A stretch of DNA of 64,000 nucleotides from positions 30,681-94,680 of the forward strand of contig CAMRWN010000003.1 in NCBI GenBank assembly GCA_947054455.1, read 5' to 3'. The notes under the pieces are model-generated. The model did no database searches. It was not told where the DNA came from and was given only the letters and a program-made list of their open reading frames with translations. This stretch comes from an uncultured Alphaproteobacteria bacterium. GTDB taxonomy: Bacteria > Pseudomonadota > Alphaproteobacteria > Rs-D84. This document shows, in pieces, positions 1 through 64,000 of the stretch. Position 1 is the stretch's first letter, and every line of letters starts with the position of its first letter. Made by a program: the position numbers and the translations under genes.

Positions 1-788
1 TCGCCTGCGATGTCCAGCTGGCCCGCCGTTGACAGCGATTTGGATTTTGTGGTGTTTAACACCTCGCTTATTCCGGCCAGTTTTTGTGCGGAATCGGACG
101 TGTCCTTGGCGGTGGCGGCGGCATATTCGCCGGCGCTGGCGCTCAGCATTGCTTTTACCTCTGCGGCGGTTTTGTTTATGACCTCTATGTTTAGGTCCTT
201 GAAATCCTGAATTTGGTTGGCCGCCTGGCTCAGCGCGCGTTCGCGGGATTGGATTTCATCCAGCCGGGAAGAGCATATGCATCTGCGGTATGTTGGGTTT
301 TGATTTGCGCAGAACTGGTCCATGCATGTGAAATATGCGTCGCGGCACGCGTTGTATCCGGTGCCAAATGTGTTTGACTGGGATGCGGTCATGACGGCGG
401 CGCGCGCGGTTCGCGGGGCGGTTGCGCTGCGCGTGATTGACGATGCAGACGCGCGTTGCGGCGTCGTTGCGGCGCGCGCCGTTGTTGCACTGCGTGCGGC
501 GGTTGCCGATGACGCGGTGCGTGCACCCGTCGCGGTCTTGGACGTGGTTGCGTTGCGCGCGGCAGTTCGCTGCGTGGTTGCACTGCGTGCGGCGGTTGCC
601 GATGACGCTGCGCGCTGGGAAACTGTGTCGGCGGTGGTGCGCGTGGTCGCAACGGCCGGCGCCGCCCGCGGGGATGAGTTTTGCACCGACCCCGCGCTGC
701 GCGCGACAGCCGCGGCGTCGCGAACCGCGGCGCGCGCCGGAACCGTGCACGCAAAGCATGCGATAAAATACAGTAAAAACTTCTTCAT
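1..788 (-). CDS. Giant Cys-rich secreted protein, paralog 1 (N-terminal part only; ORF runs off the window edge)
   Basis: Absent from the supplied ORF track because it has no stop in the window. Hand translation from the ATG at 788 (aagga SD upstream) gives MKKFLLYFIACFACTVPARA (signal peptide), then T/S/A/R-rich repeats, then ...YNACRDAYFTCMDQFCANQNPTYRRCICSSRLDEIQ... This is the same head motif as 1274-3433, 3459-5894 and 30262-33480. The frame stays open down to position 3. Confidence 0.75.
   Translation of the reverse strand, partial: MKKFLLYFIACFACTVPARAAVRDAAAVARSAGSVQNSSPRAAPAVATTRTTADTVSQRAASSATAARSATTQRTAARNATTSKTATGARTASSATAARSATTARAATTPQRASASSITRSATAPRTARAAVMTASQSNTFGTGYNACRDAYFTCMDQFCANQNPTYRRCICSSRLDEIQSRERALSQAANQIQDFKDLNIEVINKTAAEVKAMLSASAGEYAAATAKDTSDSAQKLAGISEVLNTTKSKSLSTAGQLDIAG
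484..608. repeat. 93-bp-period tandem repeat inside paralog 1 (encodes an ASSATAARSATT-containing spacer)
   Basis: The 32-nt string gttgcactgcgtgcggcggttgccgatgacgc occurs at 484-515 and again at 577-608. The offset is 93 nt, or 31 codons. Confidence 0.8.
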
Positions 789-850
789 CCTTGATATAAG
801 TATAATGATATCAAAAATGCGCTTTTAAGGGCAAGGGATATTTCGCATAA

Positions 851-880
851 AAATAAAAATCCCGTCATTATTTTGACGGG
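851..880 (-). terminator. Intrinsic terminator after infA
   Basis: Hairpin cccgtc (861-866) / gacggg (875-880), followed on the minus strand by a U-rich run (plus-strand aaataaaaa). Confidence 0.5.
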
Positions 881-887
881 TTTGAAT

Positions 888-1136
888 TTATTGGTTGGTC
901 TGTTCCGGGGCGGGGCGGTTTCGTTCCACGAACGTTATGCGGCCCTTGTCCAAATCATAGGGCGTCATTTCCACGCGAACCTTTTCGCCAACGTTGACCC
1001 AGATGCGCGCCTTGCGCATTTTGCCGCACACAGTGGCCAAAATTTCATGACCGTTTTCCAGCTTTACGCGGAACATTGTGTTGGGCAGTTTATCTTCTAC
1101 TGTGCCTGTGAATACAATAACATCATCTTTTGCCAT
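888..1136 (-). CDS. infA: Translation initiation factor IF-1
   Basis: [69 protein letters not shown] is a textbook S1-fold IF-1 sequence. Confidence 0.95.
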
Positions 1137-1273
1137 AAATCATCCTTCGGATTTTAATTTCATTGCGTTTATGATATTGCGTATGACAAAAATTGCAAGA
1201 AATTTTTAATATGCTTGCGCAGGGGGGCGACATTTGATAAAATCAAATATAAAATTATGTAGGATGGAAACGC

Positions 1274-3433
1274 ATGAAAATAAAAATATTCGTTATGTTG
1301 TTGTGCATGACGCCGTTGGCGGCGACGGCGGCGGTTCGCGGTTCGGATTCGCGTGTCGGTGTCAACCGCATGGCAATGGCCGGCGTGCGCGGCGGCCCCA
1401 ATTCCAGCGCTGATTTGAATCAGACGACGCAGCCGACAATGACGACGCAACCCGCGGTCAAGGCGCCGTCCGTGCAGGCAAAGCCCGATGAAAGCAATGT
1501 TTCAGGCGGCGCGGATTCGGATAAAGGTACCGTGCCGGCGCCGGGTGTGAACTGTCGCGATGCGTACCGCGCCTGCATGGATGAATTTTGTCTGCTGGAC
1601 GAGTCCGAGGGATACCGCTGTGCGTGTTCCGACAATATCAACAAGTCGAAAAGCCTGATACAGGAAATCCTGAGTTTGCAGGAATCCGCCGACAAGCTGT
1701 ATACAGAAGGCGTGGAGCGTGAAAAACTGGGGGCCAAGGCAAAGCTGGTTTTCGGACAGAGCGAGGCTGCCAAACGCAGCGGCCGCACGTCCGGTGTTAG
1801 TTTTTCCGAATGGCTGAACGCCGATTCCGGCGCACAGGAAGATACGGACGGATTGGGCGCGGACAGCGATATCGGCGCAAATTTGTATGAAATGGCGTCC
1901 GAATATTGCCAGGCTCAACTGGATGCATGCGGCGGGTCTGCCGAAATGGAAAAAGTGCTGTATTCCCGTCAGATTGTTGCGGACTGCAAATCGTTTGACG
2001 CCTATCTGGCCGACCAGAAACGCAACGCAAAGGCAAATCTTAGCACGGCAGAAACTGCGGTTCGCCAGGCACGACTGGAAATGCTGGATACCACGAACAA
2101 ATACAACCGCGGCGAATGTTTGCTGGCGTACAAGGCCTGTATCGCGGACAAGGGCGGATGCGGAACGAATTTTGAAAACTGTCTGGACGAGGCGCTGCTG
2201 ACACGTCGCGCGAACGCGTGTGAAAACGTTTTGGACCAGTGTATGGCGGTGAAAACCGGCGTGCTGGCGGACTGGGCGGATGAATCGCAAACCATTCTGG
2301 CCGATGCGGCGTTATATGCCGACAGAAACAAGCGCGGTACATGTTTGGCGCGAATACAGGTCTGTCTGGAAGATAATTGTTCAATCACCACCAATGCCGC
2401 ATGTTTGACAGATATTAATGTGGCGGCGGGAATATGCCCGGTTATCACCGATTGTGAAGAATTGGTTCCCGGGATCAAGGATGTCGTTAAGAATAATTTG
2501 GGCGCCCTGCGTACGCAGTTCTGCCAGAACGACGTGGACAAATGTTTGCGCGACAAGTGTGGCGACAACTTTACCGCGCCGGAATGCATCGGCAAAAAAG
2601 GAACTGAAATCGCCGCAATGTGTCCCCAGGGTATGTTCCCGTCGTGTCGTAATGAAACACAGTTCGACATAATTGTACAGGCGGCGTTGATGCAGATGGA
2701 TTATAAGTTGATGACGGGATGCCTGAATTATTTCAGCGAGCAGCTGGGCCGTGTTTGCGGTACGGATATGTCGTGTCTGCCACAGGATGAAACGGTTGCG
2801 TCATTGGTTGAATTGCCTGAGGACGGGGCGGGTCTGAAAGCGCTGCGCGAAGAAGTGCGCAAAAATTCAAAGGACGCAGTGGACGAATTCTTCCAGCAGT
2901 TCGAGGTTGATATCACCGTTGCGGCATGCAGCGACAGTCAAAAGCCCGCAGGACAAGATAGTCTGGGCGAAAGCGTGTTTAACAGCGCAAAAATGATTGC
3001 GTATAACGGTGCGGTCCTGCGCGCGGAACGCGAATTGGATGCCAAAATATCCGAATTGTCGCGCAAACAGGATGTGGCCAAGGCAGAGGAAAACTGTTTA
3101 GATACATATGCGGTTGAAACGCCCAAATCAGGTGAAGGCAGCTATAGCTATATCCGCAGCGTTTCGTTTGAACCGTCATTGCGCAACTGCCACGTTTGCC
3201 GTATGCAGCGTGTTTGCGAAACGGGCGGCGAATCCAAGGGCGCGGCGGGGTTAAAGGGCCTGGCCGGCGGATTGTCGGCTGGCGCGGCGGCCGGAACGAT
3301 GGTATCCCCGGGCTGGGGAACTGCGATTGGTGGCGTCATCGCCGGGGTTGGCGGATATTTCGCGGGCCGTGAAGCCGGCGGCGAGCAGGAATTCTGCCAG
3401 GAAATTGAATCCTGTGAAGATATAAACATGTAA
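1274..3433 (+). CDS. Giant Cys-rich secreted protein, paralog 2 (719 aa), with a C-terminal Gly-zipper-like segment
   Basis: Signal peptide MKIKIFVMLLCMTPLAATAA and SD aggatgga. Head motif NCRDAYRACMDEFCLLDESEGYRCACSD lies at nt 1553-1630. I count 36 Cys in the mature protein. The C-terminus reads GAAGLKGLAGGLSAGAAAG...AIGGVIAGVGGYFAG and the protein ends SCEDINM. Confidence 0.85.
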   Translation: MKIKIFVMLLCMTPLAATAAVRGSDSRVGVNRMAMAGVRGGPNSSADLNQTTQPTMTTQPAVKAPSVQAKPDESNVSGGADSDKGTVPAPGVNCRDAYRACMDEFCLLDESEGYRCACSDNINKSKSLIQEILSLQESADKLYTEGVEREKLGAKAKLVFGQSEAAKRSGRTSGVSFSEWLNADSGAQEDTDGLGADSDIGANLYEMASEYCQAQLDACGGSAEMEKVLYSRQIVADCKSFDAYLADQKRNAKANLSTAETAVRQARLEMLDTTNKYNRGECLLAYKACIADKGGCGTNFENCLDEALLTRRANACENVLDQCMAVKTGVLADWADESQTILADAALYADRNKRGTCLARIQVCLEDNCSITTNAACLTDINVAAGICPVITDCEELVPGIKDVVKNNLGALRTQFCQNDVDKCLRDKCGDNFTAPECIGKKGTEIAAMCPQGMFPSCRNETQFDIIVQAALMQMDYKLMTGCLNYFSEQLGRVCGTDMSCLPQDETVASLVELPEDGAGLKALREEVRKNSKDAVDEFFQQFEVDITVAACSDSQKPAGQDSLGESVFNSAKMIAYNGAVLRAERELDAKISELSRKQDVAKAEENCLDTYAVETPKSGEGSYSYIRSVSFEPSLRNCHVCRMQRVCETGGESKGAAGLKGLAGGLSAGAAAGTMVSPGWGTAIGGVIAGVGGYFAGREAGGEQEFCQEIESCEDINM

Positions 3434-3458
3434 TTGTTTTCTTGAGGGAGAGGGAAAC

Positions 3459-5894
3459 ATGACGACAAAAAAAATGGTTTCATTGGCGGTTTGCATGCTG
3501 GCGTCGTTTATGGGCGCTGATGCGGTTGCGGCGGCCGCCAAAAAGCAGTCTGCGATTCAAAGCGGAACATTTGTCCGCACCAAGGTAGAGGCCAAGGGCC
3601 TGTATGACCAGGCATGTTATGACGCATACTATGGCTGCATGGACCAGTTCTGTATTCCCGACAATTCCAACGGCGGCAGCTGTGCCTGCAGCGATGAAAG
3701 CATCGAACTGGAAAAACAGTTTGATGAAATTGAAGCCATTCTGACCGAGGCCGAGCGCATCAGAACCATAGAGGTTGAAAAAGTCAAGGCCGGCGCCCAG
3801 GCGGATATTATATTTACCGGCACGCGCCAGTATGACGAAAACGGCAATGTCATGAATCTGGACGCCGTCAACAACCAGAAAGACAAGGCGCAGAAACGCG
3901 AAAGCCTGCTGGCAATGTGGGATTCAAATTCTTTGGATGTTGACGAAGACATATGGGGCGGCGGCATCGGGGATATCGCAAACAAGACGGGCGGGGCGCT
4001 GTTTTCCGCGGCCGAACAATTATGCGCGGCCCAGATACCGGATTCGTGCGCCAAGGATGTTCAGTTCCTGCGCCAGTTGTATTCCAGACAGATTACATCC
4101 GACTGTCGCGCGTTTGCCAACAGTGTGGATGCAAAAAAATCCGCGGCGGATTTGGAACTGGCCAATGCCAACGCCGATGTGCGCACCGCACTAAAGGAAA
4201 GTTTCGAAGCGGCGAACAAGTATGACCTGGGTACATGCATGGTTGAATTCAAAAAATGCATGCTGACCGATGATGCCTGCGGCAAGGACTGGACGAACTG
4301 CGTGTCTGTTGTTGCATCGGAAAATATGCAGAACAACAAGAGTGCAAGTGTCGCCGGCAGCACAGTAAAAACGGTCGACAAATACGATATCACTGCGTCC
4401 ACGCTGGAAATTATGGATTCCAAGCGCATGATATGCGAACGCGTTCTGGACCAATGCGTGGCGGTGCGCGACATGGTTTGGCCGGCATTCCTGCGCGAAG
4501 CGGCGCCGACCATAAAGGTTGCGGAATCTTCGGCGGAATCAAAATTCCGCCAGTCGTGCCTGACCAGCATATCCAACTGTATACAAAACGCGTGCAAGGA
4601 CGATATTGTCGGCCGCGGTGTTGCGACAATGGATGCCTGTCTGTCGCGTCCGGATATGGCACGTTCTTTCTGCAAGGTGGAAATTGACCCGTGCGAGCGT
4701 ATGGAACCGCTGATTTGGGGATATGTCGTGGACAAGCTGGCCGCGATGCGGGTCGACGCCTGCACCCAGGAGGTCAAGGACTGCTTTACCGATGAAACGC
4801 GTTGCGGGGCCAATTTCCAAAATTGCATAGGCATGGATTACGACTATATTCACGATATATGCCCGATTGACAAACTGGTCGTGTGCAAGGCGAACAAACC
4901 TGATTTTTCAATGGATGATTTGGATTCCATGCTGATGGGACTGTATCTGAATATTGATAATTCCGCACTGGACCAGTGCCAGGAACTGGTGGATCGCAAA
5001 ATGGCTGAAATCTGTGGCAGCACCACTGATTGCAATAAGTTTGCGGCCGACGACACGTTGGGGACCGGCAGTCTGCGTTCTCAAAAGGACGGCAATATAT
5101 ACCGCGTAACGGGCATGATTTCATTCGGTAAAATCAAAATGGGCAGCTCCAGCGGCACCACATTGGATGGAGCAAATGTATTAGGCCCGGGCCAAATCGG
5201 AATTGCGGAGTATCTGGAAAACGTGCGCGAACAAAATACAGACGTTCCTGATGCAGATGCAATAATATCATCTATTGACATGGAACTGAACGATATTGCC
5301 GGCACAATCAACAGAACAATTGAAATGATAGAACAGGATCCGGAAATTCAGTTTTGTGTGAACGGACGCAATCTGTCGCAAATCACCGGACGTAATGAAT
5401 CAACGACGGGGCGTTTCCCGAACCTGCTGAACCAGGTCAAGATGCAGATTGCAAACGCCGCACTGCGCCAAGCCCAGGATAACTATAATGCAAAACTGAG
5501 CGAGGAAGTCGCCAAAGCCACAAAAGATGCATCTGTCGATTTAGCGCAATACATGTGCCAAAAGATTGCACAGGGCAATGCAGTCGTCGGCGCACAATCG
5601 GTCAACACGACCCTGACGGCTCCATATGCGATATCTTATGAGGTAGGGGCAGGATTATCCGCCAAAGACTTAACCAGCGGCGGTCTGGGCCAGACATCGT
5701 TCGTCAGCGATAACGGCAGCGGCATGAGCAAGGAAACAACGGCCCTGTTTAACCGCGACAGCAGAATCTGCCACGTCTGCACCACGACGACCACAACCAG
5801 CTGTAATGTCAAGGGTGCGAACTGGTTCCGCAAGCAGAATGTTGACTGCACCACTGCCAGCGACGGTCCGGTATGCAAAGACATACAGATGTAA
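3459..5894 (+). CDS. Giant Cys-rich secreted protein, paralog 3 (811 aa)
   Basis: Signal peptide MTTKKMVSLAVCMLASFMGADAVA and strong SD gagggagaggga. Head motif ACYDAYYGCMDQFCIPDNSNGGSCACSD. It aligns with paralog 2 (LYSRQITSDCR, NKYDLGTCMVEFKKC, CERVLDQCVAVR) and ends CHVC...VCKDIQM. Confidence 0.85.
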   Translation: MTTKKMVSLAVCMLASFMGADAVAAAAKKQSAIQSGTFVRTKVEAKGLYDQACYDAYYGCMDQFCIPDNSNGGSCACSDESIELEKQFDEIEAILTEAERIRTIEVEKVKAGAQADIIFTGTRQYDENGNVMNLDAVNNQKDKAQKRESLLAMWDSNSLDVDEDIWGGGIGDIANKTGGALFSAAEQLCAAQIPDSCAKDVQFLRQLYSRQITSDCRAFANSVDAKKSAADLELANANADVRTALKESFEAANKYDLGTCMVEFKKCMLTDDACGKDWTNCVSVVASENMQNNKSASVAGSTVKTVDKYDITASTLEIMDSKRMICERVLDQCVAVRDMVWPAFLREAAPTIKVAESSAESKFRQSCLTSISNCIQNACKDDIVGRGVATMDACLSRPDMARSFCKVEIDPCERMEPLIWGYVVDKLAAMRVDACTQEVKDCFTDETRCGANFQNCIGMDYDYIHDICPIDKLVVCKANKPDFSMDDLDSMLMGLYLNIDNSALDQCQELVDRKMAEICGSTTDCNKFAADDTLGTGSLRSQKDGNIYRVTGMISFGKIKMGSSSGTTLDGANVLGPGQIGIAEYLENVREQNTDVPDADAIISSIDMELNDIAGTINRTIEMIEQDPEIQFCVNGRNLSQITGRNESTTGRFPNLLNQVKMQIANAALRQAQDNYNAKLSEEVAKATKDASVDLAQYMCQKIAQGNAVVGAQSVNTTLTAPYAISYEVGAGLSAKDLTSGGLGQTSFVSDNGSGMSKETTALFNRDSRICHVCTTTTTTSCNVKGANWFRKQNVDCTTASDGPVCKDIQM

Positions 5895-5935
5895 TAAAAA
5901 AAATGGGTTCTGAAATTCAGGGCCCATTGAAATGA

Positions 5936-6796
5936 ATGGGGGAAAATAAAATGCAAAACGCCGGGCTGGCAAACATAGAAATTTCCGGATTGGAATCCGC
6001 ATTGTCCACGCTGGTGCACGGAACCGTGCAGCTGGGGCTGAAACTGATTGTCGCCGCGGTAATATTCGGCGTCGGCATGCGTCTGGCGTCGCGGCTTACG
6101 GCGTCTTTTGCGCGCGCAATGGAACGTCGCAAGCTGGAGGCGTCCGCGCGTTCGTTCCTGGTGTCTTTTATCAATATTTTGGCCAAGGGATTTGTTTTTA
6201 TAATTGTCCTGACGACGCTGGGGGTTCAGATGACATCGATTGTCGCGGTGTTGGGCGCGGCATCGCTGGCCATAGGAATGGCGCTGCAGGGTACGCTGCA
6301 GAATTTCGCCGGCGGCCTTATTATTTTGATGTTCAAGCCGTTTCGTGTCGGGGATACCATTGAAACCGCCAGCGGCAAGACCGGTGTCGTTAAGAAAATA
6401 GCGATTTTTACAACCGAACTGCGCACATTTGACAATCAGGTTGTATTTTTGCCCAACGGTGCGCTGGCCAACGGGATAATAACGAATTTGTCAAACGGCA
6501 CAAACCGCAGGGCCGATTTGGAAATCGGTATCGCATATGGCGACAATGTCGGCACCGCGCGCAAGGTTATTTTGGATGTTCTGGCGGCGGATGCGCGCGT
6601 ACTGGCGGATCCCGCGCCGTCTGTTTTTGTCGCGCGCCTGTCCGACAGTGCGGTTGTCCTGACCGTGCGTTTTTGGTCGCGGTATGCCGACATGGCGGCG
6701 GCGACGGCCGACATCACTGAAAAAATTTATGTGAACCTGCCAAAGAAAAAGGTTAATTTCCCGTTCCCCCAGATGGATGTCCACATAGTAAAATAA
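5936..6796 (+). CDS. mscS: Small-conductance mechanosensitive channel (MscS family)
   Basis: TM helices followed by PFRVGDTIE..GKTGVVKKIAIFTTELRTFDNQVVFLPNGALANGIITN, the typical MscS beta-domain signature. The start could instead be the ATG at 5951. Confidence 0.85.
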   Translation: MGENKMQNAGLANIEISGLESALSTLVHGTVQLGLKLIVAAVIFGVGMRLASRLTASFARAMERRKLEASARSFLVSFINILAKGFVFIIVLTTLGVQMTSIVAVLGAASLAIGMALQGTLQNFAGGLIILMFKPFRVGDTIETASGKTGVVKKIAIFTTELRTFDNQVVFLPNGALANGIITNLSNGTNRRADLEIGIAYGDNVGTARKVILDVLAADARVLADPAPSVFVARLSDSAVVLTVRFWSRYADMAAATADITEKIYVNLPKKKVNFPFPQMDVHIVK

Positions 6797-6802
6797 AAAT
6801 CG

Positions 6803-6823
6803 GGTGCGCCTTGGCGCACCTTT
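6803..6823 (+). terminator. Intrinsic terminator after mscS
   Basis: ggtgcgcc-tt-ggcgcacc hairpin followed by ttt. Confidence 0.5.
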
Positions 6824-6899
6824 CAAAATGATTCCTAGACATTTTGTATGTATTTTATGATATAATCAGAATATACAACCAAACCAAGGGGGGGAATTC

Positions 6900-7271
6900 A
6901 TGAAAAAGTTATCAATGGCCGTAATGGCCTGCATTGCCGGATTGTCGGCGGCCCATGCGGATTTTGTTCCAGCCGCTGCCACGTCAGAGAAGGGCGGATT
7001 TGTCGGCGGCAAGGAAACAATAGTTTCTGTATCGCAGGTAAAAGAGATGCGCGATGATGTAAACGTAGTTGTTCAGGGAAACATAGTCCAGCGCATGGGC
7101 GATGACAAGTACCTGTTCGAAGACAAGACAGGTTCCATCACCGTCGAAATAGACAAAGAGGATTGGCGTGGTCAGACTGTTAGCCCGGCAGACACCGTAA
7201 AGCTTTACGGCGAAGTTGACCGTGGTTTGATGAAAACCGAAATTGATGTCGACTATATAGAAAAACTGTAA
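6900..7271 (+). CDS. Periplasmic OB-fold protein (YgiW/BOF family)
   Basis: Signal peptide, then VSQVKEMRDDVNVVVQGNIVQRMGDDKYLFEDKTGSITVEIDKEDWRGQTVSPADTVKLYGEVD, the pattern seen in YgiW-like proteins. Confidence 0.75.
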   Translation: MKKLSMAVMACIAGLSAAHADFVPAAATSEKGGFVGGKETIVSVSQVKEMRDDVNVVVQGNIVQRMGDDKYLFEDKTGSITVEIDKEDWRGQTVSPADTVKLYGEVDRGLMKTEIDVDYIEKL

Positions 7272-7280
7272 ATATTTAAT

Positions 7281-7305
7281 TCCCCCGTTTTTGGGGGATT
7301 TTTTA
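7281..7305 (+). terminator. Intrinsic terminator
   Basis: tccccc-gttttt-ggggga hairpin followed by tttttt. Confidence 0.7.
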
Positions 7306-7587
7306 TTCCGACAAGGCGCATATCTGTGTATATGAATATTCACCCGTCTCGTCTTTGAATTCCATATCAGGAGATATAAACAGTCCGCATATACCAGATG
7401 TCCCCGTCGCCATGCAAGGCGTCAAATCCCTGTATACTGTTGCTTGGTTTAATGCGCATTGTGGTGCAAATACGGCATCGGGAATACGAATTGTTATATA
7501 TCCACCCGGGCATTGTGTCATCGGCTGTCCAACAGCAGGTGTAAAAAGCGGAACCGCCGCAAAAATCAGGCAGTATATTTTATTCAT
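7303..7587 (-). CDS. Small Cys-rich secreted protein (94 aa)
   Basis: Signal peptide MNKIYCLIFAAVPLFTPAVG and SD ggagaa. Contains CPGGY and 6 Cys. The start lies 2 nt after the stop of 7590-8006, so the two genes form an operon. Confidence 0.65.
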   Translation of the reverse strand: MNKIYCLIFAAVPLFTPAVGQPMTQCPGGYITIRIPDAVFAPQCALNQATVYRDLTPCMATGTSGICGLFISPDMEFKDETGEYSYTQICALSE

Positions 7588-7589
7588 AT

Positions 7590-8006
7590 TTAGTTCTCCA
7601 AATTATTGAACAGGCTAGATTTTATATTGCGGTCTTCATCAACGACAACTTTTGAGGCACATGTTGCAGCGCATGTATTCAAACAATTTGCAATTGTCGT
7701 GGTATTGTCCTGATATTCGCCCATGGCAACCCATTTTGAAACACCGGGATAAATCATTTTGCACCAGCAATTCACGCCCCCTGCTGCCAGTGTTTCCGCA
7801 ACTGTCCCATATTTGGCGGCATTTGACGCGCATGAACTGACACCTTTGATGTCGACAGTGCCGCATCTTATTGTCCAATTAAAAGCACCTGAACTGCGAC
7901 CGCCAGAACAGGTTGATGAACTGTTTAGATTGCTGCATAATACCGCGGCCGCCACCGGCATGGTAATAATTGAAAAAATACAAACAAAAATAAGTTTTCC
8001 GAACAT
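7590..8006 (-). CDS. Small Cys-rich secreted protein (138 aa)
   Basis: Signal peptide MFGKLIFVCIFSIITMPVAAA and SD aagggag. Multiple Cys are present (CSNLNSSSTCSGG..CWCK..CLNTCAATC). Confidence 0.7.
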   Translation of the reverse strand: MFGKLIFVCIFSIITMPVAAAVLCSNLNSSSTCSGGRSSGAFNWTIRCGTVDIKGVSSCASNAAKYGTVAETLAAGGVNCWCKMIYPGVSKWVAMGEYQDNTTTIANCLNTCAATCASKVVVDEDRNIKSSLFNNLEN

Positions 8007-8033
8007 TTCGACTCCCTTTTTTCAGAATCCTGT

Positions 8034-8136
8034 AAAAAAACCACCAAAAAGGTGGTCGGGAAGCTCGAAAAATCATAAATCTGAATGACCCCGCGGTCTT
8101 TGGACAAGCCTGTTGTATAACCGCGGCTTCCCGACC
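8034..8136 (-). promoter_or_regulatory. Structured RNA core plus overlapping intrinsic terminator (element A). Candidate cis-regulatory leader or 3' domain of an sRNA.
   Basis: In RNA sense: P1 GGUCGGGAAGC (8136-8126) pairs with GCUUCCCGACC (8064-8054). P2 is CCGCGGU..ACCGCGG and P3 is GUCAU..AUGAU. The terminator is ACCACC-UUUUU-GGUGGU-U7, and its 5' arm overlaps the 3' end of P1. The element is homologous to 16021-16128. Confidence 0.55.
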
Positions 8137-8274
8137 TGTGATGCGTCGGGATAAACACTACGTCGCGAGTAGGCGCGCCGTATGTTCACGTTTTACACCG
8201 GCATGCACCATGCATACCGCAGATTTATGGGATTTTCGAAGTCCCAAACCCAAATTCCCCTTGGATTTAATATA

Positions 8275-8303
8275 ATTATAAATTATGTGCGCGGCAAAAA
8301 CAA
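8275..8303 (-). promoter_or_regulatory. Sigma70-type promoter driving element A
   Basis: Minus strand reads TTGTTT (8303-8298), a 17-nt spacer, then TATAAT (8280-8275). Confidence 0.55.
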
Positions 8304-8320
8304 GATTTATTCGCACACAT

Positions 8321-8346
8321 AAAAAATCCCCCCGTTTTGGGGGATT
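8321..8346 (-). terminator. Intrinsic terminator after the motB-like gene
   Basis: atccccc/gggggat hairpin flanked by A and T runs, so it could act in both directions. Confidence 0.7.
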
Positions 8347-8348
8347 TT

Positions 8349-9461
8349 TTATCGATTGGTCAGCTGCAGTTCTATGCGGCGATTTTTTTGCAGGCTGGCC
8401 GCGTCGCTGCCCAGTTCAACCGGGTGCATGTCGCCAAACCCGCTGGGGACAAGACGGCGTTTTGACACGCCCGCCGCGGCCAGTTCGTTTGCCACCGCCG
8501 TTGCACGCCGCAGCGACAGTTCCGTGTTGTTTCTGTAGCCGCGCGTTCCCGGGACGACCCGTTTTTTATCGGTATGTCCGTCGACACGTATAATCCAGTT
8601 TACGTCGGACGGAATCTTGTTTTCCAAATCCTTTATTACATTGGCAATCAGGCGCAGCTGTTTTTTACCCTCCGGCGACAGCGTGTACGAGCCGCTGGAG
8701 AACAAAATATCGCTGTTTACTATAAACCGGTCGCCGTCGGGCTGGATTGTCGTGCGATCCCCCAGTGCGTCCTTTATCGACTTGTAAAACGCCGATTGAT
8801 ACTGGGACACCTTGTTCAGTTCCGCTACCTTGTCCGCCAGCGCCTTGTTCAAACGCGACGACATTTCAACGTATCTTATTTCCTGGGCGTGGGATTTTTC
8901 CTCGGCTGCATCCAGCGCGGCCTGCAACGATGCCAGCTGGTCCGACAGGGCGGCCCGCTGCGCGTCCATTTGTTCCTGCAGTTGGCGGCGTTCCGCCTCC
9001 AGCTGGGTGGCCTGTTGCTTGTCCAGTGTTGCCTGGTTCAACTGCTGCGTCAAATCCGCAACCATTTGCTGCATGTCCTGGCCCTGGGTCTGCAGTTCCA
9101 GTACCTTGGCCTCGTATGCGGCGACCAAATCTTCGATGCTCAGGTCGATTTCGGTCAGTTCGTTGGTCAGTTCCGTGTTGTCGTTTTCCAGATTTTCCAG
9201 TTCCGCGCGCGCCAGAATCAGCAGACGTTTTGCCTCTTGCTCGTCGGCGGTCATCTGCTGGATTGTCTGGGTTTGTTCCGCATTGACCTGTTTCAGTTCA
9301 GCGATGGTTTTTGCACCGGTTTTTTTGTTAAATATGCTGGTTGTGGTCCACAGGAATACGAACACAATCAGCAGAAATATCAATATGATGACCAGATTGG
9401 AAAACAAATCCACAAAACCCGGCCATGTGTTTGTCTTTTCACGATAGCGTATATTAAGCAT
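8349..9461 (-). CDS. MotB/OmpA-like peptidoglycan-binding stator subunit with a long coiled-coil insert (370 aa)
   Basis: N-terminal TM segment with the conserved Asp (WPGFVDLFSNLVIILIF). A heptad-rich Q/E/L segment of about 200 aa follows. The C-terminal OmpA_C motif reads VDGHTDKK...NNTELSLRRATAVANEL...NRRIELQL. Confidence 0.8.
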   Translation of the reverse strand: MLNIRYREKTNTWPGFVDLFSNLVIILIFLLIVFVFLWTTTSIFNKKTGAKTIAELKQVNAEQTQTIQQMTADEQEAKRLLILARAELENLENDNTELTNELTEIDLSIEDLVAAYEAKVLELQTQGQDMQQMVADLTQQLNQATLDKQQATQLEAERRQLQEQMDAQRAALSDQLASLQAALDAAEEKSHAQEIRYVEMSSRLNKALADKVAELNKVSQYQSAFYKSIKDALGDRTTIQPDGDRFIVNSDILFSSGSYTLSPEGKKQLRLIANVIKDLENKIPSDVNWIIRVDGHTDKKRVVPGTRGYRNNTELSLRRATAVANELAAAGVSKRRLVPSGFGDMHPVELGSDAASLQKNRRIELQLTNR

Positions 9462-9487
9462 TTTTCTCTCCCTCTGTGGTGTTGTAA

Positions 9488-10192
9488 TCAGGGCCGTGCG
9501 CCGTCGGCGTGCCCGTCATTTTCAATGCGCGCCCGTGCGGCGGCATAATCTTCTATCTCGCGGACTATCGCATTCTGGGCCAGCTGCACCTGCAGCCCCA
9601 GAAACCCGATTGTCAGGCTGCCCGCCAGTCCCAGCAGCGAACTGGTGAATGCGGTCGCCATCCCGGCCAGCGGCTTTGACAGGCCCGCCTGCATCGCCAG
9701 CATAACTGTTTCATCGTCAAACTGCAGTCCGCCGATTAATTCCGCAAATCCGCCGACTGTCATAATCAGTCCCCAAAACGTCCCCAGCAGCCCCAGAAAA
9801 ACCAGGGTGTTTGTTATATAGCGCACGGATTCGCGTGAATCCTCGATACGGACCATTACCATGTCCAGCATTCCGTTCAGCGCCGCCGGATTTATCTGTG
9901 TGGGGCGCGCGCGCAGAATTATCGCCATCGGCCGCAGCAGGCGCGGGGGCAGGGCGATGTTCTTTCTGCCGCTTTTGTAATCGCGAATCCATTTGTATTC
10001 GGGCAGCAGGCGAAAAATCTCTGCAAAGCACAGGCCGATGCCGAACAGTGTGGTGCCGATAATGATTCCGTTAAGATAGATGTTTGAAGTGGCAATTTCC
10101 ATAAACGGGTGGAAAAACAACACAATCCCGGCCGCCAGCAATGCGGTAAAAAGTGCCATTCTGTTAAGATTTCTGTGGAACAGGTTGGTCAT
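9488..10192 (-). CDS. MotA/TolQ/ExbB-family proton-channel subunit (234 aa)
   Basis: TM helices with FLGLLGTFWGLI and GMATAFTSSLLGLAGSL, both typical of the family. It lies immediately upstream of the MotB-like gene. Confidence 0.8.
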   Translation of the reverse strand: MTNLFHRNLNRMALFTALLAAGIVLFFHPFMEIATSNIYLNGIIIGTTLFGIGLCFAEIFRLLPEYKWIRDYKSGRKNIALPPRLLRPMAIILRARPTQINPAALNGMLDMVMVRIEDSRESVRYITNTLVFLGLLGTFWGLIMTVGGFAELIGGLQFDDETVMLAMQAGLSKPLAGMATAFTSSLLGLAGSLTIGFLGLQVQLAQNAIVREIEDYAAARARIENDGHADGARP

Positions 10193-10370
10193 GTAATCTC
10201 TCTTGTTATAATTATGATAGTAAAATTGCGCCGATTAAGTCAATAAAGATATTTAGGAAAAACGCCGCGTTATTTGGCGTTATATGTAGTTGTTTCCGGC
10301 ATGTGAGATAGAATTTTTGGCGATGGTTTTGATTCTGTCGCGGTTGATTTGTTTTTTTTGTTTGTTGCGC

Positions 10371-11120
10371 TTATTTTGTATCAAGGTCAGATTGTTTAGG
10401 GATTTTATTTACGGTGATATTGCCGGTAATACCAACAGCGGTGCCGACACTTGTAAGAGTAGCGCCAGTTGTCAGTTTCTTTTTAGATGTGTCCTTTTGT
10501 TCCTGCCATTGTTTGGCATCTTGGCTTGTTTCATCCATCAGGGCGCGTGCAATAGATGCATAATTGCCACCTGTTTTTCCGGTTCCCACGTCGTCGTACA
10601 GACCGGTTGCGGCCTTGTCTATCACTATTTCTGATTCTATGCCCGGGCGCAGTCCCAATGCTTCCTTGCGTATTTTCAGATTGTTGGCCAGCGCGGCGTA
10701 TTCCGTATACAGTGCGACCATGTCGTTGCCGCCTGGTGTTTGTATGTTTTTCTCGCCGTTGTTAAAGGTCTGACCGTCGTTGTATCTGCATTTTATCGTT
10801 TGCAGGTATGCCTGCATATCCTGTTCGGCGTCCGCGTCGGCACGTTGTTCCGCTGCGCTTGATGCCAACATCATACCGCCGATACCGCTGGTTCCGATTG
10901 TTGTTGCGGCCAATATTTTGTTTGATGATGATTGTTCTCGTTTTTTGGCAGCAATGTATTTTTCATACAAATTATCCGTATGTGAGTATAAGTCTACGAC
11001 TTCTATTCCCAGCGTTCGTTTATAAAGCGATGTATACGGGTTGTCTGGCAACGCCGCTTCCAAACCGTATGCCGCATACGGAATTAACAAAAACAACAAA
11101 AAAAGCTTATTTGATATCAT
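10371..11120 (-). CDS. Secreted protein of unknown function (249 aa)
   Basis: Signal peptide MISNKLFLLFLLIPYAAYG. Contains G/T/S-rich hydrophobic stretches. It overlaps the upstream gene by 14 nt. Confidence 0.6.
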   Translation of the reverse strand: MISNKLFLLFLLIPYAAYGLEAALPDNPYTSLYKRTLGIEVVDLYSHTDNLYEKYIAAKKREQSSSNKILAATTIGTSGIGGMMLASSAAEQRADADAEQDMQAYLQTIKCRYNDGQTFNNGEKNIQTPGGNDMVALYTEYAALANNLKIRKEALGLRPGIESEIVIDKAATGLYDDVGTGKTGGNYASIARALMDETSQDAKQWQEQKDTSKKKLTTGATLTSVGTAVGITGNITVNKIPKQSDLDTK

Positions 11121-11961
11121 TGGATTGTGATTTGCTGTTTATGTACTCATAATTATAACCAATTACAAAGCCTGTAGGGAAATTGCCGGGATATTTCTCT
11201 TCTATAATTTTTCTTTTTTTGACATCTCGCTTATAGTTCCGTAACTCTTTTTTTGACATAGTCCCAAACTTTGCGGTATATGCACGCTCTTGTTCACGAT
11301 ACTGGGCCCATTCATCGTATGGAAACTGGATGGAATCAATATCTAAAATAATTTCAGTGGTGGTATTGTTTGTGTCGCTAAAACTGTCATTGGACAAATA
11401 TATAGAAAAAGTTTGAGTTACATTGCGGTCTGCGTCATCTTCCTGTACAAAAATTTCTTGCTGGGTACCATAATCTGTTATATCAATGTAAAACTCTTCA
11501 TGTTTGTCAGGATACGGACATATTTGCCATATGTCCTTTTGACATTCCGGCAAATCCAGGCGACCGTTATCCAATTGATAAAAGTCATGTTCTGTTGTAC
11601 TGTTAGATTTTATCTGGCGGCCGGTTTTTTGACTGCGTTCTTTTAATTTATTTATAAAGTATTCTTTGTACCAGTCAAACGATGCGCGGGCCAGATAATT
11701 ACGATAGGCAATTAATTTTTCATTATTGGATTTGTTCGTATTTTGCTCAACCAATTCTGGATTTATTGCTAACATTTTGTTTTCTATATTTTTTAACTCA
11801 TCTTGTATAATTGTACTTTGCGCACCGGCATAAGATATAAGTTGCTTTGCTTCGCTCAGATCATATTCTTTTTTGTCGGATTGGGAGGCGTGTGAGTATG
11901 ACGCCAGGCAGCCCATAGATAAAATCACAATAAACAACTTCCTCATTTCGCTCACCATCAA
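11107..11961 (-). CDS. Secreted protein of unknown function (AT-rich gene)
   Basis: Signal peptide MRKLFIVILSMGCLASYSHA. The likely true start is the ATG at 11946 (SD ggtgag), whereas the ORF track starts at the TTG at 11961. Confidence 0.6.
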   Translation of the reverse strand: MMVSEMRKLFIVILSMGCLASYSHASQSDKKEYDLSEAKQLISYAGAQSTIIQDELKNIENKMLAINPELVEQNTNKSNNEKLIAYRNYLARASFDWYKEYFINKLKERSQKTGRQIKSNSTTEHDFYQLDNGRLDLPECQKDIWQICPYPDKHEEFYIDITDYGTQQEIFVQEDDADRNVTQTFSIYLSNDSFSDTNNTTTEIILDIDSIQFPYDEWAQYREQERAYTAKFGTMSKKELRNYKRDVKKRKIIEEKYPGNFPTGFVIGYNYEYINSKSQSNDIK

Positions 11962-11971
11962 TCGGACTTAA

Positions 11972-12134
11972 CAAAAAACCACCACAAATTTCAGGTGGTC
12001 AGGAGTTTTTTTCCGTCGCAATATCAAAAGCAGCACTAAATAGCGCATATTCAATTAAATTTCGACGCGTAGCGGAAGGGGCTTGAACACCACCGCGACA
12101 TGTCAATTATAGCATTGAGGTGTCCACTGTGCAA
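11972..12134 (-). promoter_or_regulatory. Promoter, ~125-nt RNA and terminator unit (element B) directly upstream of 11107-11961
   Basis: Minus strand reads TTGCAC (12134-12129), a 17-nt spacer, then TATAAT (12111-12106). The terminator GACCACC-loop-GGUGGU-U6 (12000-11972) ends about 12-27 nt before the start codon. Confidence 0.45.
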
Positions 12135-12251
12135 GTATTCAAATTCTTTGCTCATATAAAAATACTTGCTTTTATTAAAAAAATAGACATAATTATGTCT
12201 GTTCCTGCTAATAACATGGTGTTATTGGCTATATAAACCAAAGGAAATAAA

Positions 12252-12590
12252 ATGGCTTATTATGAAAGCGTCTTGGTTTTTCGCCAGGACCTGACCGAAC
12301 CGCAGGTTAAGGAAAAAGCGGCTAAATTCACTGAAATCATCAAGGAACTGGGTGGCGAGGTAAAATCCACAGAATTCTGGGGATTGAAAAACTTGGCTTA
12401 CATCATTCGTAAAAACCGTAAGGCGCATTACGTCATGTTGAATATCGAATTGCCGGGCAACCAGATTACAGAACTGGAACGCCGCAGCCGCATTGACGAA
12501 GACGTTATCCGTTTTCTGAATGTACGTGTTGATGAATTGGCGACCCAGCCGTCCATCATGATGAAAAAGAACAGCGAGGAGGCAGAATAA
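12252..12590 (+). CDS. rpsF: 30S ribosomal protein S6
   Basis: [22 protein letters not shown]...HYVMLNIE matches S6, and the gene sits in the conserved rpsF-rpsR-rplI order. Confidence 0.93.
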
Positions 12591-12817
12591 TGGCAGTCCG
12601 TGCAGCAATTTATCGTAAAAAGTCCAACCCGTTGAAGGGCAAGGTCATTGATTACAAAGATATAAAGACATTGTCTCATTATATCACGGAACGCGGCAAA
12701 ATCGTTCCGTCCCGTATCAGTGGCGTTTCCCAGAAAGACCAGCGTGCATTGGCGACCGCAATCAAGCGTGCGCGTCATTTGGGCCTGATGCCTTTCGTTC
12801 GCAACAACCTGGGCTAG
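12590..12817 (+). CDS. rpsR: 30S ribosomal protein S18
   Basis: [50 protein letters not shown] matches S18. The start overlaps the rpsF stop by 1 nt. Confidence 0.93.
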
Positions 12818-12865
12818 AATTAAATTTGGGATTCGTCCCTAACTTATGAACTAAGGACAGATAAA

Positions 12866-13447
12866 ATGAAAGTTATTTTGACAGAAAAAATCAACAAGCT
12901 GGGCAACATTGGCGACACGGTTGAGGTAAAGACCGGTTTCGCGCGCAACTATCTGTTGCCGAATTCCAAGGCTATGCGCTGGACACGTGAAAACGTTGCG
13001 CTGTTCGAAGCGAAAAAGGCGGAACTGGTTGCGCGTCAGGAAGCGGCCAAGAAATCGGCGGAAAAGAATGTCGATGCGGTCAAGAACGCGAAACTGCACA
13101 TGATTCGCCAGGCGGGCGACACGGGCCAGCTGTATGGTTCCGTATCCACACGCGATATCGCGCGCATGCTGAAAGAAGTTGCGAATATCGCGGTTGATTC
13201 CGCACAGGTCATGCTGGGCAGCCCGATTAAGTCCATCGGTGCGTTTGATACAAAAATCGCGTTGCATCCGGACGTCATTGTTCCGGTAAAGGTTTTTGTC
13301 GCGCAGACCCAGGACGAAATTGAAGCGTTGGTTGCGGGCAAGGTTCTGACATTCGGCACCAAAAAGGTCGAAGAAGAAGTCGAAGAACCGGTCGCGGCGG
13401 AAAAATCTGAAGAGAAATCCGAAGAAAAGGCCGCTGACGCGGAATAA
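12866..13447 (+). CDS. rplI: 50S ribosomal protein L9 with an acidic/Lys-rich C-terminal extension
   Basis: MKVILTEKINKLGNIGDTVEVKTGFARNYLLP matches L9. The tail reads KKVEEEVEEPVAAEKSEEKSEEKAADAE. Confidence 0.92.
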   Translation: MKVILTEKINKLGNIGDTVEVKTGFARNYLLPNSKAMRWTRENVALFEAKKAELVARQEAAKKSAEKNVDAVKNAKLHMIRQAGDTGQLYGSVSTRDIARMLKEVANIAVDSAQVMLGSPIKSIGAFDTKIALHPDVIVPVKVFVAQTQDEIEALVAGKVLTFGTKKVEEEVEEPVAAEKSEEKSEEKAADAE

Positions 13448-13469
13448 TCATCCGTTTTTCGGTATAAAA

Positions 13470-13496
13470 ATCCCTGCAATTGCGGGGATTTTTTTA
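13470..13496 (+). terminator. Intrinsic terminator after rplI
   Basis: atccctgc-aatt-gcggggat hairpin followed by a T7 run. Confidence 0.75.
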
Positions 13497-13533
13497 TAAA
13501 CTTTTGCAATATTGGTGGTTATAATAACAACAA

Positions 13534-14187
13534 ATGAAACTGGAATCCGATGGTATTTTGATAGGTCTGCGGCCGCTGGGCGAGCGCGATTCGATTGCGC
13601 TGGTGTTCACACGCGAATTTGGACTGATGCGCGGTGTGATGCGCGCCGCGCAAATAGCCAAAAAAAACCGACCGCTGGTGGGGCAGGTCGGCGCGGCGGC
13701 ATGGAATGCGCGTCTGGATTCGCAGCTTGGGGCCTTTCACTGGGAGGCGGAAAAAAACCTGGCCGCGCCGTTGATGATGGATCGTGCAAGACTGGGGATT
13801 ATGAATTCCGCCTTTGCACTGATTGGCGCAATGCTGCCGGAACGCGAATGCTATCGGATGCTGTATTCGCAGACGCATGAAATGCTGCGGGCGGTCGGCA
13901 CCGGCGGCGGCGCGGCGGCATATCTGGCGTGGGAGATAAATTTGCTGCGCGAATTGGGATATGCGCTGGATTTGTCGCGTTGTTCGGGATGCGGGGCGAC
14001 GACGGATTTGTGTTATTTGTCGCCGCGAACCGGGCGTGCGGTTTGCCGCGAATGCGGGGCGCCGTATTCCGACCGATTATACCATATGCCCGTCGGATTG
14101 GATACGACAATGCATTTTGTCGCCAACGCATGCGCACAGCAGGGTATTGATATACCCGCGGCCAGAAAGTATCTGGCGGGTTTATAA
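13534..14187 (+). CDS. recO: DNA repair protein RecO
   Basis: N-terminal OB-fold sequence (GILIGLRPLGERDSIALVFTREFGL) and a Cys4 zinc motif (CSGCG...CRECG). Confidence 0.85.
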   Translation: MKLESDGILIGLRPLGERDSIALVFTREFGLMRGVMRAAQIAKKNRPLVGQVGAAAWNARLDSQLGAFHWEAEKNLAAPLMMDRARLGIMNSAFALIGAMLPERECYRMLYSQTHEMLRAVGTGGGAAAYLAWEINLLRELGYALDLSRCSGCGATTDLCYLSPRTGRAVCRECGAPYSDRLYHMPVGLDTTMHFVANACAQQGIDIPAARKYLAGL

Positions 14188-14270
14188 AAACCAGAATACG
14201 TACATATTTATTCCTTGCGATTTTTTCAGAATTTGCTATTGTTGATGCGTTCAACAGAAAGGAGAAAACT

Positions 14271-15092
14271 ATGACTTGGACAATACTTGTTCTGGTGCTG
14301 GCGATTGCTCTGTATTTGTTCGGCGGCATGCTGCTGCAGAATAACGGCAAGAAACCATCAACAGCTGTTAGCATGGGTAAAAAATCAATTCAATTGATTT
14401 CGATTTTATTGGTCGCGGGCTGTGTATGCCGCCTGTTTGTACCGTATTATCTGACATCGGTAAAGCCTGAAATCGTTCAGGAAATGGTCGAAGGTGTTCA
14501 GAGAAAACAAAACGAGGAAAAGAACAAGGTCATTCGCAGCTATGTTCGTTCCAAGGTTGACACGATGATTGCCGATGCCCCGATTATGGGCGCCCAGGAC
14601 GCTAAAAAGACGATTTTTGTATGGACGGACTTTTCCTGCCCGTATTGCCGTCGCGTACATGGCGAACTGGAACGTGTATTGGATGCGCGCAATGACGTTC
14701 GCGTTGTTGTAAAGAACTTTTCTATCCATGGCCCGTTGTCGGATGCGCCGGCCAAGGCCGTTATTGCCGCAAAACTGCAGAGTCCTGAAAAAGCGGGCGA
14801 ATTGGTCAAAATGCTGATGAACCGCAATTATTATTCCCAGGATGATTTGCAGGACCAGGCAAAAATCGGCGAAAAGATTGAAAAGAATGTCATGAAAATG
14901 GCACAGGAAGCCGGTTTGGATACCGCGCAATTGAAGAAGGACATGAACGGCGAAGTTGTCGCACGTGAAATGGCCAATGTTCGTGATTTGGCCCAGCGCT
15001 TTGAAATCAGTGGTACACCGTTCCTGATTATCGGTGAACAGGCGTTCCCGGGTGCGATTCCGTATTCCCAGATTATCAAAGCGTTGAACTAA
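14271..15092 (+). CDS. Membrane-anchored DsbA-family thiol:disulfide oxidoreductase
   Basis: N-terminal TM segment. The thioredoxin-fold active site is WTDFSCPYCRRVH, and the C-terminus carries GTPFLIIGEQAFPGAIPY. Confidence 0.8.
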   Translation: MTWTILVLVLAIALYLFGGMLLQNNGKKPSTAVSMGKKSIQLISILLVAGCVCRLFVPYYLTSVKPEIVQEMVEGVQRKQNEEKNKVIRSYVRSKVDTMIADAPIMGAQDAKKTIFVWTDFSCPYCRRVHGELERVLDARNDVRVVVKNFSIHGPLSDAPAKAVIAAKLQSPEKAGELVKMLMNRNYYSQDDLQDQAKIGEKIEKNVMKMAQEAGLDTAQLKKDMNGEVVAREMANVRDLAQRFEISGTPFLIIGEQAFPGAIPYSQIIKALN

Positions 15093-15108
15093 CCTTTGCA
15101 ATAAAAAA

Positions 15109-15133
15109 ATCCCGCAATTGCGGGATTTTTTTT
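15109..15133 (+). terminator. Intrinsic terminator
   Basis: atcccgcaattgcgggat palindromic hairpin followed by a T8 run. Confidence 0.8.
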
Positions 15134-15202
15134 ATCAAAAGCGTCCTATGGTTTTGCAGGTTCGGGCGGCGTATAATATTGTTGCCCAAGGAGGAATGCG
15201 CC

Positions 15203-15523
15203 ATGCCTTTTTTTGGTGATGTAAAAACCGTATATACGCCGGTGAAAAAGCTGAGCCAGCCCGAGATATTGCGTGCGATTCAATTCGCCATTGCATCGGA
15301 ATACGAAACAATACAGGTATATCAGCAAATTATGGAAAGCACGGACAATGACATGGTAAAAACCGTGTTGGCGGATTTGACGAATGATGAAATGCATCAT
15401 GCGGGGGCGTTGCTAAAGCTGCTGTATATTTTATCGCCACAGGATGCGGCGCAATATGAAATCGGGGCCCAGAAAGTGTTGCAGGATTTGGGAATAGGGG
15501 GGATGCGCGAACTGCCGGAATAG
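15203..15523 (+). CDS. Small ferritin-like protein resembling encapsulated ferritin (EncFtn)
   Basis: The ATG at 15203 is preceded by aaggagg, whereas the track ORF starts at the TTG at 15179. The pattern EILRAIQFAIASEYETIQVYQQ...DMVKTVLADLTNDEMHHAGALLKLL resembles EncFtn (E..AI..Y.Q ... VL....EE.EH). The C-terminus reads DLGIGGMRELPE. Confidence 0.5.
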   Translation: MPFFGDVKTVYTPVKKLSQPEILRAIQFAIASEYETIQVYQQIMESTDNDMVKTVLADLTNDEMHHAGALLKLLYILSPQDAAQYEIGAQKVLQDLGIGGMRELPE

Positions 15524-15559
15524 AGCTAAAAAACACAGGAAGCGATTCCTATATTAATA

Positions 15560-15770
15560 TTGATTTTGGAAATTTGATGATATATAATGATGGCGACGTC
15601 AATGATATTTGACGTTGGGGCGTAAGAACCTCTTAATTCAGAGCGTGCCTGAGCACGAAAAATCTCTAACTATTCTGGTTGGAGGGCGGCGATATATCTG
15701 AATAAGCCCGCTATTTCTCTGAATTATAGTTCTTAACCTCCAACCACCTTTGTTTGTGGTTGATTTTTTT
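15560..15770 (+). promoter_or_regulatory. Promoter, ~175-nt structured RNA and terminator unit (element C1). Candidate sRNA or attenuator.
   Basis: TTGATT (15560-15565), 17-nt spacer, TATAAT (15583-15588). A 17-bp interrupted helix joins 15623-15643 to 15717-15735. GGUUGGAGG (15677-85) can pair with CCUCCAACC (15737-45), which overlaps the terminator CAACCAC-loop-GUGGUUG-U7 (15741-15770). Confidence 0.5.
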
Positions 15771-16020
15771 GTCCCGGGTGGAATTTGGGTGTGTTTCCTC
15801 ATCTCCACACAACCACGAAATGCACTTGAATCTTTCAGCCGGGACACCTTGTTAATTTACTTGTTTTTATATTATTTTATGATATCATTTTTAACAGAAT
15901 CAGTAAGGGATTGCTGGTTCGGGGCTTCACTAGCCCGAATACACCGGAATAAGTCCACGTTGGCTGTTTGCCAAACGTTTCTATGGATTTATGTCGTTAA
16001 AAAATCCCCCGATTATAAAA

Positions 16021-16128
16021 GGTCGGGGAGCTGTTGGTTATATAACACGGGCAACCGAAAGGCCAATGGAGTCATTAGTGTATTTGATTAGTGAACTCCC
16101 CGACCGCCACTTGTTGAGCGGTCTTTTT
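16021..16128 (+). promoter_or_regulatory. Structured RNA core plus overlapping intrinsic terminator (element D), homologous to element A
   Basis: P1 is GGUCGGGGAG (16021-30) with CUCCCCGACC (16096-105). P2 is UUGG..CCAA and P3 is GUCA..UGAU. The terminator GACCGC-loop-GCGGUC-U5 (16102-16128) shares GACC with P1. It ends 27 nt before the ATG of 16155-16898. Confidence 0.55.
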
Positions 16129-16154
16129 ATTTCTGTAATAAAAGGAGTACACTC

Positions 16155-16898
16155 ATGAAAAAATTATTGTTAACATCAGTCATGGCTTTGTCGGTTGCAA
16201 GCGTCGCGCATGCGGACGGATTTTATATCAGCCCGCGCGTCGCATGGTCGCAAATGCGTGTGGACGAAGCGCGCATTGAAAAGAAGCCGATTGCCGGCGC
16301 GTGGTCTGAATTTGCCGGAAACAAACGCGAATCCTGGGGCGGGCGTGAAAGCAAACTGGCGCCAAAGTTTGCGGTCGGTTATGACCATGATGCTGAAGAA
16401 TACGGTATTTTGGGTCTGGAACTGGAATATGGTAAAACATCAAACCATTTTGATCCGACGCACAACGGCGTCGACTTTGACGGCGCATCACCCAATGACA
16501 GCGACAGCCGCGATTTTAAATACGGCGAATCCACATTGTCGTTGAACGCAAAATACGGATATGATTTGAAGTATGTAATTCCGTTTGTATCCGCTGGTAT
16601 CGGCTATACGACGATAGATTCAGAAAACAATTTCCGCAGTGGAACATATTGGTGGGAAACGCGCGATAGCGAACGCAACGTGTCTTGGAACATCGGGGCC
16701 GGTATAGAATTGCGTGCGACGGACCAAGTTTCATTCAGCTTGTCATATCGCTATACTGATTTGGGCAGTGTAAAATACACGAACCGGATGTACCATGAAA
16801 ACGCCAAGACAAACAGCAACGTGATTGAACGCAACTTTGATTCCGATGTTGACTTGCACAAACATGAAATTATCGGTGGTGTAAAATTCATGTTTTAA
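16155..16898 (+). CDS. Outer-membrane beta-barrel protein (Omp25/OMP_b-brl-like porin family)
   Basis: Signal peptide MKKLLLTSVMALSVASVAHA, SD aaggag, alternating beta-strand pattern, and C-terminal ...GGVKFMF. Confidence 0.8.
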   Translation: MKKLLLTSVMALSVASVAHADGFYISPRVAWSQMRVDEARIEKKPIAGAWSEFAGNKRESWGGRESKLAPKFAVGYDHDAEEYGILGLELEYGKTSNHFDPTHNGVDFDGASPNDSDSRDFKYGESTLSLNAKYGYDLKYVIPFVSAGIGYTTIDSENNFRSGTYWWETRDSERNVSWNIGAGIELRATDQVSFSLSYRYTDLGSVKYTNRMYHENAKTNSNVIERNFDSDVDLHKHEIIGGVKFMF

Positions 16899-16920
16899 TC
16901 AGATTCTACACTTATAAAAA

Positions 16921-16943
16921 ATGCACCCAACGGGTGCATTTTT
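16921..16943 (+). terminator. Intrinsic terminator
   Basis: atgcaccc-aac-gggtgcat hairpin followed by ttttt. Confidence 0.7.
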
Positions 16944-16953
16944 GTTTTATTTC

Positions 16954-17038
16954 TGGTGGCCCTGGTCGGACTCGAACCGACACTCCTTGCAGAACTTGAT
17001 TTTGAGTCAAGCGCGTCTACCAATTCCGCCACGGGGCC
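16954..17038 (-). tRNA. tRNA-Leu (anticodon CAA), class II with a long variable arm
   Basis: Reverse complement reads GGCCCCG-UG-GCGGAAUUGGUAGACGC-..CUUGA-CUCAAAA-UCAAG-..variable arm..-GGUUCGAGUCC-..CCA. The anticodon loop is CU-CAA-AA. There is one C-A mismatch in the acceptor stem. Confidence 0.85.
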
Positions 17039-17056
17039 AGAAGGCAAAAGGTGCGA

Positions 17057-17428
17057 TTAGTTCGCCGCCTTTTTCGCTTCGACCTTTTTTACCAGACGCG
17101 CGCTGCGGTTTGCCTTGCGTACAGGTTTTTTCGCAGGTGCCGCCGCCGGGCCCATTTTCTTTTCAATGGCTTTCTTAATAGCGGCCATTTCCGGTGTCAG
17201 GCGCGATACAGGCTTTGCCATTACATAGCCGTCCAAGCCGCCGTGCTTTGTCAGTGTGCGCAGACCAGCAGTCGAAATACGCAATGAAAAATCACGACCC
17301 AAGATATCGCTGTGGAATTTCAATTTTTGCAAATTCGGCAAGAATGTGCGCTTTGTGTGGCGCATAGAATGGGAAACGTTCATCCCGACTTCTGTTTTCT
17401 TACCTGTAACATTACATACACGTGGCAT
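17057..17428 (-). CDS. rpmB: 50S ribosomal protein L28 with a Lys/Ala-rich C-terminal tail
   Basis: MPRVCNVTGKKTEVGMNVSHSMRHTKRTFLPNLQ matches L28. The tail reads AAPAKKPVRKANRSARLVKKVEAKKAAN. Confidence 0.9.
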   Translation of the reverse strand: MPRVCNVTGKKTEVGMNVSHSMRHTKRTFLPNLQKLKFHSDILGRDFSLRISTAGLRTLTKHGGLDGYVMAKPVSRLTPEMAAIKKAIEKKMGPAAAPAKKPVRKANRSARLVKKVEAKKAAN

Positions 17429-17548
17429 AATAATAATCCTTTAATAACTGCGGCTTAATTTATAACAAAAAACAAAGAAAGTCAAGAAATGTTTTCATAT
17501 TTTCGATGTTTTATTTGTTCCGGCGGCTTTGGGGGTTTGTTCCTGTAT

Positions 17549-17578
17549 CTTGAAAGCGAAAAAAATGCAACTATATAT
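17549..17578 (+). promoter_or_regulatory. Possible sigma32 (heat-shock) promoter upstream of clpB
   Basis: CTTGAAA (17549-55), 15 nt, CTATATAT (17571-78). The E. coli sigma32 consensus is CTTGAAA-N13-15-CCCCATNT. The -10 element matches only partly. Confidence 0.35.
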
Positions 17579-17616
17579 AGGACAATGAAAAATAAAACAC
17601 CAAGGAGGATTTTATC

Positions 17617-19674
17617 ATGAATCCAGAAGAAATGCAGGAAACGCCGCAACAGGCGATAGAAAAATATACCACCGATTTTACCAAGCTGGCGGCGGATGGA
17701 AAGTTGGACCCGGTTATCGGCCGGGACGAAGAAATTCGTCGCACAATCCAGGTCTTGTCGCGTCGTACCAAGAACAATCCGGTATTGATTGGAAATCCGG
17801 GGGTCGGAAAAACCGCGATTGTAGAAGGACTGGCCGAACGCATCATTTCCCGCGATATTCCGGAAAATCTGCAGAATAAAAAGCTGCTTAGTCTGGATAT
17901 GGGCGCACTGATGGCGGGCGCCATGTTCCGTGGTCAGTTTGAAGCGCGTCTGAAGGCGATACTAAAGGCCGTCAAGGATTCCGACGGACAAATCATTCTG
18001 TTCATAGACGAATTGCACACGCTGGTTGGCGCGGGCAAGGGCGAAGGTTCCATGGATGCGGGCAATTTGCTAAAACCCATGTTGGCGCGCGGTGAATTGC
18101 ACTGTCTGGGGGCGACGACGCTGGACGAATATCGTCAATATATAGAAAAAGACCCGGCGCTGGCGCGACGCTTTCAGCCGGTGTACGTAGATGAACCGAC
18201 CGTTGATGACACAATATCGATTTTGCGCGGTCTAAAGGAAAAATACGAAGGACATCATGGTGTCCGCATTTCCGACAGCGCATTGGTTTCGGCGGTAAAT
18301 TTATCGAATCGATATATAACCGACAGATTTTTGCCGGACAAGGCAATCGACCTGATTGACGAGGCCGCCGCCCGCGTCCGCATAGAGGTTGCGTCCAAGC
18401 CGGAAAAGCTGGACGAAATCGACCGCCGACTGATGCAGCTGAAGATAGAGCAGCAGGCGCTGAAGAAAGAAAAGGACGAAGATTCCAAAAAGCGTCTGAA
18501 AGACTTGGAAAAACTAATTCGCGAAACCGAAGACGAATCGGCCCAGCTGACCAAGGTTTGGCGTGCGGAGCAGGAAAAGATGCGCGCGTTGTCGGATGCG
18601 ATGGCGGCGCTGGATTCTGCCAAGGCCGAAGTTGCGACAGCCATGCGCGAAGGCAATTATGAAAAGGCGTCCGCACTGCAGTACGGCAAGATTCCGGAAC
18701 TGGAGGAAAAAATCCGCCAAATGAACGCGGATGCGCGCGAATACAAGACGGTTTTGCCGGAACACATTGCGACCGTGGTCAGCAAATGGACCGGCGTTCC
18801 CGCAGATAAACTGAGCGTAGAGGAGCAGTCAAAACTGCTGAACATCGAGGACGAGTTGCGCGCACGTGTCGTAGGCCAGGATTTGGCGCTGTCGGTTGTG
18901 GCGCGCGCAATCCGGCGCAGCCGCGCGGGATTGTCCGACCCGCGTCGTCCCGCCGGCAGCTTTATGTTTTTGGGGCCGACCGGCGTCGGTAAAACCGAGG
19001 TTGCAAAAGCGCTGGCCGAATATTTGTTCAACGACGACACGGCCATGACCCGCATTGATATGAGCGAATATATGGAACCGCATTCGGTTTCGCGCCTGAT
19101 TGGCAGTCCTCCGGGGTATGTCGGATACGAGCAGGGCGGTGTTCTGACCGAAAGCGTGCGCCGGCGCCCGTACCAGGTGCTGCTGTTTGATGAAATCGAA
19201 AAGGCAAACCCGGACGTGTTCAACGTATTTCTGCAGATTCTGGACGACGGCCGGTTGACCGACGGCCAGGGCCATGTCGTGAATTTCACCAACACGATTA
19301 TTATCATGACCAGCAATCTGCCTGATATGGAGGCGGTAAAGAAACATTTCAGACCGGAATTTATAAACCGTATTGATGAAATTGTTTTCTTTAATCCGCT
19401 GGGCAAGGAAGTGATGGCCGGCATAGTAAAAATTCAGCTAAAGGGTCTGGAAAACAGACTGGCGCAGCGCCGCATATCGCTGGACGTGTCGGACAAGGCT
19501 GTAAAGTGGCTGGGCGAACACGGATACGATCCTGTATTTGGCGCCCGTCCGTTAAAGCGTCTGATAACGTCTGCGGTCGAAGATAAAATCGCCGATTTGA
19601 TTCTGGCGGACAAGATTGCCGAAGGTGGCACCGTTCATGTCGATGTCAAGGGCAAGGATTTGACGGTTAAATAA
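17617..19674 (+). CDS. clpB: ClpB disaggregase lacking the N-terminal domain (685 aa)
   Basis: Two AAA+ modules ([16 protein letters not shown]) and a coiled-coil M-domain. The protein begins at ...[37 protein letters not shown], which is roughly residue 150 in full-length ClpB. Confidence 0.9.
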
Positions 19675-19677
19675 AAA

Positions 19678-19700
19678 ACGGGGGCGCGCCCCCGTTTTTT
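19678..19700. terminator. Bidirectional intrinsic terminator
   Basis: acgggggcgcgcccccgt palindrome flanked by an A6 run and a T6 run. It lies between convergent clpB and 19699-21087. Confidence 0.8.
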
Positions 19701-21087
19701 ATTTTTGCTTTTCCGCTGCGATTTGGAATTTGCGACCATTGGCCTTTTTCTGTTCGCGCGCCAGTTCCAACAATATGTGGGAATTGTTGTTGCGCGTCAA
19801 CTTTACCATTTTGTCGTTGCCCTGGATTTTTGTTATATCCGGCTCTTTCTTATTCAGCCAGTTCTGACGCGATACCGGCGGACGCACGTTCAGATGTGTA
19901 TCATATACGTACCATTTTTCCGGTGCCGGTATTCCGCTTGCTTGCAAAGACGCGCCATGAATACCCAGCAGCGTTCCCTGCAGGAATGTTTCGATTTGCG
20001 GATTCAGAATATTTTTTTCCAGCAGTTTGCCGTTTACATATATGTCGCATATTGTGCCATTTAACACGGATTTCGTCGGTACGGCGCTGGCGGTCAATAC
20101 GCGGCTGGTGCCGTTTATCACGGATGCCGCGCTGGTTGCGACTTTTGCCTTGGGCAGTCCCGGGGTAATAATAGGCTGAACCGGGCGCGGCAGGACATTG
20201 TAATCCGGCAGCGTCAGGATAGGGCATGTGCCGACATTGCCTTTGCCGTCAAACACCAACGTTGTTTCCATAAGTATGTCCGCACTCAGCGTCAGGGTGT
20301 TATTTGGAACATTTTTTATCTGCTGGGGTACGTCATAGCGTGGCATGGCCCAGGAATACTGAAAGCCCATGGTGTTGCCGCTGGTGTAAAGAACACCTGA
20401 TTCGGGACTGACTTTGATTTCTTTGGTGCCCGATTTTGTTTCGCTGACAATCATGCCCTTGGCATAGTCCACGATATAGAGCATGTATCCGTATTTCTTG
20501 GATTTCTTGCGAACAACCGCGCGTCCGGCCTTTTGATCCAGCAACAGCAGGGCATACGGCGCGCTTGCCCCGGTCAGCAGCATTTTCTGGTTTCTGTACA
20601 GCAGTGTATAATTGCCGCTGCGCATTGCGTTTGAAAACAACGGCACCATGTCGAATGCCTTGTCGCCGGCCGCATCCAGCAGTTTTTGTTTTGCCTGGCT
20701 TCTGTTTTTCTGTACATGTCTGGCGTTTCCGAATGTCTGGTTTTTAGCGTCGTAGCCCGGAAATCTTTTTATTAATTCCATATGCAGGCCAGCGGGCAGG
20801 GCTTTTCCCTTCTTGGTATAGAAATGATACATGCTGCGCAGATAGACGTCGTTTTTCTTACTATAGTCAACCGGTTGAGCCGTGGCTTTTGCTGCACGGC
20901 GTTTTTTTGCTTTGTGGCCGAATGTGCGTGTATAAGGATCGTATCCAGGAAATCTGGCCATCAGTTCTTCGTGCAGTGCCTGCGGCAGCGGCTTGCCATT
21001 ACTATGAAGGTATGAATATTGGTTGCGCAGATAGACGTCGCTTTTCTGGCTATAATCAACGGGGGTGCGTTGTTTTTTGCTTGTCAT
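19699..21087 (-). CDS. Hypothetical cytoplasmic protein (462 aa) with a duplicated ~60-aa N-terminal module
   Basis: There is no signal peptide. PVDYSQKSDVYLRNQYSYLHSNGKPLPQALHEELMARFPGYDPYTRTFG is repeated as PVDYSKKNDVYLRSMYHFYTKKGKALPAGLHMELIKRFPGYDAKNQTFG. Confidence 0.65.
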   Translation of the reverse strand: MTSKKQRTPVDYSQKSDVYLRNQYSYLHSNGKPLPQALHEELMARFPGYDPYTRTFGHKAKKRRAAKATAQPVDYSKKNDVYLRSMYHFYTKKGKALPAGLHMELIKRFPGYDAKNQTFGNARHVQKNRSQAKQKLLDAAGDKAFDMVPLFSNAMRSGNYTLLYRNQKMLLTGASAPYALLLLDQKAGRAVVRKKSKKYGYMLYIVDYAKGMIVSETKSGTKEIKVSPESGVLYTSGNTMGFQYSWAMPRYDVPQQIKNVPNNTLTLSADILMETTLVFDGKGNVGTCPILTLPDYNVLPRPVQPIITPGLPKAKVATSAASVINGTSRVLTASAVPTKSVLNGTICDIYVNGKLLEKNILNPQIETFLQGTLLGIHGASLQASGIPAPEKWYVYDTHLNVRPPVSRQNWLNKKEPDITKIQGNDKMVKLTRNNNSHILLELAREQKKANGRKFQIAAEKQK

Positions 21088-21117
21088 ATTTTATCACCTT
21101 AATTTTTAACAAATAAA

Positions 21118-22926
21118 TTATTTAGCTTTTTTAACGGGCTTGAACTGGATATCGCGCAGCTTTTTATATTCGCCGTCCATGGCGACCAATTCCGCGTCGG
21201 TTCCCTGTTCGATTATGCGTCCCCCCTTTACCACGCATATTATGTCAGCGTCCAGAATGGTTGACAATCTGTGCGCTATGACAAATGTCGTACGGCCCTG
21301 CATCAAATCGCGCAGCGCGGCCTGAATCAGTTTCTCGCTCTGCGTGTCCAGGGCTGATGTTGCCTCGTCCAGCAGCAGTATCGGCGCATTCTTTAAGATT
21401 GCGCGTGCAATTGCAATTCGCTGTTTCTGGCCGCCCGACAACAGACCGCCGCCTTCGCCAACGGATGCATCGTATCCTTGGGGAAATGCGGTTATGAAAT
21501 CATGTGCATTTGCGGCGCGTGCGGCGGCGACAACCTGCTCATGCGTGGCGTCGGGGGCGCCGTATTTTATATTTTCTTCGATTGTGCCGTTGAACAGGAA
21601 TACGTCCTGGGATACTTCGGCAATATGCTGGCGCAGGGATTTCAGCGTATACTTGCGTATGTCTGAATTGTTTATGGTTATTTTACCGCTCTGCGGTTCA
21701 TAGAAGCGTTCCAGCAGGTTGAATATCGTCGTTTTTCCGCCACCCGAAGGGCCGACCAGCGCGCAAACCTTGCCCGCCGGTACCTTCAGATTAATGTCCT
21801 GCAGGACGGGTTCGCCGGCTTTGTATTCAAAAGAAACGTCGTCAAAGCCAACCGACAGCCGGTCTGATTTTAATTCCCGTGCGTCGGGCGCATCTTGGAT
21901 GTCGGGGCGACTGTCCAGGAATTCGAACAGTATTTCCGCCGCCAGCAGCCCATGCTGCAGCGAGTCGCCCGTCCCAGTAATGCTTTTCGCAGGTTTGTAC
22001 GCCGCAGTCAGCGCCAGCAAAAATGCAGTGAAATCACCGGTTGTAATTGCGCCGCTGGAGATAAAGTGGCCACCCATAATCATGGCTATGCACAATCCGA
22101 TTGAAATCATGAATTCCATCAGCGGCGACCGCAGCGCGTTGGCCTGGGTGCTTTTATAAGAATTGATAATCGATGTGTTCAGCACATGGTCAAAATTTTT
22201 GTTTTCCTTGTCCTCGTTTGCGAAGGCCTGTATCGTCTTTATCCCGTGCAGTGTCTGGTTCAGCTGCTGGGAAACGTTGTTGGCAATCTTGAACGATTGA
22301 CGCGACAGTTTGCGTCGTTTGCGCATAATCAGAACCATGGGAATAACGATTGTCGGCGCCAGGAACAACAGAACCACGCACATCTGGGGCGCATAATAGA
22401 ACATCAGTCCCAGCGTCATGGCCAGTGTTGCGACATTCTGAACCAGTTTGATAATCGTGTTTGTCACCAGATTCAAAACCGCGCCGGCCTGAACCGTGAA
22501 ATAGTTCAGGTTTTTGCCAATCCCGTCGCCGTAAAACCGCGCCAGGTTCATGTGAATCATATGATTATAGATTTTTTTCTGCAGCGTTGCGTGCGCGACC
22601 AGTCCGCCCTTGGCCATAATCAAGGCCTTGGCATAGGTAAACGTTCCCTTGGCGCCAAATGCAATTATAATCTGGATGCCCAGCCAATAGATGGCCTGCA
22701 TGCTTTTTTCAATAAATGCCTTGTCCACGACCTGTTGAACCAGGGTGATAGTATATGCCTCGGCACCTGCGGCCAGAATGGTGAAAATGATGCCACCAAT
22801 CAGCCATTTCAGATATACGTGGCCCACTTCGCCCCATACGCGGCCGTAAAGGGACCATTTGATGCGTCCGTTGTCTTCGTCGCCTTTAATTAACTTTTTT
22901 ATTTTTTTAGATATTTTCTTAAACAT
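21118..22926 (-). CDS. ABC exporter, fused permease/ATPase (MsbA-like)
   Basis: Six-TM N-terminal half, Walker A GPSGGGKTT, signature LSGGQKQR and Walker B ILLLDEATSALD. Confidence 0.85.
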   Translation of the reverse strand: MFKKISKKIKKLIKGDEDNGRIKWSLYGRVWGEVGHVYLKWLIGGIIFTILAAGAEAYTITLVQQVVDKAFIEKSMQAIYWLGIQIIIAFGAKGTFTYAKALIMAKGGLVAHATLQKKIYNHMIHMNLARFYGDGIGKNLNYFTVQAGAVLNLVTNTIIKLVQNVATLAMTLGLMFYYAPQMCVVLLFLAPTIVIPMVLIMRKRRKLSRQSFKIANNVSQQLNQTLHGIKTIQAFANEDKENKNFDHVLNTSIINSYKSTQANALRSPLMEFMISIGLCIAMIMGGHFISSGAITTGDFTAFLLALTAAYKPAKSITGTGDSLQHGLLAAEILFEFLDSRPDIQDAPDARELKSDRLSVGFDDVSFEYKAGEPVLQDINLKVPAGKVCALVGPSGGGKTTIFNLLERFYEPQSGKITINNSDIRKYTLKSLRQHIAEVSQDVFLFNGTIEENIKYGAPDATHEQVVAAARAANAHDFITAFPQGYDASVGEGGGLLSGGQKQRIAIARAILKNAPILLLDEATSALDTQSEKLIQAALRDLMQGRTTFVIAHRLSTILDADIICVVKGGRIIEQGTDAELVAMDGEYKKLRDIQFKPVKKAK

Positions 22927-22992
22927 AGCCTTCGTATTATAGGTAGGCGAACTTGATATGTCCAGTGTAAAAACGGCTTTTTATTTTTTACA

Positions 22993-23021
22993 TTGACATA
23001 CGAATAGATTCTGTATAGAAT
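22993..23021 (+). promoter_or_regulatory. Sigma70-type promoter for the tRNA-Ala transcription unit
   Basis: TTGACA (22993-98), 17-nt spacer, TAGAAT (23016-21). Confidence 0.6.
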
Positions 23022-23045
23022 ACGTGGGCTTTAGGGCAAAGTTTT

Positions 23046-23118
23046 GAGGTCATAGCTCAGTTGGTAGAGGGCGAGTTGCTTTGCAACGCAGCGGTCTGTC
23101 AAAAGTGCGGGACCTTGG
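23046..23118 (+). pseudogene. Decayed tandem copy of tRNA-Ala (tRNA-like, non-canonical 3' half)
   Basis: The leader ggcaaagtttt plus the first 24 nt are 23/24 identical to the real tRNA-Ala 90 nt downstream. The ugcuuugcaa anticodon-loop string is retained. The T-arm and anticodon stem no longer pair canonically, although GAGGUC/GACCUU could still form an acceptor-like helix. Confidence 0.5.
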
Positions 23119-23135
23119 AATAAAGGCAAAGTTTT

Positions 23136-23211
23136 GGGGTCATAGCTCAGTTGGTAGAGCACCTGCTTTGCAAGCAGGGGGTCGTCAGTTCGAGTCTGAT
23201 TGGCTCCACCA
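23136..23211 (+). tRNA. tRNA-Ala (anticodon UGC)
   Basis: GGGGUCA-UA-GCUC-AGUUGGUA-GAGC-A-CCUGC-UUUGCAA-GCAGG-..-GUCAG-UUCGAGU-CUGAU-UGGCUCC-ACCA. The G3:U70 identity pair is present. Confidence 0.92.
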
Positions 23212-23258
23212 AAATGTTAAACAACAAACGAAAACGCGTCAAAGGGGGTGAATAACCT

Positions 23259-23465
23259 ATGGTAAAAGTTCTGGTCCGCGACAATAACGTCGAACAGGCG
23301 TTGCGTGTTGCAAAGCGCAAGTCCCAGAAAGAAGGACTGTATCGCGAAATGAAAGAACGTCAGCGTTATGAAAAACCGACTACAAAGCGCAAGCGTTTGA
23401 AGGAAGAAGCCGTCCGCAATGAAAAGAAACGTCAATCAAAGCAGAGAATGGTCTTCGGATTCTAA
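23259..23465 (+). CDS. rpsU: 30S ribosomal protein S21
   Basis: [46 protein letters not shown] matches S21. Confidence 0.9.
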
Positions 23466-23473
23466 AATAAAAA

Positions 23474-23503
23474 AGTTCCCGCGGTTTGCGGGAACTTTTT
23501 TTT
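23474..23503 (+). terminator. Intrinsic terminator after rpsU
   Basis: agttcccgc-ggttt-gcgggaact hairpin followed by a T8 run. Confidence 0.8.
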
Positions 23504-23526
23504 ATCTTTTATTTTTGTTTTCAATT

Positions 23527-24159
23527 TTATGATTCGTAATAACATACGTTTGAATCTGTGTATTCAAACAGGCCGGACGGGTCGGAAACCATGCCTTGCA
23601 GATAGCATTCGGATGCCGCCATGGCATTTGGCCTGGATTGCACAACGTTCCATGGTGCTTCGCCCGACGGCATGTATGAGCCGATTTGTCCGCCTGTGCC
23701 GGCGCCCGGACAACATGCGCAACTGGCGGATGTGCCGCGTATTCCGTATATTTGCAGATATCCGGCCCACCCGCTGGTATTGCATTCGGCACTATATACA
23801 TATGCGGTGGAACCGCTGCCGCACCAGTATACCTCGCCACATTGCTGCGTTTCGGTCATGGCTGAAAACGATACTGTTATGGTTCCAGTAAACAGGCAAT
23901 AGCACGGATTGCTTTGATCATAGCGGTTTATCGAACCGAACAACGAATGGCCGTACATTGATTTGCATCTGGTGTCGCACGAACCCAAATTGGTTGCGAA
24001 CCAGCTGGCGATTGTTGAGGTGCCGAATTGCGTGCGACGGCATACTTCGCCGACCACTTCGGCAAATGCAGCATTGCTCATCGCGTCGATGATATAGACT
24101 ATGTTTGACACAAACATTGCGGCAACAAAATATAGGGCGTTGCTTATTTTGTGCTTCAT
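23527..24159 (-). CDS. Cys-rich secreted or membrane-anchored protein (210 aa)
   Basis: N-terminal hydrophobic segment ALYFVAAMFVSNIVYII. Many Cys are present (CYC, CGEVYWCGSG, CACCPGAG, ...VCYYES). Confidence 0.6.
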   Translation of the reverse strand: MKHKISNALYFVAAMFVSNIVYIIDAMSNAAFAEVVGEVCRRTQFGTSTIASWFATNLGSCDTRCKSMYGHSLFGSINRYDQSNPCYCLFTGTITVSFSAMTETQQCGEVYWCGSGSTAYVYSAECNTSGWAGYLQIYGIRGTSASCACCPGAGTGGQIGSYMPSGEAPWNVVQSRPNAMAASECYLQGMVSDPSGLFEYTDSNVCYYES

Positions 24160-24266
24160 ATCAATTCTCTCTGTATTCCGATGTTAACAATTACATTTTT
24201 ATCGCTGCAACATGATATCGCAGGGGCAATTTATTGTCAATCGCATTTCATTTTTCGGGGGCTTGA

Positions 24267-27068
24267 TTATTTACCCCATTGGGTTCCGATGACATATTCC
24301 GCCGCCAGCGGTACGGACAGTTTTGCCGCGTTTTCCATGGCGTGTTTAATTTTTGATGCGAATTCGGCGGCAGCCGCGGCATCGCATTCAAATATTATTT
24401 CGTCATGAACCTGCATAATCATGCGGATTTTGTCCGCATTCGGTTTCATTATGTTTTTATCGATTTCAACCATTGCGCGCCGCATCAGGTCTGCTTCGAA
24501 TCCCTGGATGGGGGCGTTTACCGCCGCGCGCATGGCATATGCCCGCATGCGGGGATTTTTTACCTCTGGCAATTCGATGCGACGTCCCCACGGGGTATAC
24601 ACGCACGCGTTTTCCATGGCGAATTCCTTGATTTGGTCTATGTATGTCTTGATTTCCGGCAGTCCCGCCATATAGGAATTTATAACGTCCGCCGCGGCCG
24701 CGCGCGAAACGCCCAGCTGGCCCGACAGGCCGAATGACGAAATCCCGTAAATAATCGAAAAATTGACGGTTTTTGCCGCGCGGCGCAAATCCCGCGGCAC
24801 CGGCGCGTCGGACGCAATGCCAAATATTTTTCTGGCCGTCTGCTCGTGAATGTCCAGGTTGGAATTAAATGTTTCCTTGAACATTTTAACGTTCGCAACA
24901 TCGGCCAGCAGGCGCAGCTGAATCTGGGAATAGTCCGCAGATATCAGAACGCGCTCGTCGGGGGCGATGAAACATTTTCTTATTTCTTCGCCCAGTGCTG
25001 TTTTAATCGGTATATTTTGCAGGTTTGGATCCCGCGAAGACAGGCGCGCGGTATTCGTGCTGGTTTGCAGGTATGTTGTATGAATACGGCCGTCGGATGC
25101 AATTTGGCGCGGCAATGCGTCCGCGTATGTGCCGGCCAGTTTTGCGATTGAACGCCAATTCAGAATTTTTTCAACAATCGGGTGCGCGTCTATGATGTCG
25201 TTCAGGGCGGCGGCGTCTGTGGAACGTTTTTTATTCTCGGGCAGGTGCATTTCATCAAACAAAATGGCGCCCAGTTGTTTGGGACTGGCGATATTGAATT
25301 CGCGGCCCGCCATATCCCATATTTCGCGTTCCAATGCGGACATCTGGTCGTGGAAGACCGCCGACAGATTCTGCAGTCCCGCCTTGTTCACCAGAACGCC
25401 CGCCCGTTCCATCTGCATCAAAATCGGCATCAGCGGTAAATCGCATGTTTCGTACAATTCGCGCAGGCGGCTGTCCGCATCCAACTGGGGACGCATCAGT
25501 TCATACAGGGCCATGCAGACCGTTGCGTCTTCGGCGGCATACGGCGCGGCCGCCGCCAGCGTCAATTCGTCGAAATGGCGGTCTGCGTCGCGTGTTGCGG
25601 CCCCGAACAGCGATGCAAAAGAAATGTTTTCATGTCCCAGATATTTCAGCGCCAGTTCATCCAGCCCGTGTCCGTGCGTCGTCCCGTGCAACGCATAAGA
25701 CAGCAGCATTGTGTCGTCAATCGGCGTGATTTCGGATGTAGGCCAGCCTTCGTTTTCCAAGATATGCAGGTCGTATTTCAAATTATGTCCGACTTTTACG
25801 ATTTCGGGGTTTGTCAGAAACGGCCACAGTTTTTTGCGCACAACGTCAATCGGCATCTGGTTGGGGGCCGTGTCCTGGCCGCCGAACAGGTCTGCGGATT
25901 TTGTTATGTGTCTGATTGGAATGTATGCGCCGCGGCGCGTGTCCGCCGCCAGCGATATTCCGACAATTTTGTCATTCATCGGCGACAGGCCGGTTGTTTC
26001 GGTGTCGAATGCCAGAACATTCTTCACGCGCGCCAGGAATGCATCCAGCTCTTGGGGGGTGGTTATTATCTCGTATTCAGTTGCGACCTGAACGTGCGGG
26101 GCCGCCGGTTGGGGTTGGGCGGGCGTGTCTATGCCGGTGGGACATACTGAGGCCGGATATTGGAATTGCGGCGTCTGGGCGTCCGGGTCGTATTCGGCAA
26201 TTGGAAACATTTTTTCAATCTTTGCGACCAGCGATGCACTTTCCAGTTTTGTTTTTACAAATTCCAGCGCCGCCGGCGTGTTGAATACAAACGGGCGAAT
26301 CTGCAGCCCGTCCAGATTCACATCATCCTTTAGTCTGACCAGCTGTCGTGATATGAACGCCTGTTCCCGGTTGTCGCGCAGCAGTGTGCGTATACGTTCG
26401 TTTTTTACATCTTCCAGATGTTCGTACAGTGCGTCCAGCCCACCGAACTGGTTTATCAGTTCGGATGCTTTTTTCGGCCCGATGCCAGGCACGCCCGGAA
26501 CATTGTCGGTTGCGTCGCCCATCAGACTTTGCACGTCGACGACGTGTTCGGGGTCGACGCCGAATTTTTCCACCACCTGGGGGGCGCGGATTTCGCGTGC
26601 TTTCATCCCGTCATATAGATAGACACAATCCGACACCAGCTGCATCAGGTCCTTGTCGCTGGTGATAATCCGTGTCGTGTCGGTTTTGTTGCAGTTTTCG
26701 CGCGCCAGTGTCGCGATTACGTCGTCCGCTTCGACACCTGGAATGCACAGCACCGGCATCCCCAGCGCGGCCATCGCTTCGCGTATCATTATGCCCTGGG
26801 ATATCAAATCCGCCGGTGTTTCGCTGCGGTTGGCCTTGTATTGCGGATATATGTCCTGACGGAAAGTGATGCGGGATGCGTCGAATATGCACACGAACGA
26901 ATCATCCGGGCCCGCCGCCCCCAGCACGGGCAGAATCATGTTGAAAAATCCGTACACCGCGCCGGTCGGCGTTCCGTCGCGCCGCGTCAGGCGGCTGTGC
27001 ACGCCGTAATAGGCGCGAAACAGCAAAGAATTTCCGTCAATCAGTGTCAGCATGTCTTCCCCCGTCAA
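24267..27068 (-). CDS. polA: DNA polymerase I
   Basis: 933 aa. The 5'-nuclease N-terminus reads LIDGNSLLFRAYY. There is a 3'-5' exonuclease domain (FDTETTGL). Pol motifs include DYSQIQLRLLA and QVHDEIIFE. Confidence 0.95.
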   Translation of the reverse strand: MTGEDMLTLIDGNSLLFRAYYGVHSRLTRRDGTPTGAVYGFFNMILPVLGAAGPDDSFVCIFDASRITFRQDIYPQYKANRSETPADLISQGIMIREAMAALGMPVLCIPGVEADDVIATLARENCNKTDTTRIITSDKDLMQLVSDCVYLYDGMKAREIRAPQVVEKFGVDPEHVVDVQSLMGDATDNVPGVPGIGPKKASELINQFGGLDALYEHLEDVKNERIRTLLRDNREQAFISRQLVRLKDDVNLDGLQIRPFVFNTPAALEFVKTKLESASLVAKIEKMFPIAEYDPDAQTPQFQYPASVCPTGIDTPAQPQPAAPHVQVATEYEIITTPQELDAFLARVKNVLAFDTETTGLSPMNDKIVGISLAADTRRGAYIPIRHITKSADLFGGQDTAPNQMPIDVVRKKLWPFLTNPEIVKVGHNLKYDLHILENEGWPTSEITPIDDTMLLSYALHGTTHGHGLDELALKYLGHENISFASLFGAATRDADRHFDELTLAAAAPYAAEDATVCMALYELMRPQLDADSRLRELYETCDLPLMPILMQMERAGVLVNKAGLQNLSAVFHDQMSALEREIWDMAGREFNIASPKQLGAILFDEMHLPENKKRSTDAAALNDIIDAHPIVEKILNWRSIAKLAGTYADALPRQIASDGRIHTTYLQTSTNTARLSSRDPNLQNIPIKTALGEEIRKCFIAPDERVLISADYSQIQLRLLADVANVKMFKETFNSNLDIHEQTARKIFGIASDAPVPRDLRRAAKTVNFSIIYGISSFGLSGQLGVSRAAAADVINSYMAGLPEIKTYIDQIKEFAMENACVYTPWGRRIELPEVKNPRMRAYAMRAAVNAPIQGFEADLMRRAMVEIDKNIMKPNADKIRMIMQVHDEIIFECDAAAAAEFASKIKHAMENAAKLSVPLAAEYVIGTQWGK

Positions 27069-27105
27069 ACCGGGGGCGCCGCGCGCCCCCGGATATGTGT
27101 TGTAT

Positions 27106-27645
27106 TTAGAATATATAGCGCAATTTCAAACGCATGTCATAGTGCAGGACGTCCGGTTTTACATCCGGTGTTTTGAATACGTCCGCCGCGTAGAGGGCGC
27201 GCGCCTCGGCGTCGATTTTAATCGGCAGTACGGGCACATTGAACGTCAGCCCCAGCATGCCTTGGTATGCGGCGGTGGTTTCAATATCTATGCCATGGGA
27301 TGCATTGCCGCCCAGTATCATGCCGGCGCCCAGACCCAGGTACGGGTTGACAACCAGCATCGGCATCTTTACATACGCATTTATCATGCCCGCATGCAGG
27401 TTCAGGTCCTTTTCATTCAGATAGTTGTATTCCGCTTCGAAGCGAAACAGCGGAATGTCAATCCCCAGAACCGCGCCGTATGCCTGGGCGTTGTCGGTTG
27501 TGTCGTGGTGGTCCGCGAACAATGTCGCCGCACCCGCGCCGGCCGTTGCACCCGCATAAATGTCGAACAATAAATTAGCATTCGCGCTGCCGGCGGCCAG
27601 TATCAATGTTGCCGCGGTCAGAACGCCCGCTGTTTTTAATTTCAT
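27106..27645 (-). CDS. Small 8-strand-type outer-membrane beta-barrel protein
   Basis: Signal peptide MKLKTAGVLTAATLILAAGSANA, alternating hydrophobic pattern, and C-terminal ...LKLRYIF. Confidence 0.7.
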   Translation of the reverse strand: MKLKTAGVLTAATLILAAGSANANLLFDIYAGATAGAGAATLFADHHDTTDNAQAYGAVLGIDIPLFRFEAEYNYLNEKDLNLHAGMINAYVKMPMLVVNPYLGLGAGMILGGNASHGIDIETTAAYQGMLGLTFNVPVLPIKIDAEARALYAADVFKTPDVKPDVLHYDMRLKLRYIF

Positions 27646-27692
27646 ATTTTGCTCCTTTCTATGATATTATAATAGAAAAAAGAGTGGCATAC

Positions 27693-28214
27693 ATGCAAGA
27701 AAATAAACCTGTTTTAATTGTCGGGCTGGGCAATCCGGGGGGGCAATACGCGCGTACGCGTCATAACGCGGGATTTATGGCGGTTGAATTTATGGCCGGG
27801 CCGGACGCATCTTGGAAAAAGGAACATGACGCGATGACGTCGACGGGAAACATTGACGGCCGGCGTGTTATGTTTGCCATGCCGCAGACATACATGAACC
27901 TGTCTGGGAACGCGGTTGGTGCGCTGATGCGCTTTTACAAGATTCCGCTGGAAAATCTGATTGTGATTCACGACGACATGGATCTGCCGATTGGCACCGT
28001 CCGGACCAAGGTCGGCGGCGGCAGTGCAGGGCACAACGGTATAAAGTCAATTGACACTGCCGTCGGCAACGAATACCGCCGCATAAGAATGGGCATCGGC
28101 CATCCCCGGGAACTGGGGCTGCCGATAAGTCCGGCGGACTGGGTTTTGGGAAAATTTACAGACGAACAGGCTGAATTGCTGCGCGGTGCGATTGAAACAT
28201 TAAAATTGTTTTGA
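27693..28214 (+). CDS. pth: Peptidyl-tRNA hydrolase
   Basis: MQENKPVLIVGLGNPGGQYARTRHNAGF... matches Pth. The track ORF (27606) carries a spurious N-terminal extension. Confidence 0.92.
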   Translation: MQENKPVLIVGLGNPGGQYARTRHNAGFMAVEFMAGPDASWKKEHDAMTSTGNIDGRRVMFAMPQTYMNLSGNAVGALMRFYKIPLENLIVIHDDMDLPIGTVRTKVGGGSAGHNGIKSIDTAVGNEYRRIRMGIGHPRELGLPISPADWVLGKFTDEQAELLRGAIETLKLF

Positions 28215-28216
28215 TT

Positions 28217-29476
28217 TTACCGCACTGCCGTTGCTGTAGGCGGGTTGTAGTGTAGATTTTTATTTGACGGCAGCGTGAAACAATTAGTTCCGTTATCGGT
28301 GCAGAATTTTGTGCCACCCGTGCCGGGCACCATGATGCAGTCTTTGATTGACTCCTTTCCTGCGCCGTCCGTTGTCGCGCCCAGCGGACATGGGTGCGGG
28401 CCGTTATCATCACAGTAATACCCTTTGGGGCAATCACCAATGATTGCTATTAGTTTAAGCTTTGGTGGCGAAGCCAGGTCTTTGTCTTTATCCGGGAAAT
28501 TTGACATGATTTTTGTGTCTATGTCGTCGGTTAGTGATAGTTTTTTTTGTGAATCATCGTCTATATGGTCGCACCCTTCAAAACAATACCAAAAGTCAAA
28601 ATATTTTCCTTTATCAGCTGGCAAATCTGTTTTGTTTGGCTCCCGCACCGGGCAAGATTGATCGATTGTGCAAGTTTGCAGCATATATGTGCTGTTGTCA
28701 TCTTCCTTATAATAATATTCTACCGTGTATGAGGCGGGTTCCCATTGCGCATACAGGGTTGTTTCCGGGGTGGTAAATGTGCAGGCATTTATGCCTGCTT
28801 CGCGACGTCCTAGCACGTTAAAATACTTTGTGCCGCCGGTGGCTTCGGTAAAATATCCGGTAAATTTTTTTGACCAATTTGGATTTTCTGGGATTGAATC
28901 CGCTCCAGGATCTTGCTTCCAGCCATCTGAACCCGATGGATCATTAGTGTATGAAAAACCATTCATGCAATATGCCCACCATTCTTTCTGGGTATTGTCG
29001 CCGCGATTTCTTTTTAATATGATTTTGACAGGTACAGGTGTGCAATAAGTGTATTCTGATGTCTCCGGAGTTAGAGGGTCGTCTGGGAAGTCGCCATTCC
29101 AATAATTTTCGCCGTCAAATCTTATGGTTGTCGCAGGCGCCCATTCATTTCCGGCACATGGAACGCAGCCTAATTTCCCATCAACCTTATGTTTTTCGTT
29201 GCATGATATTGTCCATGGACAATTATCTGCAGCGGTTCCAGGGCCGGTCGCCGTGGCGCCGTTTGGTATATTGGTACAGGACTCGCATTTATTGTCTTTG
29301 GCATATTGGCCATTGGCGCAAGGAATACATCCCAGAGTCGTATATATACAATGATTATCCCGGCAGGATTGTTCCGAATCGTTGAATTGTGCGCAATTAT
29401 CAACCCACGCTGTCGCGCAATTTATGGAAAAAGTTAAAAATGCAATGAATATAATTTTTTTCATTCTCAAAATCAT
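28217..29476 (-). CDS. Cys-rich secreted protein with furin/GCC2-GCC3-like Cys modules and Listeria-Bacteroides-type repeats
   Basis: Signal peptide M(ILRM)KKIIFIAFLTFSINCATA; the start is at 29476 or 29464. Cys modules are CIPCANGQYAKDNKCESC...GATATGPGTAADNC and CPKGYYCDDNGPHPCPLGATTDGAGKESIKDC. The central FTGYFTEATGGTKYF....TTLYAQW / YTVEY fits the List_Bact repeat pattern. The track N-terminus runs through a terminator. Confidence 0.65.
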   Translation of the reverse strand: MILRMKKIIFIAFLTFSINCATAWVDNCAQFNDSEQSCRDNHCIYTTLGCIPCANGQYAKDNKCESCTNIPNGATATGPGTAADNCPWTISCNEKHKVDGKLGCVPCAGNEWAPATTIRFDGENYWNGDFPDDPLTPETSEYTYCTPVPVKIILKRNRGDNTQKEWWAYCMNGFSYTNDPSGSDGWKQDPGADSIPENPNWSKKFTGYFTEATGGTKYFNVLGRREAGINACTFTTPETTLYAQWEPASYTVEYYYKEDDNSTYMLQTCTIDQSCPVREPNKTDLPADKGKYFDFWYCFEGCDHIDDDSQKKLSLTDDIDTKIMSNFPDKDKDLASPPKLKLIAIIGDCPKGYYCDDNGPHPCPLGATTDGAGKESIKDCIMVPGTGGTKFCTDNGTNCFTLPSNKNLHYNPPTATAVR

Positions 29477-29502
29477 GCTAGAAAAACGGGTGGGCAAAAG
29501 CA

Positions 29503-29529
29503 ATAAAAAAAATCCGGTTGAAACCGGAT
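29503..29529 (-). terminator. Intrinsic terminator after the lipoprotein gene
   Basis: tccggtt/aaccgga hairpin flanked by A and T runs. Confidence 0.65.
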
Positions 29530-29532
29530 TTT

Positions 29533-29976
29533 TTATTTTTGTTTTTGATATTTTTTGTTGATTGTCCAACCTTGCTGTGTAAGCCACAGGCTGTCGGACG
29601 GGACCTTTGCCGCTTCGCCCAGTTTAAAATTAAAATCGCCACGCCCACGAAGTTTAGGAGACATTTTAATACGTGGCCGCATAAAATTATCACAAAAAAA
29701 AGCAATATTTTCTGAGAGGGCTCTATCCCAATCTCCTTCCGCAACCATATATATAGATTCGACGGATGGGTCATTGATATATTGTTGTAATATTTCAATC
29801 GACAGTCTTTCATCACCGGTAGTAACTGTAAACGGCAGTTCAACATCGTGTTTCGGGCCGGTGTAAGGCTTTTCGTTTTCTATTTTTTTACATGCCGGCA
29901 ACAATGTCGCCCCCGCCAGGGCCAGCATCGGCACCGCCTTTTTTATGTTATACGGAAAAATCTTTTTGAATTGCAT
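29533..29976 (-). CDS. Lipoprotein of unknown function (147 aa)
   Basis: The ATG at 29976 is preceded by aaggag. Signal peptide with lipobox: MQFKKIFPYNIKKAVPMLALAGATLLPAC. The longer track ORF (to 30123) has no SD. Confidence 0.65.
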   Translation of the reverse strand: MQFKKIFPYNIKKAVPMLALAGATLLPACKKIENEKPYTGPKHDVELPFTVTTGDERLSIEILQQYINDPSVESIYMVAEGDWDRALSENIAFFCDNFMRPRIKMSPKLRGRGDFNFKLGEAAKVPSDSLWLTQQGWTINKKYQKQK

Positions 29977-30261
29977 TTCGCACTCCTTGGTTTTTACCTT
30001 TTTTCGGAAAGAGAAAACTTTCCTGTGATACAAACAAAAAAGCCCGGCAAAAAACCGGACTTTTCCATTAATATCGGTTGACAGCATATTCCCACGCAAC
30101 GCCACGGGCGTTTGATACGGCATAAAAGACGCAAATAATTGGTATCATTGCAACCTTTGCTGTAATATGGTCATATGCTCTTGTTCAATATTAATTTTAA
30201 TATGAAAAAAGTCTGTTTGTCAAGAAATAAAGCAAAAACAGCCTGTTATATGAATTTTATC

Positions 30262-33200
30262 TTATTTGGCGACCGGGCTATAGTCAACCATCCATTTTGT
30301 TTTGTATAGTGCATTTGTTCCATTTTTATCCAAATATGGGCATTTTTCGAAGCGAACAAATCTCCATGCGTCGCTTTTCTCAGCTTTTTCTGCCGTTATT
30401 TTGCATGTATTCTGTTCGCCGTTTGCGGATTTAGGCTTGTATTGGAACGATAACAGCGGATTGCTGGTCTGGGGATTTGTCGATGTTGGCGGTGTCAAAT
30501 AACGATATGAGCCATTTCCTATGCTAAACAGTATGTATTGGCCGTCGCACTGTACGGTTTTCCCAGATGGATAATTTGCATCTTCTGTCGTTGCATTTTC
30601 CGTTCCGTGTGGTGCCGTATCGCTTAGGCAATACAGGTAATTATAAGCAGGGATACTATCCTCGTATTCGGTTTTGGGAGTTATATATACATATGACACA
30701 ACAAAGTGCATGTTGTGGCTGTTGGCATTGGCCGGCACGCAAAATTTTATTTTTTTATCCGATGTTTGTAGGGTACCAAAGTAATCGGTTATGCTTGTGC
30801 TCAAATTAGTCTCTATTACTCCATTCGTACAGCAATTGCCCATGCTGTCCAGTTCGCCGGCCGTGCCGTCCGCCTTGATGCAGCAGTTTTCCAAATAATA
30901 ATCATTAAATACCGACGGCGGGTTTGAATTTATTTTTTCATAATCGGCGCTGCATGCCTGGCCGTCGCCCTTGGATACCATTGAATCCGGTACGCAAACC
31001 AATGCGCCGTTGCTGTCAATGCTGGATACAAAGCCGATTCCGCAGCTGGTGTCGCGGCAGCTGTCATCGCGGTTCTGGGTGCCTGTATTGACCGCAAACC
31101 ATGACAACAATGTCGATGTGGAAGAATCAACCGGCGTGCGGATGCGGTTGTGGCTGCCCGCGCTGTTAAGCTGTTTGTCGGATGATACCTCGCAGTTGCC
31201 CCACAGGCTTTCCGACAGGCGGCACACCTTGCACTGGTGTGAATTCGGCTGCTGGCATTCGGTGGTGCAAATGTCATGGACGCAGTTCATTGCGATTACT
31301 TTTCCGTTTTCGTCGCGCAGCGGACGCAGTTCGCACGACTGTGTGGTGTCGGATTCAGCATACGTGGTCTGGGGGGCGTTTGTTATTTCCGGCGGCGGCG
31401 TTTTGCCGTACAACTGGCCATAGAAGGAGTTTGTGCCGGCATCCAGCAGGCCGCGTTTGTCCAGTTGCGCCATTATGTTGCTGATTGCCTCTTCGCCCGC
31501 GCTGTCGACACAGTTTTTAACCTCGTTCCAGCAGGCCGAGCGGTTGATTATCGATTTGCGGTTGACCGATGTCTGGATGTTTTCACACAGACCGAAATTG
31601 CCGGAAATAGATTTGCATGCCTGGATGATGCAGGCGCGTCCAACCTCGCGGCAGGTCTGCATGATGGTTTCATACGTGGTGTCTGTCGCGATTTCGGTCA
31701 TGCCGCCAATCCATTCGTCCGCGCCGCCGCCCGTCGATTCCAGCAGCGCCGTGCATGCCATGCGCACATCGGCGCACATCGCGTTTACCGTCTTGTTTGC
31801 GTCGACGCCGAACGTTGACAGCGCGCGCGCGTCAAAGTCGGCCAATGATTTTGCCGTCTCGGACAGGCACTGGGTGGTCAGTGTGGTGCAGCTTTGGCGC
31901 ATTGTTTCCAGTTTGTCGTCCTGGGCCAGTTTTATCTGCGCCAGCGCGTCTTCAATAAATTCATCCCATACGTAATCGGAAATATCCTGGCAGTTTTCCA
32001 TCGCCGGGGCCAAAAACTTTTTCTTGGAATTCAGAAAAGATACGAACGTGTCGTTGCCGGGCGCGGTTGTCCATGTCTGGCCGGCGTCGGGGCGTTTTAT
32101 CAGATTGGCCAGATTCGCCAGTTCCACCGTCAGGAACGCTTCGCCGGTCGACGGGTCTATGTATCGGCCCGACGTGTCCAGACACTTGGTCAAATCAGTG
32201 CCGCAAACCGAAGAATCCGTCAGCATGTCCAGCATCTTCTTTTTGCAGGTCAATATGTCGTCCGAATTGCGCTTTTGATATATGTCCAGACGCGACATGT
32301 CCAGCAATGCGCCGCCTTCGCGCAGTTTTTCGCGCGCCTGGTCGGTCTGGGTCTGGTACGATTTGGCGACGGTGTTGCAGTCCTGTTCGATTGTCATCTG
32401 GTATCCGCTTTCCGCGATAGCCAGTTCATCTTCGCTGCAAACCTCTTGCGCCATTTGGCGGCATACCGGCAGGGCGGCTGAATACAGGGCGGTTCCGCTT
32501 TTGCCGGTGGTTGATGCCCCCAGCATCGAATCGACGCTGTCGAATGCGGCGTCTGCGTTCAGCGACCACGACAGCGATGACAGGTTGGTGTCAAAATTAC
32601 TGCTGTCAAAGCTGGTGTTTAGCTTCTTGGCGATTTCATCCAGCATCTTTTTTGATGCGGACGTGTCTTTTTGATTGAACGCCTGTTCACCCTCGGTCGC
32701 TTTGAACAATGCATCTGCGTCTTCCTTGTCCATGTTGACGGTCAGCAGACGTTGGTTGAAATCCAGCATTTTTTCTTCAACATCGGACAGTTGCCGCTTG
32801 TATTTGTCAAATTCGTTTGCACGGGACGAACATGCGCAACGCCGCAGCTGTGCATCCTTGTTCGCGCAAAATTCATCCATGCAGTCGTAATACACCTCGC
32901 GGCATTTGGAATAGTTTTTGGATATTACGTCTTCACGGGTCAGGGCGGCGCTGCGTGCGATTTGCGTGGCGCCCGCGCGTGATGTGGTGGCGGCCCGCGA
33001 CGGGGTTCTGGATGTTGTGGCGGTGCGCGATGTAGCCGTGCGCGTGGCCGCGCGCGATGCGGTTGCGTGGGATGTTGTGGCGGTGCGCGACACTGTTGCA
33101 CTGGGGCGCGATGCGGCGGTTCGTGCGGTGGTGGAATTGGTTTGCGTCGCGCGTGATTGAACGCCGGCAGCGGTTCGTGCGGCCACGCCCGTGGATGCGG

Positions 33201-33480
33201 CGCGATTTTCAGTTCTTATCACGACCGCGTTGCCGCGCGGGCTGGTATCGGTGGCGCGTTCGCGCACGGACGGCGCGGCGCCGGTCTGGTTTGTCGCGCG
33301 CGAAACCGTTGTCGGGGCGGTGGTGTCTGCGTTGCCGGTTTTCTGGCGTGAAGATACGACAACGCCGGCCGCAGTACGGCGCGCGGCGGCGCGCGCGGCG
33401 TCCGCTGCATCTTCTGCATGCGCGCCCCAAAACGCAAGCGGGGCAAGGCATGCAGCCAAAATCAGCTTGATTCCTTTCAT
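30262..33480 (-). CDS. Giant Cys-rich secreted protein, paralog 4 (1072 aa)
   Basis: Signal peptide MKGIKLILAACLAPLAFWGAHA. About 170 aa of T/S/A/R-rich repeats follow. Head motif KCREVYYDCMDEFCANKDAQLRRCACSS. A long Cys-paired region follows, and the AT-rich 3' third encodes a distinct Cys-rich C-terminal region. Confidence 0.85.
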   Translation of the reverse strand: MKGIKLILAACLAPLAFWGAHAEDAADAARAAARRTAAGVVVSSRQKTGNADTTAPTTVSRATNQTGAAPSVRERATDTSPRGNAVVIRTENRAASTGVAARTAAGVQSRATQTNSTTARTAASRPSATVSRTATTSHATASRAATRTATSRTATTSRTPSRAATTSRAGATQIARSAALTREDVISKNYSKCREVYYDCMDEFCANKDAQLRRCACSSRANEFDKYKRQLSDVEEKMLDFNQRLLTVNMDKEDADALFKATEGEQAFNQKDTSASKKMLDEIAKKLNTSFDSSNFDTNLSSLSWSLNADAAFDSVDSMLGASTTGKSGTALYSAALPVCRQMAQEVCSEDELAIAESGYQMTIEQDCNTVAKSYQTQTDQAREKLREGGALLDMSRLDIYQKRNSDDILTCKKKMLDMLTDSSVCGTDLTKCLDTSGRYIDPSTGEAFLTVELANLANLIKRPDAGQTWTTAPGNDTFVSFLNSKKKFLAPAMENCQDISDYVWDEFIEDALAQIKLAQDDKLETMRQSCTTLTTQCLSETAKSLADFDARALSTFGVDANKTVNAMCADVRMACTALLESTGGGADEWIGGMTEIATDTTYETIMQTCREVGRACIIQACKSISGNFGLCENIQTSVNRKSIINRSACWNEVKNCVDSAGEEAISNIMAQLDKRGLLDAGTNSFYGQLYGKTPPPEITNAPQTTYAESDTTQSCELRPLRDENGKVIAMNCVHDICTTECQQPNSHQCKVCRLSESLWGNCEVSSDKQLNSAGSHNRIRTPVDSSTSTLLSWFAVNTGTQNRDDSCRDTSCGIGFVSSIDSNGALVCVPDSMVSKGDGQACSADYEKINSNPPSVFNDYYLENCCIKADGTAGELDSMGNCCTNGVIETNLSTSITDYFGTLQTSDKKIKFCVPANANSHNMHFVVSYVYITPKTEYEDSIPAYNYLYCLSDTAPHGTENATTEDANYPSGKTVQCDGQYILFSIGNGSYRYLTPPTSTNPQTSNPLLSFQYKPKSANGEQNTCKITAEKAEKSDAWRFVRFEKCPYLDKNGTNALYKTKWMVDYSPVAK
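33010..33090. repeat. 60-bp-period repeat inside paralog 4 (encodes an RTATTSR-type spacer)
   Basis: ggatgttgtggcggtgcgcga occurs at 33010-33030 and again at 33070-33090. Confidence 0.75.
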
Positions 33481-33548
33481 TCTTTATATGTATATGTTAG
33501 CAAATTTATAAAAAGACGGGCAAGGGGAAAATCAATATTATTGAATGA

Positions 33549-33633
33549 TGGTGCGGCCAAGGGGACTTGAACCCCTAAGGATTTCTCCACAGCATCCTTA
33601 GTGCTGCGCGTCTACCAGTTTCGCCATGGCCGC
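33549..33633 (-). tRNA. tRNA-Leu, class II, apparent anticodon AAG
   Basis: Reverse complement reads GCGGCCA-UG-GCGAAACUGGUAGACGC-G-CAGCA-CUAAGGA-UGCUG-variable arm-GGGGUUCAAGUCCCC-UUGGCCGC-ACCA. The 7-nt loop C-U-AAG-G-A places AAG at positions 34-36. Confidence 0.8.
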
Positions 33634-33721
33634 GTAAAATAAATTTTACAAAGAAGCTGTTTTATTTTCAACCTTTTTATGATATATTGATAAAGATAAT
33701 TATAACACAAGGAATTTTAAT

Positions 33722-35227
33722 ATGAGAAAAGTACCACAGTTCCTTTTTAGATGCTCGCTGGCGGCGTTGATGCCGGTGGCGGCGAATGCAGCCGGAACAT
33801 ACTATACCGGTAATTACCAGTCGCCGCAGTCGCGATATACTCAAAAAAATTATACGAACTATAATCAGAATTCAACCTATGCGCGAAATGTTGGCTATAC
33901 TATGCCGGGTGCCGCACGTTCCGGCAACACTGTGGTCGGTCAGTCCAGAACCCAGGTGGCCCAGCCGCGCGCGCCGCAACAGACCGCCGCGTCGTCTTCT
34001 TCGAAAAAGGGCTTCTTTGTAGATGCCGGTTTGTCCCATGAAGTTGCACAGTGGCAGTTCGAAATGAAGGAATCCGGGTCTATTCTGCATTATGACAATA
34101 TTGGTTGGAACGTGTTTGATGTAAAGGGCGGGTACGCTTTTAATGTCGGCAATACGAACCTGCAATTGGATGCGGGATTTAAATATGGAATGCAGTCCGG
34201 TGATTCCACAATGGTTGACGACGATATTACAAACGGCGGATATTTTATAACACAGTGGGTAAAGGACGATGCCGACAAAACCATAATCGGCGAACAAATC
34301 GGACATTCCTTGTCTGTGGGCAGCAGCAGCGACGGCAACATGCTGGGGTTCAATATAGGCCTGGGGCTGACTGATTTCTTTAAATGGGGAAATGTGAAGT
34401 TCACGCCGTCAATCGGGTATCGTTATTTGAAATACAAATTGGAAACAAAAAACAATTATGGGCTGTCCGTTGATACGGCCGCGTGTTTCCGCATAGATGG
34501 CAGCGATGAAATCCAGTGCGATCCGGCAATCATCGTGAATTATGGCAGCGGCGACCAAACATGGCAGCAGATTTTGTGGCGCGACAAACTGACGGACAAG
34601 CTGCAGGTGGTCGATGCCGCGGATATAAAATTCATTGATACCGGCGGCACGTATTACTATCAGCAGCCGGGAACCAGCCATTCGTACGAGGTTGAATGGA
34701 CCGGGCCGTATATCGCCATGGACATGGTATATGACATAAACAAAAACAACGCCGTCAACGGGCGTGTTGAACTGGGCTTCCCGGGGTATTCGGCCACCGG
34801 CGACCAGCCGTATCGCTTTGACTGGCAGCATCCCAAGAGCGTCGAGGACAAGGCAGATATGTTTTCAGCCATGCACGTCGGGCTGGGTGCGAATTGGACA
34901 ACGGCAATAACTGACATGGTGTCATTTTCGCTGGGGCTGACATATGACTATTATAACGTCAGCGGCGCGGATGCAAAAACATATCTGAACGGGGGATACT
35001 ATATCGACATTTATAACGATTTGCTGTCCCAGTGGGCGCAAAAATATCCGACCAATACGGAACAGCACATGCTGGGCCAGATTGAAGGCGTGGCCGGCGA
35101 CCCTCTGGCCATAAATATCAAGGATTTGGAGGCATCATGTCCGGGATGGGTATGTTCCAGCAACGGTGAAATAGAATCGTTTTACAAATCAATTGGCGTG
35201 CGCGTCGGTATAAATGCGAAATTCTAA
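33722..35227 (+). CDS. Large outer-membrane beta-barrel protein (501 aa), family unknown
   Basis: Signal peptide ...AALMPVAANA, then a Q/N/Y-rich linker and an amphipathic strand pattern. The C-terminus reads ...GVRVGINAKF. Confidence 0.7.
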   Translation: MRKVPQFLFRCSLAALMPVAANAAGTYYTGNYQSPQSRYTQKNYTNYNQNSTYARNVGYTMPGAARSGNTVVGQSRTQVAQPRAPQQTAASSSSKKGFFVDAGLSHEVAQWQFEMKESGSILHYDNIGWNVFDVKGGYAFNVGNTNLQLDAGFKYGMQSGDSTMVDDDITNGGYFITQWVKDDADKTIIGEQIGHSLSVGSSSDGNMLGFNIGLGLTDFFKWGNVKFTPSIGYRYLKYKLETKNNYGLSVDTAACFRIDGSDEIQCDPAIIVNYGSGDQTWQQILWRDKLTDKLQVVDAADIKFIDTGGTYYYQQPGTSHSYEVEWTGPYIAMDMVYDINKNNAVNGRVELGFPGYSATGDQPYRFDWQHPKSVEDKADMFSAMHVGLGANWTTAITDMVSFSLGLTYDYYNVSGADAKTYLNGGYYIDIYNDLLSQWAQKYPTNTEQHMLGQIEGVAGDPLAINIKDLEASCPGWVCSSNGEIESFYKSIGVRVGINAKF

Positions 35228-35256
35228 GGGCGCCGGATATCGCAGGGGATGATAAA

Positions 35257-35871
35257 ATGTTGAAATTGAAAAATATTTTATTCGCATGTTTTTGCTGCTG
35301 TGTGGCGACGTTCGCGGGTGCGGCCGAATTGGCCGGAACCGCGTCGGTAAACATAACCAGCGATACATCCGCCACTGCAAAAAACATGGCATTTGACGAA
35401 GCCAGACGTCAAATAATTATGGATACATTGCGGCAATACGCAAATGTAGAGCAGTTGAAAACAGCCCTGGCAGAGGCGCCGAACGCCGATTTGACCAATC
35501 TGATTTTTGCGTCAAAAATTGACGGTGAAAAAATATCCGACACCACTTATTCGGCAAACATTTCCATGACCGTCGACCGTGATGCGGCCCGCAAATGGAT
35601 GAGCGACAATGCTATCCAGAATTGGTTGCCGGATGCGTCGGGCGGCGATATGTTCACCGTGGTTATCACGACATCTGACCCTATGTCCGACTGGATTGAC
35701 CTGAATGCGGCCGCCCGTGCGGAAAAGGTTGATTTGGCGACGACGTCCATAATGGGCAACCAGATTACGGCGCAATTGCCGTCGTCGGCGCGCGCCGCGT
35801 TCACGATTGCACTGCGCGAAGCGGGATGGCGTTATGCCGCAAATGACGGCGTGCTGCGAATCTGGAAATAA
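35257..35871 (+). CDS. Secreted/periplasmic protein of unknown function (204 aa)
   Basis: Signal peptide MLKLKNILFACFCCCVATFAGAA. The gene starts 29 nt after the preceding OMP gene. Confidence 0.6.
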   Translation: MLKLKNILFACFCCCVATFAGAAELAGTASVNITSDTSATAKNMAFDEARRQIIMDTLRQYANVEQLKTALAEAPNADLTNLIFASKIDGEKISDTTYSANISMTVDRDAARKWMSDNAIQNWLPDASGGDMFTVVITTSDPMSDWIDLNAAARAEKVDLATTSIMGNQITAQLPSSARAAFTIALREAGWRYAANDGVLRIWK

Positions 35872-35951
35872 TTTTGATGATTTTTGTCCTGTTATGTCCT
35901 TGACATTCTGGATATTTTAGATATTTTTCAGACACACAAGGGGAAGAAAAG

Positions 35952-36824
35952 TTGAAAAAAATATCTCTGCTTTTATTGGTGCTGATGACGCCGGCGGCGG
36001 CATTGGCTGATGACGTTGAATCAGAATTGTTTCTGGACATACGGCGCATAGGTCTGGAATTGTCCAAGACCCAGGTTCGCAATGCGGGCCAGTACCAGGA
36101 TTCGCCGGTACAGGCGCTTAAGGCGGACAGCCAGGATTTTATCAAGGGTGTTTTTGATACTGTGCTGGAATACAAGCGCGGGAAATTCAAGTGGGACAAC
36201 AGCCTGTTCATGGAATACGGTGAAACAACGCTGAAGCCGTACAATGCCCCCGAAACGTCGAATGAAAATGCGGACAAGATTTTGCTGTCCAGCGACATGT
36301 CGTGGGCGTGCTGGGAATTTGCCGGATTCAAATTCGGTCCGACATTGCGTGGTGCTTATGATACGGAATTTGTGGCCAGCGGCGACGCCCCGCGCCAGAA
36401 TATACTGCGTGCGAATGCCGGTTTGTCGCTGTTCGACCATGCGATTATCAAAAGTCTGTATCTGACCGGTGTTTATGAATATGATTTCACCTATGCCGGC
36501 GAACAGACCAGCAAGACCGCCGCGGAATTCGGATGGCGTCTGGAATACAAGCTGCGCGAGGGGGTAAAATTTACAACAAACGGATATTATCGTGAATACC
36601 TGAGCTATTCCGATTATGTCGCGACGGATTTGGACCGTGATTTGAGTGCGGTGATACGCATGGACACCAACCTGTGGGGCAATTTCACCATGGGGCCGTA
36701 CGCGCAGTATCGTCGTGCCAAGGCGCGTGGCGCCAGCGTATATGGCAGCAATTTTATACTCGGAATATCGTTTAACTATATAATGCGCTATGGCATTATC
36801 ACGCCCGACGGCGAAAAGAAATAA
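35952..36824 (+). CDS. Outer-membrane beta-barrel protein (290 aa), family unknown
   Basis: TTG start with SD aaggggaag. Signal peptide KKISLLLLVLMTPAAALA, and an alternating strand pattern with aromatic girdle residues. Confidence 0.6.
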   Translation: MKKISLLLLVLMTPAAALADDVESELFLDIRRIGLELSKTQVRNAGQYQDSPVQALKADSQDFIKGVFDTVLEYKRGKFKWDNSLFMEYGETTLKPYNAPETSNENADKILLSSDMSWACWEFAGFKFGPTLRGAYDTEFVASGDAPRQNILRANAGLSLFDHAIIKSLYLTGVYEYDFTYAGEQTSKTAAEFGWRLEYKLREGVKFTTNGYYREYLSYSDYVATDLDRDLSAVIRMDTNLWGNFTMGPYAQYRRAKARGASVYGSNFILGISFNYIMRYGIITPDGEKK

Positions 36825-36833
36825 GCACTTGTT

Positions 36834-36857
36834 CGCCCCGCATGCGGGGCGTTTTTT
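36834..36857. terminator. Bidirectional intrinsic terminator
   Basis: cgccccg-catg-cggggcg hairpin followed by a T6 run, between convergent genes. Confidence 0.7.
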
Positions 36858-39234
36858 ATTTTACAACCGAAAATACCGCCGACTGGCCGGCGCCCAGTTC
36901 GTCCATTGCGCGGACGGTGTGTTCGCCCATGGGGACGGTATGCTCAAATGTTTCGCCGCTGTGGCTGGTGCCTATTACCTCGTCATCTAAAAACCAGAAT
37001 ATTTTTGCGTTTGCGTCGTCGGTTATTGCACGAAAAGACACATTTTCCGTGTCTGAATCGCGAACGATTATTATTCGCGTTCCGTCGGCCGGGGATGTGA
37101 TAAGCGGGGCGGGGCGCGTGGCGGCGATATCGTCCAGTCTGCATCCCGGAACGTACGGCGGCGGTGTATTGCGGGTAATGCCGGCGCGTCTGAACATGTC
37201 CAGATATTCCGCATCCCAGAATTCATAAACCTGCATGCGGGTGGTGCGCGAATCGCGTGTGCATGAACGCAGCCCGGTTTTTTTGTCGATTGCAACGGCG
37301 CGGTATACGGACGCCTGGGCTATCGGGGATTTACCCGGTATGAAATATGATTTCACACTTTTGGGACAGTGTTGGCCGGCAATGCCGCCCACGCCTTCGC
37401 ACATTTCTATTTGCGATATGTTCATATCCGGCCGCAGAAAGTTGTTGTTTACAACCGGCGTGCCGCGTGCGGCGAAATGGTCGCGAATGGTTTGGGACAA
37501 TGCAAAGTATATCGGCGCGGCGGCACGCGCGCCGCTGAATGCGTTGTTTGGGCGCCCGTCAAAATTTCCAACCCATACAATCAGTACAAAATCACCGAAA
37601 ATTCCCGCGGTCCATGCGTCGCGGTATGATGACGAAGTGCCTGTTTTCCAATAGTGGCGCAGGTTATCCGCACGCTTTTTCGCAAACGGCGTGCCGACGG
37701 TCGGCGTTGCCTGACGCCCCAGCATGTCAAGCGTCAGGAAAAACGCCTCTGGCGACAGCAGTTGGATTTCGTCCCCGGCTGCGTCGTCCATTGTGGTTTT
37801 GATGTCGCGGCGCATGCCGGTGTTTGCAATCGTGGCGTAAATGCCGGCCAGTTCCATCATTGAAACTTCGGCCCCGCCCAGGGCGACGGATATGCCATAA
37901 TGCGACGGCGGCTGCAGATTTGCGACGCCGCAGTCCACCAGCAGGCGGTAAAAATTCCGTGTTCCAATCTGGCGTACCAGATTTATTGCAGGAATGTTTC
38001 TGGAATGTGTCAATGCGTCGCGTGCCAGTACGGGGCCGTAAAACTCGCTGTCGGAATTTTCGGGCGCATAAACGCCAAAATTAATTTTCGCGTCTTTTAG
38101 CATGGTCATTGCGTGTATCAGTCCGGCATCCGCCGCCGCTGCGTATATCAGTGGTTTCAGGGTTGAACCGGGACTGCGCCGCGCATGAACGCCGTCGTTT
38201 TCGCCATATATTAACTTGTCAAAATAATCGGCTGAACCAATGTGGGCCAGAACCTCCATCGTTTTATAGTTTACCAGAACCGCCGCCGCATTTTGTATTC
38301 CGACCGCGCGCCGCCGGGCCAGTTCGCGCCCCAGCCGCTGTTCCAATGCGTTTTGCAATCCTAAATCCAGTGTCGTTTTTATCCGCCCGCCCGATGTTTC
38401 ATTACGCCGCCATCGCGCGCGCCGACGCATAATTTCGTGCGTTGTAAAGTGCGGCGCATAAAAGGGCAGGTCATGCACCCCGTACGCGTGCAGCGGCATC
38501 TGTGCCAGCGTGTCTGCCGGCGTCTGGTCGGGAAATTCCGCCAGCCATCGACGCACCAGCGCGCCGCGCATTTTCGACATATTGCGCAGGCCGGCCGAGG
38601 TATTCAAGCCGCGCTTTGACGGGTTTTGCGGAATCGTTGACAGGGTTATGGATTCTATTGCGCTGATTTCGTCGGGCGCGCGGTGGAAATATATCAATGA
38701 TGCGGCGCCGGCGCCTTCGATGTTGCCGCCATATGGCGCCAGATTCAGGTATGCTTCCAGTATTTCGGATTTTGAATAAAATGCGTCTATGTAAATTGCC
38801 GCGGCAATCTGTATCAGTTTACCCTTTGGACGTGTGGTGTCCAGGTCGTATTTCATTCGTGCGACCTGCATTGTGATTGTAGATGCGCCGGCCGGATGCG
38901 CCGCGCCGCGCCAATAGTTTTTTGCCGCGCGCGCCAGTGCCACCGGATTTATGCCGGGATGAAATCGGAAATATTTGTCTTCATATAAAATCGTGGCCCG
39001 GCGGAGTGTTTCGCTGATTTCCGCCAGCGGTGTGTAAAGTCGGTATTTGTCGTCGGCGGCCAGCGTCAGGCGCAGCAGTCGGCCGTTGCGGTCGTAATAT
39101 GCGGTGGAAAATCCGATATCACGCAGCAGCGGCGGCGTGAAAAACAATCTTATCACGCAATACAATGCGACCAGAGCGCATATAAATGCCCACGCAATTG
39201 GATGGCGGTTAAAAAACTTAGTCAGCCGTTTCAT
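36856..39234 (-). CDS. pbpC: Penicillin-binding protein 1C (bifunctional transglycosylase/transpeptidase)
   Basis: GT51 motif ILYEDKYFRFHPGINP, transpeptidase motif SPGSTLKP, and a C-terminal PbpC-type beta domain. The gene is coupled to the upstream alpha-2-macroglobulin gene (17-nt overlap). Confidence 0.9.
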   Translation of the reverse strand: MKRLTKFFNRHPIAWAFICALVALYCVIRLFFTPPLLRDIGFSTAYYDRNGRLLRLTLAADDKYRLYTPLAEISETLRRATILYEDKYFRFHPGINPVALARAAKNYWRGAAHPAGASTITMQVARMKYDLDTTRPKGKLIQIAAAIYIDAFYSKSEILEAYLNLAPYGGNIEGAGAASLIYFHRAPDEISAIESITLSTIPQNPSKRGLNTSAGLRNMSKMRGALVRRWLAEFPDQTPADTLAQMPLHAYGVHDLPFYAPHFTTHEIMRRRARWRRNETSGGRIKTTLDLGLQNALEQRLGRELARRRAVGIQNAAAVLVNYKTMEVLAHIGSADYFDKLIYGENDGVHARRSPGSTLKPLIYAAAADAGLIHAMTMLKDAKINFGVYAPENSDSEFYGPVLARDALTHSRNIPAINLVRQIGTRNFYRLLVDCGVANLQPPSHYGISVALGGAEVSMMELAGIYATIANTGMRRDIKTTMDDAAGDEIQLLSPEAFFLTLDMLGRQATPTVGTPFAKKRADNLRHYWKTGTSSSYRDAWTAGIFGDFVLIVWVGNFDGRPNNAFSGARAAAPIYFALSQTIRDHFAARGTPVVNNNFLRPDMNISQIEMCEGVGGIAGQHCPKSVKSYFIPGKSPIAQASVYRAVAIDKKTGLRSCTRDSRTTRMQVYEFWDAEYLDMFRRAGITRNTPPPYVPGCRLDDIAATRPAPLITSPADGTRIIIVRDSDTENVSFRAITDDANAKIFWFLDDEVIGTSHSGETFEHTVPMGEHTVRAMDELGAGQSAVFSVVK

Positions 39235-42200
39235 TTGAAACCGTGAATTCAGCGTTTACGGGCCCCGTTGCATTTATCTGCGGATTGTACATGGATGCGG
39301 CGCGCACCGGTGGAACGTGGAACCGGCCTGCAACCGTTGGCCGGGCGGTGTACGTTATCGTTGTGCCGCGCCGGTCTAAATCCGTGTATACCAGAACACG
39401 GTCTTCGCGGATTTCATGGAAATCCATGTTGCCGGAAACGTCTTCGGCTTCGAATCCGCCGGGCAGCAAATCCGTTATCACGACCGATGCGATATTGTCG
39501 GCGCGCAGGCTGCGTGCGAATATTTTTACCGTTATCGCATCGCCGATTTCTGCGCCGGTTATACGGCGACCGTCGCGGTCGTAATATTCCCGCGTAATTT
39601 CAATGCCGTTTGATGCTTCGACGGCGCGGCGGGGGAATCCCTGTTGAATAACGGTATAGAACACACCCTTATCCGTGTTGCATTTTTCACATTTGATTTC
39701 CAGTGTTGTGGCATCGTCGGGAATATCGGCAACAAACGCGTCTGATATTAAGCCGCCCGGGATTTCGGCGCCGTCCGCCAAAACAGAAACGCCTGCGTCA
39801 TTGTTGCCGGTCCCCCCCGCCAGACCCATTATAACCGCCGCGGATGTAAACGACGTGTAATCACCGTCGTTTATGTATTCCATAACACGTGTCATGCGCG
39901 CCGGGTCGACCGCATTGAAATAATGTGTCCGCAGGTATGCATATATCGCGTCGTTGGCGACGTTGTTATCGAACATGGATACATATTCGAACCGGTTGTC
40001 CGCCGTCGGACGGTATTTTGCAATCAAATGTTCCGCACGGTCGTTTTGTTTCAACATTTTATAGGATGCCGCGATATATGCGCCCATAATTCCCGATTCC
40101 CAGTTTTTCAGATTTTTGGATGCATATTCCTCGAACTGGTCGATGTATCCGGTGGTTATGTATCCGTTGCGCGTTATGACGTATATTGCAAACGCGTGCG
40201 CCCGCGCGTCCGCGTCGTCGTTTATCTTGGTACCCACGTATGTGCGCAGGAAATCGACCGCCCGCGAATTCATTACATCCGGCACCGCAAAACCCGCATC
40301 ACGCGCCATTGACATGAACTGTGCGACATAGGCGGTTATATACGCCGCATTCGCGTTTGATTCATTGTTGCGCGTAGTATTACGCGACGCCCACAGTTCA
40401 AATGAACCGTCGCTGTTTTGCCGGTTTTTAAGTTTTGCCAACACGTCGGCGATTTTCTTGGCTGATTCGTCGAACGTCGTCCCCAGAATTTCATCGGCCG
40501 GCGCCAAAACATACGGCGTCATACGCGATACCAGCTGCTCGGTGCAGGGATAGTCATAATGCGCCAGATATTCAAACATCGGTTTTATCAATGCCGCGGC
40601 ATTGTTTGATACGAAAATGCGGCGTGATGCGAAAGCGGGGTATAAATCCGCACGAAAATCTTTTATTTTCAACGACTTGGACGTCATCAGGCCTGTTTTT
40701 ATTTTTGTTTCGAATGCTGTTATGGGGCGTATGGACATTGTGGCGGTTGCGCTGCGTGCGGCCAATTCAGTTCCCGATGCATTTTTCAGCGCGACCTGCA
40801 GTGTTATTTCTGCATTGCCCGGCGCGTCGTCGGCACGTACACCGGTTGTCCATAATTTTTCTGTATTTTCAGGTATTTCCATTTCAGTTCCCGCATCACC
40901 GACGATTTTCAGTCTGCCGTCTGTCGTCGCGGCAATCACCGCGCGCGCATTTTCAGAATCGGGGGTCATGTTTGTAATTGATGCGCCGACGTCGAATGTG
41001 TCGTTTGGCGCAACCGCCAGCGGCGCGGCCACTGAGATTATAACCGGGCGCTGAACCAGTGTTTCCGTGTTGGTCGCCCCCATTGCGGAATCGTTTGCAG
41101 CAACGGCGAATATGCGAAGCGCACCGTTGAAATATTCCGGAATATCAAAGCTTATTTCGCCAATCTGGCCGGCGTTTGTGTTTATTATACCCGAATAGAA
41201 CGCAACCGGCATGTTGGTTTTTCTGGCAAACGGGTTGGTCAGCGGCGCGCCGCCGTCCATGGCGCCGTTTTCATAATCGCCGCCGCCAGTTTTGGCGAAT
41301 TCACGCAATATCTTGTATTCCGGCAGCAGCAGGGACAATATCTGGAATGTTTCCACCTGCAGCGCGGATTTCTGGAAAAAGTGTCCCAGCGGATTTGGTA
41401 TTTTATATTTTGCCACCTGCAGTATGCCGGCATCCACTGCGAATATCATCAGGCGGGCGTTTTTGTTCGTCTTGTATTGAACGGTCATCCGGTCGCCGCG
41501 CGCGATTTCCGGCGCGGTCAGCGAAACGTCGATTGTACGCGGCCCGATATCCGCGCGAAACGGTGCGACTGCGTATGCATACGGCGTGGTGAATACGTCA
41601 AGGCTGTTTATGTCGCGCACGAACGACACGTTTACGTATCCCGTGCCTTCGAATCCCGCAGGCACTTTGATATGCTGAACCGAAGATGCGGCGTTTGTGC
41701 GAAACCATTTGTATGCGTATACTTTGTCGCGTTCGATTGTAATCAGGCCGGTTCCGGAATAGGGGGCAGATATGCTGACTGCGATATCCGCGCCCGGTGC
41801 GTATTCTGCGGCGTTCAGCGTGATTTGCATTTCGGCGCGCGTGTCTGTCTGCAATGCGGCGTTGCCGTCGGCCGCGACGAAATATTCGGCACTGGCCAGA
41901 ATTTTTTCCGATGCGTCCAAAACCTGCAGAAAATATGTTCCGCCATCGCGCGTGTCCAATTCGACCGTCGCGCCGCCCGGCTTAATGTCAAATGGTGTCT
42001 GCGATATTATTTTGTCGCGTGAAACCGTCTGGTATTTGTAATAGTCGTTATAGTCCTTGACCAAGCTGGTCAGTTTTTCCCGTTTCACCAGACGCAGGGA
42101 CAGTCCGGTTGCCGCCGTCGGTTCGCCGGTCTGGGACAACGCGATAAAATCAATGCTGCGCGCGGCGCCGCGTGCGACGTACGACAGGGCTGAATTTGCG

Positions 42201-44968
42201 TGATATCCCACCAGATATCCGGCGTCGGAAACGCGCGCCGTTATTGTTGTTTGAACACCGCGTCCGCCGCCGCCTTCGAATCCATTGATATTCAGGCTAA
42301 GCAGGTATGTCCCGGACGGAATCGTTTGGTCGAATTTTACCGGCATTGTCGCCACGCCGTCTGCGCCGGTTCGGGCGTCTGGCAATTCCATGGTGAATGT
42401 CCGCGCATTTTGCATCGCGTTTTCAGCCATTCCCGCGCCGGATATGAAATTGCTGGAGAATATGTATCCCGGATATTTTTTGAATTTGAAATCCAGCGGG
42501 CGCAGTGTTGCGCGCGCGGTTATTTTATGATTGGATGCGGCCGTCCCGAACAAATTGCGCAGTGTCGCGTGCGCCGTGATATTGTCCGGTGATATCCATT
42601 TTTCGCCGTCGGCGCCGGAAATTGTTGCAGTCAGTTTCAGGGTGTCCGGCGTGAACTCTTCAACGCGGAACGATGCCTGACCCAGCGTGTCCTGGGGTTT
42701 GTTCTTGGCGTTTAGCGAATACAGATACGCATAGTATTCGCCGATTGGCGCATCCGCACCGATTTGTATGCGCGCGTCGAACATTCCGTCCGATTCCAGC
42801 GAAAACATTTCTTCGTGTATCGTGCGGCCGCGGGAATCTTGTATCTCCAGTTTGACGGGAACACCGGCCAGCGGTTTAAATGACTTGTTTTTCACAATGC
42901 CCGCGATTACTGCGTTTTCGCCCGGGCGGTATACGCCGCGGTCTGTGAAAACAAACGCGTTCATTGGTGCCGTGGCGGAAGAATATATTCCGTCGATGTC
43001 AAATTTTGAATATTCAACATTTATGTCGTATGCGCCGCTATACGGGATAAAGGACACATCCGCGCCGCGGCGTGCCACAATGGCCACCGGTTCTTTTGCG
43101 TTTTTATATTCGTTTCTGGCCAGTTTTGGCAAATCGACGCGTCCGTCCGAATTGGTGCGACCCGTCCATACTGCGTTTCCATTGCGCCCCAGAACAGAGA
43201 CGTCTATGTCAGCGGCCGGTGTTCCGTCCCCCAGATTTGATATAAACATCACTGACGTGCCGTCCAGGTTCAACTTTCTTATAATCCCCAGATTTGTCAG
43301 CAAAATCAAACGCTTGTCGCTGTATTGTGCCTGGTTGCTGGTGGGGCCGGTCTGGATGATAAAGATTCCCGTTTTGTCCGCGCCCGTGCGGTCCAGATAG
43401 TCGCCCAAATCCACTGATGCATAATTTGTCTTTTTCATGGACGGGTCGGCAAAAGATATTTTTTTCTGAAACACGACCGACATGTCGTCCGCGCCGAACG
43501 ACCATGATTTGAATTCCATATTTGAAGCGAAGACATTGTATGTCTGGGAAATCAGGTGGTTGATTTCAGATGATTTCACCTTGTACAGATTGACATACGC
43601 CGCATCCGCGCCGCCGCGTGCCATAATCCCCAGACGACGTTCCCCCGCCAGGGACAGTAATGCACCGCTGCCCGCGATTTTTACCGTCTTGTCCGGATAC
43701 GGCACCGACAGCACGATATCCGACGAATTTTTTGTTTTAAATCCGCCGCGTGATGGAATGCCGTCTTTGACCATTACATATATGTATCGCGGCGTGCGTT
43801 CGGAAACGTCGTATTCAAACGCATATTGATGCACGCCGGCGGGATTGACGAATTCAACCGGCGTTATTTTCAGCTTTTTTGATTTTTTCAGTACGGCATC
43901 TGTTATTTCGTCCATGGACCAGCGGTGGAATTTGCCGTCTTCGTTTTCGCCCGTATACCGCGGCAGCAAGTATACATCAATGTAATCAGACCATTTCAGG
44001 CCGCCGGTTGCGGCGGCCGTCATATTGACCAGTACCAATTGCCGCGCATTTGCGTTCGCATCGTCTGCGGCGGTCGTGGTGATTGAAGACACCTTAAAGA
44101 AATTGTCCGCGGCCGCCAATGTCGTGGTTGCGGTCAGCTTTTTTGTTTCGCCATCACCGGCCGCGGCCGCGATTGCATTCAGTTTCAGGCGCATTGTCTG
44201 GGGCGCGTCCCGTACGTCGACGGGGGCCGACGTGATGAACGCTGTGCGATGAAAACGGTCCAGTTTGACACTGAATTTCAGTTTTTCCCCGTCCAGTTTC
44301 ATTGAAACGCGGTCGGCAAAATTTTCCGGGTCTATTGGATAGTTGAACGATACAATCGCCATTCCAACCATTTTTCTGGGGGCGGACGCGTCCGGATAAA
44401 TGTCAAAGCTGTCGATTTTTGCAATAATGTCCGGCGTTTTGAATGACACGGTATAAGAATCTGGCCGTACATCCCGGTTTATAATCTTTTTCGATATTTT
44501 TACGGTGAATTTTGTATCGGCGGGCCAGTCGTATTCCGGTGTAAAGACCAGTGAATTTGCCCCCGTAATCTTCCATTCCCCGTGAATTTGCGGAATGATT
44601 TTTACTGCATTGTTGATTTCCGCCGTCGTGGCGTTCATTCGAAACGCAGGGGCGTAATTGCCGGATTTTAAATCATATGATACAACTAACGGTTGAATTC
44701 TGTTCAATGTTCGATTGTTGTTTGGGCTTGGGATGGTATCCGATGCGACAAAATTGACAACGGTGTTGTCGGAAAATGTTTGCGCGGCGGGCTGTGATGC
44801 AACCAACGTCATAACTGTCTTCGGGGTGGAATTATTCGTTCGCATCCACAGAAAAACACCGGCGGTCAATATAACGGCGGCGGCCACGATGGCGCCCACT
44901 ATAATTCGCCAATTTCCGCGCTTTGGGTTGCGTTTTGTCGAAATGCGCCGCTGTTTTGCGTCTTTCAT
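39218..44968 (-). CDS. Bacterial alpha-2-macroglobulin (thioester-containing, 1916 aa), N-terminally membrane-anchored
   Basis: Size and MG-domain-like beta-rich repeats fit A2M. The thioester motif YDYPCTEQLVS is present. The N-terminal TM segment is IIVGAIVAAAVILTAGVFLW. It shows the classic pairing with pbpC. Confidence 0.88.
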   Translation of the reverse strand: MKDAKQRRISTKRNPKRGNWRIIVGAIVAAAVILTAGVFLWMRTNNSTPKTVMTLVASQPAAQTFSDNTVVNFVASDTIPSPNNNRTLNRIQPLVVSYDLKSGNYAPAFRMNATTAEINNAVKIIPQIHGEWKITGANSLVFTPEYDWPADTKFTVKISKKIINRDVRPDSYTVSFKTPDIIAKIDSFDIYPDASAPRKMVGMAIVSFNYPIDPENFADRVSMKLDGEKLKFSVKLDRFHRTAFITSAPVDVRDAPQTMRLKLNAIAAAAGDGETKKLTATTTLAAADNFFKVSSITTTAADDANANARQLVLVNMTAAATGGLKWSDYIDVYLLPRYTGENEDGKFHRWSMDEITDAVLKKSKKLKITPVEFVNPAGVHQYAFEYDVSERTPRYIYVMVKDGIPSRGGFKTKNSSDIVLSVPYPDKTVKIAGSGALLSLAGERRLGIMARGGADAAYVNLYKVKSSEINHLISQTYNVFASNMEFKSWSFGADDMSVVFQKKISFADPSMKKTNYASVDLGDYLDRTGADKTGIFIIQTGPTSNQAQYSDKRLILLTNLGIIRKLNLDGTSVMFISNLGDGTPAADIDVSVLGRNGNAVWTGRTNSDGRVDLPKLARNEYKNAKEPVAIVARRGADVSFIPYSGAYDINVEYSKFDIDGIYSSATAPMNAFVFTDRGVYRPGENAVIAGIVKNKSFKPLAGVPVKLEIQDSRGRTIHEEMFSLESDGMFDARIQIGADAPIGEYYAYLYSLNAKNKPQDTLGQASFRVEEFTPDTLKLTATISGADGEKWISPDNITAHATLRNLFGTAASNHKITARATLRPLDFKFKKYPGYIFSSNFISGAGMAENAMQNARTFTMELPDARTGADGVATMPVKFDQTIPSGTYLLSLNINGFEGGGGRGVQTTITARVSDAGYLVGYHANSALSYVARGAARSIDFIALSQTGEPTAATGLSLRLVKREKLTSLVKDYNDYYKYQTVSRDKIISQTPFDIKPGGATVELDTRDGGTYFLQVLDASEKILASAEYFVAADGNAALQTDTRAEMQITLNAAEYAPGADIAVSISAPYSGTGLITIERDKVYAYKWFRTNAASSVQHIKVPAGFEGTGYVNVSFVRDINSLDVFTTPYAYAVAPFRADIGPRTIDVSLTAPEIARGDRMTVQYKTNKNARLMIFAVDAGILQVAKYKIPNPLGHFFQKSALQVETFQILSLLLPEYKILREFAKTGGGDYENGAMDGGAPLTNPFARKTNMPVAFYSGIINTNAGQIGEISFDIPEYFNGALRIFAVAANDSAMGATNTETLVQRPVIISVAAPLAVAPNDTFDVGASITNMTPDSENARAVIAATTDGRLKIVGDAGTEMEIPENTEKLWTTGVRADDAPGNAEITLQVALKNASGTELAARSATATMSIRPITAFETKIKTGLMTSKSLKIKDFRADLYPAFASRRIFVSNNAAALIKPMFEYLAHYDYPCTEQLVSRMTPYVLAPADEILGTTFDESAKKIADVLAKLKNRQNSDGSFELWASRNTTRNNESNANAAYITAYVAQFMSMARDAGFAVPDVMNSRAVDFLRTYVGTKINDDADARAHAFAIYVITRNGYITTGYIDQFEEYASKNLKNWESGIMGAYIAASYKMLKQNDRAEHLIAKYRPTADNRFEYVSMFDNNVANDAIYAYLRTHYFNAVDPARMTRVMEYINDGDYTSFTSAAVIMGLAGGTGNNDAGVSVLADGAEIPGGLISDAFVADIPDDATTLEIKCEKCNTDKGVFYTVIQQGFPRRAVEASNGIEITREYYDRDGRRITGAEIGDAITVKIFARSLRADNIASVVITDLLPGGFEAEDVSGNMDFHEIREDRVLVYTDLDRRGTTITYTARPTVAGRFHVPPVRAASMYNPQINATGPVNAEFTVSNETAD

Positions 44969-45146
44969 GGAATTCCCCCTTTGTCTTTCATGGATATCTT
45001 AGTTTTTATTATCGCCAAAGACAAGGACTTTGTTTTCCCGATATTTCCGTCGGAAATTAAAAATATGTATTTTAAAATGAACCGGTCCGGGGGTCGTTGT
45101 TGGAGATAAAGAGCATGTATTTCGCCACGACAAAAAGGAGTAATTT

Positions 45147-45767
45147 GTGATATATGGCTACATCCGTGTCTCTACAGACCATCAGACAACCGAAAATCAG
45201 CGGTTTGAAATACAAAAATTTTGTGAAAAACAGGATTTGGTCATTGACTGCTGGATAGAAGAGACGATTTCCGCCACCAAGGATTTAAATAAACGCAAAC
45301 TGGGCCGTCTGATAAAGCGCATTCAGCGCGACGATATGATAATTGCGTCGGAATTGTCGCGTCTGGGGCGCAATTTACTGCAGATTATGAGCATTTTGCA
45401 TCATTGCATGGATGTGGGGGCGAAAATCTGGACAATCAAGGACAATTATAGACTGGGGTCCGATATAACAAGCAAAGTTTTGGCGTTCGCATTCGGATTA
45501 TCTGCCGAGATTGAGCGCAATTTGATTTCCCAGCGCACCAAAGAGGCGCTGGCGCGGGTAAAGTCCGAAGGAAAACACATCGGCCGTCCCCACGGCAGCT
45601 GTAATATGTGCAAGCTGCAGGGGCGCGAACGCTATATATCCCAAAAGCTGGGCAGCGGCAGCAGCAAATATGAAATCGCGCGACGACTGCGCGTGCATCG
45701 CGACACGCTGAGTCGTTTTATAGAAATGAAAGGAATTTTGCCCGTCGATTCCGACCCGTGCCGCTAG
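45147..45767 (+). CDS. Small serine recombinase (resolvase/invertase family)
   Basis: GTG start after aaggag. The catalytic motif is YGYIRVSTDHQ, followed by a resolvase core and a C-terminal HTH (SKYEIARRLRVHRDTLSRFIE). Confidence 0.85.
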   Translation: MIYGYIRVSTDHQTTENQRFEIQKFCEKQDLVIDCWIEETISATKDLNKRKLGRLIKRIQRDDMIIASELSRLGRNLLQIMSILHHCMDVGAKIWTIKDNYRLGSDITSKVLAFAFGLSAEIERNLISQRTKEALARVKSEGKHIGRPHGSCNMCKLQGRERYISQKLGSGSSKYEIARRLRVHRDTLSRFIEMKGILPVDSDPCR

Positions 45768-47578
45768 AATCTGATGTTTGTCTTGGCAATTATATACACT
45801 TCGTCGGTACCGTATGGATTATCGACAAATCCGGCGGTTATGTTTTTATAGCGCATTGTGTATTCCATTGCCGGCGCTGACGCCAGGTCAATCGTGTAAT
45901 CGTTGAACATGATTGCGCCGTCGGCCGCGCGCCCCGCCGGCAGACGCAGGCGCATGTCGCCACCAACGATTGTATCGGGCGCGCTCAGCGTGAATTCCCA
46001 GTCGCCGCGGCGCACGCCGACCTGTGCGGTCATGGTGTATATGTTGGAAAATTCGCTAATCATTGATTCGGGGGCGGGGCGGGGTGCGGACATGCCGATT
46101 TGCGTGCGCTGGAAAAATTCTGTTTCGCCGACCGAAAAACTGCCTGTTGATGCGACGAATGTGGTCATATTTTTTCCGTCGGTTTTCAAAAATCCGTCGG
46201 ATGACAGAAAATCGCTGCGTGAAAATCCCATTTCCATGTTTCCGGCGCGTACCGTCATGCGGGAATCGCCGCGCAGTCTGTCAAACGCCAGCCCGCGGTT
46301 GCGAACCGATATATTGTCGCGTATGTCCGCCGCAAATGCGCGGCCGAAACTGTCAAAGTATGCGAACTTTAAATCCGCGGATTGAATTTTTTTTGCGATT
46401 GTTCCCGGAACGTGCGCGGTGCGCAGCGGGTGCATCATGTTGTCGGAAACCGGCACCAGCGGGGCGCCGACAGGGCGCGTCGCGCGTTCCAGGTCCAGCA
46501 TTCCCCAACCGTATATCTCGTCAACCCCAGGTTCGCCCAAATCGCGGGCGGTTGTAAACAACAGGTTGGTTATTTCCGGCGCGGTCATATATGGAAAGGC
46601 TTCGCGCAGAACCGCGACGGCGGCGGAAACCACCGGTGCCGCGAATGATGTGCCGTTGGCGTTCATGCTGCCGGTATCCAAATCGGTTCCCGGGGCGGTT
46701 ATGCAATAATCCTTGGTTATGCCGCACGCATTGCTGAAATCGGCCAGGGCGCCTGTGGCGCTGTCCCATGCCACAACATTTATGAAATGTCCCTGCAGTT
46801 CGGACATGACGCGCGGCAGTGCGGACAGCGCGCCGCTCTGTGCGGCGCCGTCGTTTCCGGCGGCCCATACAAATATTGCGCCGCGCGTGGCTGCGTCGGA
46901 TACGGCCTGGACGAATCCTTGGTCGGTCAGTGCGGCAATCTGTTCGCGCGAATATATGCTGTCGGCGGGTCTGCCGGCATTCCAGCTGTTATTTATTATG
47001 TCGGCGTTTTGTGCCTGGGACATTATTTCGCCGATTTTTGCATAAGACATAAAATCGACAGTATTGTATGCGATTTTGTATGTTTCAATTTTTGCGTCCG
47101 GCGCAATGGGGCCGCCCGCAATCGCCGCGACCGCGCGTCCGTGCCAGTGGTCGTCGCCGGTATCCATGACGGCGATGGTGGAACCGGCGCCTGTATATCC
47201 GCGCGCCGTCGCATATGCCAGGCGTATGTCGTTGTATTGGTTAAAATTTTGACGGTATTGGCCGTCGGACATAACCGCCGCCAGACGCGCGGCGTCAACG
47301 TCGCCGCCCACGTGCGTGTATGTCGGCAGGGTCGGCATATATGTGCTGGTCGTGGCGGAAGACGCGCCGCCCGAACCGCCGGCCAGTCCCGCCAACGCCA
47401 GTGCGCCGCCCAGTATCACGGCGCCGCCGCCCGCGGCCAGCATTCCCGTGCCGGCAAAATTCATGCACTGGGTCGGATGATTTTTCTTGTATGTGGGATT
47501 GGTGCAGTTGATGTTTGCCGCCGAACACGGCGTTGCAAAACATAATGTGTAAACCAACAGGCTGCGTATCATCTTCAT
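45764..47578 (-). CDS. Subtilisin-like (S8) serine protease autotransporter
   Basis: A signal peptide is present. The catalytic triad contexts are IAVMDTGDD, HGRAVAAIAGG and GTSFAAPVVSAA. The C-terminal ~250-aa beta-barrel ends ...IIAKTNIRF. Confidence 0.85.
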   Translation of the reverse strand: MKMIRSLLVYTLCFATPCSAANINCTNPTYKKNHPTQCMNFAGTGMLAAGGGAVILGGALALAGLAGGSGGASSATTSTYMPTLPTYTHVGGDVDAARLAAVMSDGQYRQNFNQYNDIRLAYATARGYTGAGSTIAVMDTGDDHWHGRAVAAIAGGPIAPDAKIETYKIAYNTVDFMSYAKIGEIMSQAQNADIINNSWNAGRPADSIYSREQIAALTDQGFVQAVSDAATRGAIFVWAAGNDGAAQSGALSALPRVMSELQGHFINVVAWDSATGALADFSNACGITKDYCITAPGTDLDTGSMNANGTSFAAPVVSAAVAVLREAFPYMTAPEITNLLFTTARDLGEPGVDEIYGWGMLDLERATRPVGAPLVPVSDNMMHPLRTAHVPGTIAKKIQSADLKFAYFDSFGRAFAADIRDNISVRNRGLAFDRLRGDSRMTVRAGNMEMGFSRSDFLSSDGFLKTDGKNMTTFVASTGSFSVGETEFFQRTQIGMSAPRPAPESMISEFSNIYTMTAQVGVRRGDWEFTLSAPDTIVGGDMRLRLPAGRAADGAIMFNDYTIDLASAPAMEYTMRYKNITAGFVDNPYGTDEVYIIAKTNIRF

Positions 47579-47803
47579 ACTATTATATATAGTACGAAAA
47601 TTCGCTTTGTCAATAGGTAGGGTAAAGTTTTTGTCAATTTTATATAATGTATACTTTGTACTTGATTTTTTTCGTGTGGTGCTATATTATGGCGGTACGC
47701 GCCAAGCGCGAAGAACACAACCGTTATGCAAGATTTCTGTCCAAAAAATATTTTTTGGTCTGTGGCATACGGCGAGGATAATAACAGAAAAAAGGATAAA
47801 AAA

Positions 47804-48655
47804 ATGGCATTGCCGACATTTACTATGAAACAGTTGATGGAAGCTGGCGTTCATTTTGGACACCACACACGTCGCTGGAACCCGCTGATGACCCCGTATG
47901 TTTATGGCGTCAAGGACAAGATTCACATCATCAACCTGAACAAAACCGCGCCGTTGTTGCATCGTGCGTTGGTTGCGTTGGAAGCGATTACAGCCGCCGG
48001 CGGCAAAGTATTGTTTGTCGCGACCAAACATCAGGCCAAAGATATTGTCAAGGATGCAGCGGAACGTTGCGGCCAGTTCTATGTGAACAATCGCTGGCTG
48101 GGCGGCATGATGACAAACTGGACCACGGTTTCGCAGTCCATTCGTCGTCTGAAGAAAATGGAAGCCGATATTGAAAATGCTGAAAAACTGGGACTGACAA
48201 AGAAAGAAGTCGGCGTCATGACCAAGGAAGTTGAAAAACTGCGCGGTATTTTCGGTGGTATTTTGGAAATGCACGGCACGCCCCAGGCGATGGTCGTAAT
48301 TGATGTGCCGCGTGAAATCAACGCAGTGCGCGAAGCAAAAACACTGGATATCCCGACAATCGCGATTTGCGACACGAATGCAAATCCGGAAATGGTTGAC
48401 TATCCGGTTCCGGGAAATGACGACGCGGCGCGTGCGACACAGCTGTACTGTGATTTGTTCGTGGATGCGATTCTGTCCGGTATTGAAAAGCGTCTGGGCG
48501 GTGCGGCCGGTAAAAAGGTCGAATCCGACATGAAGGCGGCAGCGGCGGACGAATTCGAAGACGACATCAAGGAAAAAGAAGCGCGTCTGAAATCCAAAAC
48601 GTCCGAAGCGCGTGCAGAACGTCGCGGCAAACTGGCGGAAAAGGCCGATAAATAA
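47804..48655 (+). CDS. rpsB: 30S ribosomal protein S2 with a charged C-terminal tail
   Basis: MALPTFTMKQLMEAGVHFGHHTRRWNP matches S2. The track ORF start (47726) is a spurious extension. Confidence 0.93.
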   Translation: MALPTFTMKQLMEAGVHFGHHTRRWNPLMTPYVYGVKDKIHIINLNKTAPLLHRALVALEAITAAGGKVLFVATKHQAKDIVKDAAERCGQFYVNNRWLGGMMTNWTTVSQSIRRLKKMEADIENAEKLGLTKKEVGVMTKEVEKLRGIFGGILEMHGTPQAMVVIDVPREINAVREAKTLDIPTIAICDTNANPEMVDYPVPGNDDAARATQLYCDLFVDAILSGIEKRLGGAAGKKVESDMKAAAADEFEDDIKEKEARLKSKTSEARAERRGKLAEKADK

Positions 48656-48782
48656 TAATTTGCATCGCGGGTCGCCCGCATGAAAGTTATCATAAAATGC
48701 GGTGATGCGCGCGGACGAAACCTGATTTCGGTCGCGCGCGCAACGCAATTAAACAACAATTAAAATTATGGGAGAAAACACA

Positions 48783-49652
48783 ATGGCAGAAATAACAGCA
48801 AAAATGATTCAGCAGCTGCGCGAAAAAACATCCGCGGGTATGATGGATTGCAAGAAAGCCCTGAACGAAGCCAATGGCGATATAGAGGCTGCTGCCGATT
48901 GGTTGCGCCAAAAGGGTATTGTAAAGGCCGCGTCCAAGGCGGGTCGTGTTGCGGCATCCGGTCTGGTCAGCGTTGTAAAATGCGACGGCATGGGCTGCGT
49001 TGTTGAATTGAATGCGGAAACGGACTTTGTTGCCAAAAATGACAAGTTCCAGAAACTGGTTTCTGATGTTGTCGCCAAGGCGGCGGAAATGAAGGGCGAT
49101 TTCGACGCCACATTGGCGGCGGTAAAAGACGATATCGCGGCGACTATTTCCACAATCGGCGAAAATATGAATCTGCGTCGTATCGCCAAGGTCGAAGGCG
49201 ACCATATTTATACATATATTCACAATGCCTTGGTTCCGGGTATGGGCCAGATAGGTGTTGTTGTTGCGATTAACGGCGCGTCTGACAAAATCGATGAAAT
49301 CGGTTCCAAAATCGCCATGCACATCGCTGCCAACAAACCTGAATTCATGACAATCGACGACGTTGATGCGGCGGCGGTTGAACGTGAAAAGAAAGTGTTT
49401 GTTGAATCGGGCGTAACGGCGGGCAAGCCGGAAATGGTTGTTGAAAAAATGATTCAGGGCCGTATCAGCAAGTACTATGCTGAATCTGTTCTGGAAGAAC
49501 AGCCGTTCGTTATGGATCCGTCCAAGACCGTAAAGCAGGTTATTGAAGAAGCTGGCGGCAAACTGGCCGGGTTTGCGTACTTTGTTCTGGGTGAAGGCAT
49601 TGAAAAAGCCGAAGACAACCTGGCGGACGAAGTTGCAAAAATGCTGTCTTAA
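48783..49652 (+). CDS. tsf: Elongation factor Ts
   Basis: MAEITAKMIQQLREKTSAGMMDCKKALNEANGDIEAAADWLRQKG matches EF-Ts. Confidence 0.93.
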   Translation: MAEITAKMIQQLREKTSAGMMDCKKALNEANGDIEAAADWLRQKGIVKAASKAGRVAASGLVSVVKCDGMGCVVELNAETDFVAKNDKFQKLVSDVVAKAAEMKGDFDATLAAVKDDIAATISTIGENMNLRRIAKVEGDHIYTYIHNALVPGMGQIGVVVAINGASDKIDEIGSKIAMHIAANKPEFMTIDDVDAAAVEREKKVFVESGVTAGKPEMVVEKMIQGRISKYYAESVLEEQPFVMDPSKTVKQVIEEAGGKLAGFAYFVLGEGIEKAEDNLADEVAKMLS

Positions 49653-49675
49653 TTCATATTGGCGCATTATTAAAA

Positions 49676-49698
49676 ATCCGGCGGACGCCGGATTTTTT
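49676..49698 (+). terminator. Intrinsic terminator after tsf
   Basis: atccggcg-gac-gccggat hairpin followed by a T6 run. Confidence 0.8.
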
Positions 49699-49746
49699 AT
49701 TGAAATCTCATCACAGTTTGCTAATGTTTCAAAAAAGGTTTTATAA

Positions 49747-50133
49747 ATGCAAAAATATCGTGTTTCTGAAATAGTTGATTACCAGACCTACAGACATGTT
49801 GTCATGAACGGTCGCAGCGGTGTTATGAATGTTTGCATTGAACGGCAATTGGCGGGTTCCCTGCGGCCGGGCGACCAATTCAGGATAATTTATAATAAGG
49901 AAGGCGCGCACATGGCTTATGTCTTTAATTCGTCATTGGTGTTGCCGATGGAACCGTCCAGCGATGCCCAGGTGGAATCGTTCATGCGCGACATCGGCGC
50001 GCGTGGTCGTGCCGTTTGCCGGATTGCGTTGGCACGCGCACTGATGGCGCGGGGAATATTCCCTTCGTTGTCCGCGGCAAATAATCTGCGAATGCTGCTG
50101 TATCAACCGACCGGCCGTGTTCATACGCACTAG
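49747..50133 (+). CDS. Hypothetical protein (128 aa)
   Basis: An ORF in an otherwise empty interval, with a weak SD. I see no recognisable motif. Confidence 0.35.
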   Translation: MQKYRVSEIVDYQTYRHVVMNGRSGVMNVCIERQLAGSLRPGDQFRIIYNKEGAHMAYVFNSSLVLPMEPSSDAQVESFMRDIGARGRAVCRIALARALMARGIFPSLSAANNLRMLLYQPTGRVHTH

Positions 50134-50215
50134 GGATAGGGGCCAAATTATTTTATAATTTTTATTGGTTTTGCACGCTAAGTTTGCTAACATTCAATGC
50201 GATAAGGAAAATATA

Positions 50216-51439
50216 ATGCAGAACGAATTATTACAGGAATTGTCCGCGCGCGGATTTATAAACCAAACATCCAATATGGACGCCCTTAACGACGCATTGA
50301 ATGCGGGGCCGATTACCGCATATTTGGGATCCGATCCGACGGCGGATTCTTTGCATGTGGGTCATTTGGTGCCGGTGATGATGATGCGTTGGCTGCAGAA
50401 ATACGGTCATCGTCCGCTGATGCTGGTTGGTGGGGCGACGGGACGTATCGGCGACCCGTCTGGGCGTGATACCGGCCGCCCAATGATGAGCGAGGAAACC
50501 TTGGCCCACAATATTGCCGGGCTGAAAAAATCATATTCCAAATTTATTAAATTCGGCGACGGGCCGGCCGATGCGCTGATTGTTGACAATTATGACTGGA
50601 TGCGCGGGTACAGCCATCTGGATTTCCTGCGTGATTTCGGAACTGATTTCACCGTGCCGCGCATGTTGAGTATGGAAAGCGTAAAGCGTCGGTTGGACAA
50701 TGGAATGACATTCCTGGAATTTAATTATATGACGTTTCAGGCGGTGGATTTCTTGACATTGTATAAAAAATACGGCTGCATTTTGCAGACGTGCGGTGCC
50801 GACCAGTGGGGCAACGCCATCATGGGAATTGAACTTATCCGCAAGAAATTGGGCAAAGAGGCGTTTGTTCTGTCAACGTCCCTGATTACGGACAGCGCGG
50901 GCAATAAAATCGGAAAGTCGGCCGGAAATGCAATCTGGATTAACGAAGATAAAACCAGTCCGTATGAATACTATCAGTATTTCCGCAACACGCCTGATGA
51001 TTTGGTGGAAAAATTCCTGAAGATATTTACCGAAATTCCGCTGACGGAAATTGCGCGTCTGGCTGCATTGCAGGGTGCCGAATTGAACGAGGCGAAAAAG
51101 ATTCTGGCCTTTGCGGCGACAGAAATCGCGCACGGAACCGCGGCGGCGCAGTCTGCGGCGGACGCGGCGGCGGCATTGTTCGGCGGCGGGGCGGCGGCGG
51201 CGGACAACGCGCCGACGACCGAAATCGATATGGACGCTGAAATGGGCGTGCTGGATTTCCTGTGCGGGGCCGGGTTGTTCCCGTCAAAGTCAGAGGCGCG
51301 CCGTATGGTCGAGCAGGGTGGCGTTCAAATCGACGGCAAAAAAATAACGGATGCGCGTGCGCAAATCGCACCCGCCGCAGAATTCATGGTGCAAAAGGGC
51401 AAGAAAACATTTCTGCGCGTGGTGGTGCGGAATAAATGA
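50216..51439 (+). CDS. tyrS: Tyrosine--tRNA ligase
   Basis: HIGH-type motif SLHVGHLV, KMSKS-type motif KIGKSAG, and a C-terminal S4 domain. The ATG at 50216 matches MQNELLQELSARGFINQ. Confidence 0.92.
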   Translation: MQNELLQELSARGFINQTSNMDALNDALNAGPITAYLGSDPTADSLHVGHLVPVMMMRWLQKYGHRPLMLVGGATGRIGDPSGRDTGRPMMSEETLAHNIAGLKKSYSKFIKFGDGPADALIVDNYDWMRGYSHLDFLRDFGTDFTVPRMLSMESVKRRLDNGMTFLEFNYMTFQAVDFLTLYKKYGCILQTCGADQWGNAIMGIELIRKKLGKEAFVLSTSLITDSAGNKIGKSAGNAIWINEDKTSPYEYYQYFRNTPDDLVEKFLKIFTEIPLTEIARLAALQGAELNEAKKILAFAATEIAHGTAAAQSAADAAAALFGGGAAAADNAPTTEIDMDAEMGVLDFLCGAGLFPSKSEARRMVEQGGVQIDGKKITDARAQIAPAAEFMVQKGKKTFLRVVVRNK

Positions 51440-52509
51440 TGAAAATTCTGGCCTGTTTGCTGGTGTTTTGTGTTGTGTCGCCCGCGGCGCGCGGTGCGAC
51501 CGAACTATCCAAAATTCAGGCCCAGATAAAACAAACCGAACAACAAAATCAAAAATTGGCGCAACAGGTCAAAACATCCGAACGTGATGTTGCCCAGACA
51601 AAAAAGAAACTGGTTCGGGCCGCGGACCAGGTCAGTACATTGGAACAACAGCGGGGTGAAATCGCCCGCAAGATAGAACAGCTGGACGCCCAGCGGGACA
51701 AACTGAACCGCGAACTGGCGCGGAACCGGTCGCGGGTTGCGGATTCTGCGGCCAGTATTCTGTTCGTGGCGTCGCATCCCAGTTTTGATTCTGAAAATAT
51801 GCGGGAATATGTTTTGACATCCGCGGTTTTGTCCGGTGCGGCCCAGCGTTTTGAAGAAGAGATTGACCGCGCCACCGCCCAGATTGCGGAATTAGAGGAA
51901 ATACGTCGCCAGCGCGCGATAGAAAAAGAAAAACTGGACCGGTCGGCAAAAAAATATGCCAATGAAAAACGTGATTTGGACAAACTGCTGCGTACACGAG
52001 CGGCCCAGAACGAAAAATTGAAAAGCCAGCAACAGGCGATGCAGAAAAAGTTGCGTGAATTGTCCGCGCGCGCAAAAAATATTTCGGAATTGTCGGCGGG
52101 GGTCGGTTCATCCAAGATGTCAGGCGATGCACGTTTTTCGCGCCGGAAATTAAATTTGCCGGTGCGCGGTCGTGTTGTCGTGCGTTATGGCGAAAAAACT
52201 GCGCTGGGGTTGGTTTCGGACGGGTGGCGCGTGCGCACGCGCGGCGATGCGCTGGTTATGGCGCCGGCCGACGGCGTGGTAAAATTTGCCGACAGCTTCA
52301 AGGGATTCGGCAAGGTTGTAATCATGTCCCACAAAAACGGGTATAATACGGTTATGACAAATCTGGGGACAATTGATGTCATGCCCGAGCAAGAGGTTCT
52401 GGGGGGCGAACCCATAGGCCGTATGAGCGCTGATAAGGAAGAGATGTATCTGGAGGTGCGGCGCGGCAATCGCGCGGTGGACCCCGCAAATTTGTTCCGC
52501 GAAGAATAA
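51436..52509 (+). CDS. EnvC-like murein hydrolase activator (coiled coil plus degenerate LytM/M23 domain)
   Basis: Signal peptide, then long Q/E/K/R coiled coils. The C-terminal M23 fold lacks the HxxxD/HxH metal ligands (..MTNLG.., ..MYLEVRRG..). The start overlaps the tyrS stop (ATGA). Confidence 0.75.
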   Translation: MMKILACLLVFCVVSPAARGATELSKIQAQIKQTEQQNQKLAQQVKTSERDVAQTKKKLVRAADQVSTLEQQRGEIARKIEQLDAQRDKLNRELARNRSRVADSAASILFVASHPSFDSENMREYVLTSAVLSGAAQRFEEEIDRATAQIAELEEIRRQRAIEKEKLDRSAKKYANEKRDLDKLLRTRAAQNEKLKSQQQAMQKKLRELSARAKNISELSAGVGSSKMSGDARFSRRKLNLPVRGRVVVRYGEKTALGLVSDGWRVRTRGDALVMAPADGVVKFADSFKGFGKVVIMSHKNGYNTVMTNLGTIDVMPEQEVLGGEPIGRMSADKEEMYLEVRRGNRAVDPANLFREE

Positions 52510-52537
52510 ATACGCCCCGTTCGGGGCGTATTTATTT
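52510..52537. terminator. Intrinsic terminator
   Basis: atacgccccg-ttc-ggggcgtat hairpin followed by a T-rich tail. Confidence 0.65.
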
Positions 52538-52538
52538 G

Positions 52539-53261
52539 TTATAAGATTTTTGAGCCACGCAGTTGTTTTAAAATTTCTCTCTGGGTTCTCAGCTGACATT
52601 CTGACATATATTGGGTATATGCGCGTTTATCTCCATTCGCACGGTTAATTATCGCCTGGATATATGCTTGTTTGTCGCTGCGCTTGTTGAATGTAATGGG
52701 TCGAAATCCGTTTTGAAGCAACATCCAGTTCATGATTAGTCTGGCGGTGCGTTTGTTGAAATCGTCAAACGGCTGCAGCATTATTATATTGTAATGTGCA
52801 TCGTATGCGCGTGTAAATATATCGTGTTTTGAATGGTTTATGTTATATACAATTTGTGCCAATTCGTATTCAATAAAACGGCTGTCCGGTGCGTTGTACT
52901 GCAGACCGTTTACACTCATGTTCAACCTGCAGTTCGCTGTACGGAAATTTGAGCCTTCGATATGCGTGTTTTGACACAGCAGGTGATGAATATGACGTAT
53001 GCTGTCGACAGAAATTTCCTGGTTTGTATTTTCTATGATATAATCGTATGCAATACTGATGTTGGACATACTGGTGTAATCAAAGTATTTTTTTGGTACC
53101 GGACACAAAACTTGTGGTTCTTCGTACGCGATTTGACGCCGCAGCCAATTCAGGTTATTTGTGCGCTTTACAGAAGAAAAACTGTTAAAACATTTATCCA
53201 GTTCATCCCGATTGGATATGATGCGCTCCTTTGTCGTAGGAATTGCTTTTTTTGGGGTCAT
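52539..53261 (-). CDS. Fic-fold protein with a degenerate active-site motif (240 aa)
   Basis: The likely start is MTPKKAIPTT at 53261; the track ORF to 53540 crosses hairpins and T runs. The core reads ...AHYNIIMLQPFDDFNKRTARLIMNWML. The Fic consensus is HPFx[DE]GNGRxxR. Confidence 0.6.
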   Translation of the reverse strand: MTPKKAIPTTKERIISNRDELDKCFNSFSSVKRTNNLNWLRRQIAYEEPQVLCPVPKKYFDYTSMSNISIAYDYIIENTNQEISVDSIRHIHHLLCQNTHIEGSNFRTANCRLNMSVNGLQYNAPDSRFIEYELAQIVYNINHSKHDIFTRAYDAHYNIIMLQPFDDFNKRTARLIMNWMLLQNGFRPITFNKRSDKQAYIQAIINRANGDKRAYTQYMSECQLRTQREILKQLRGSKIL

Positions 53262-53283
53262 GTTTTTCTCTTTTGTGTTTGCG

Positions 53284-53385
53284 TTCTGCCTGATCCAAAC
53301 CACCGTTTGCGGTGGTGTTTTTTTTATTTTTTTGTTTTCCCGGTTTTCCGGGATTTTTATCCGCCTGATTCTGCCTAATCCAAAC
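53284..53385. repeat. 17-nt direct repeat pair plus two hairpins in the Fic/ctpA intergenic region
   Basis: ttctgcctgatccaaac (53284-53300) and ttctgcctaatccaaac (53369-53385). Between them lie accacc-gtttgc-ggtggt followed by a T8 run, and tcccgg-tttt-ccggga followed by a T5 run. Confidence 0.6.
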
Positions 53386-53564
53386 GGTGGTTTGGATTTA
53401 GTGGTAAAAAGGTGGTTCCTTATAAGTATTTTATAGTACATAAAATAAAGTTTGTCAATAGCTTGTCCCAAAAATTTAATAAATGTATGAAAATCGCGCT
53501 TGCGGTGGTCGTCCTTTTGTTTTATGGTATTTTCATACATTATATATGCATAAAAGGAAAGGGC

Positions 53565-54992
53565 ATGTTAAAGAAATTTTTGGTTTTGGCGGTATTATTT
53601 TTGCCGGTTTGCACATTGGCGGCGCCCAAGAAACAAAAGGATGAACCCGTTGTTCATCTGACTGACGAACAGATATATGAAGAATTGAAAAAACTGGCGC
53701 TGGTGTTTGAAATCGCCCGTGATAATTTTGTAGAGGAGGCCGACGAAAAAAAGATGCTGGAGGCAGCAATGAACGGCATGCTGGGGGCGTTGGATCCGCA
53801 TTCTTCGTATTTGTCGGCCGATGATTTCAAAGAATTCAGCGATAAATCCCACGGGGAATTCGGCGGACTGGGGATTCAGATTACCAGCGACCGCGGCGCA
53901 GTTCGCGTTATCGCGCCCATCGATGATACGCCGGCGGCCAAGGCCGGAATCAAGGCCGGTGATTATATAACCCACATTGACGGCGACCAGGTTTTTGACC
54001 TGACCCTGAATCAGGCGGTAAAAAAAATGAAGGGCCGGCCCGGTACCAAGGTAAAGCTGACGGTGGTGTCTGATGGCCAGGAACCAAAGACAATGACGCT
54101 GAAACGCGCGATAATAAAGGTAAAATCCGTCAAATTCGAAGAAAAATCAATCGCGGATGCCGACGATGATTCAAATGAAAAAATCGGATACATAAGAATT
54201 TCCGATTTCGGCGCCACAACGGCCAAAGAATTGCGCAGTGCGCTGGAAACACTGGAAAAAAAGAATGTGGTCGGATATGTGCTGGACGTTCGGAACAATC
54301 CGGGCGGATATCTGACGGCGGCGATAGATGTTTCCGACGCGTTTCTGGACGGCGGGGAAATTGTGTCGACACGCGGCAAGGGCAAGACCGATATAGAACG
54401 TTCATTTGCCAAACCGGGCGACATGGCCAACGGCAAGCCGGTTGTTGTTCTGATAAACCATGGTTCGGCATCGGCGTCTGAAATTGTGGCGGGCGCGCTG
54501 CAGGATAATGGTCGCGGACTGGTCATGGGTTCCCAGTCTTTTGGCAAGGGCAGTGTCCAGCAGCAAAAGCCGCTGGGGGATGGTACGGCAATTCATATAA
54601 CAATCGCGCGGTATTATACGCCGTCGGGACGCTCTATCCAGAACGAGGGTATAACCCCAGATATCGAAGTTCTGCACAGTAAAATTGAGGTTCTGGAGAA
54701 AAAGGAAAGCATGTATTCCGAGGCGTCGTTTAAAAATTCCCTGAAGAACGAGGATGCCAAAAAGAAGGATGAAAAGAAATCCGATGACGAAGAATCCAAG
54801 GAACTGACGGATGCGGAAAAGGATGCGCTGGATTATCAGCTGCAGCGCGCAATGGATATGGTTCGGGCCATGTCGAAAATGCAGGCGCGAGCAAAAAAAG
54901 CGCCTGAAAAAGATGGCGCCGCAGACAAGTCCGATGACAAGCAGGATGCTGCTGAAACCAAGAAAGTGGACAAGAAAGTGGAAAAAAAGTAA
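53565..54992 (+). CDS. ctpA: Carboxy-terminal processing protease (S41) with a K/E-rich C-terminal tail
   Basis: Signal peptide MLKKFLVLAVLFLPVCTLAAP, a PDZ domain (GGLGIQITSD...AGIKAGDYITHIDG), and the catalytic region LINHGSASASEIVAGALQD. Confidence 0.88.
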   Translation: MLKKFLVLAVLFLPVCTLAAPKKQKDEPVVHLTDEQIYEELKKLALVFEIARDNFVEEADEKKMLEAAMNGMLGALDPHSSYLSADDFKEFSDKSHGEFGGLGIQITSDRGAVRVIAPIDDTPAAKAGIKAGDYITHIDGDQVFDLTLNQAVKKMKGRPGTKVKLTVVSDGQEPKTMTLKRAIIKVKSVKFEEKSIADADDDSNEKIGYIRISDFGATTAKELRSALETLEKKNVVGYVLDVRNNPGGYLTAAIDVSDAFLDGGEIVSTRGKGKTDIERSFAKPGDMANGKPVVVLINHGSASASEIVAGALQDNGRGLVMGSQSFGKGSVQQQKPLGDGTAIHITIARYYTPSGRSIQNEGITPDIEVLHSKIEVLEKKESMYSEASFKNSLKNEDAKKKDEKKSDDEESKELTDAEKDALDYQLQRAMDMVRAMSKMQARAKKAPEKDGAADKSDDKQDAAETKKVDKKVEKK

Positions 54993-54997
54993 AATAA

Positions 54998-55018
54998 AAC
55001 GGGGCGACGCCCCGTTTT
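54998..55018. terminator. Bidirectional intrinsic terminator
   Basis: aacggggcg-a-cgccccgtt hairpin flanked by A and T runs. Confidence 0.7.
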
Positions 55019-55019
55019 A

Positions 55020-55565
55020 TTATCTGGTTTTAATGTCATAATTACGCATAAATATCGCGTCGCACATGTTCTTTTTCAAGGCCAGTTCCGGCGAGATGAT
55101 AATTTCTTGTTTGCTGGGAACGGTTTTTCGCAGGTTAATGTCGTATGTGTCGGGATAGTAGTAAAGATAGCCCGATTCTTCGTAAATATTGCGGAATCCC
55201 GGCGTGGCGATTTCATGAATGAACTGATGAACCCAACCGTTCATACATGTGGGACCGACTATGTTTGATTCTATCGCAACGTCGTGAAGTTTGGCGTCGC
55301 GCAGCATGTTGAAAAAGCGTTCTGTCTGGCGTGGGTAGCTCTGCTGGTCGGGGCATGCCAGGCAGAAACGAATAACGGGCATCTGTATCATTTGTTGTTT
55401 ACGCAACCGGTCGGCCAGATTGATTTTTTGTTCGATTAAATCATGCATGGCGTTGTAAAACTGATAACGGTTTGTATAATTCAGCGTGCCGCCGATAAAA
55501 ACCGTGTCATGTTCGACATAGTTTTGGTCAGTAAGTGAATTCGGTTTTCTGGTTCTTGACGCCAT
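55020..55565 (-). CDS. Hypothetical protein (AT-rich orphan)
   Basis: The ORF has a likely start at MASRTRKPNS (55565, SD agggga). I see no recognisable motif. Confidence 0.45.
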   Translation of the reverse strand: MASRTRKPNSLTDQNYVEHDTVFIGGTLNYTNRYQFYNAMHDLIEQKINLADRLRKQQMIQMPVIRFCLACPDQQSYPRQTERFFNMLRDAKLHDVAIESNIVGPTCMNGWVHQFIHEIATPGFRNIYEESGYLYYYPDTYDINLRKTVPSKQEIIISPELALKKNMCDAIFMRNYDIKTR

Positions 55566-55713
55566 TTTTTTCCCCTGTTGGTTTAATTTTTTCTTTGATA
55601 ATAAATATATAGTACAAAGTTTATTGTTTGTCAATGCTTAAATAACAAATTCTTGCCTTGGATGAATTTTCGGGCTATTATTTCCACAGCGTTAATTTAT
55701 CAAGGAAGAAAAA

Positions 55714-58700
55714 ATGTCAAAACTGATTGTTGATGGCAACTGGGCTGCGGCCGACGTTGCGTACAGATGTGTTGATTTTGCGGCGATTTATCCCATCACC
55801 CCCAGCAGCACCATGGGCGAGTTGGCAGACGAATGGTCGTTTCAGCACAAAAAGAACATATGGGGCGCGATACCCCAGATAATTGAAATGCAATCCGAGG
55901 CCGGCGCCGCAGGCGCCATGCACGGCGCGCTGCAAATGGGGGCGCTCGCCACGACGTTCACCGCGTCCCAGGGATTGCTGCTGATGATTCCGAATATGTA
56001 CAAGATTGCGGGCGAACAGACGCCGTTTGTTATGCATGTGGCGGCGCGCGCGTTGGCCACGCACGCATTGTCTATTTTCGGCGACCACAGCGACGTTATG
56101 TCCGTACGTTCGACCGGATTTGCAATGCTTAGCAGCCACAACGTCCAACAGGCGCATGACATGGCCGCAATCGCACATGCGGCGACACTGCGGGCGCGCG
56201 TGCCGTTCCTGCATTTCTTTGACGGGTTCCGCACCAGCCACGAGGAATCGCGTCTGACGCGAATTGATGACGATGTTTTGCATAAAATGATTCCGGACGA
56301 TTTGGTCTTGGAAAACCGTGCGCGCGGCATGACGCCGGATAATCCGACGGTTCGCGGCACGGCGCAAAACCCTGATGTGTACTTCCAAGGGCGCGAGGCA
56401 GCAAATCCCCTGTATGTAAAAACGCCTGAAATCGTCCAGGAATGCATGGATTTGTTTGCCACACTTACGGGCCGGGCGTATCATTTGGTCGATTATGTCG
56501 GCGATGCGGATGCAGAAAATGTAATTGTCGCCATGGGCAGCGCCTGCGAAACCATCGAAGAAACCCTGCCGCATTTGCCGGCCGGACTGGGCTTGCTTAA
56601 GATTCATCTGTATCGTCCGTTCCCGGCGGCTGCGTTTATGGCGGCGTTGCCAAAGACGGTCAAAAGAATTGCGGTTCTGGACCGCACCAAGGAACCGGGT
56701 TCAATCGGCGAACCGCTGTACCAGGATGTCAAGACGGTTGTCGGCGACCAGGCAGAGGTTTTTGGCGGCCGATATGGCCTGGGGTCAAAGGAGTTCAAGC
56801 CGCGCGATGTCAAGGCTGTATACGAAGGGCTGATGCGCGGGACGCTGCATCACAATTTTACGGTCGGAATAGAAGACGACCTGACGAATCTGTCGCTGAA
56901 GACGGATGCGGCGTTTGCGGTCGAAGACCCGAATTTTAAAACAGCGGTGTTGTACGGTATCGGTTCGGACGGCACGGTTGGTGCAGTTAAAAACATCGTA
57001 AAGATTGTCGGTGAAAATTCCGACCTGTATCCGCAGTCCTATGCGGTTTACGATTCCAAGAAATCAGGTGGCCTGACCGCGTCGCATATACGCTTTTCCG
57101 ATGCGCCAATCAAAAGCCAGTACCTGGTCGAGGTGGCGGATTTCATCAGCGTGTCCAATTTCATGATTGCACAGCGTTTTGACGTGTTCCGCGGGCTGCG
57201 CGCCGGGGGAACCGTAATGATTAACACGTCGATGGCGCCTGATACGGCGTTTTCAAACCTGCCGCGTGAAACACAGGAACATCTGATAAGAATGCGCGCA
57301 CGCGTGTATTTCCTGGACGCGAACCGCGCCGCGGCGCAGCTGGGGCTGGGCAACCGCATCAATACGTTCATTATGTTGAACTTCTTTAATTTGACGCATG
57401 TCATCGACCCGGCGGTGGCGGCGGCGGCGGCGAAAATCGCGATTGAAAAAACATACAAGAAAAAGGGAATGGATGTCGTAGAGGCCAATTGGGCCGCGGT
57501 TGACAAGGCGTCCGAATATCTGCACGAGTACGTGTTGCCGTCATCTGTTTCAAATTTTGCGCCTGATTTTGTGCCTGCCATGACATCGGATGCGCCGGCG
57601 GAAATTGCAGGCACCCTGGGCGAGATTGCAGCCCAGCGCGGAGATGCGATACCGGTGTCGCGTTTCCGTGTCGACGGCCAGTTCGGGGGCGGTCAGTATC
57701 CGGTGGGTACATCGAAATATGAAAAGCGCGCCATTTCACCGATGGTTGCGACATGCGATTTGGAAAAATGTATCCAGTGCGGCAAGTGTTCAATGCTGTG
57801 CCCGCATGCGGCCATACGCATCAAGGCCATGACGGCCCAGCAGGCGCAGGAAGCACGCGACCAGGGCATTATCGTCGTACCGATGAAGACGCCTGAACTG
57901 GGGCCCGACATGTATTTCACGCTGAATATTTCCCCGGCGGACTGCACGGGATGCAATATCTGTGTTAATAATTGTCCGGTGCGCGCATTGGCGTTGGCGC
58001 CGTACGCGGATGCCGCGAAAAATCAGGCCGCGTTTGATGCGGCGGAAAAATTGCCGGATATGCCGCGTGATAAACTGAATCTGAACATACCAAAGCATGT
58101 TGAGATGCTGCCGCATTATTTTGAATTCCCGGGCGCGTGCGCGGGATGCGGTGAAACGCCGTATGTCAGAATGCTGGCACATTTGTTCGGCGACCGCATG
58201 GTTGTGGCGAATGCGACGGGATGTTCGTCGATTTACGGGGCGAACCTGCCGACAACGCCGTGGACCAAGGATGCCGCGGGGCGTGGTCCGGCGTGGTCGA
58301 ATTCGCTGTTCGAAGACAATGCGGAATATGGTCTGGGGATGAGACTGGCGCTGAATCAAAAGCGTGAAACCCTGAAAAGCCTGTTGTTTGAATTGAACAT
58401 CCCGAATATAGAGGAAATGTTCAACGAAACCAATCCGGCAAAATCCCGCGAATACGAAACCGAATTGCGCGGGCGCCTGGCCGGCATTGACGGCCCGCGC
58501 GCCAGACTGGCCGAAAGTCTGATCGGTGAAATCGTTGATAAATCCGTTTGGATTATCGGTGGCGACGGATGGGCGTATGATATCGGCTATGGCGGTTTGG
58601 ACCATATCCTGCACAGCGGCGAGAATGTAAACATTCTGGTTCTGGATACCGAAGGATATTCCAACACCGGCGGCCAGCAGTCAAAGTCAACACCGTTTGG

Positions 58701-59220
58701 CGCCAGCATGAAATTTGCAATCGGCGGCAAGGAACATGCTAAAAAGGATTTGGGTATGATTGCGATGATGTCCGGCGCATATGTCGCGCAAATCGCAATG
58801 GGGGCGAACCAGGCCCAGGCCGTGCGCGCCATGCGCGAAGCGGAAAGTTTCCCCGGCCCGTCGATTATATTGGCGTATGCGCCGTGTATCGCGCACGGGT
58901 TTGCGCTGCAAAACGGGGTTCAGCATCAGACCCAATTGGTTCAGACGGGCGCATGGCCGCTGTACCGGTTTGACCCGCGCCTGATTTTGGCGGGACAAAA
59001 TCCGCTGATGATGGATTCCAACGTCGATAATCCGACACCGCTGGAAGATTTTCTGAAGACCGAATCCAGATTCGGTGCGGCGCGTGCGTCAAATCCCAAT
59101 TTTGAAAACCTGGTTGACGCAGCCAAGGAAAACAACGCCTACAAGGCGCAGCTTAAAAAGTACATCGCGCATTTCGCGATGCAGTCAAAGCCGAACAAGA
59201 AAGAAAACGGCGAAGGCTAG
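55714..59220 (+). CDS. nifJ: Pyruvate:ferredoxin (flavodoxin) oxidoreductase, single-chain NifJ type
   Basis: 1168 aa. Two 4Fe-4S motifs are present (CIQCGKCSMLCPHAAI, CTGCNICVNNCP), and the TPP-binding region is GGDGWAYDIGYGGLDH. Confidence 0.93.
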   Translation: MSKLIVDGNWAAADVAYRCVDFAAIYPITPSSTMGELADEWSFQHKKNIWGAIPQIIEMQSEAGAAGAMHGALQMGALATTFTASQGLLLMIPNMYKIAGEQTPFVMHVAARALATHALSIFGDHSDVMSVRSTGFAMLSSHNVQQAHDMAAIAHAATLRARVPFLHFFDGFRTSHEESRLTRIDDDVLHKMIPDDLVLENRARGMTPDNPTVRGTAQNPDVYFQGREAANPLYVKTPEIVQECMDLFATLTGRAYHLVDYVGDADAENVIVAMGSACETIEETLPHLPAGLGLLKIHLYRPFPAAAFMAALPKTVKRIAVLDRTKEPGSIGEPLYQDVKTVVGDQAEVFGGRYGLGSKEFKPRDVKAVYEGLMRGTLHHNFTVGIEDDLTNLSLKTDAAFAVEDPNFKTAVLYGIGSDGTVGAVKNIVKIVGENSDLYPQSYAVYDSKKSGGLTASHIRFSDAPIKSQYLVEVADFISVSNFMIAQRFDVFRGLRAGGTVMINTSMAPDTAFSNLPRETQEHLIRMRARVYFLDANRAAAQLGLGNRINTFIMLNFFNLTHVIDPAVAAAAAKIAIEKTYKKKGMDVVEANWAAVDKASEYLHEYVLPSSVSNFAPDFVPAMTSDAPAEIAGTLGEIAAQRGDAIPVSRFRVDGQFGGGQYPVGTSKYEKRAISPMVATCDLEKCIQCGKCSMLCPHAAIRIKAMTAQQAQEARDQGIIVVPMKTPELGPDMYFTLNISPADCTGCNICVNNCPVRALALAPYADAAKNQAAFDAAEKLPDMPRDKLNLNIPKHVEMLPHYFEFPGACAGCGETPYVRMLAHLFGDRMVVANATGCSSIYGANLPTTPWTKDAAGRGPAWSNSLFEDNAEYGLGMRLALNQKRETLKSLLFELNIPNIEEMFNETNPAKSREYETELRGRLAGIDGPRARLAESLIGEIVDKSVWIIGGDGWAYDIGYGGLDHILHSGENVNILVLDTEGYSNTGGQQSKSTPFGASMKFAIGGKEHAKKDLGMIAMMSGAYVAQIAMGANQAQAVRAMREAESFPGPSIILAYAPCIAHGFALQNGVQHQTQLVQTGAWPLYRFDPRLILAGQNPLMMDSNVDNPTPLEDFLKTESRFGAARASNPNFENLVDAAKENNAYKAQLKKYIAHFAMQSKPNKKENGEG

Positions 59221-59245
59221 GGCCGGCTGCATGGCGGTAAAAAAA

Positions 59246-59269
59246 ACGGCGGTTTACCCGCCGTTTTTT
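59246..59269. terminator. Intrinsic terminator after PFOR
   Basis: acggcgg-tttac-ccgccgt hairpin followed by a T6 run. Confidence 0.75.
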
Positions 59270-59278
59270 CATGCCGAT

Positions 59279-59782
59279 TTAACGGCTGCGTTCATGGTTC
59301 ATTCTGAACTGCATCATGCGATACTGATTCAGTTCCAGCTGACCTGTTTTTCCGTCATAGCTGGGTTTCTCGAATTCCGTGTTCAATTCGCGCTTGTAAT
59401 AGTACGCGGTGTGTGCGACCGTGTTTTCGAATTCGCGCGCCAGGTTTTTATACGCTTTCTGGGCGGCGGCGGCACCAAATGCAGGCGCCGGCGATCGCGC
59501 GATAAAGATACCCTTTGACATGTCGGCCATAAACAGACCGGTGTCTTGCTCGGTTCCTTTGTCGGCGGGCGCGGATGCGATTGCATATTCAAAAAATACC
59601 ATTTCGGGGCCGAAATTTAATTTCTTGCGCAAATCGTTTTTTATGATATATTTTGTGTCATTTAAATACAGCACTCTTATATCGTTGCTGTATTGGCTTA
59701 CGGGTTGACGCAGCCGGGCCACATTCATGTTTCGTTCGTCGCGAATATAGGCCATTTCAATTTCTATTTGTTCGTTGTACAT
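59279..59782 (-). CDS. Hypothetical protein (167 aa)
   Basis: The ATG at 59782 is preceded by aaggag (MYNEQIEIEMAYIRDE...). The track ORF start at 59839 is less likely. No motif was recognised. Confidence 0.5.
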   Translation of the reverse strand: MYNEQIEIEMAYIRDERNMNVARLRQPVSQYSNDIRVLYLNDTKYIIKNDLRKKLNFGPEMVFFEYAIASAPADKGTEQDTGLFMADMSKGIFIARSPAPAFGAAAAQKAYKNLAREFENTVAHTAYYYKRELNTEFEKPSYDGKTGQLELNQYRMMQFRMNHERSR

Positions 59783-59884
59783 AATCTGCTCCTTACGAAT
59801 ACCAAGAATAATACTTACAAAAAAAAAAAATGTCAACAAATATTTTCATTGCATTTGAATGCGGGTTTGTTGTAAATTGAAAGC

Positions 59885-60313
59885 ATGAAAAAGATTTTAC
59901 TGATTTGCTCGATTTTTTTGGCCGCATGCACTTTTCAGACCAAGCATCGCGGATATGTCTTTCCGTCTGATTTGGACGATGTGGCGTCATCCATTCGTAC
60001 GACCGCCGCGCTGCGTGATAAAATTGGCGCCCCCCAGGCCAAGACCCTGTACGGGGACGAGGTATGGATTTATTACGGCGCCGATGAAAATTATCGCGGG
60101 CCGCTGCCTAAAACATATGACAACCGGACGGTTTTGCTGGCGTGGGTTCGGGGCAGCCGGGTTGTCAAAACACAGATTTTGCGGGATGCGGATTTGCCGA
60201 CTGTAAAAATTGCAGATGGCGAAACCCAGATTCCGGCCGCCATTGAACTGAACGCAGTCGAAGAATTGTTTAATAATATTGGACGATTCTCGCCGGCGGG
60301 GCTGGGGCAATAA
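59885..60313 (+). CDS. bamE: Outer-membrane assembly lipoprotein BamE (SmpA/OmlA family)
   Basis: Lipobox MKKILLICSIFLAAC. The sequence HRGYVFPSDLDDV...IGAPQAKTLYGDEVWIYY and the tail ...ELFNNIGRF resemble alphaproteobacterial BamE. Confidence 0.6.
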   Translation: MKKILLICSIFLAACTFQTKHRGYVFPSDLDDVASSIRTTAALRDKIGAPQAKTLYGDEVWIYYGADENYRGPLPKTYDNRTVLLAWVRGSRVVKTQILRDADLPTVKIADGETQIPAAIELNAVEELFNNIGRFSPAGLGQ

Positions 60314-60369
60314 TAAAAAACTTTGAATAAACGGCGGAAAAGTGTAAAATATTGCACAAAGAGAGAGTC

Positions 60370-60909
60370 ATGAAAAAAATAATTTGCGCTGCTTTTGTCT
60401 TTGCAATGTTATTTGTGTCCGCACATGGGGCGTTTACATCATGCGGGGCCGGGTATACATTGGAAGGGCATGCCAAGATTGATGGCATAAACGCCGCGGA
60501 ATGCCAGAAATTATGGTGCCGTGATTTAGAAACGGGGCGTGCCATGGGCGCCGGGAAAAATCCGGCCGCCGGGTACAAGGCGACGTCCGCCCCGTATGAG
60601 TTGTGTGATGCGGAAAATCATTGCATTGAATGTTTTGGCGACAGAAAATGGTGTGCGGGCGAACCGGCCGGAATATGGAATCCGGAATACGGCGCATATA
60701 CGCGCGGCGGGGATGACAACGCCACGTACCAGTCATATCAAAAGGGCGGATGCTTTACATGGCGTTTGGAAAAACCGAACTGTTCGGACGGCAAATCCGC
60801 GATTTTACGCGGCGGTGAATGGGTCTGCGTGTCGTCTGTGGGCTCGACAGAGGGCGGACGCGCCCCCAGCATACGCCGAACAGGTACTATGCGTCGTATA
60901 ATTCGATAA
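60370..60909 (+). CDS. Cys-rich secreted protein (179 aa)
   Basis: Signal peptide MKKIICAAFVFAMLFVSAHGA. Cys contexts are CGAGY, CQKLWC, CDAENHCIECFGDRKWC, GGCFTW and PNCSDG. The C-terminus is basic. Confidence 0.65.
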   Translation: MKKIICAAFVFAMLFVSAHGAFTSCGAGYTLEGHAKIDGINAAECQKLWCRDLETGRAMGAGKNPAAGYKATSAPYELCDAENHCIECFGDRKWCAGEPAGIWNPEYGAYTRGGDDNATYQSYQKGGCFTWRLEKPNCSDGKSAILRGGEWVCVSSVGSTEGGRAPSIRRTGTMRRIIR

Positions 60910-60912
60910 AAA

Positions 60913-60939
60913 ATGCGTCAAAATTGACGCATTTTTTTT
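60913..60939 (+). terminator. Intrinsic terminator
   Basis: atgcgtca-aaat-tgacgcat hairpin followed by a T8 run. Confidence 0.75.
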
Positions 60940-61026
60940 ATTTTGGTCAAATATTTGTTTTTCGGCTTTTTTATGGTATAATGCATGGGATAGAGAGAGT
61001 GGCAACATTGTTAAAGGGTATGCCTT

Positions 61027-61587
61027 ATGCCGAGCAAGAAGTTAGATTTTAAAACAGGACAATATGTGGTTTATCCGACCCAGGGTGTTGGAAAACTGCT
61101 GCGGATAGAAGAACAGACGATTGGCGACCAGAAGATAAAAATGCTGGTCATTGATTTTGAACGCAACCACATGACATTGCGCGTTCCGGTTGAACGTGCG
61201 GAAATTTCCGGTCTGCGTCCGCTGACATCGGTCAAGAAAATGGACGAAGCGATTGCGTCCGCCAAGGGCAAGGCCGGCGCCAAGCGCATGATTTGGGCGC
61301 GTCGTGCCGCACAATACGAAGAAAACATAAATTCCGGCGATCCCATGAAACTGGCCGAGGTGGTTCGTGATTTGCAGCGCCGTACGGCCGCAGAACCCAT
61401 GACGTTTTCCGCGCGCCAGCTGTATTTGCGCGCATTAGAGCGCATGGCCCAGGAATTTGCCGTTCTGCACAAGATTGACTTGGATGCCGCATCCGAAAAG
61501 ATAGAAGATATTCTGGGTATTCCAAAGGAAATTGATTTGAACGCTGTCGACGGCGAAGACGATGAAATCGAAGATGAAGATTCCTAG
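61027..61587 (+). CDS. carD: CarD-family RNA-polymerase-binding transcription regulator with an acidic tail
   Basis: FKTGQYVVYPTQGVGKLLRIEEQTIGDQKIKMLVIDFERNHMTLRVPV is a Tudor-like RID, followed by a helical domain. The tail reads DGEDDEIEDEDS. Confidence 0.85.
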   Translation: MPSKKLDFKTGQYVVYPTQGVGKLLRIEEQTIGDQKIKMLVIDFERNHMTLRVPVERAEISGLRPLTSVKKMDEAIASAKGKAGAKRMIWARRAAQYEENINSGDPMKLAEVVRDLQRRTAAEPMTFSARQLYLRALERMAQEFAVLHKIDLDAASEKIEDILGIPKEIDLNAVDGEDDEIEDEDS

Positions 61588-61591
61588 TTTA

Positions 61592-61621
61592 AATTCCCCG
61601 TTCAGACGGGGAATTTTTTTA
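61592..61621. terminator. Intrinsic terminator
   Basis: aattccccg-ttcaga-cggggaatt hairpin followed by a T run. Confidence 0.75.
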
Positions 61622-61661
61622 TTATGCGCAAATTAAATTTTGTTTCGAACGGGGGCGCGCA

Positions 61662-62390
61662 TTACATAACGAAATCTTCGCCCAGGTACACTTTTTTAAC
61701 CATTTCATCCTTGACGATTTCGGCGGTTGTTCCGTGTTTCAATATTTTGCCGTCGTGCAGGACATAGCTGCGGTCGGTGATTCCAAGTGTTTCGCGGACG
61801 TTGTGGTCGGTGATTATAACCCCCAGGCCGCGGTTTTTCAGCTGGGATACCAGACTGCGTATTTCATTCACGGCAATCGGGTCGATGCCAGCGAACGGTT
61901 CGTCCAGCAGTATGAATTTCGGGTCGTTTGCCAATGCACGCGCGATTTCTACACGACGGCGTTCACCGCCGGACAGGGCGGTTGCCGGGCTGCGGCGCAG
62001 GGCGGATATTGAAAATTCTTCCAGCAGTGCGTCCAGTTTTTGACGGCGTTTTTTCTTGTTTGGTTCGACAACTTCCAGAATTGCCATTATGTTCTGTTCA
62101 ACCGTTAGGCCGCGGAACACGCTGTTTTCCTGGGGCAGGTATCCGATGTGCAGGCGCGCGCGCTGATAAAACGGCAGGTGTGTTATATCCTGTGAATTAA
62201 GGAATATCTGGCCGCCGGTTGCAGACAGCTGGCCCGTTATGCAATAAAACGCCGTTGTTTTGCCCGCGCCGTTGGGCCCCAGCAGACCGACCGATTCGCC
62301 TTGCCGCGCCTCCAGCGAGATGTCCTTGATAACCATGCGGTTGCCGTATGATTTTGACAGGTGCTCAACACGTAGTACTGATTTTTTCAT
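61662..62390 (-). CDS. lptB: LPS export ABC transporter ATP-binding protein
   Basis: Walker A GPNGAGKTT, signature LSGGERRR, Walker B FILLDEPFAGIDP, and a 242-aa size typical of LptB. Confidence 0.88.
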   Translation of the reverse strand: MKKSVLRVEHLSKSYGNRMVIKDISLEARQGESVGLLGPNGAGKTTAFYCITGQLSATGGQIFLNSQDITHLPFYQRARLHIGYLPQENSVFRGLTVEQNIMAILEVVEPNKKKRRQKLDALLEEFSISALRRSPATALSGGERRRVEIARALANDPKFILLDEPFAGIDPIAVNEIRSLVSQLKNRGLGVIITDHNVRETLGITDRSYVLHDGKILKHGTTAEIVKDEMVKKVYLGEDFVM

Positions 62391-62902
62391 AATCTTATCA
62401 CCAATTCGTCTGTTAAAACTTTGTCGCCATTGCTGGAATTTATTCGAACGTTTCCGTTCAGTGTTATTGTCTTGTCCCGGCGATTGTACCGGCCCGTGCG
62501 GGCGGATATGTCGTCGGTTATTGTTTTGCCGCCCGCGCGGCGATTTATGGTGCCGGCGACCGTTGTCATGAAAATTATGTCGGGTTTGTCATATTCCTGG
62601 CGGGCGGTGGCGGCGCGCATTTTAAACGGCTGGCCGTCCTTGTCTGTGCCGGCAAAGGACGCGCCCGACATTTTAAACTGGTTGCTGACGATGTCGGTCA
62701 TGTTGATTGCCGATATCGGCGTCCATATCAGCTGGCGCGAAAACAATGCGCCCGCAACCAGCGCCGCCACCATGACCAGCCCCCATCCGGTAAAGAAAAA
62801 CTGCCACAGACGCTTCAGCCGGCGGTGCTTTGTGAATATTATAAAATTGCGTTTGTTTTTCTGCACGTTCCCAAGTTTAGCGCGGCGCGCATCAAAAAGC
62901 AA
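62387..62902 (-). CDS. lptC: LptC-like LPS export periplasmic protein (single TM plus OstA-like fold)
   Basis: N-terminal TM segment FFFTGWGLVMVAALVAGALF followed by a beta-rich ~120 aa. The stop overlaps the lptB start (ATGA). Confidence 0.5.
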   Translation of the reverse strand: MLFDARRAKLGNVQKNKRNFIIFTKHRRLKRLWQFFFTGWGLVMVAALVAGALFSRQLIWTPISAINMTDIVSNQFKMSGASFAGTDKDGQPFKMRAATARQEYDKPDIIFMTTVAGTINRRAGGKTITDDISARTGRYNRRDKTITLNGNVRINSSNGDKVLTDELVIRL

Positions 62903-62953
62903 TTTTTATATTTGTGCGGCATGCATTTTATGTTATAATGATGCACAGAGAGA

Positions 62954-63763
62954 ATGAAAAAAGCCATATTGTTTTTTATAGCTGCCGCACATTTCATGAC
63001 CACAGGGCCGGTCATGGGGGCTGTCGCAATTAAAAAGGCGTCATCGGTTGCGTCGTCCGCATCATCCGGCAGCGCCGCGTCCACCGCCGCCAGTATTGTG
63101 CCTGCGGTATTGAATCTGGTGGCCGGTGTCAAAAGTCTTAACAGCATGCAGAAAGAGTTGGAAAACGACTGCATCCCGACGGCCCAGGAAATAAGTTTTG
63201 TTGACTCCACCTTGAAGGAATGGGCCAAGACCGGCGAAATGAGCGCCAAGGAAGTCGAAAGAAAACTGGGGCGCAAGCCGTGTCCGGGCGGCATCGGGTA
63301 CGAGTCGGCGGTTCGCATCGCGGCCGGTACGCAGGATGTGGAAGTTTGCTATGATAATTATGCCGGCACCGACACAGACATGATTTGGTACGGTTATCCA
63401 AAGGTTGGAAACGCAACGTATTGTGCGGACGGATTGCTTAACTGTGGTGAAAAAAGTAAAAAGCATGCATCCGACATTTACGACATATTCAATCTGATTA
63501 GTTTTTCCACCGACGATTATACCAAGACAGAGGCGACAATGGCCGCCCGCCTGATGGATAAGATTGAGCGCTGTTCTTATTCAAAGCTTAGCGCCAAAAA
63601 GCGTGAGATGTGGGGCGAATTCCTGACCAACACGATGAGCAATGTTGGTCAAAAGACCGATACCGGTATGATTATGCAGTCGGTTGGCGGGATAACCACA
63701 AACGGTCTCAACGGCGGTCTGCAGTCGCTGGGGGCGATTGCGACGCAGTTTATGGACAGATAA
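62954..63763 (+). CDS. Secreted protein of unknown function (269 aa)
   Basis: Signal peptide MKKAILFFIAAAHFMTTGPVMGA, then an S/A-rich spacer and 6 Cys. The promoter TTGTGC-16-TATAAT lies just upstream. Confidence 0.65.
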   Translation: MKKAILFFIAAAHFMTTGPVMGAVAIKKASSVASSASSGSAASTAASIVPAVLNLVAGVKSLNSMQKELENDCIPTAQEISFVDSTLKEWAKTGEMSAKEVERKLGRKPCPGGIGYESAVRIAAGTQDVEVCYDNYAGTDTDMIWYGYPKVGNATYCADGLLNCGEKSKKHASDIYDIFNLISFSTDDYTKTEATMAARLMDKIERCSYSKLSAKKREMWGEFLTNTMSNVGQKTDTGMIMQSVGGITTNGLNGGLQSLGAIATQFMDR

Positions 63764-63765
63764 AA

Positions 63766-63788
63766 ATCCCGCACATGCGGGATTTTTT
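63766..63788 (+). terminator. Intrinsic terminator
   Basis: atcccgc-acat-gcgggat hairpin followed by a T6 run. Confidence 0.8.
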
Positions 63789-63861
63789 CTTGTTCTTTTT
63801 CTGCTTTACTAAGTTTGCAAAAAATCGTATAATATAAGGGATTATAAGAAGGGAAGTTTCT

Positions 63862-64000
63862 ATGAAAAAGAAATCTTGTGTGTCAACATGGATTATTTCG
63901 CGCATGCTGGTTGTGGCGTCGGTCGCCATGCTGGCGGGGTGCGCCAATCGCGGTGGCGACGGCGATTTTGCATATGGGCCGGCCGCGACGCCGACGGTCG
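63862..64000 (+). CDS. Lipoprotein, N-terminal fragment (runs off the window)
   Basis: The ATG at 63862 follows the SD aagaagggaag. The sequence MKKKSCVSTWIISRMLVVASVAMLAGCANRGGDG carries the lipobox LAGC. It is not in the ORF track because it has no stop in the window. Confidence 0.6.
   Translation, partial: MKKKSCVSTWIISRMLVVASVAMLAGCANRGGDGDFAYGPAATPTV

Follow-up and report, generated by a model that had tools for sequence, protein, structure and literature searches.

Composition step and strain-level polymorphism in the C-terminal domain of a conserved cysteine-rich protein of gut Alphaproteobacteria (Rs-D84)

Introduction

PorB, Opa and PilE of Neisseria as well as the outer-membrane adhesins of Helicobacter are mosaic, recombining surface antigens or receptors with discrete hypervariable regions. 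Here, we study a window of 64,000 nucleotides from an uncultured alphaproteobacterium (contig CAMRWN010000003.1; all coordinates refer to the window), which encodes a 1072-aa protein with a conserved body and a variable C-terminal tail (V2), followed by two downstream genes, p147 and p419 (the islet). With the Neisseria and Helicobacter antigens, the locus shares a conserved framework with sharp, short hypervariable patches and indels, shuffling among strains by recombination, a raised diversity of the flanks, and separate histories of body and tip. It differs in that there is no sequence or fold relationship and no silent cassettes are found, in that we infer the surface exposure of its product, and in its variable part, i.e., a cysteine-framed C-terminal domain of a large helical exported protein.

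The systems CdiA-CT/CdiI, Rhs and MafB also show a long conserved N-terminal part, a lower-GC variable C-terminal region of about 220 aa and small variable genes downstream. However, the tips of the protein studied here are all one domain and not unrelated toxin folds. Furthermore, the CDI/Rhs boundary motifs (VENN, PxxxxDPxGL) are absent, with a family-specific DSCRDTSCG...C linker at the junction, and the downstream genes are often absent, separately transcribed (predicted promoter) and exported. In phage receptor-binding proteins, the shaft or body is likewise conserved and the distal binding domain is polymorphic, with recombination at fixed junctions, but we find neither a viral structure match nor a PHROG family nor fibre or trimer features. 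With chlamydial OmcB/OmcA, the protein has in common that it is large, exported and rich in conserved cysteines, and its gene lies next to a Pom-type porin gene (Protochlamydia outer-membrane protein, PF17251), while sequence or fold similarity was not detected. To our knowledge, a hypervariable C-terminal module has not been described for OmcB.

The 1072-aa protein is best assigned to an orphan family of envelope proteins that are exported via Sec and rich in disulfides, of which it is the largest. This family belongs to small-genome gut Alphaproteobacteria; genomes related to the present one carry the name Candidatus Enterousia (order Rs-D84). Candidatus Enterousia and its order are widespread uncultured gut bacteria with genomes of about 0.9 Mb that do without TCA cycle, respiration and standard nutrient transporters (PMC12306168).

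Results and Discussion

Protein architecture

The open reading frame of 1072 aa is present at 30262-33480 on the reverse strand. Its translation contains the signal peptide, the T/S/A/R-rich spacer and the head motif named in an original prediction that was made from the nucleotide letters of the window (Table 1). That is, a Sec signal peptide precedes the head motif of the Enterousia Cys-rich exported helical protein family (pattern C-x3-Y-x2-CMDxFC-x9-CxCS), and the helical body is homologous to members encoded in the same genome. Within the motif, C193, C200, MDEFC (201-205) and C215-A-C217-S do not vary among 92 orthologues. AlphaFold2 predicts disorder for the spacer (pLDDT < 50, residues 15-187), which carries short direct repeats, and helices for the body (residues 189-675).

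About ten paralogous matches are found in the same genome (E 3.5e-69 to 2e-4), all of them inside query residues 18-615 and none beyond, and a tail-only query of the genome returns the tail itself alone. Thus, the earlier observation holds that the C-terminal region has no counterpart in the paralogues.

Table 1. Features of the 1072-aa gene and its surroundings
Feature	Coordinates	Strand	GC3	Description
tRNA-Leu(AAG)	33549..33633	-		ARAGORN; Rfam 53.8 bits; upstream of the gene, same strand
Signal peptide	33415..33480	-		aa 1-22, MKGIKLILAACLAPLAFWGAHA, then ED; from translation; kept in orthologue consensus
Arg/Thr/Ala/Ser-rich spacer	32917..33414	-		aa 23-188 (~165 aa); 0 Cys; GC 0.69
All-helical conserved body	31441..32916	-	0.683	aa 189-680; 22 Cys
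Head motif	32824-32907	-		aa 192-219; KCREVYYDCMDEFCANKDAQLRRCACSS
Variable module V1	31246..31440	-	0.692	aa 681-745; not AT-rich here
Conserved Cys-rich linker	30916..31245	-	0.682	aa 746-855; CxxCRL.E..WGNCE ... TLLSWFA.NTGT ... DSCRDTSCG; invariant columns
Variable module V2 (tail)	30265..30915	-	0.452	aa 856-1072; AT-rich, predicted beta-rich, framed by 9 Cys
Hypervariable patch 2	30790..30822	-		aa 887-897; strain alignment
Remaining tail patches	30901-30915, 30745-30774, 30712-30726, 30640-30693, 30295-30384	-		strain alignment
Intergenic region	29977..30261	-		promoter-like site and ~215-nt structured leader before p147
p147	29533..29976	-	0.405	147 aa, exported, possibly lipoprotein; accessory; related loci have 1-3 copies or lack it
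Two-way hairpin terminator	29507..29534	.		between p147 and p419
p419	28217..29476	-	0.426	419 aa, exported Cys-repeat protein; accessory, hypervariable
pth (peptidyl-tRNA hydrolase)	27690..28214	+	0.60	conserved right-hand flank of the variable block; Pfam label, L001 gene call

Composition along the gene

The composition of the gene is not uniform: GC3 stays at 0.68-0.69 from the body through V1 and the linker and drops to 0.45 in the tail. The maximum-contrast changepoint is located at codon 881 (~30837) with z = 6.8, which is the strongest within-gene GC3 shift in the set of 141 genes (450 aa or longer) of the 728-kb genome (86% complete; runner-up |z| 4.7). With regard to the AT-rich C-terminal third that had been predicted, the step is therefore real, while its extent is limited to the last ~20% (217 aa). 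Both genes that follow had likewise been described as AT-rich and exported, in agreement with the values in Table 1. Together with the tail, they form an AT-rich block (28217-30915) that ends at pth and has a common GC of 0.42-0.45. Its composition is uniform, also across segments with 98-100% conservation between strains. The block deviates from its host genome, and its edge lies at a recombination junction, i.e., the GC3 step (codon ~856-881) coincides with the allelic breakpoint of two strains at aa 856.

Comparison of strains

Two alleles of this species are known, and the allele of the sister strain is the same in three assemblies that come from different samples (L001-L003). Compared to this nearest strain, the body is 99-100% and the tail 66-80% identical; V1 does not differ at all. 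On the level of the locus, the flanks show 98-100% identity, while tail and islet contain six or more sharp patches of 61-86% identity with indels.

Within the tail, four of the six patches carry indels. The differences are strongly clustered (P ~1e-38), with pS 0.56 and pN 0.41 inside the patches vs. pS 0.065 and pN 0.018 between them, and the inter-patch pS is the same as in the body. The patches map to predicted beta-hairpins and loops of the tail model and are also the AT-richest part of the tail (0.36-0.40 vs. 0.47 between patches). The substitution rates of whole segments between the strains are dN 0.002 and dS 0.075 for the body, dN 0.16 and dS 0.26 for the tail, dN 0.158 and dS 0.77 for p147, and dN 0.159 for p419. 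The dS of the flanking genes pth, omp179 and Pom is raised as well (0.13-0.19 vs. 0.02-0.03 further out).

Orthologues in other species

The 1072-aa protein is present in every genome of the genus searched. Among 120 orthologues, identity to the query body per 40-residue block is 54-87%, mostly 67-87%. V1, which is polymorphic in other species, shows 24-40% identity between species. Strain pairs of other species combine bodies of 98-100% identity with V2 modules that are merely 28-40% identical. Breakpoints between strains recur at aa ~671-688 and ~856-870, and the two variable modules are reassorted independently of each other; e.g., P0072 shares its V1 with P0089 and its V2 with P0074. The original prediction had proposed an orthologue alignment to see whether the C-terminal part is exchanged on a conserved N-terminal scaffold, which is what we find (bodies 99-100%, tails 28-40%).

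Two further strain pairs (L047/L044 and L060/L108), one of them from an AT-rich species, show the same patchy divergence of tail plus islet. Hypervariable positions in strain pairs of other species do not overlap significantly with the patches of this species (Spearman 0.04), although the gappy tail alignment makes this a weak test.

Homology of the tail

All tails share a framework of invariant residues. Apart from one Thr, these are almost exclusively Cys and Gly, and Pro, Asn and Tyr come close to invariance. The framework extends through the tail in all 92-109 orthologues aligned, and its cysteines are invariant in all orthologues of the genus (18/18 genomes). Judged by these alignments, V2 is one homologous domain and not a foreign fold or module, which contradicts the predicted different kind of C-terminal region. 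A tail-only AlphaFold2 model is beta-rich and confident (pLDDT 79.7, pTM 0.76).

The separate search of the C-terminal region that had been suggested gave no significant Foldseek or profile match. That is, neither the full protein nor the tail has a significant PDB match (profile search and Foldseek with full and tail models), and the best Foldseek hit of the tail model among the viral predicted structures of BFVD has E 0.09 and TM <= 0.2. No Pfam, NCBIfam or PHROG match above cut-offs is found for the whole protein, the tail, p147 or p419, and tail and p419 show no similarity to each other. A word-indexed search with the tail alone yields the sister strain as the only match; a full phmmer search of 1.84 billion representatives adds one orthologue fragment and two spurious NHL-repeat proteins. 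Neither search places the tail on another scaffold. Of the postulated swappable tip, the exchange between strains and the distinct composition at this locus thus stand, while the tip is a single homologous domain found on this scaffold only. Outside the species, tail identity reaches at most ~36%. The best matches come from lower-GC species (29-36% identity), and closeness to AT-rich species is not significant (Spearman -0.12, P 0.32).

Origin of the AT-rich block

We consider it reasonably probable that V2 is a polymorphic tip with a recognition or antigenic role on which diversifying selection acts, and that tail and islet were recombined from a lower-GC Enterousia pool. The disordered basic spacer and the strongly conserved helical body would carry the two polymorphic modules V1 and V2, the latter a single homologous domain with hypervariable hairpins and loops. 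Alleles of V2 and of the islet would be exchanged and reshuffled between strains by homologous recombination, sometimes as whole modules and sometimes as short tracts. These exchanges are likely driven by diversifying, frequency-dependent selection that acts on an exposed surface with a recognition or antigenic role. The lineage studied here is unusually GC-rich, and its AT-rich block was most likely drawn from the lower-GC pool, with a composition still unadapted to the resident genome.

Alternatively, tail and islet may be residents that became AT-rich in place, if rapid turnover, weak constraint and hitch-hiking admit the universal GC-to-AT mutation bias while the core is held at higher GC. 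We regard such drift as possible but rather improbable. It would fit the AT-richness of the patches as well as the trends among orthologues: in GC-rich ones (body GC3 >= 0.45), the tail GC3 is on average 0.07 lower (P 1e-4), while AT-rich ones show no such deficit, the regression of tail GC3 on body GC3 has a slope of 0.66, and several GC-rich orthologues from other genera have a GC3 changepoint at the end of the conserved body. On the other hand, the deficit of the query tail (0.22) ranks second of 68 and is well beyond this trend, and some GC-rich lineages have kept GC-rich tails (L058 0.63/0.57, L076 0.66/0.59, L106 0.77/0.72). V1 and linker are as divergent between species as the tail, or nearly so, yet have a high GC3 here; since V1 evolves as fast between species with a GC3 of 0.69, fast evolution alone does not bring AT-richness. 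Finally, the block is uniform even where it is 98-100% conserved between strains, which also argues against drift.

Several points count against the reading of V2 as an imported recognition or antigenic tip. The tail deficit of the GC-rich orthologues and the AT-richest patches are also predicted by a local mutational or selective cause. In addition, the tail is no more than ~36% identical to anything outside the species and shows no significant closeness to tails of AT-rich species. The hypervariable positions of other strain pairs, which do not match the patches of this species significantly in a weak test, and the low number of alleles of this species (two) also count against it.

Function of tail and islet

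Among the 54 loci for which pth was located, the islet is present in 32 and absent in 22; in the latter, pth lies 0-73 bp from the stop codon of the big gene. Islet GC is below core GC in 28/33 cases. The islet is hypervariable in the same patchy way as the tail, also in AT-rich species. p419 is found in 15/40 genomes of the genus with 27-49% identity; it has weak matches, below cut-off, to Ephrin_rec_like of Pfam (E 0.011) and to a PHROG of unknown function (E 0.012).

As a tentative and rather doubtful extension of the recognition-tip reading, V2 and the co-varying exported p147 and p419 could form the apparatus by which an obligately dependent gut bacterium with a tiny genome recognises its partner or host, with V2 as an adhesin tip of new fold. 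V2 alleles would then decide which host cell, microbe or mucosal ligand is attached, and diversity would be maintained via frequency-dependent selection. Less likely, V2 could be a polymorphic effector of a new disulfide-rich, extracellular class, and p147 would then be its partner.

The layout resembles that of a CdiA/Rhs-like polymorphic toxin, i.e., a long conserved N-terminal part with a sharply bounded, lower-GC variable C-terminal region of ~220 aa and an adjacent small variable gene in 1-3 copies. In this case, V2 would act as the exchangeable toxin domain and p147 as the immunity protein, which we judge very improbable. The tails are all versions of a single homologous domain whose Cys framework is invariant, and they have no conserved polar residues that would suggest catalysis. 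The toxin analogy drawn in the original prediction finds no toxin-domain, Pfam, NCBIfam, PHROG, PDB or BFVD match either, and a pattern search of the protein revealed no VENN, Rhs or PAAR motif. A nine-Cys domain of extracellular type would be unusual for a toxin delivered to the cytoplasm. p147 has its own predicted promoter, a 215-nt leader and a signal peptide. Since pth follows the stop codon within 0-73 bp in 22/54 loci, no adjacent immunity gene exists there, such that the missing downstream genes are at odds with an obligatory immunity gene.

Source of the hypervariable patches

Discrete, sharp-edged patches separated by invariant sequence could also be written by programmed variation, either through a diversity-generating retroelement or through gene conversion that draws on silent cassettes, as for TprK, VlsE, Msp2 and PilE. 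We give this hardly any weight. We reject a diversity-generating retroelement: the genome (86% complete) contains neither a reverse transcriptase match (RVT_1) nor a template repeat, and patches contain indels. The same holds for silent donor cassettes in the available genome (14% missing), where the block has no second copy or repeat and k-mers of the sister-strain patches occur elsewhere at about chance level (14-mers: 11 vs. 7.7 expected; 16-mers: 1 vs. 0.5). The identity of the other allele in assemblies from three samples also argues against it. A composition step within a gene of a metagenome-assembled genome could finally reflect an assembly or binning chimera of two organisms, but its probability is negligible, as junction, gene order and AT-rich block are the same in three independent sister-strain assemblies (L001-L003, continuous identity of 98-100% on both sides), the reading frame is intact and all orthologues have a homologous tail.

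Implications

Strain-level diversity is clearly concentrated at this locus, a conserved hot spot that can be used as a strain-typing marker for metagenomes. Since the hot spot resides in a protein of every genome of the genus searched, it is a concrete candidate for a recognition or antigenic determinant. Helical body and tail are both structural targets because neither matches a solved fold. Furthermore, the locus cleanly illustrates how a composition step within a gene can indicate where recombination has joined two parts, without any domain of foreign type.

Flanking and intergenic elements

The original prediction also pointed out a tRNA-Leu gene next to the 1072-aa gene. It adjoins the GC-rich 5' end and is found at the same place in 8/9 related loci checked, such that it is a conserved neighbour and not an insertion landmark. 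We thus reject it as an integration site; it is unrelated to the AT-rich end. Within 27000-34500, nothing but this tRNA exceeds the Rfam gathering score. The promoter-like site ahead of p147 (30223-30194) matches 11/12 positions in a promoter scan. The ~215-nt leader has a fold z-score of -4.26 and includes an internal terminator-like hairpin, and the stretch 30000-30199 is 100% identical between the strains.

Layout and composition of the gene

The 1072-aa open reading frame carries the signal peptide, Thr/Ser/Ala/Arg spacer and head motif of the original prediction (see the feature table). Its composition is not uniform. In the sliding composition profile, GC is 0.53-0.61 over 30900-32600 and drops to 0.36-0.46 from 30950 to about 28300. 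GC3 along the gene is about 0.56-0.80 through residue ~850, for the most part 0.70, and 0.32-0.58 thereafter. We also performed a changepoint scan of every ORF of 450 aa or more (141 in the 728-kb genome), in which the gene ranks first (z 6.8 at codon 881; runner-up |z| 4.7). That is, the composition step is real and exceeds chance, but AT-richness is limited to the final fifth of the protein instead of its C-terminal third. The two exported-protein genes that follow (p147 and p419, together the islet) are AT-rich as predicted.

Features of the locus, with third-position GC, divergence from the sister strain and, in brackets after the identity to the query in 120 orthologues, the residues compared
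Feature	Position	GC3	dN	dS	Identity	Remark
Large gene	30262-33480 (-)					1072 aa
Spacer	aa 23-188					Arg/Thr/Ala/Ser, Cys-free
Head motif	aa 192-219
Body	aa 189-680	0.683	0.002	0.075	54-87% per block, mostly 67-87% (201-680)
V1	aa 681-745	0.692			24-40% (681-760)	variable module
Linker	aa 746-855	0.682			42-53% (761-840)
Tail (V2)	aa 856-1072	0.452	0.16	0.26	9-29% (841-1072)	C-terminal module
Promoter	30223-30194 (-)					TTGACA-18-TAAAAT, near-consensus
Leader	within 29977-30223 (-)					~215 nt, structured, fold z -4.26
Hairpin in leader	about 30030-30066					terminator-like
p147	29533-29976	0.405	0.158	0.77		147 aa
p419	28217-29476 (-)	0.426	0.159	0.27		419 aa
pth	27690-28214	0.60		0.18
tRNA-Leu	33549-33633
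Pom-type porin gene	33722-35227			0.13		outer membrane

The genome (4 contigs, 86% complete, no contamination) encodes some ten paralogues of this protein. Their matches are confined to residues 18-615 and no second copy of the tail is found in it, so the C-terminal region indeed lacks a counterpart in the paralogues. An orthologue is present in 18/18 genomes of the genus and in 46/60 searched genomes of the family. The protein has 872 database homologues and matches no Pfam or NCBIfam family. Orthologue-bearing public records are assigned to Candidatus Enterousia or uncultured Alphaproteobacteria and come from chicken, ruminant, horse, human and termite guts; related genomes measure 0.6-1.1 Mb, even when 97-100% complete. 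Enterousia (order Rs-D84) is described as a gut lineage with a reduced genome, without TCA cycle or respiration (PMC12306168).

The tail as a domain

An AlphaFold2 model of the whole protein, built with 92 orthologues, divides it into four parts, i.e., a disordered spacer, a body made of helices only (H189-675), a middle of mixed structure and a beta-rich C-terminal domain. Residues 801-1072 were modelled separately (pLDDT 79.7, pTM 0.76). Neither the full nor the tail model matched a PDB chain (best E 1.2 and 1.4), and the separate structural search of the C-terminal part, proposed with the original prediction, likewise left the tail unmatched among BFVD viral models (best E 0.09, with no top-ranked match above TM 0.2). 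Using the orthologue alignment as a profile against PDB sequences returned nothing. A word-indexed search with residues 835-1072 returned the sister strain alone, and a full phmmer search of the tail against 1.84 billion representatives gave, apart from two spurious repeat proteins, a single fragment of an orthologue.

As predicted, the tail is far less conserved than the body (see table). Despite this low identity, C843, C866, C867, C883, C951, C978 and G980 are invariant in the tail and C884, C914, N865, P971, G973 and P997 nearly so; motifs common to the orthologues by eye are NCC..G..D.(F/M)GNCC, (L/F)C(L/V/I)P and P.G.T..C.G.Y(V/I). Because this Cys/Gly framework is retained throughout, V2 is, as judged from the alignment, one ancestral domain of the orthologue group and not the foreign module, different in kind, that had been proposed.

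Exchange between strains

We compared the locus with a sister strain (protein P0001), which is represented by three independent assemblies (L001-L003). Gene order is shared, i.e., A2M, PBP1C, two small genes, Pom, tRNA-Leu, the large gene, p147, p419, pth, OMP and polA. Over 20 kb outside 28200-30950, nucleotide identity is mostly 95-100% (median ~98%), while within this block stretches of 96-100% alternate with sharply bounded patches of 61-86%, several of which carry indels. The clustering of tail differences is significant (P ~1e-38). Tail patches show pS 0.56 and pN 0.41, while pS between patches (0.065) is at body level. The saturated synonymous divergence in the patches is not accounted for by recent point mutation; on sequence grounds, it argues that old and divergent alleles have been brought in (by short-tract recombination, with balanced polymorphism). 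In the model, the patches lie on predicted beta-hairpins and their loops. Flanking dS is raised in pth, omp179 (0.19) and Pom, as expected near a locus under balancing selection, compared with 0.02-0.03 in polA, PBP1C and p204. The Pom-type gene is itself a second hot spot of diversity: although identical across the large gene and islet (~5.8 kb), L001 and L002 differ by 28 substitutions in 1.1 kb of it.

Patchy tail and islet divergence recurs in two more strain pairs, one from an AT-rich species. In other species, many allele pairs combine bodies of 99-100% identity with tails of only 28-40% (e.g., P0004/P0009, P0072/P0089, P0074/P0089), close to the background of 0.27-0.29 seen between species. 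Recurrent breakpoints lie at aa 671-688 and 856-870. Among seven alleles of one species, V1 and V2 combine independently of each other: the V1 of P0072 is shared with P0089 (0.97), its V2 with P0074 and P0092 (0.93), and its V2 identity to P0089 is 0.28. The swappable tip thus holds as far as exchange between strains is concerned; what is exchanged is one homologous domain, which is unlikely to be a toxin.

Source of the AT-richness

Across 68 orthologues, tail GC3 follows body GC3 with r 0.81 (slope 0.66, intercept 0.11). GC-rich species show a tail deficit of 0.07 (P 1e-4), against 0.01 among AT-rich species; the present gene, at 0.22, has the second largest of 68. Islet GC is below the neighbouring core in 28/33 loci. 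Body GC3 spans 0.21-0.77 across species of one family (loci L014-L113) and 0.27-0.62 among the loci compared within the genus, with up to 0.69 for the source genome's own gene, a very wide spread for ~0.9 Mb genomes.

We favour the explanation that the AT-rich flexible block reflects a lower-GC gene pool that is repeatedly drawn upon, because the composition step coincides with the recombination junction and because composition is uniform across tail, islet and even strain-conserved segments. The competing explanation is that fast-evolving resident DNA has drifted towards AT. It is consistent with the patches being the AT-richest parts, with similar steps where the conserved body ends in several GC-rich orthologues of other genera, and with the lack of a donor in the tail searches (word-indexed, phmmer, comparison with tails of AT-rich species). 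Yet V1, as divergent as V2 between species, keeps the resident GC3 of 0.69, and some GC-rich lineages (L058, L076, L106) retain GC-rich tails; both observations count against drift and for the lower-GC pool.

Alternative readings of the locus

Cassette conversion is weakened, as the block is present only once in the genome (86% complete); sister-strain variant k-mers are not above chance elsewhere in it, and the P0001 allele and islet are identical in three samples. A polymorphic toxin with immunity partner, the analogy drawn originally, is unlikely since V2 forms a single homologous domain framed by Cys, its invariant residues (Cys, Gly and one Thr) are of the structural kind, and the large protein shows neither a toxin boundary motif nor a toxin-domain match. 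Against p147 as immunity partner, the islet is absent in 41% of loci, and p147 is equipped with a promoter, leader, signal peptide and terminator of its own. A diversity-generating retroelement is made very unlikely by the absence of a reverse transcriptase and a template repeat from the genome (86% complete) and by the indels in the patches. An assembly chimera is made very unlikely by the same junction in three independent assemblies. The tRNA-Leu does adjoin the gene, but as a conserved upstream neighbour at its GC-rich end, apart from the tail, and is thus ruled out as cause of the AT-rich end.

Proposed role

The locus encodes an exported disulfide-rich protein with a body under strong purifying selection, whose C-terminal loops are replaced between strains at fixed junctions along with neighbouring exported accessory genes. 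Body and spacer would anchor the protein in the envelope and turn V2 outward; a Pom-type porin gene adjoins. V2 might bind, or be bound by, an external partner (host antibody or ligand, partner cell, phage), with negative frequency-dependent selection maintaining many V2 alleles and homologous recombination possibly shuffling them. V2 is thus a hypervariable, recombining putative recognition tip on an orphan protein family; it is no foreign domain and is unlikely to be a polymorphic toxin. The principle is the well-known one of mosaic surface antigens and adhesins; fold, family and organism are uncharacterised, and the locus offers a handle on how reduced-genome gut bacteria meet their environment.

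Islet, leader and tRNA-Leu

The islet is a presence/absence polymorphism: 22 loci have a gap of 0-73 bp between the large gene and pth, and 31/32 islet-bearing loci one of 1.2-4.7 kb. In the remaining one (L087) the gap is 402 bp and the contig ends ~730 bp past the stop codon. Of the two accessory genes, p147 is found in 24 loci, with 1-3 copies each, and p419 in 17 loci; the latter is detectable in only 15/40 genus genomes (27-49% identity). p419 has Cys-rich repeats, a weak Ephrin_rec_like match (E 0.011) and a stretch resembling, by eye, a Listeria-Bacteroides repeat (FTGYFTEATGGTKYF...TLYAQW), for which Pfam makes no such call. Positions 30000-30199, ahead of p147, are identical (100%) between strains, while the coding DNA on either side is hypervariable. 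The leader may be a terminator-switch RNA.

The tRNA-Leu has anticodon AAG here and in most relatives (loci L043-L106) and GAG in the GC-rich relatives L058, L076 and L106. An A34 anticodon (AAG) is unusual in bacteria.

Further low-GC patches (GC 0.37-0.43) occur in the window, among others at 11001-12000, overlapping an ORF at 11107-11961, and at 52539-53540, overlapping an ORF that carries a degenerate Fic-like motif. These patches, too, may represent flexible islets of this type.
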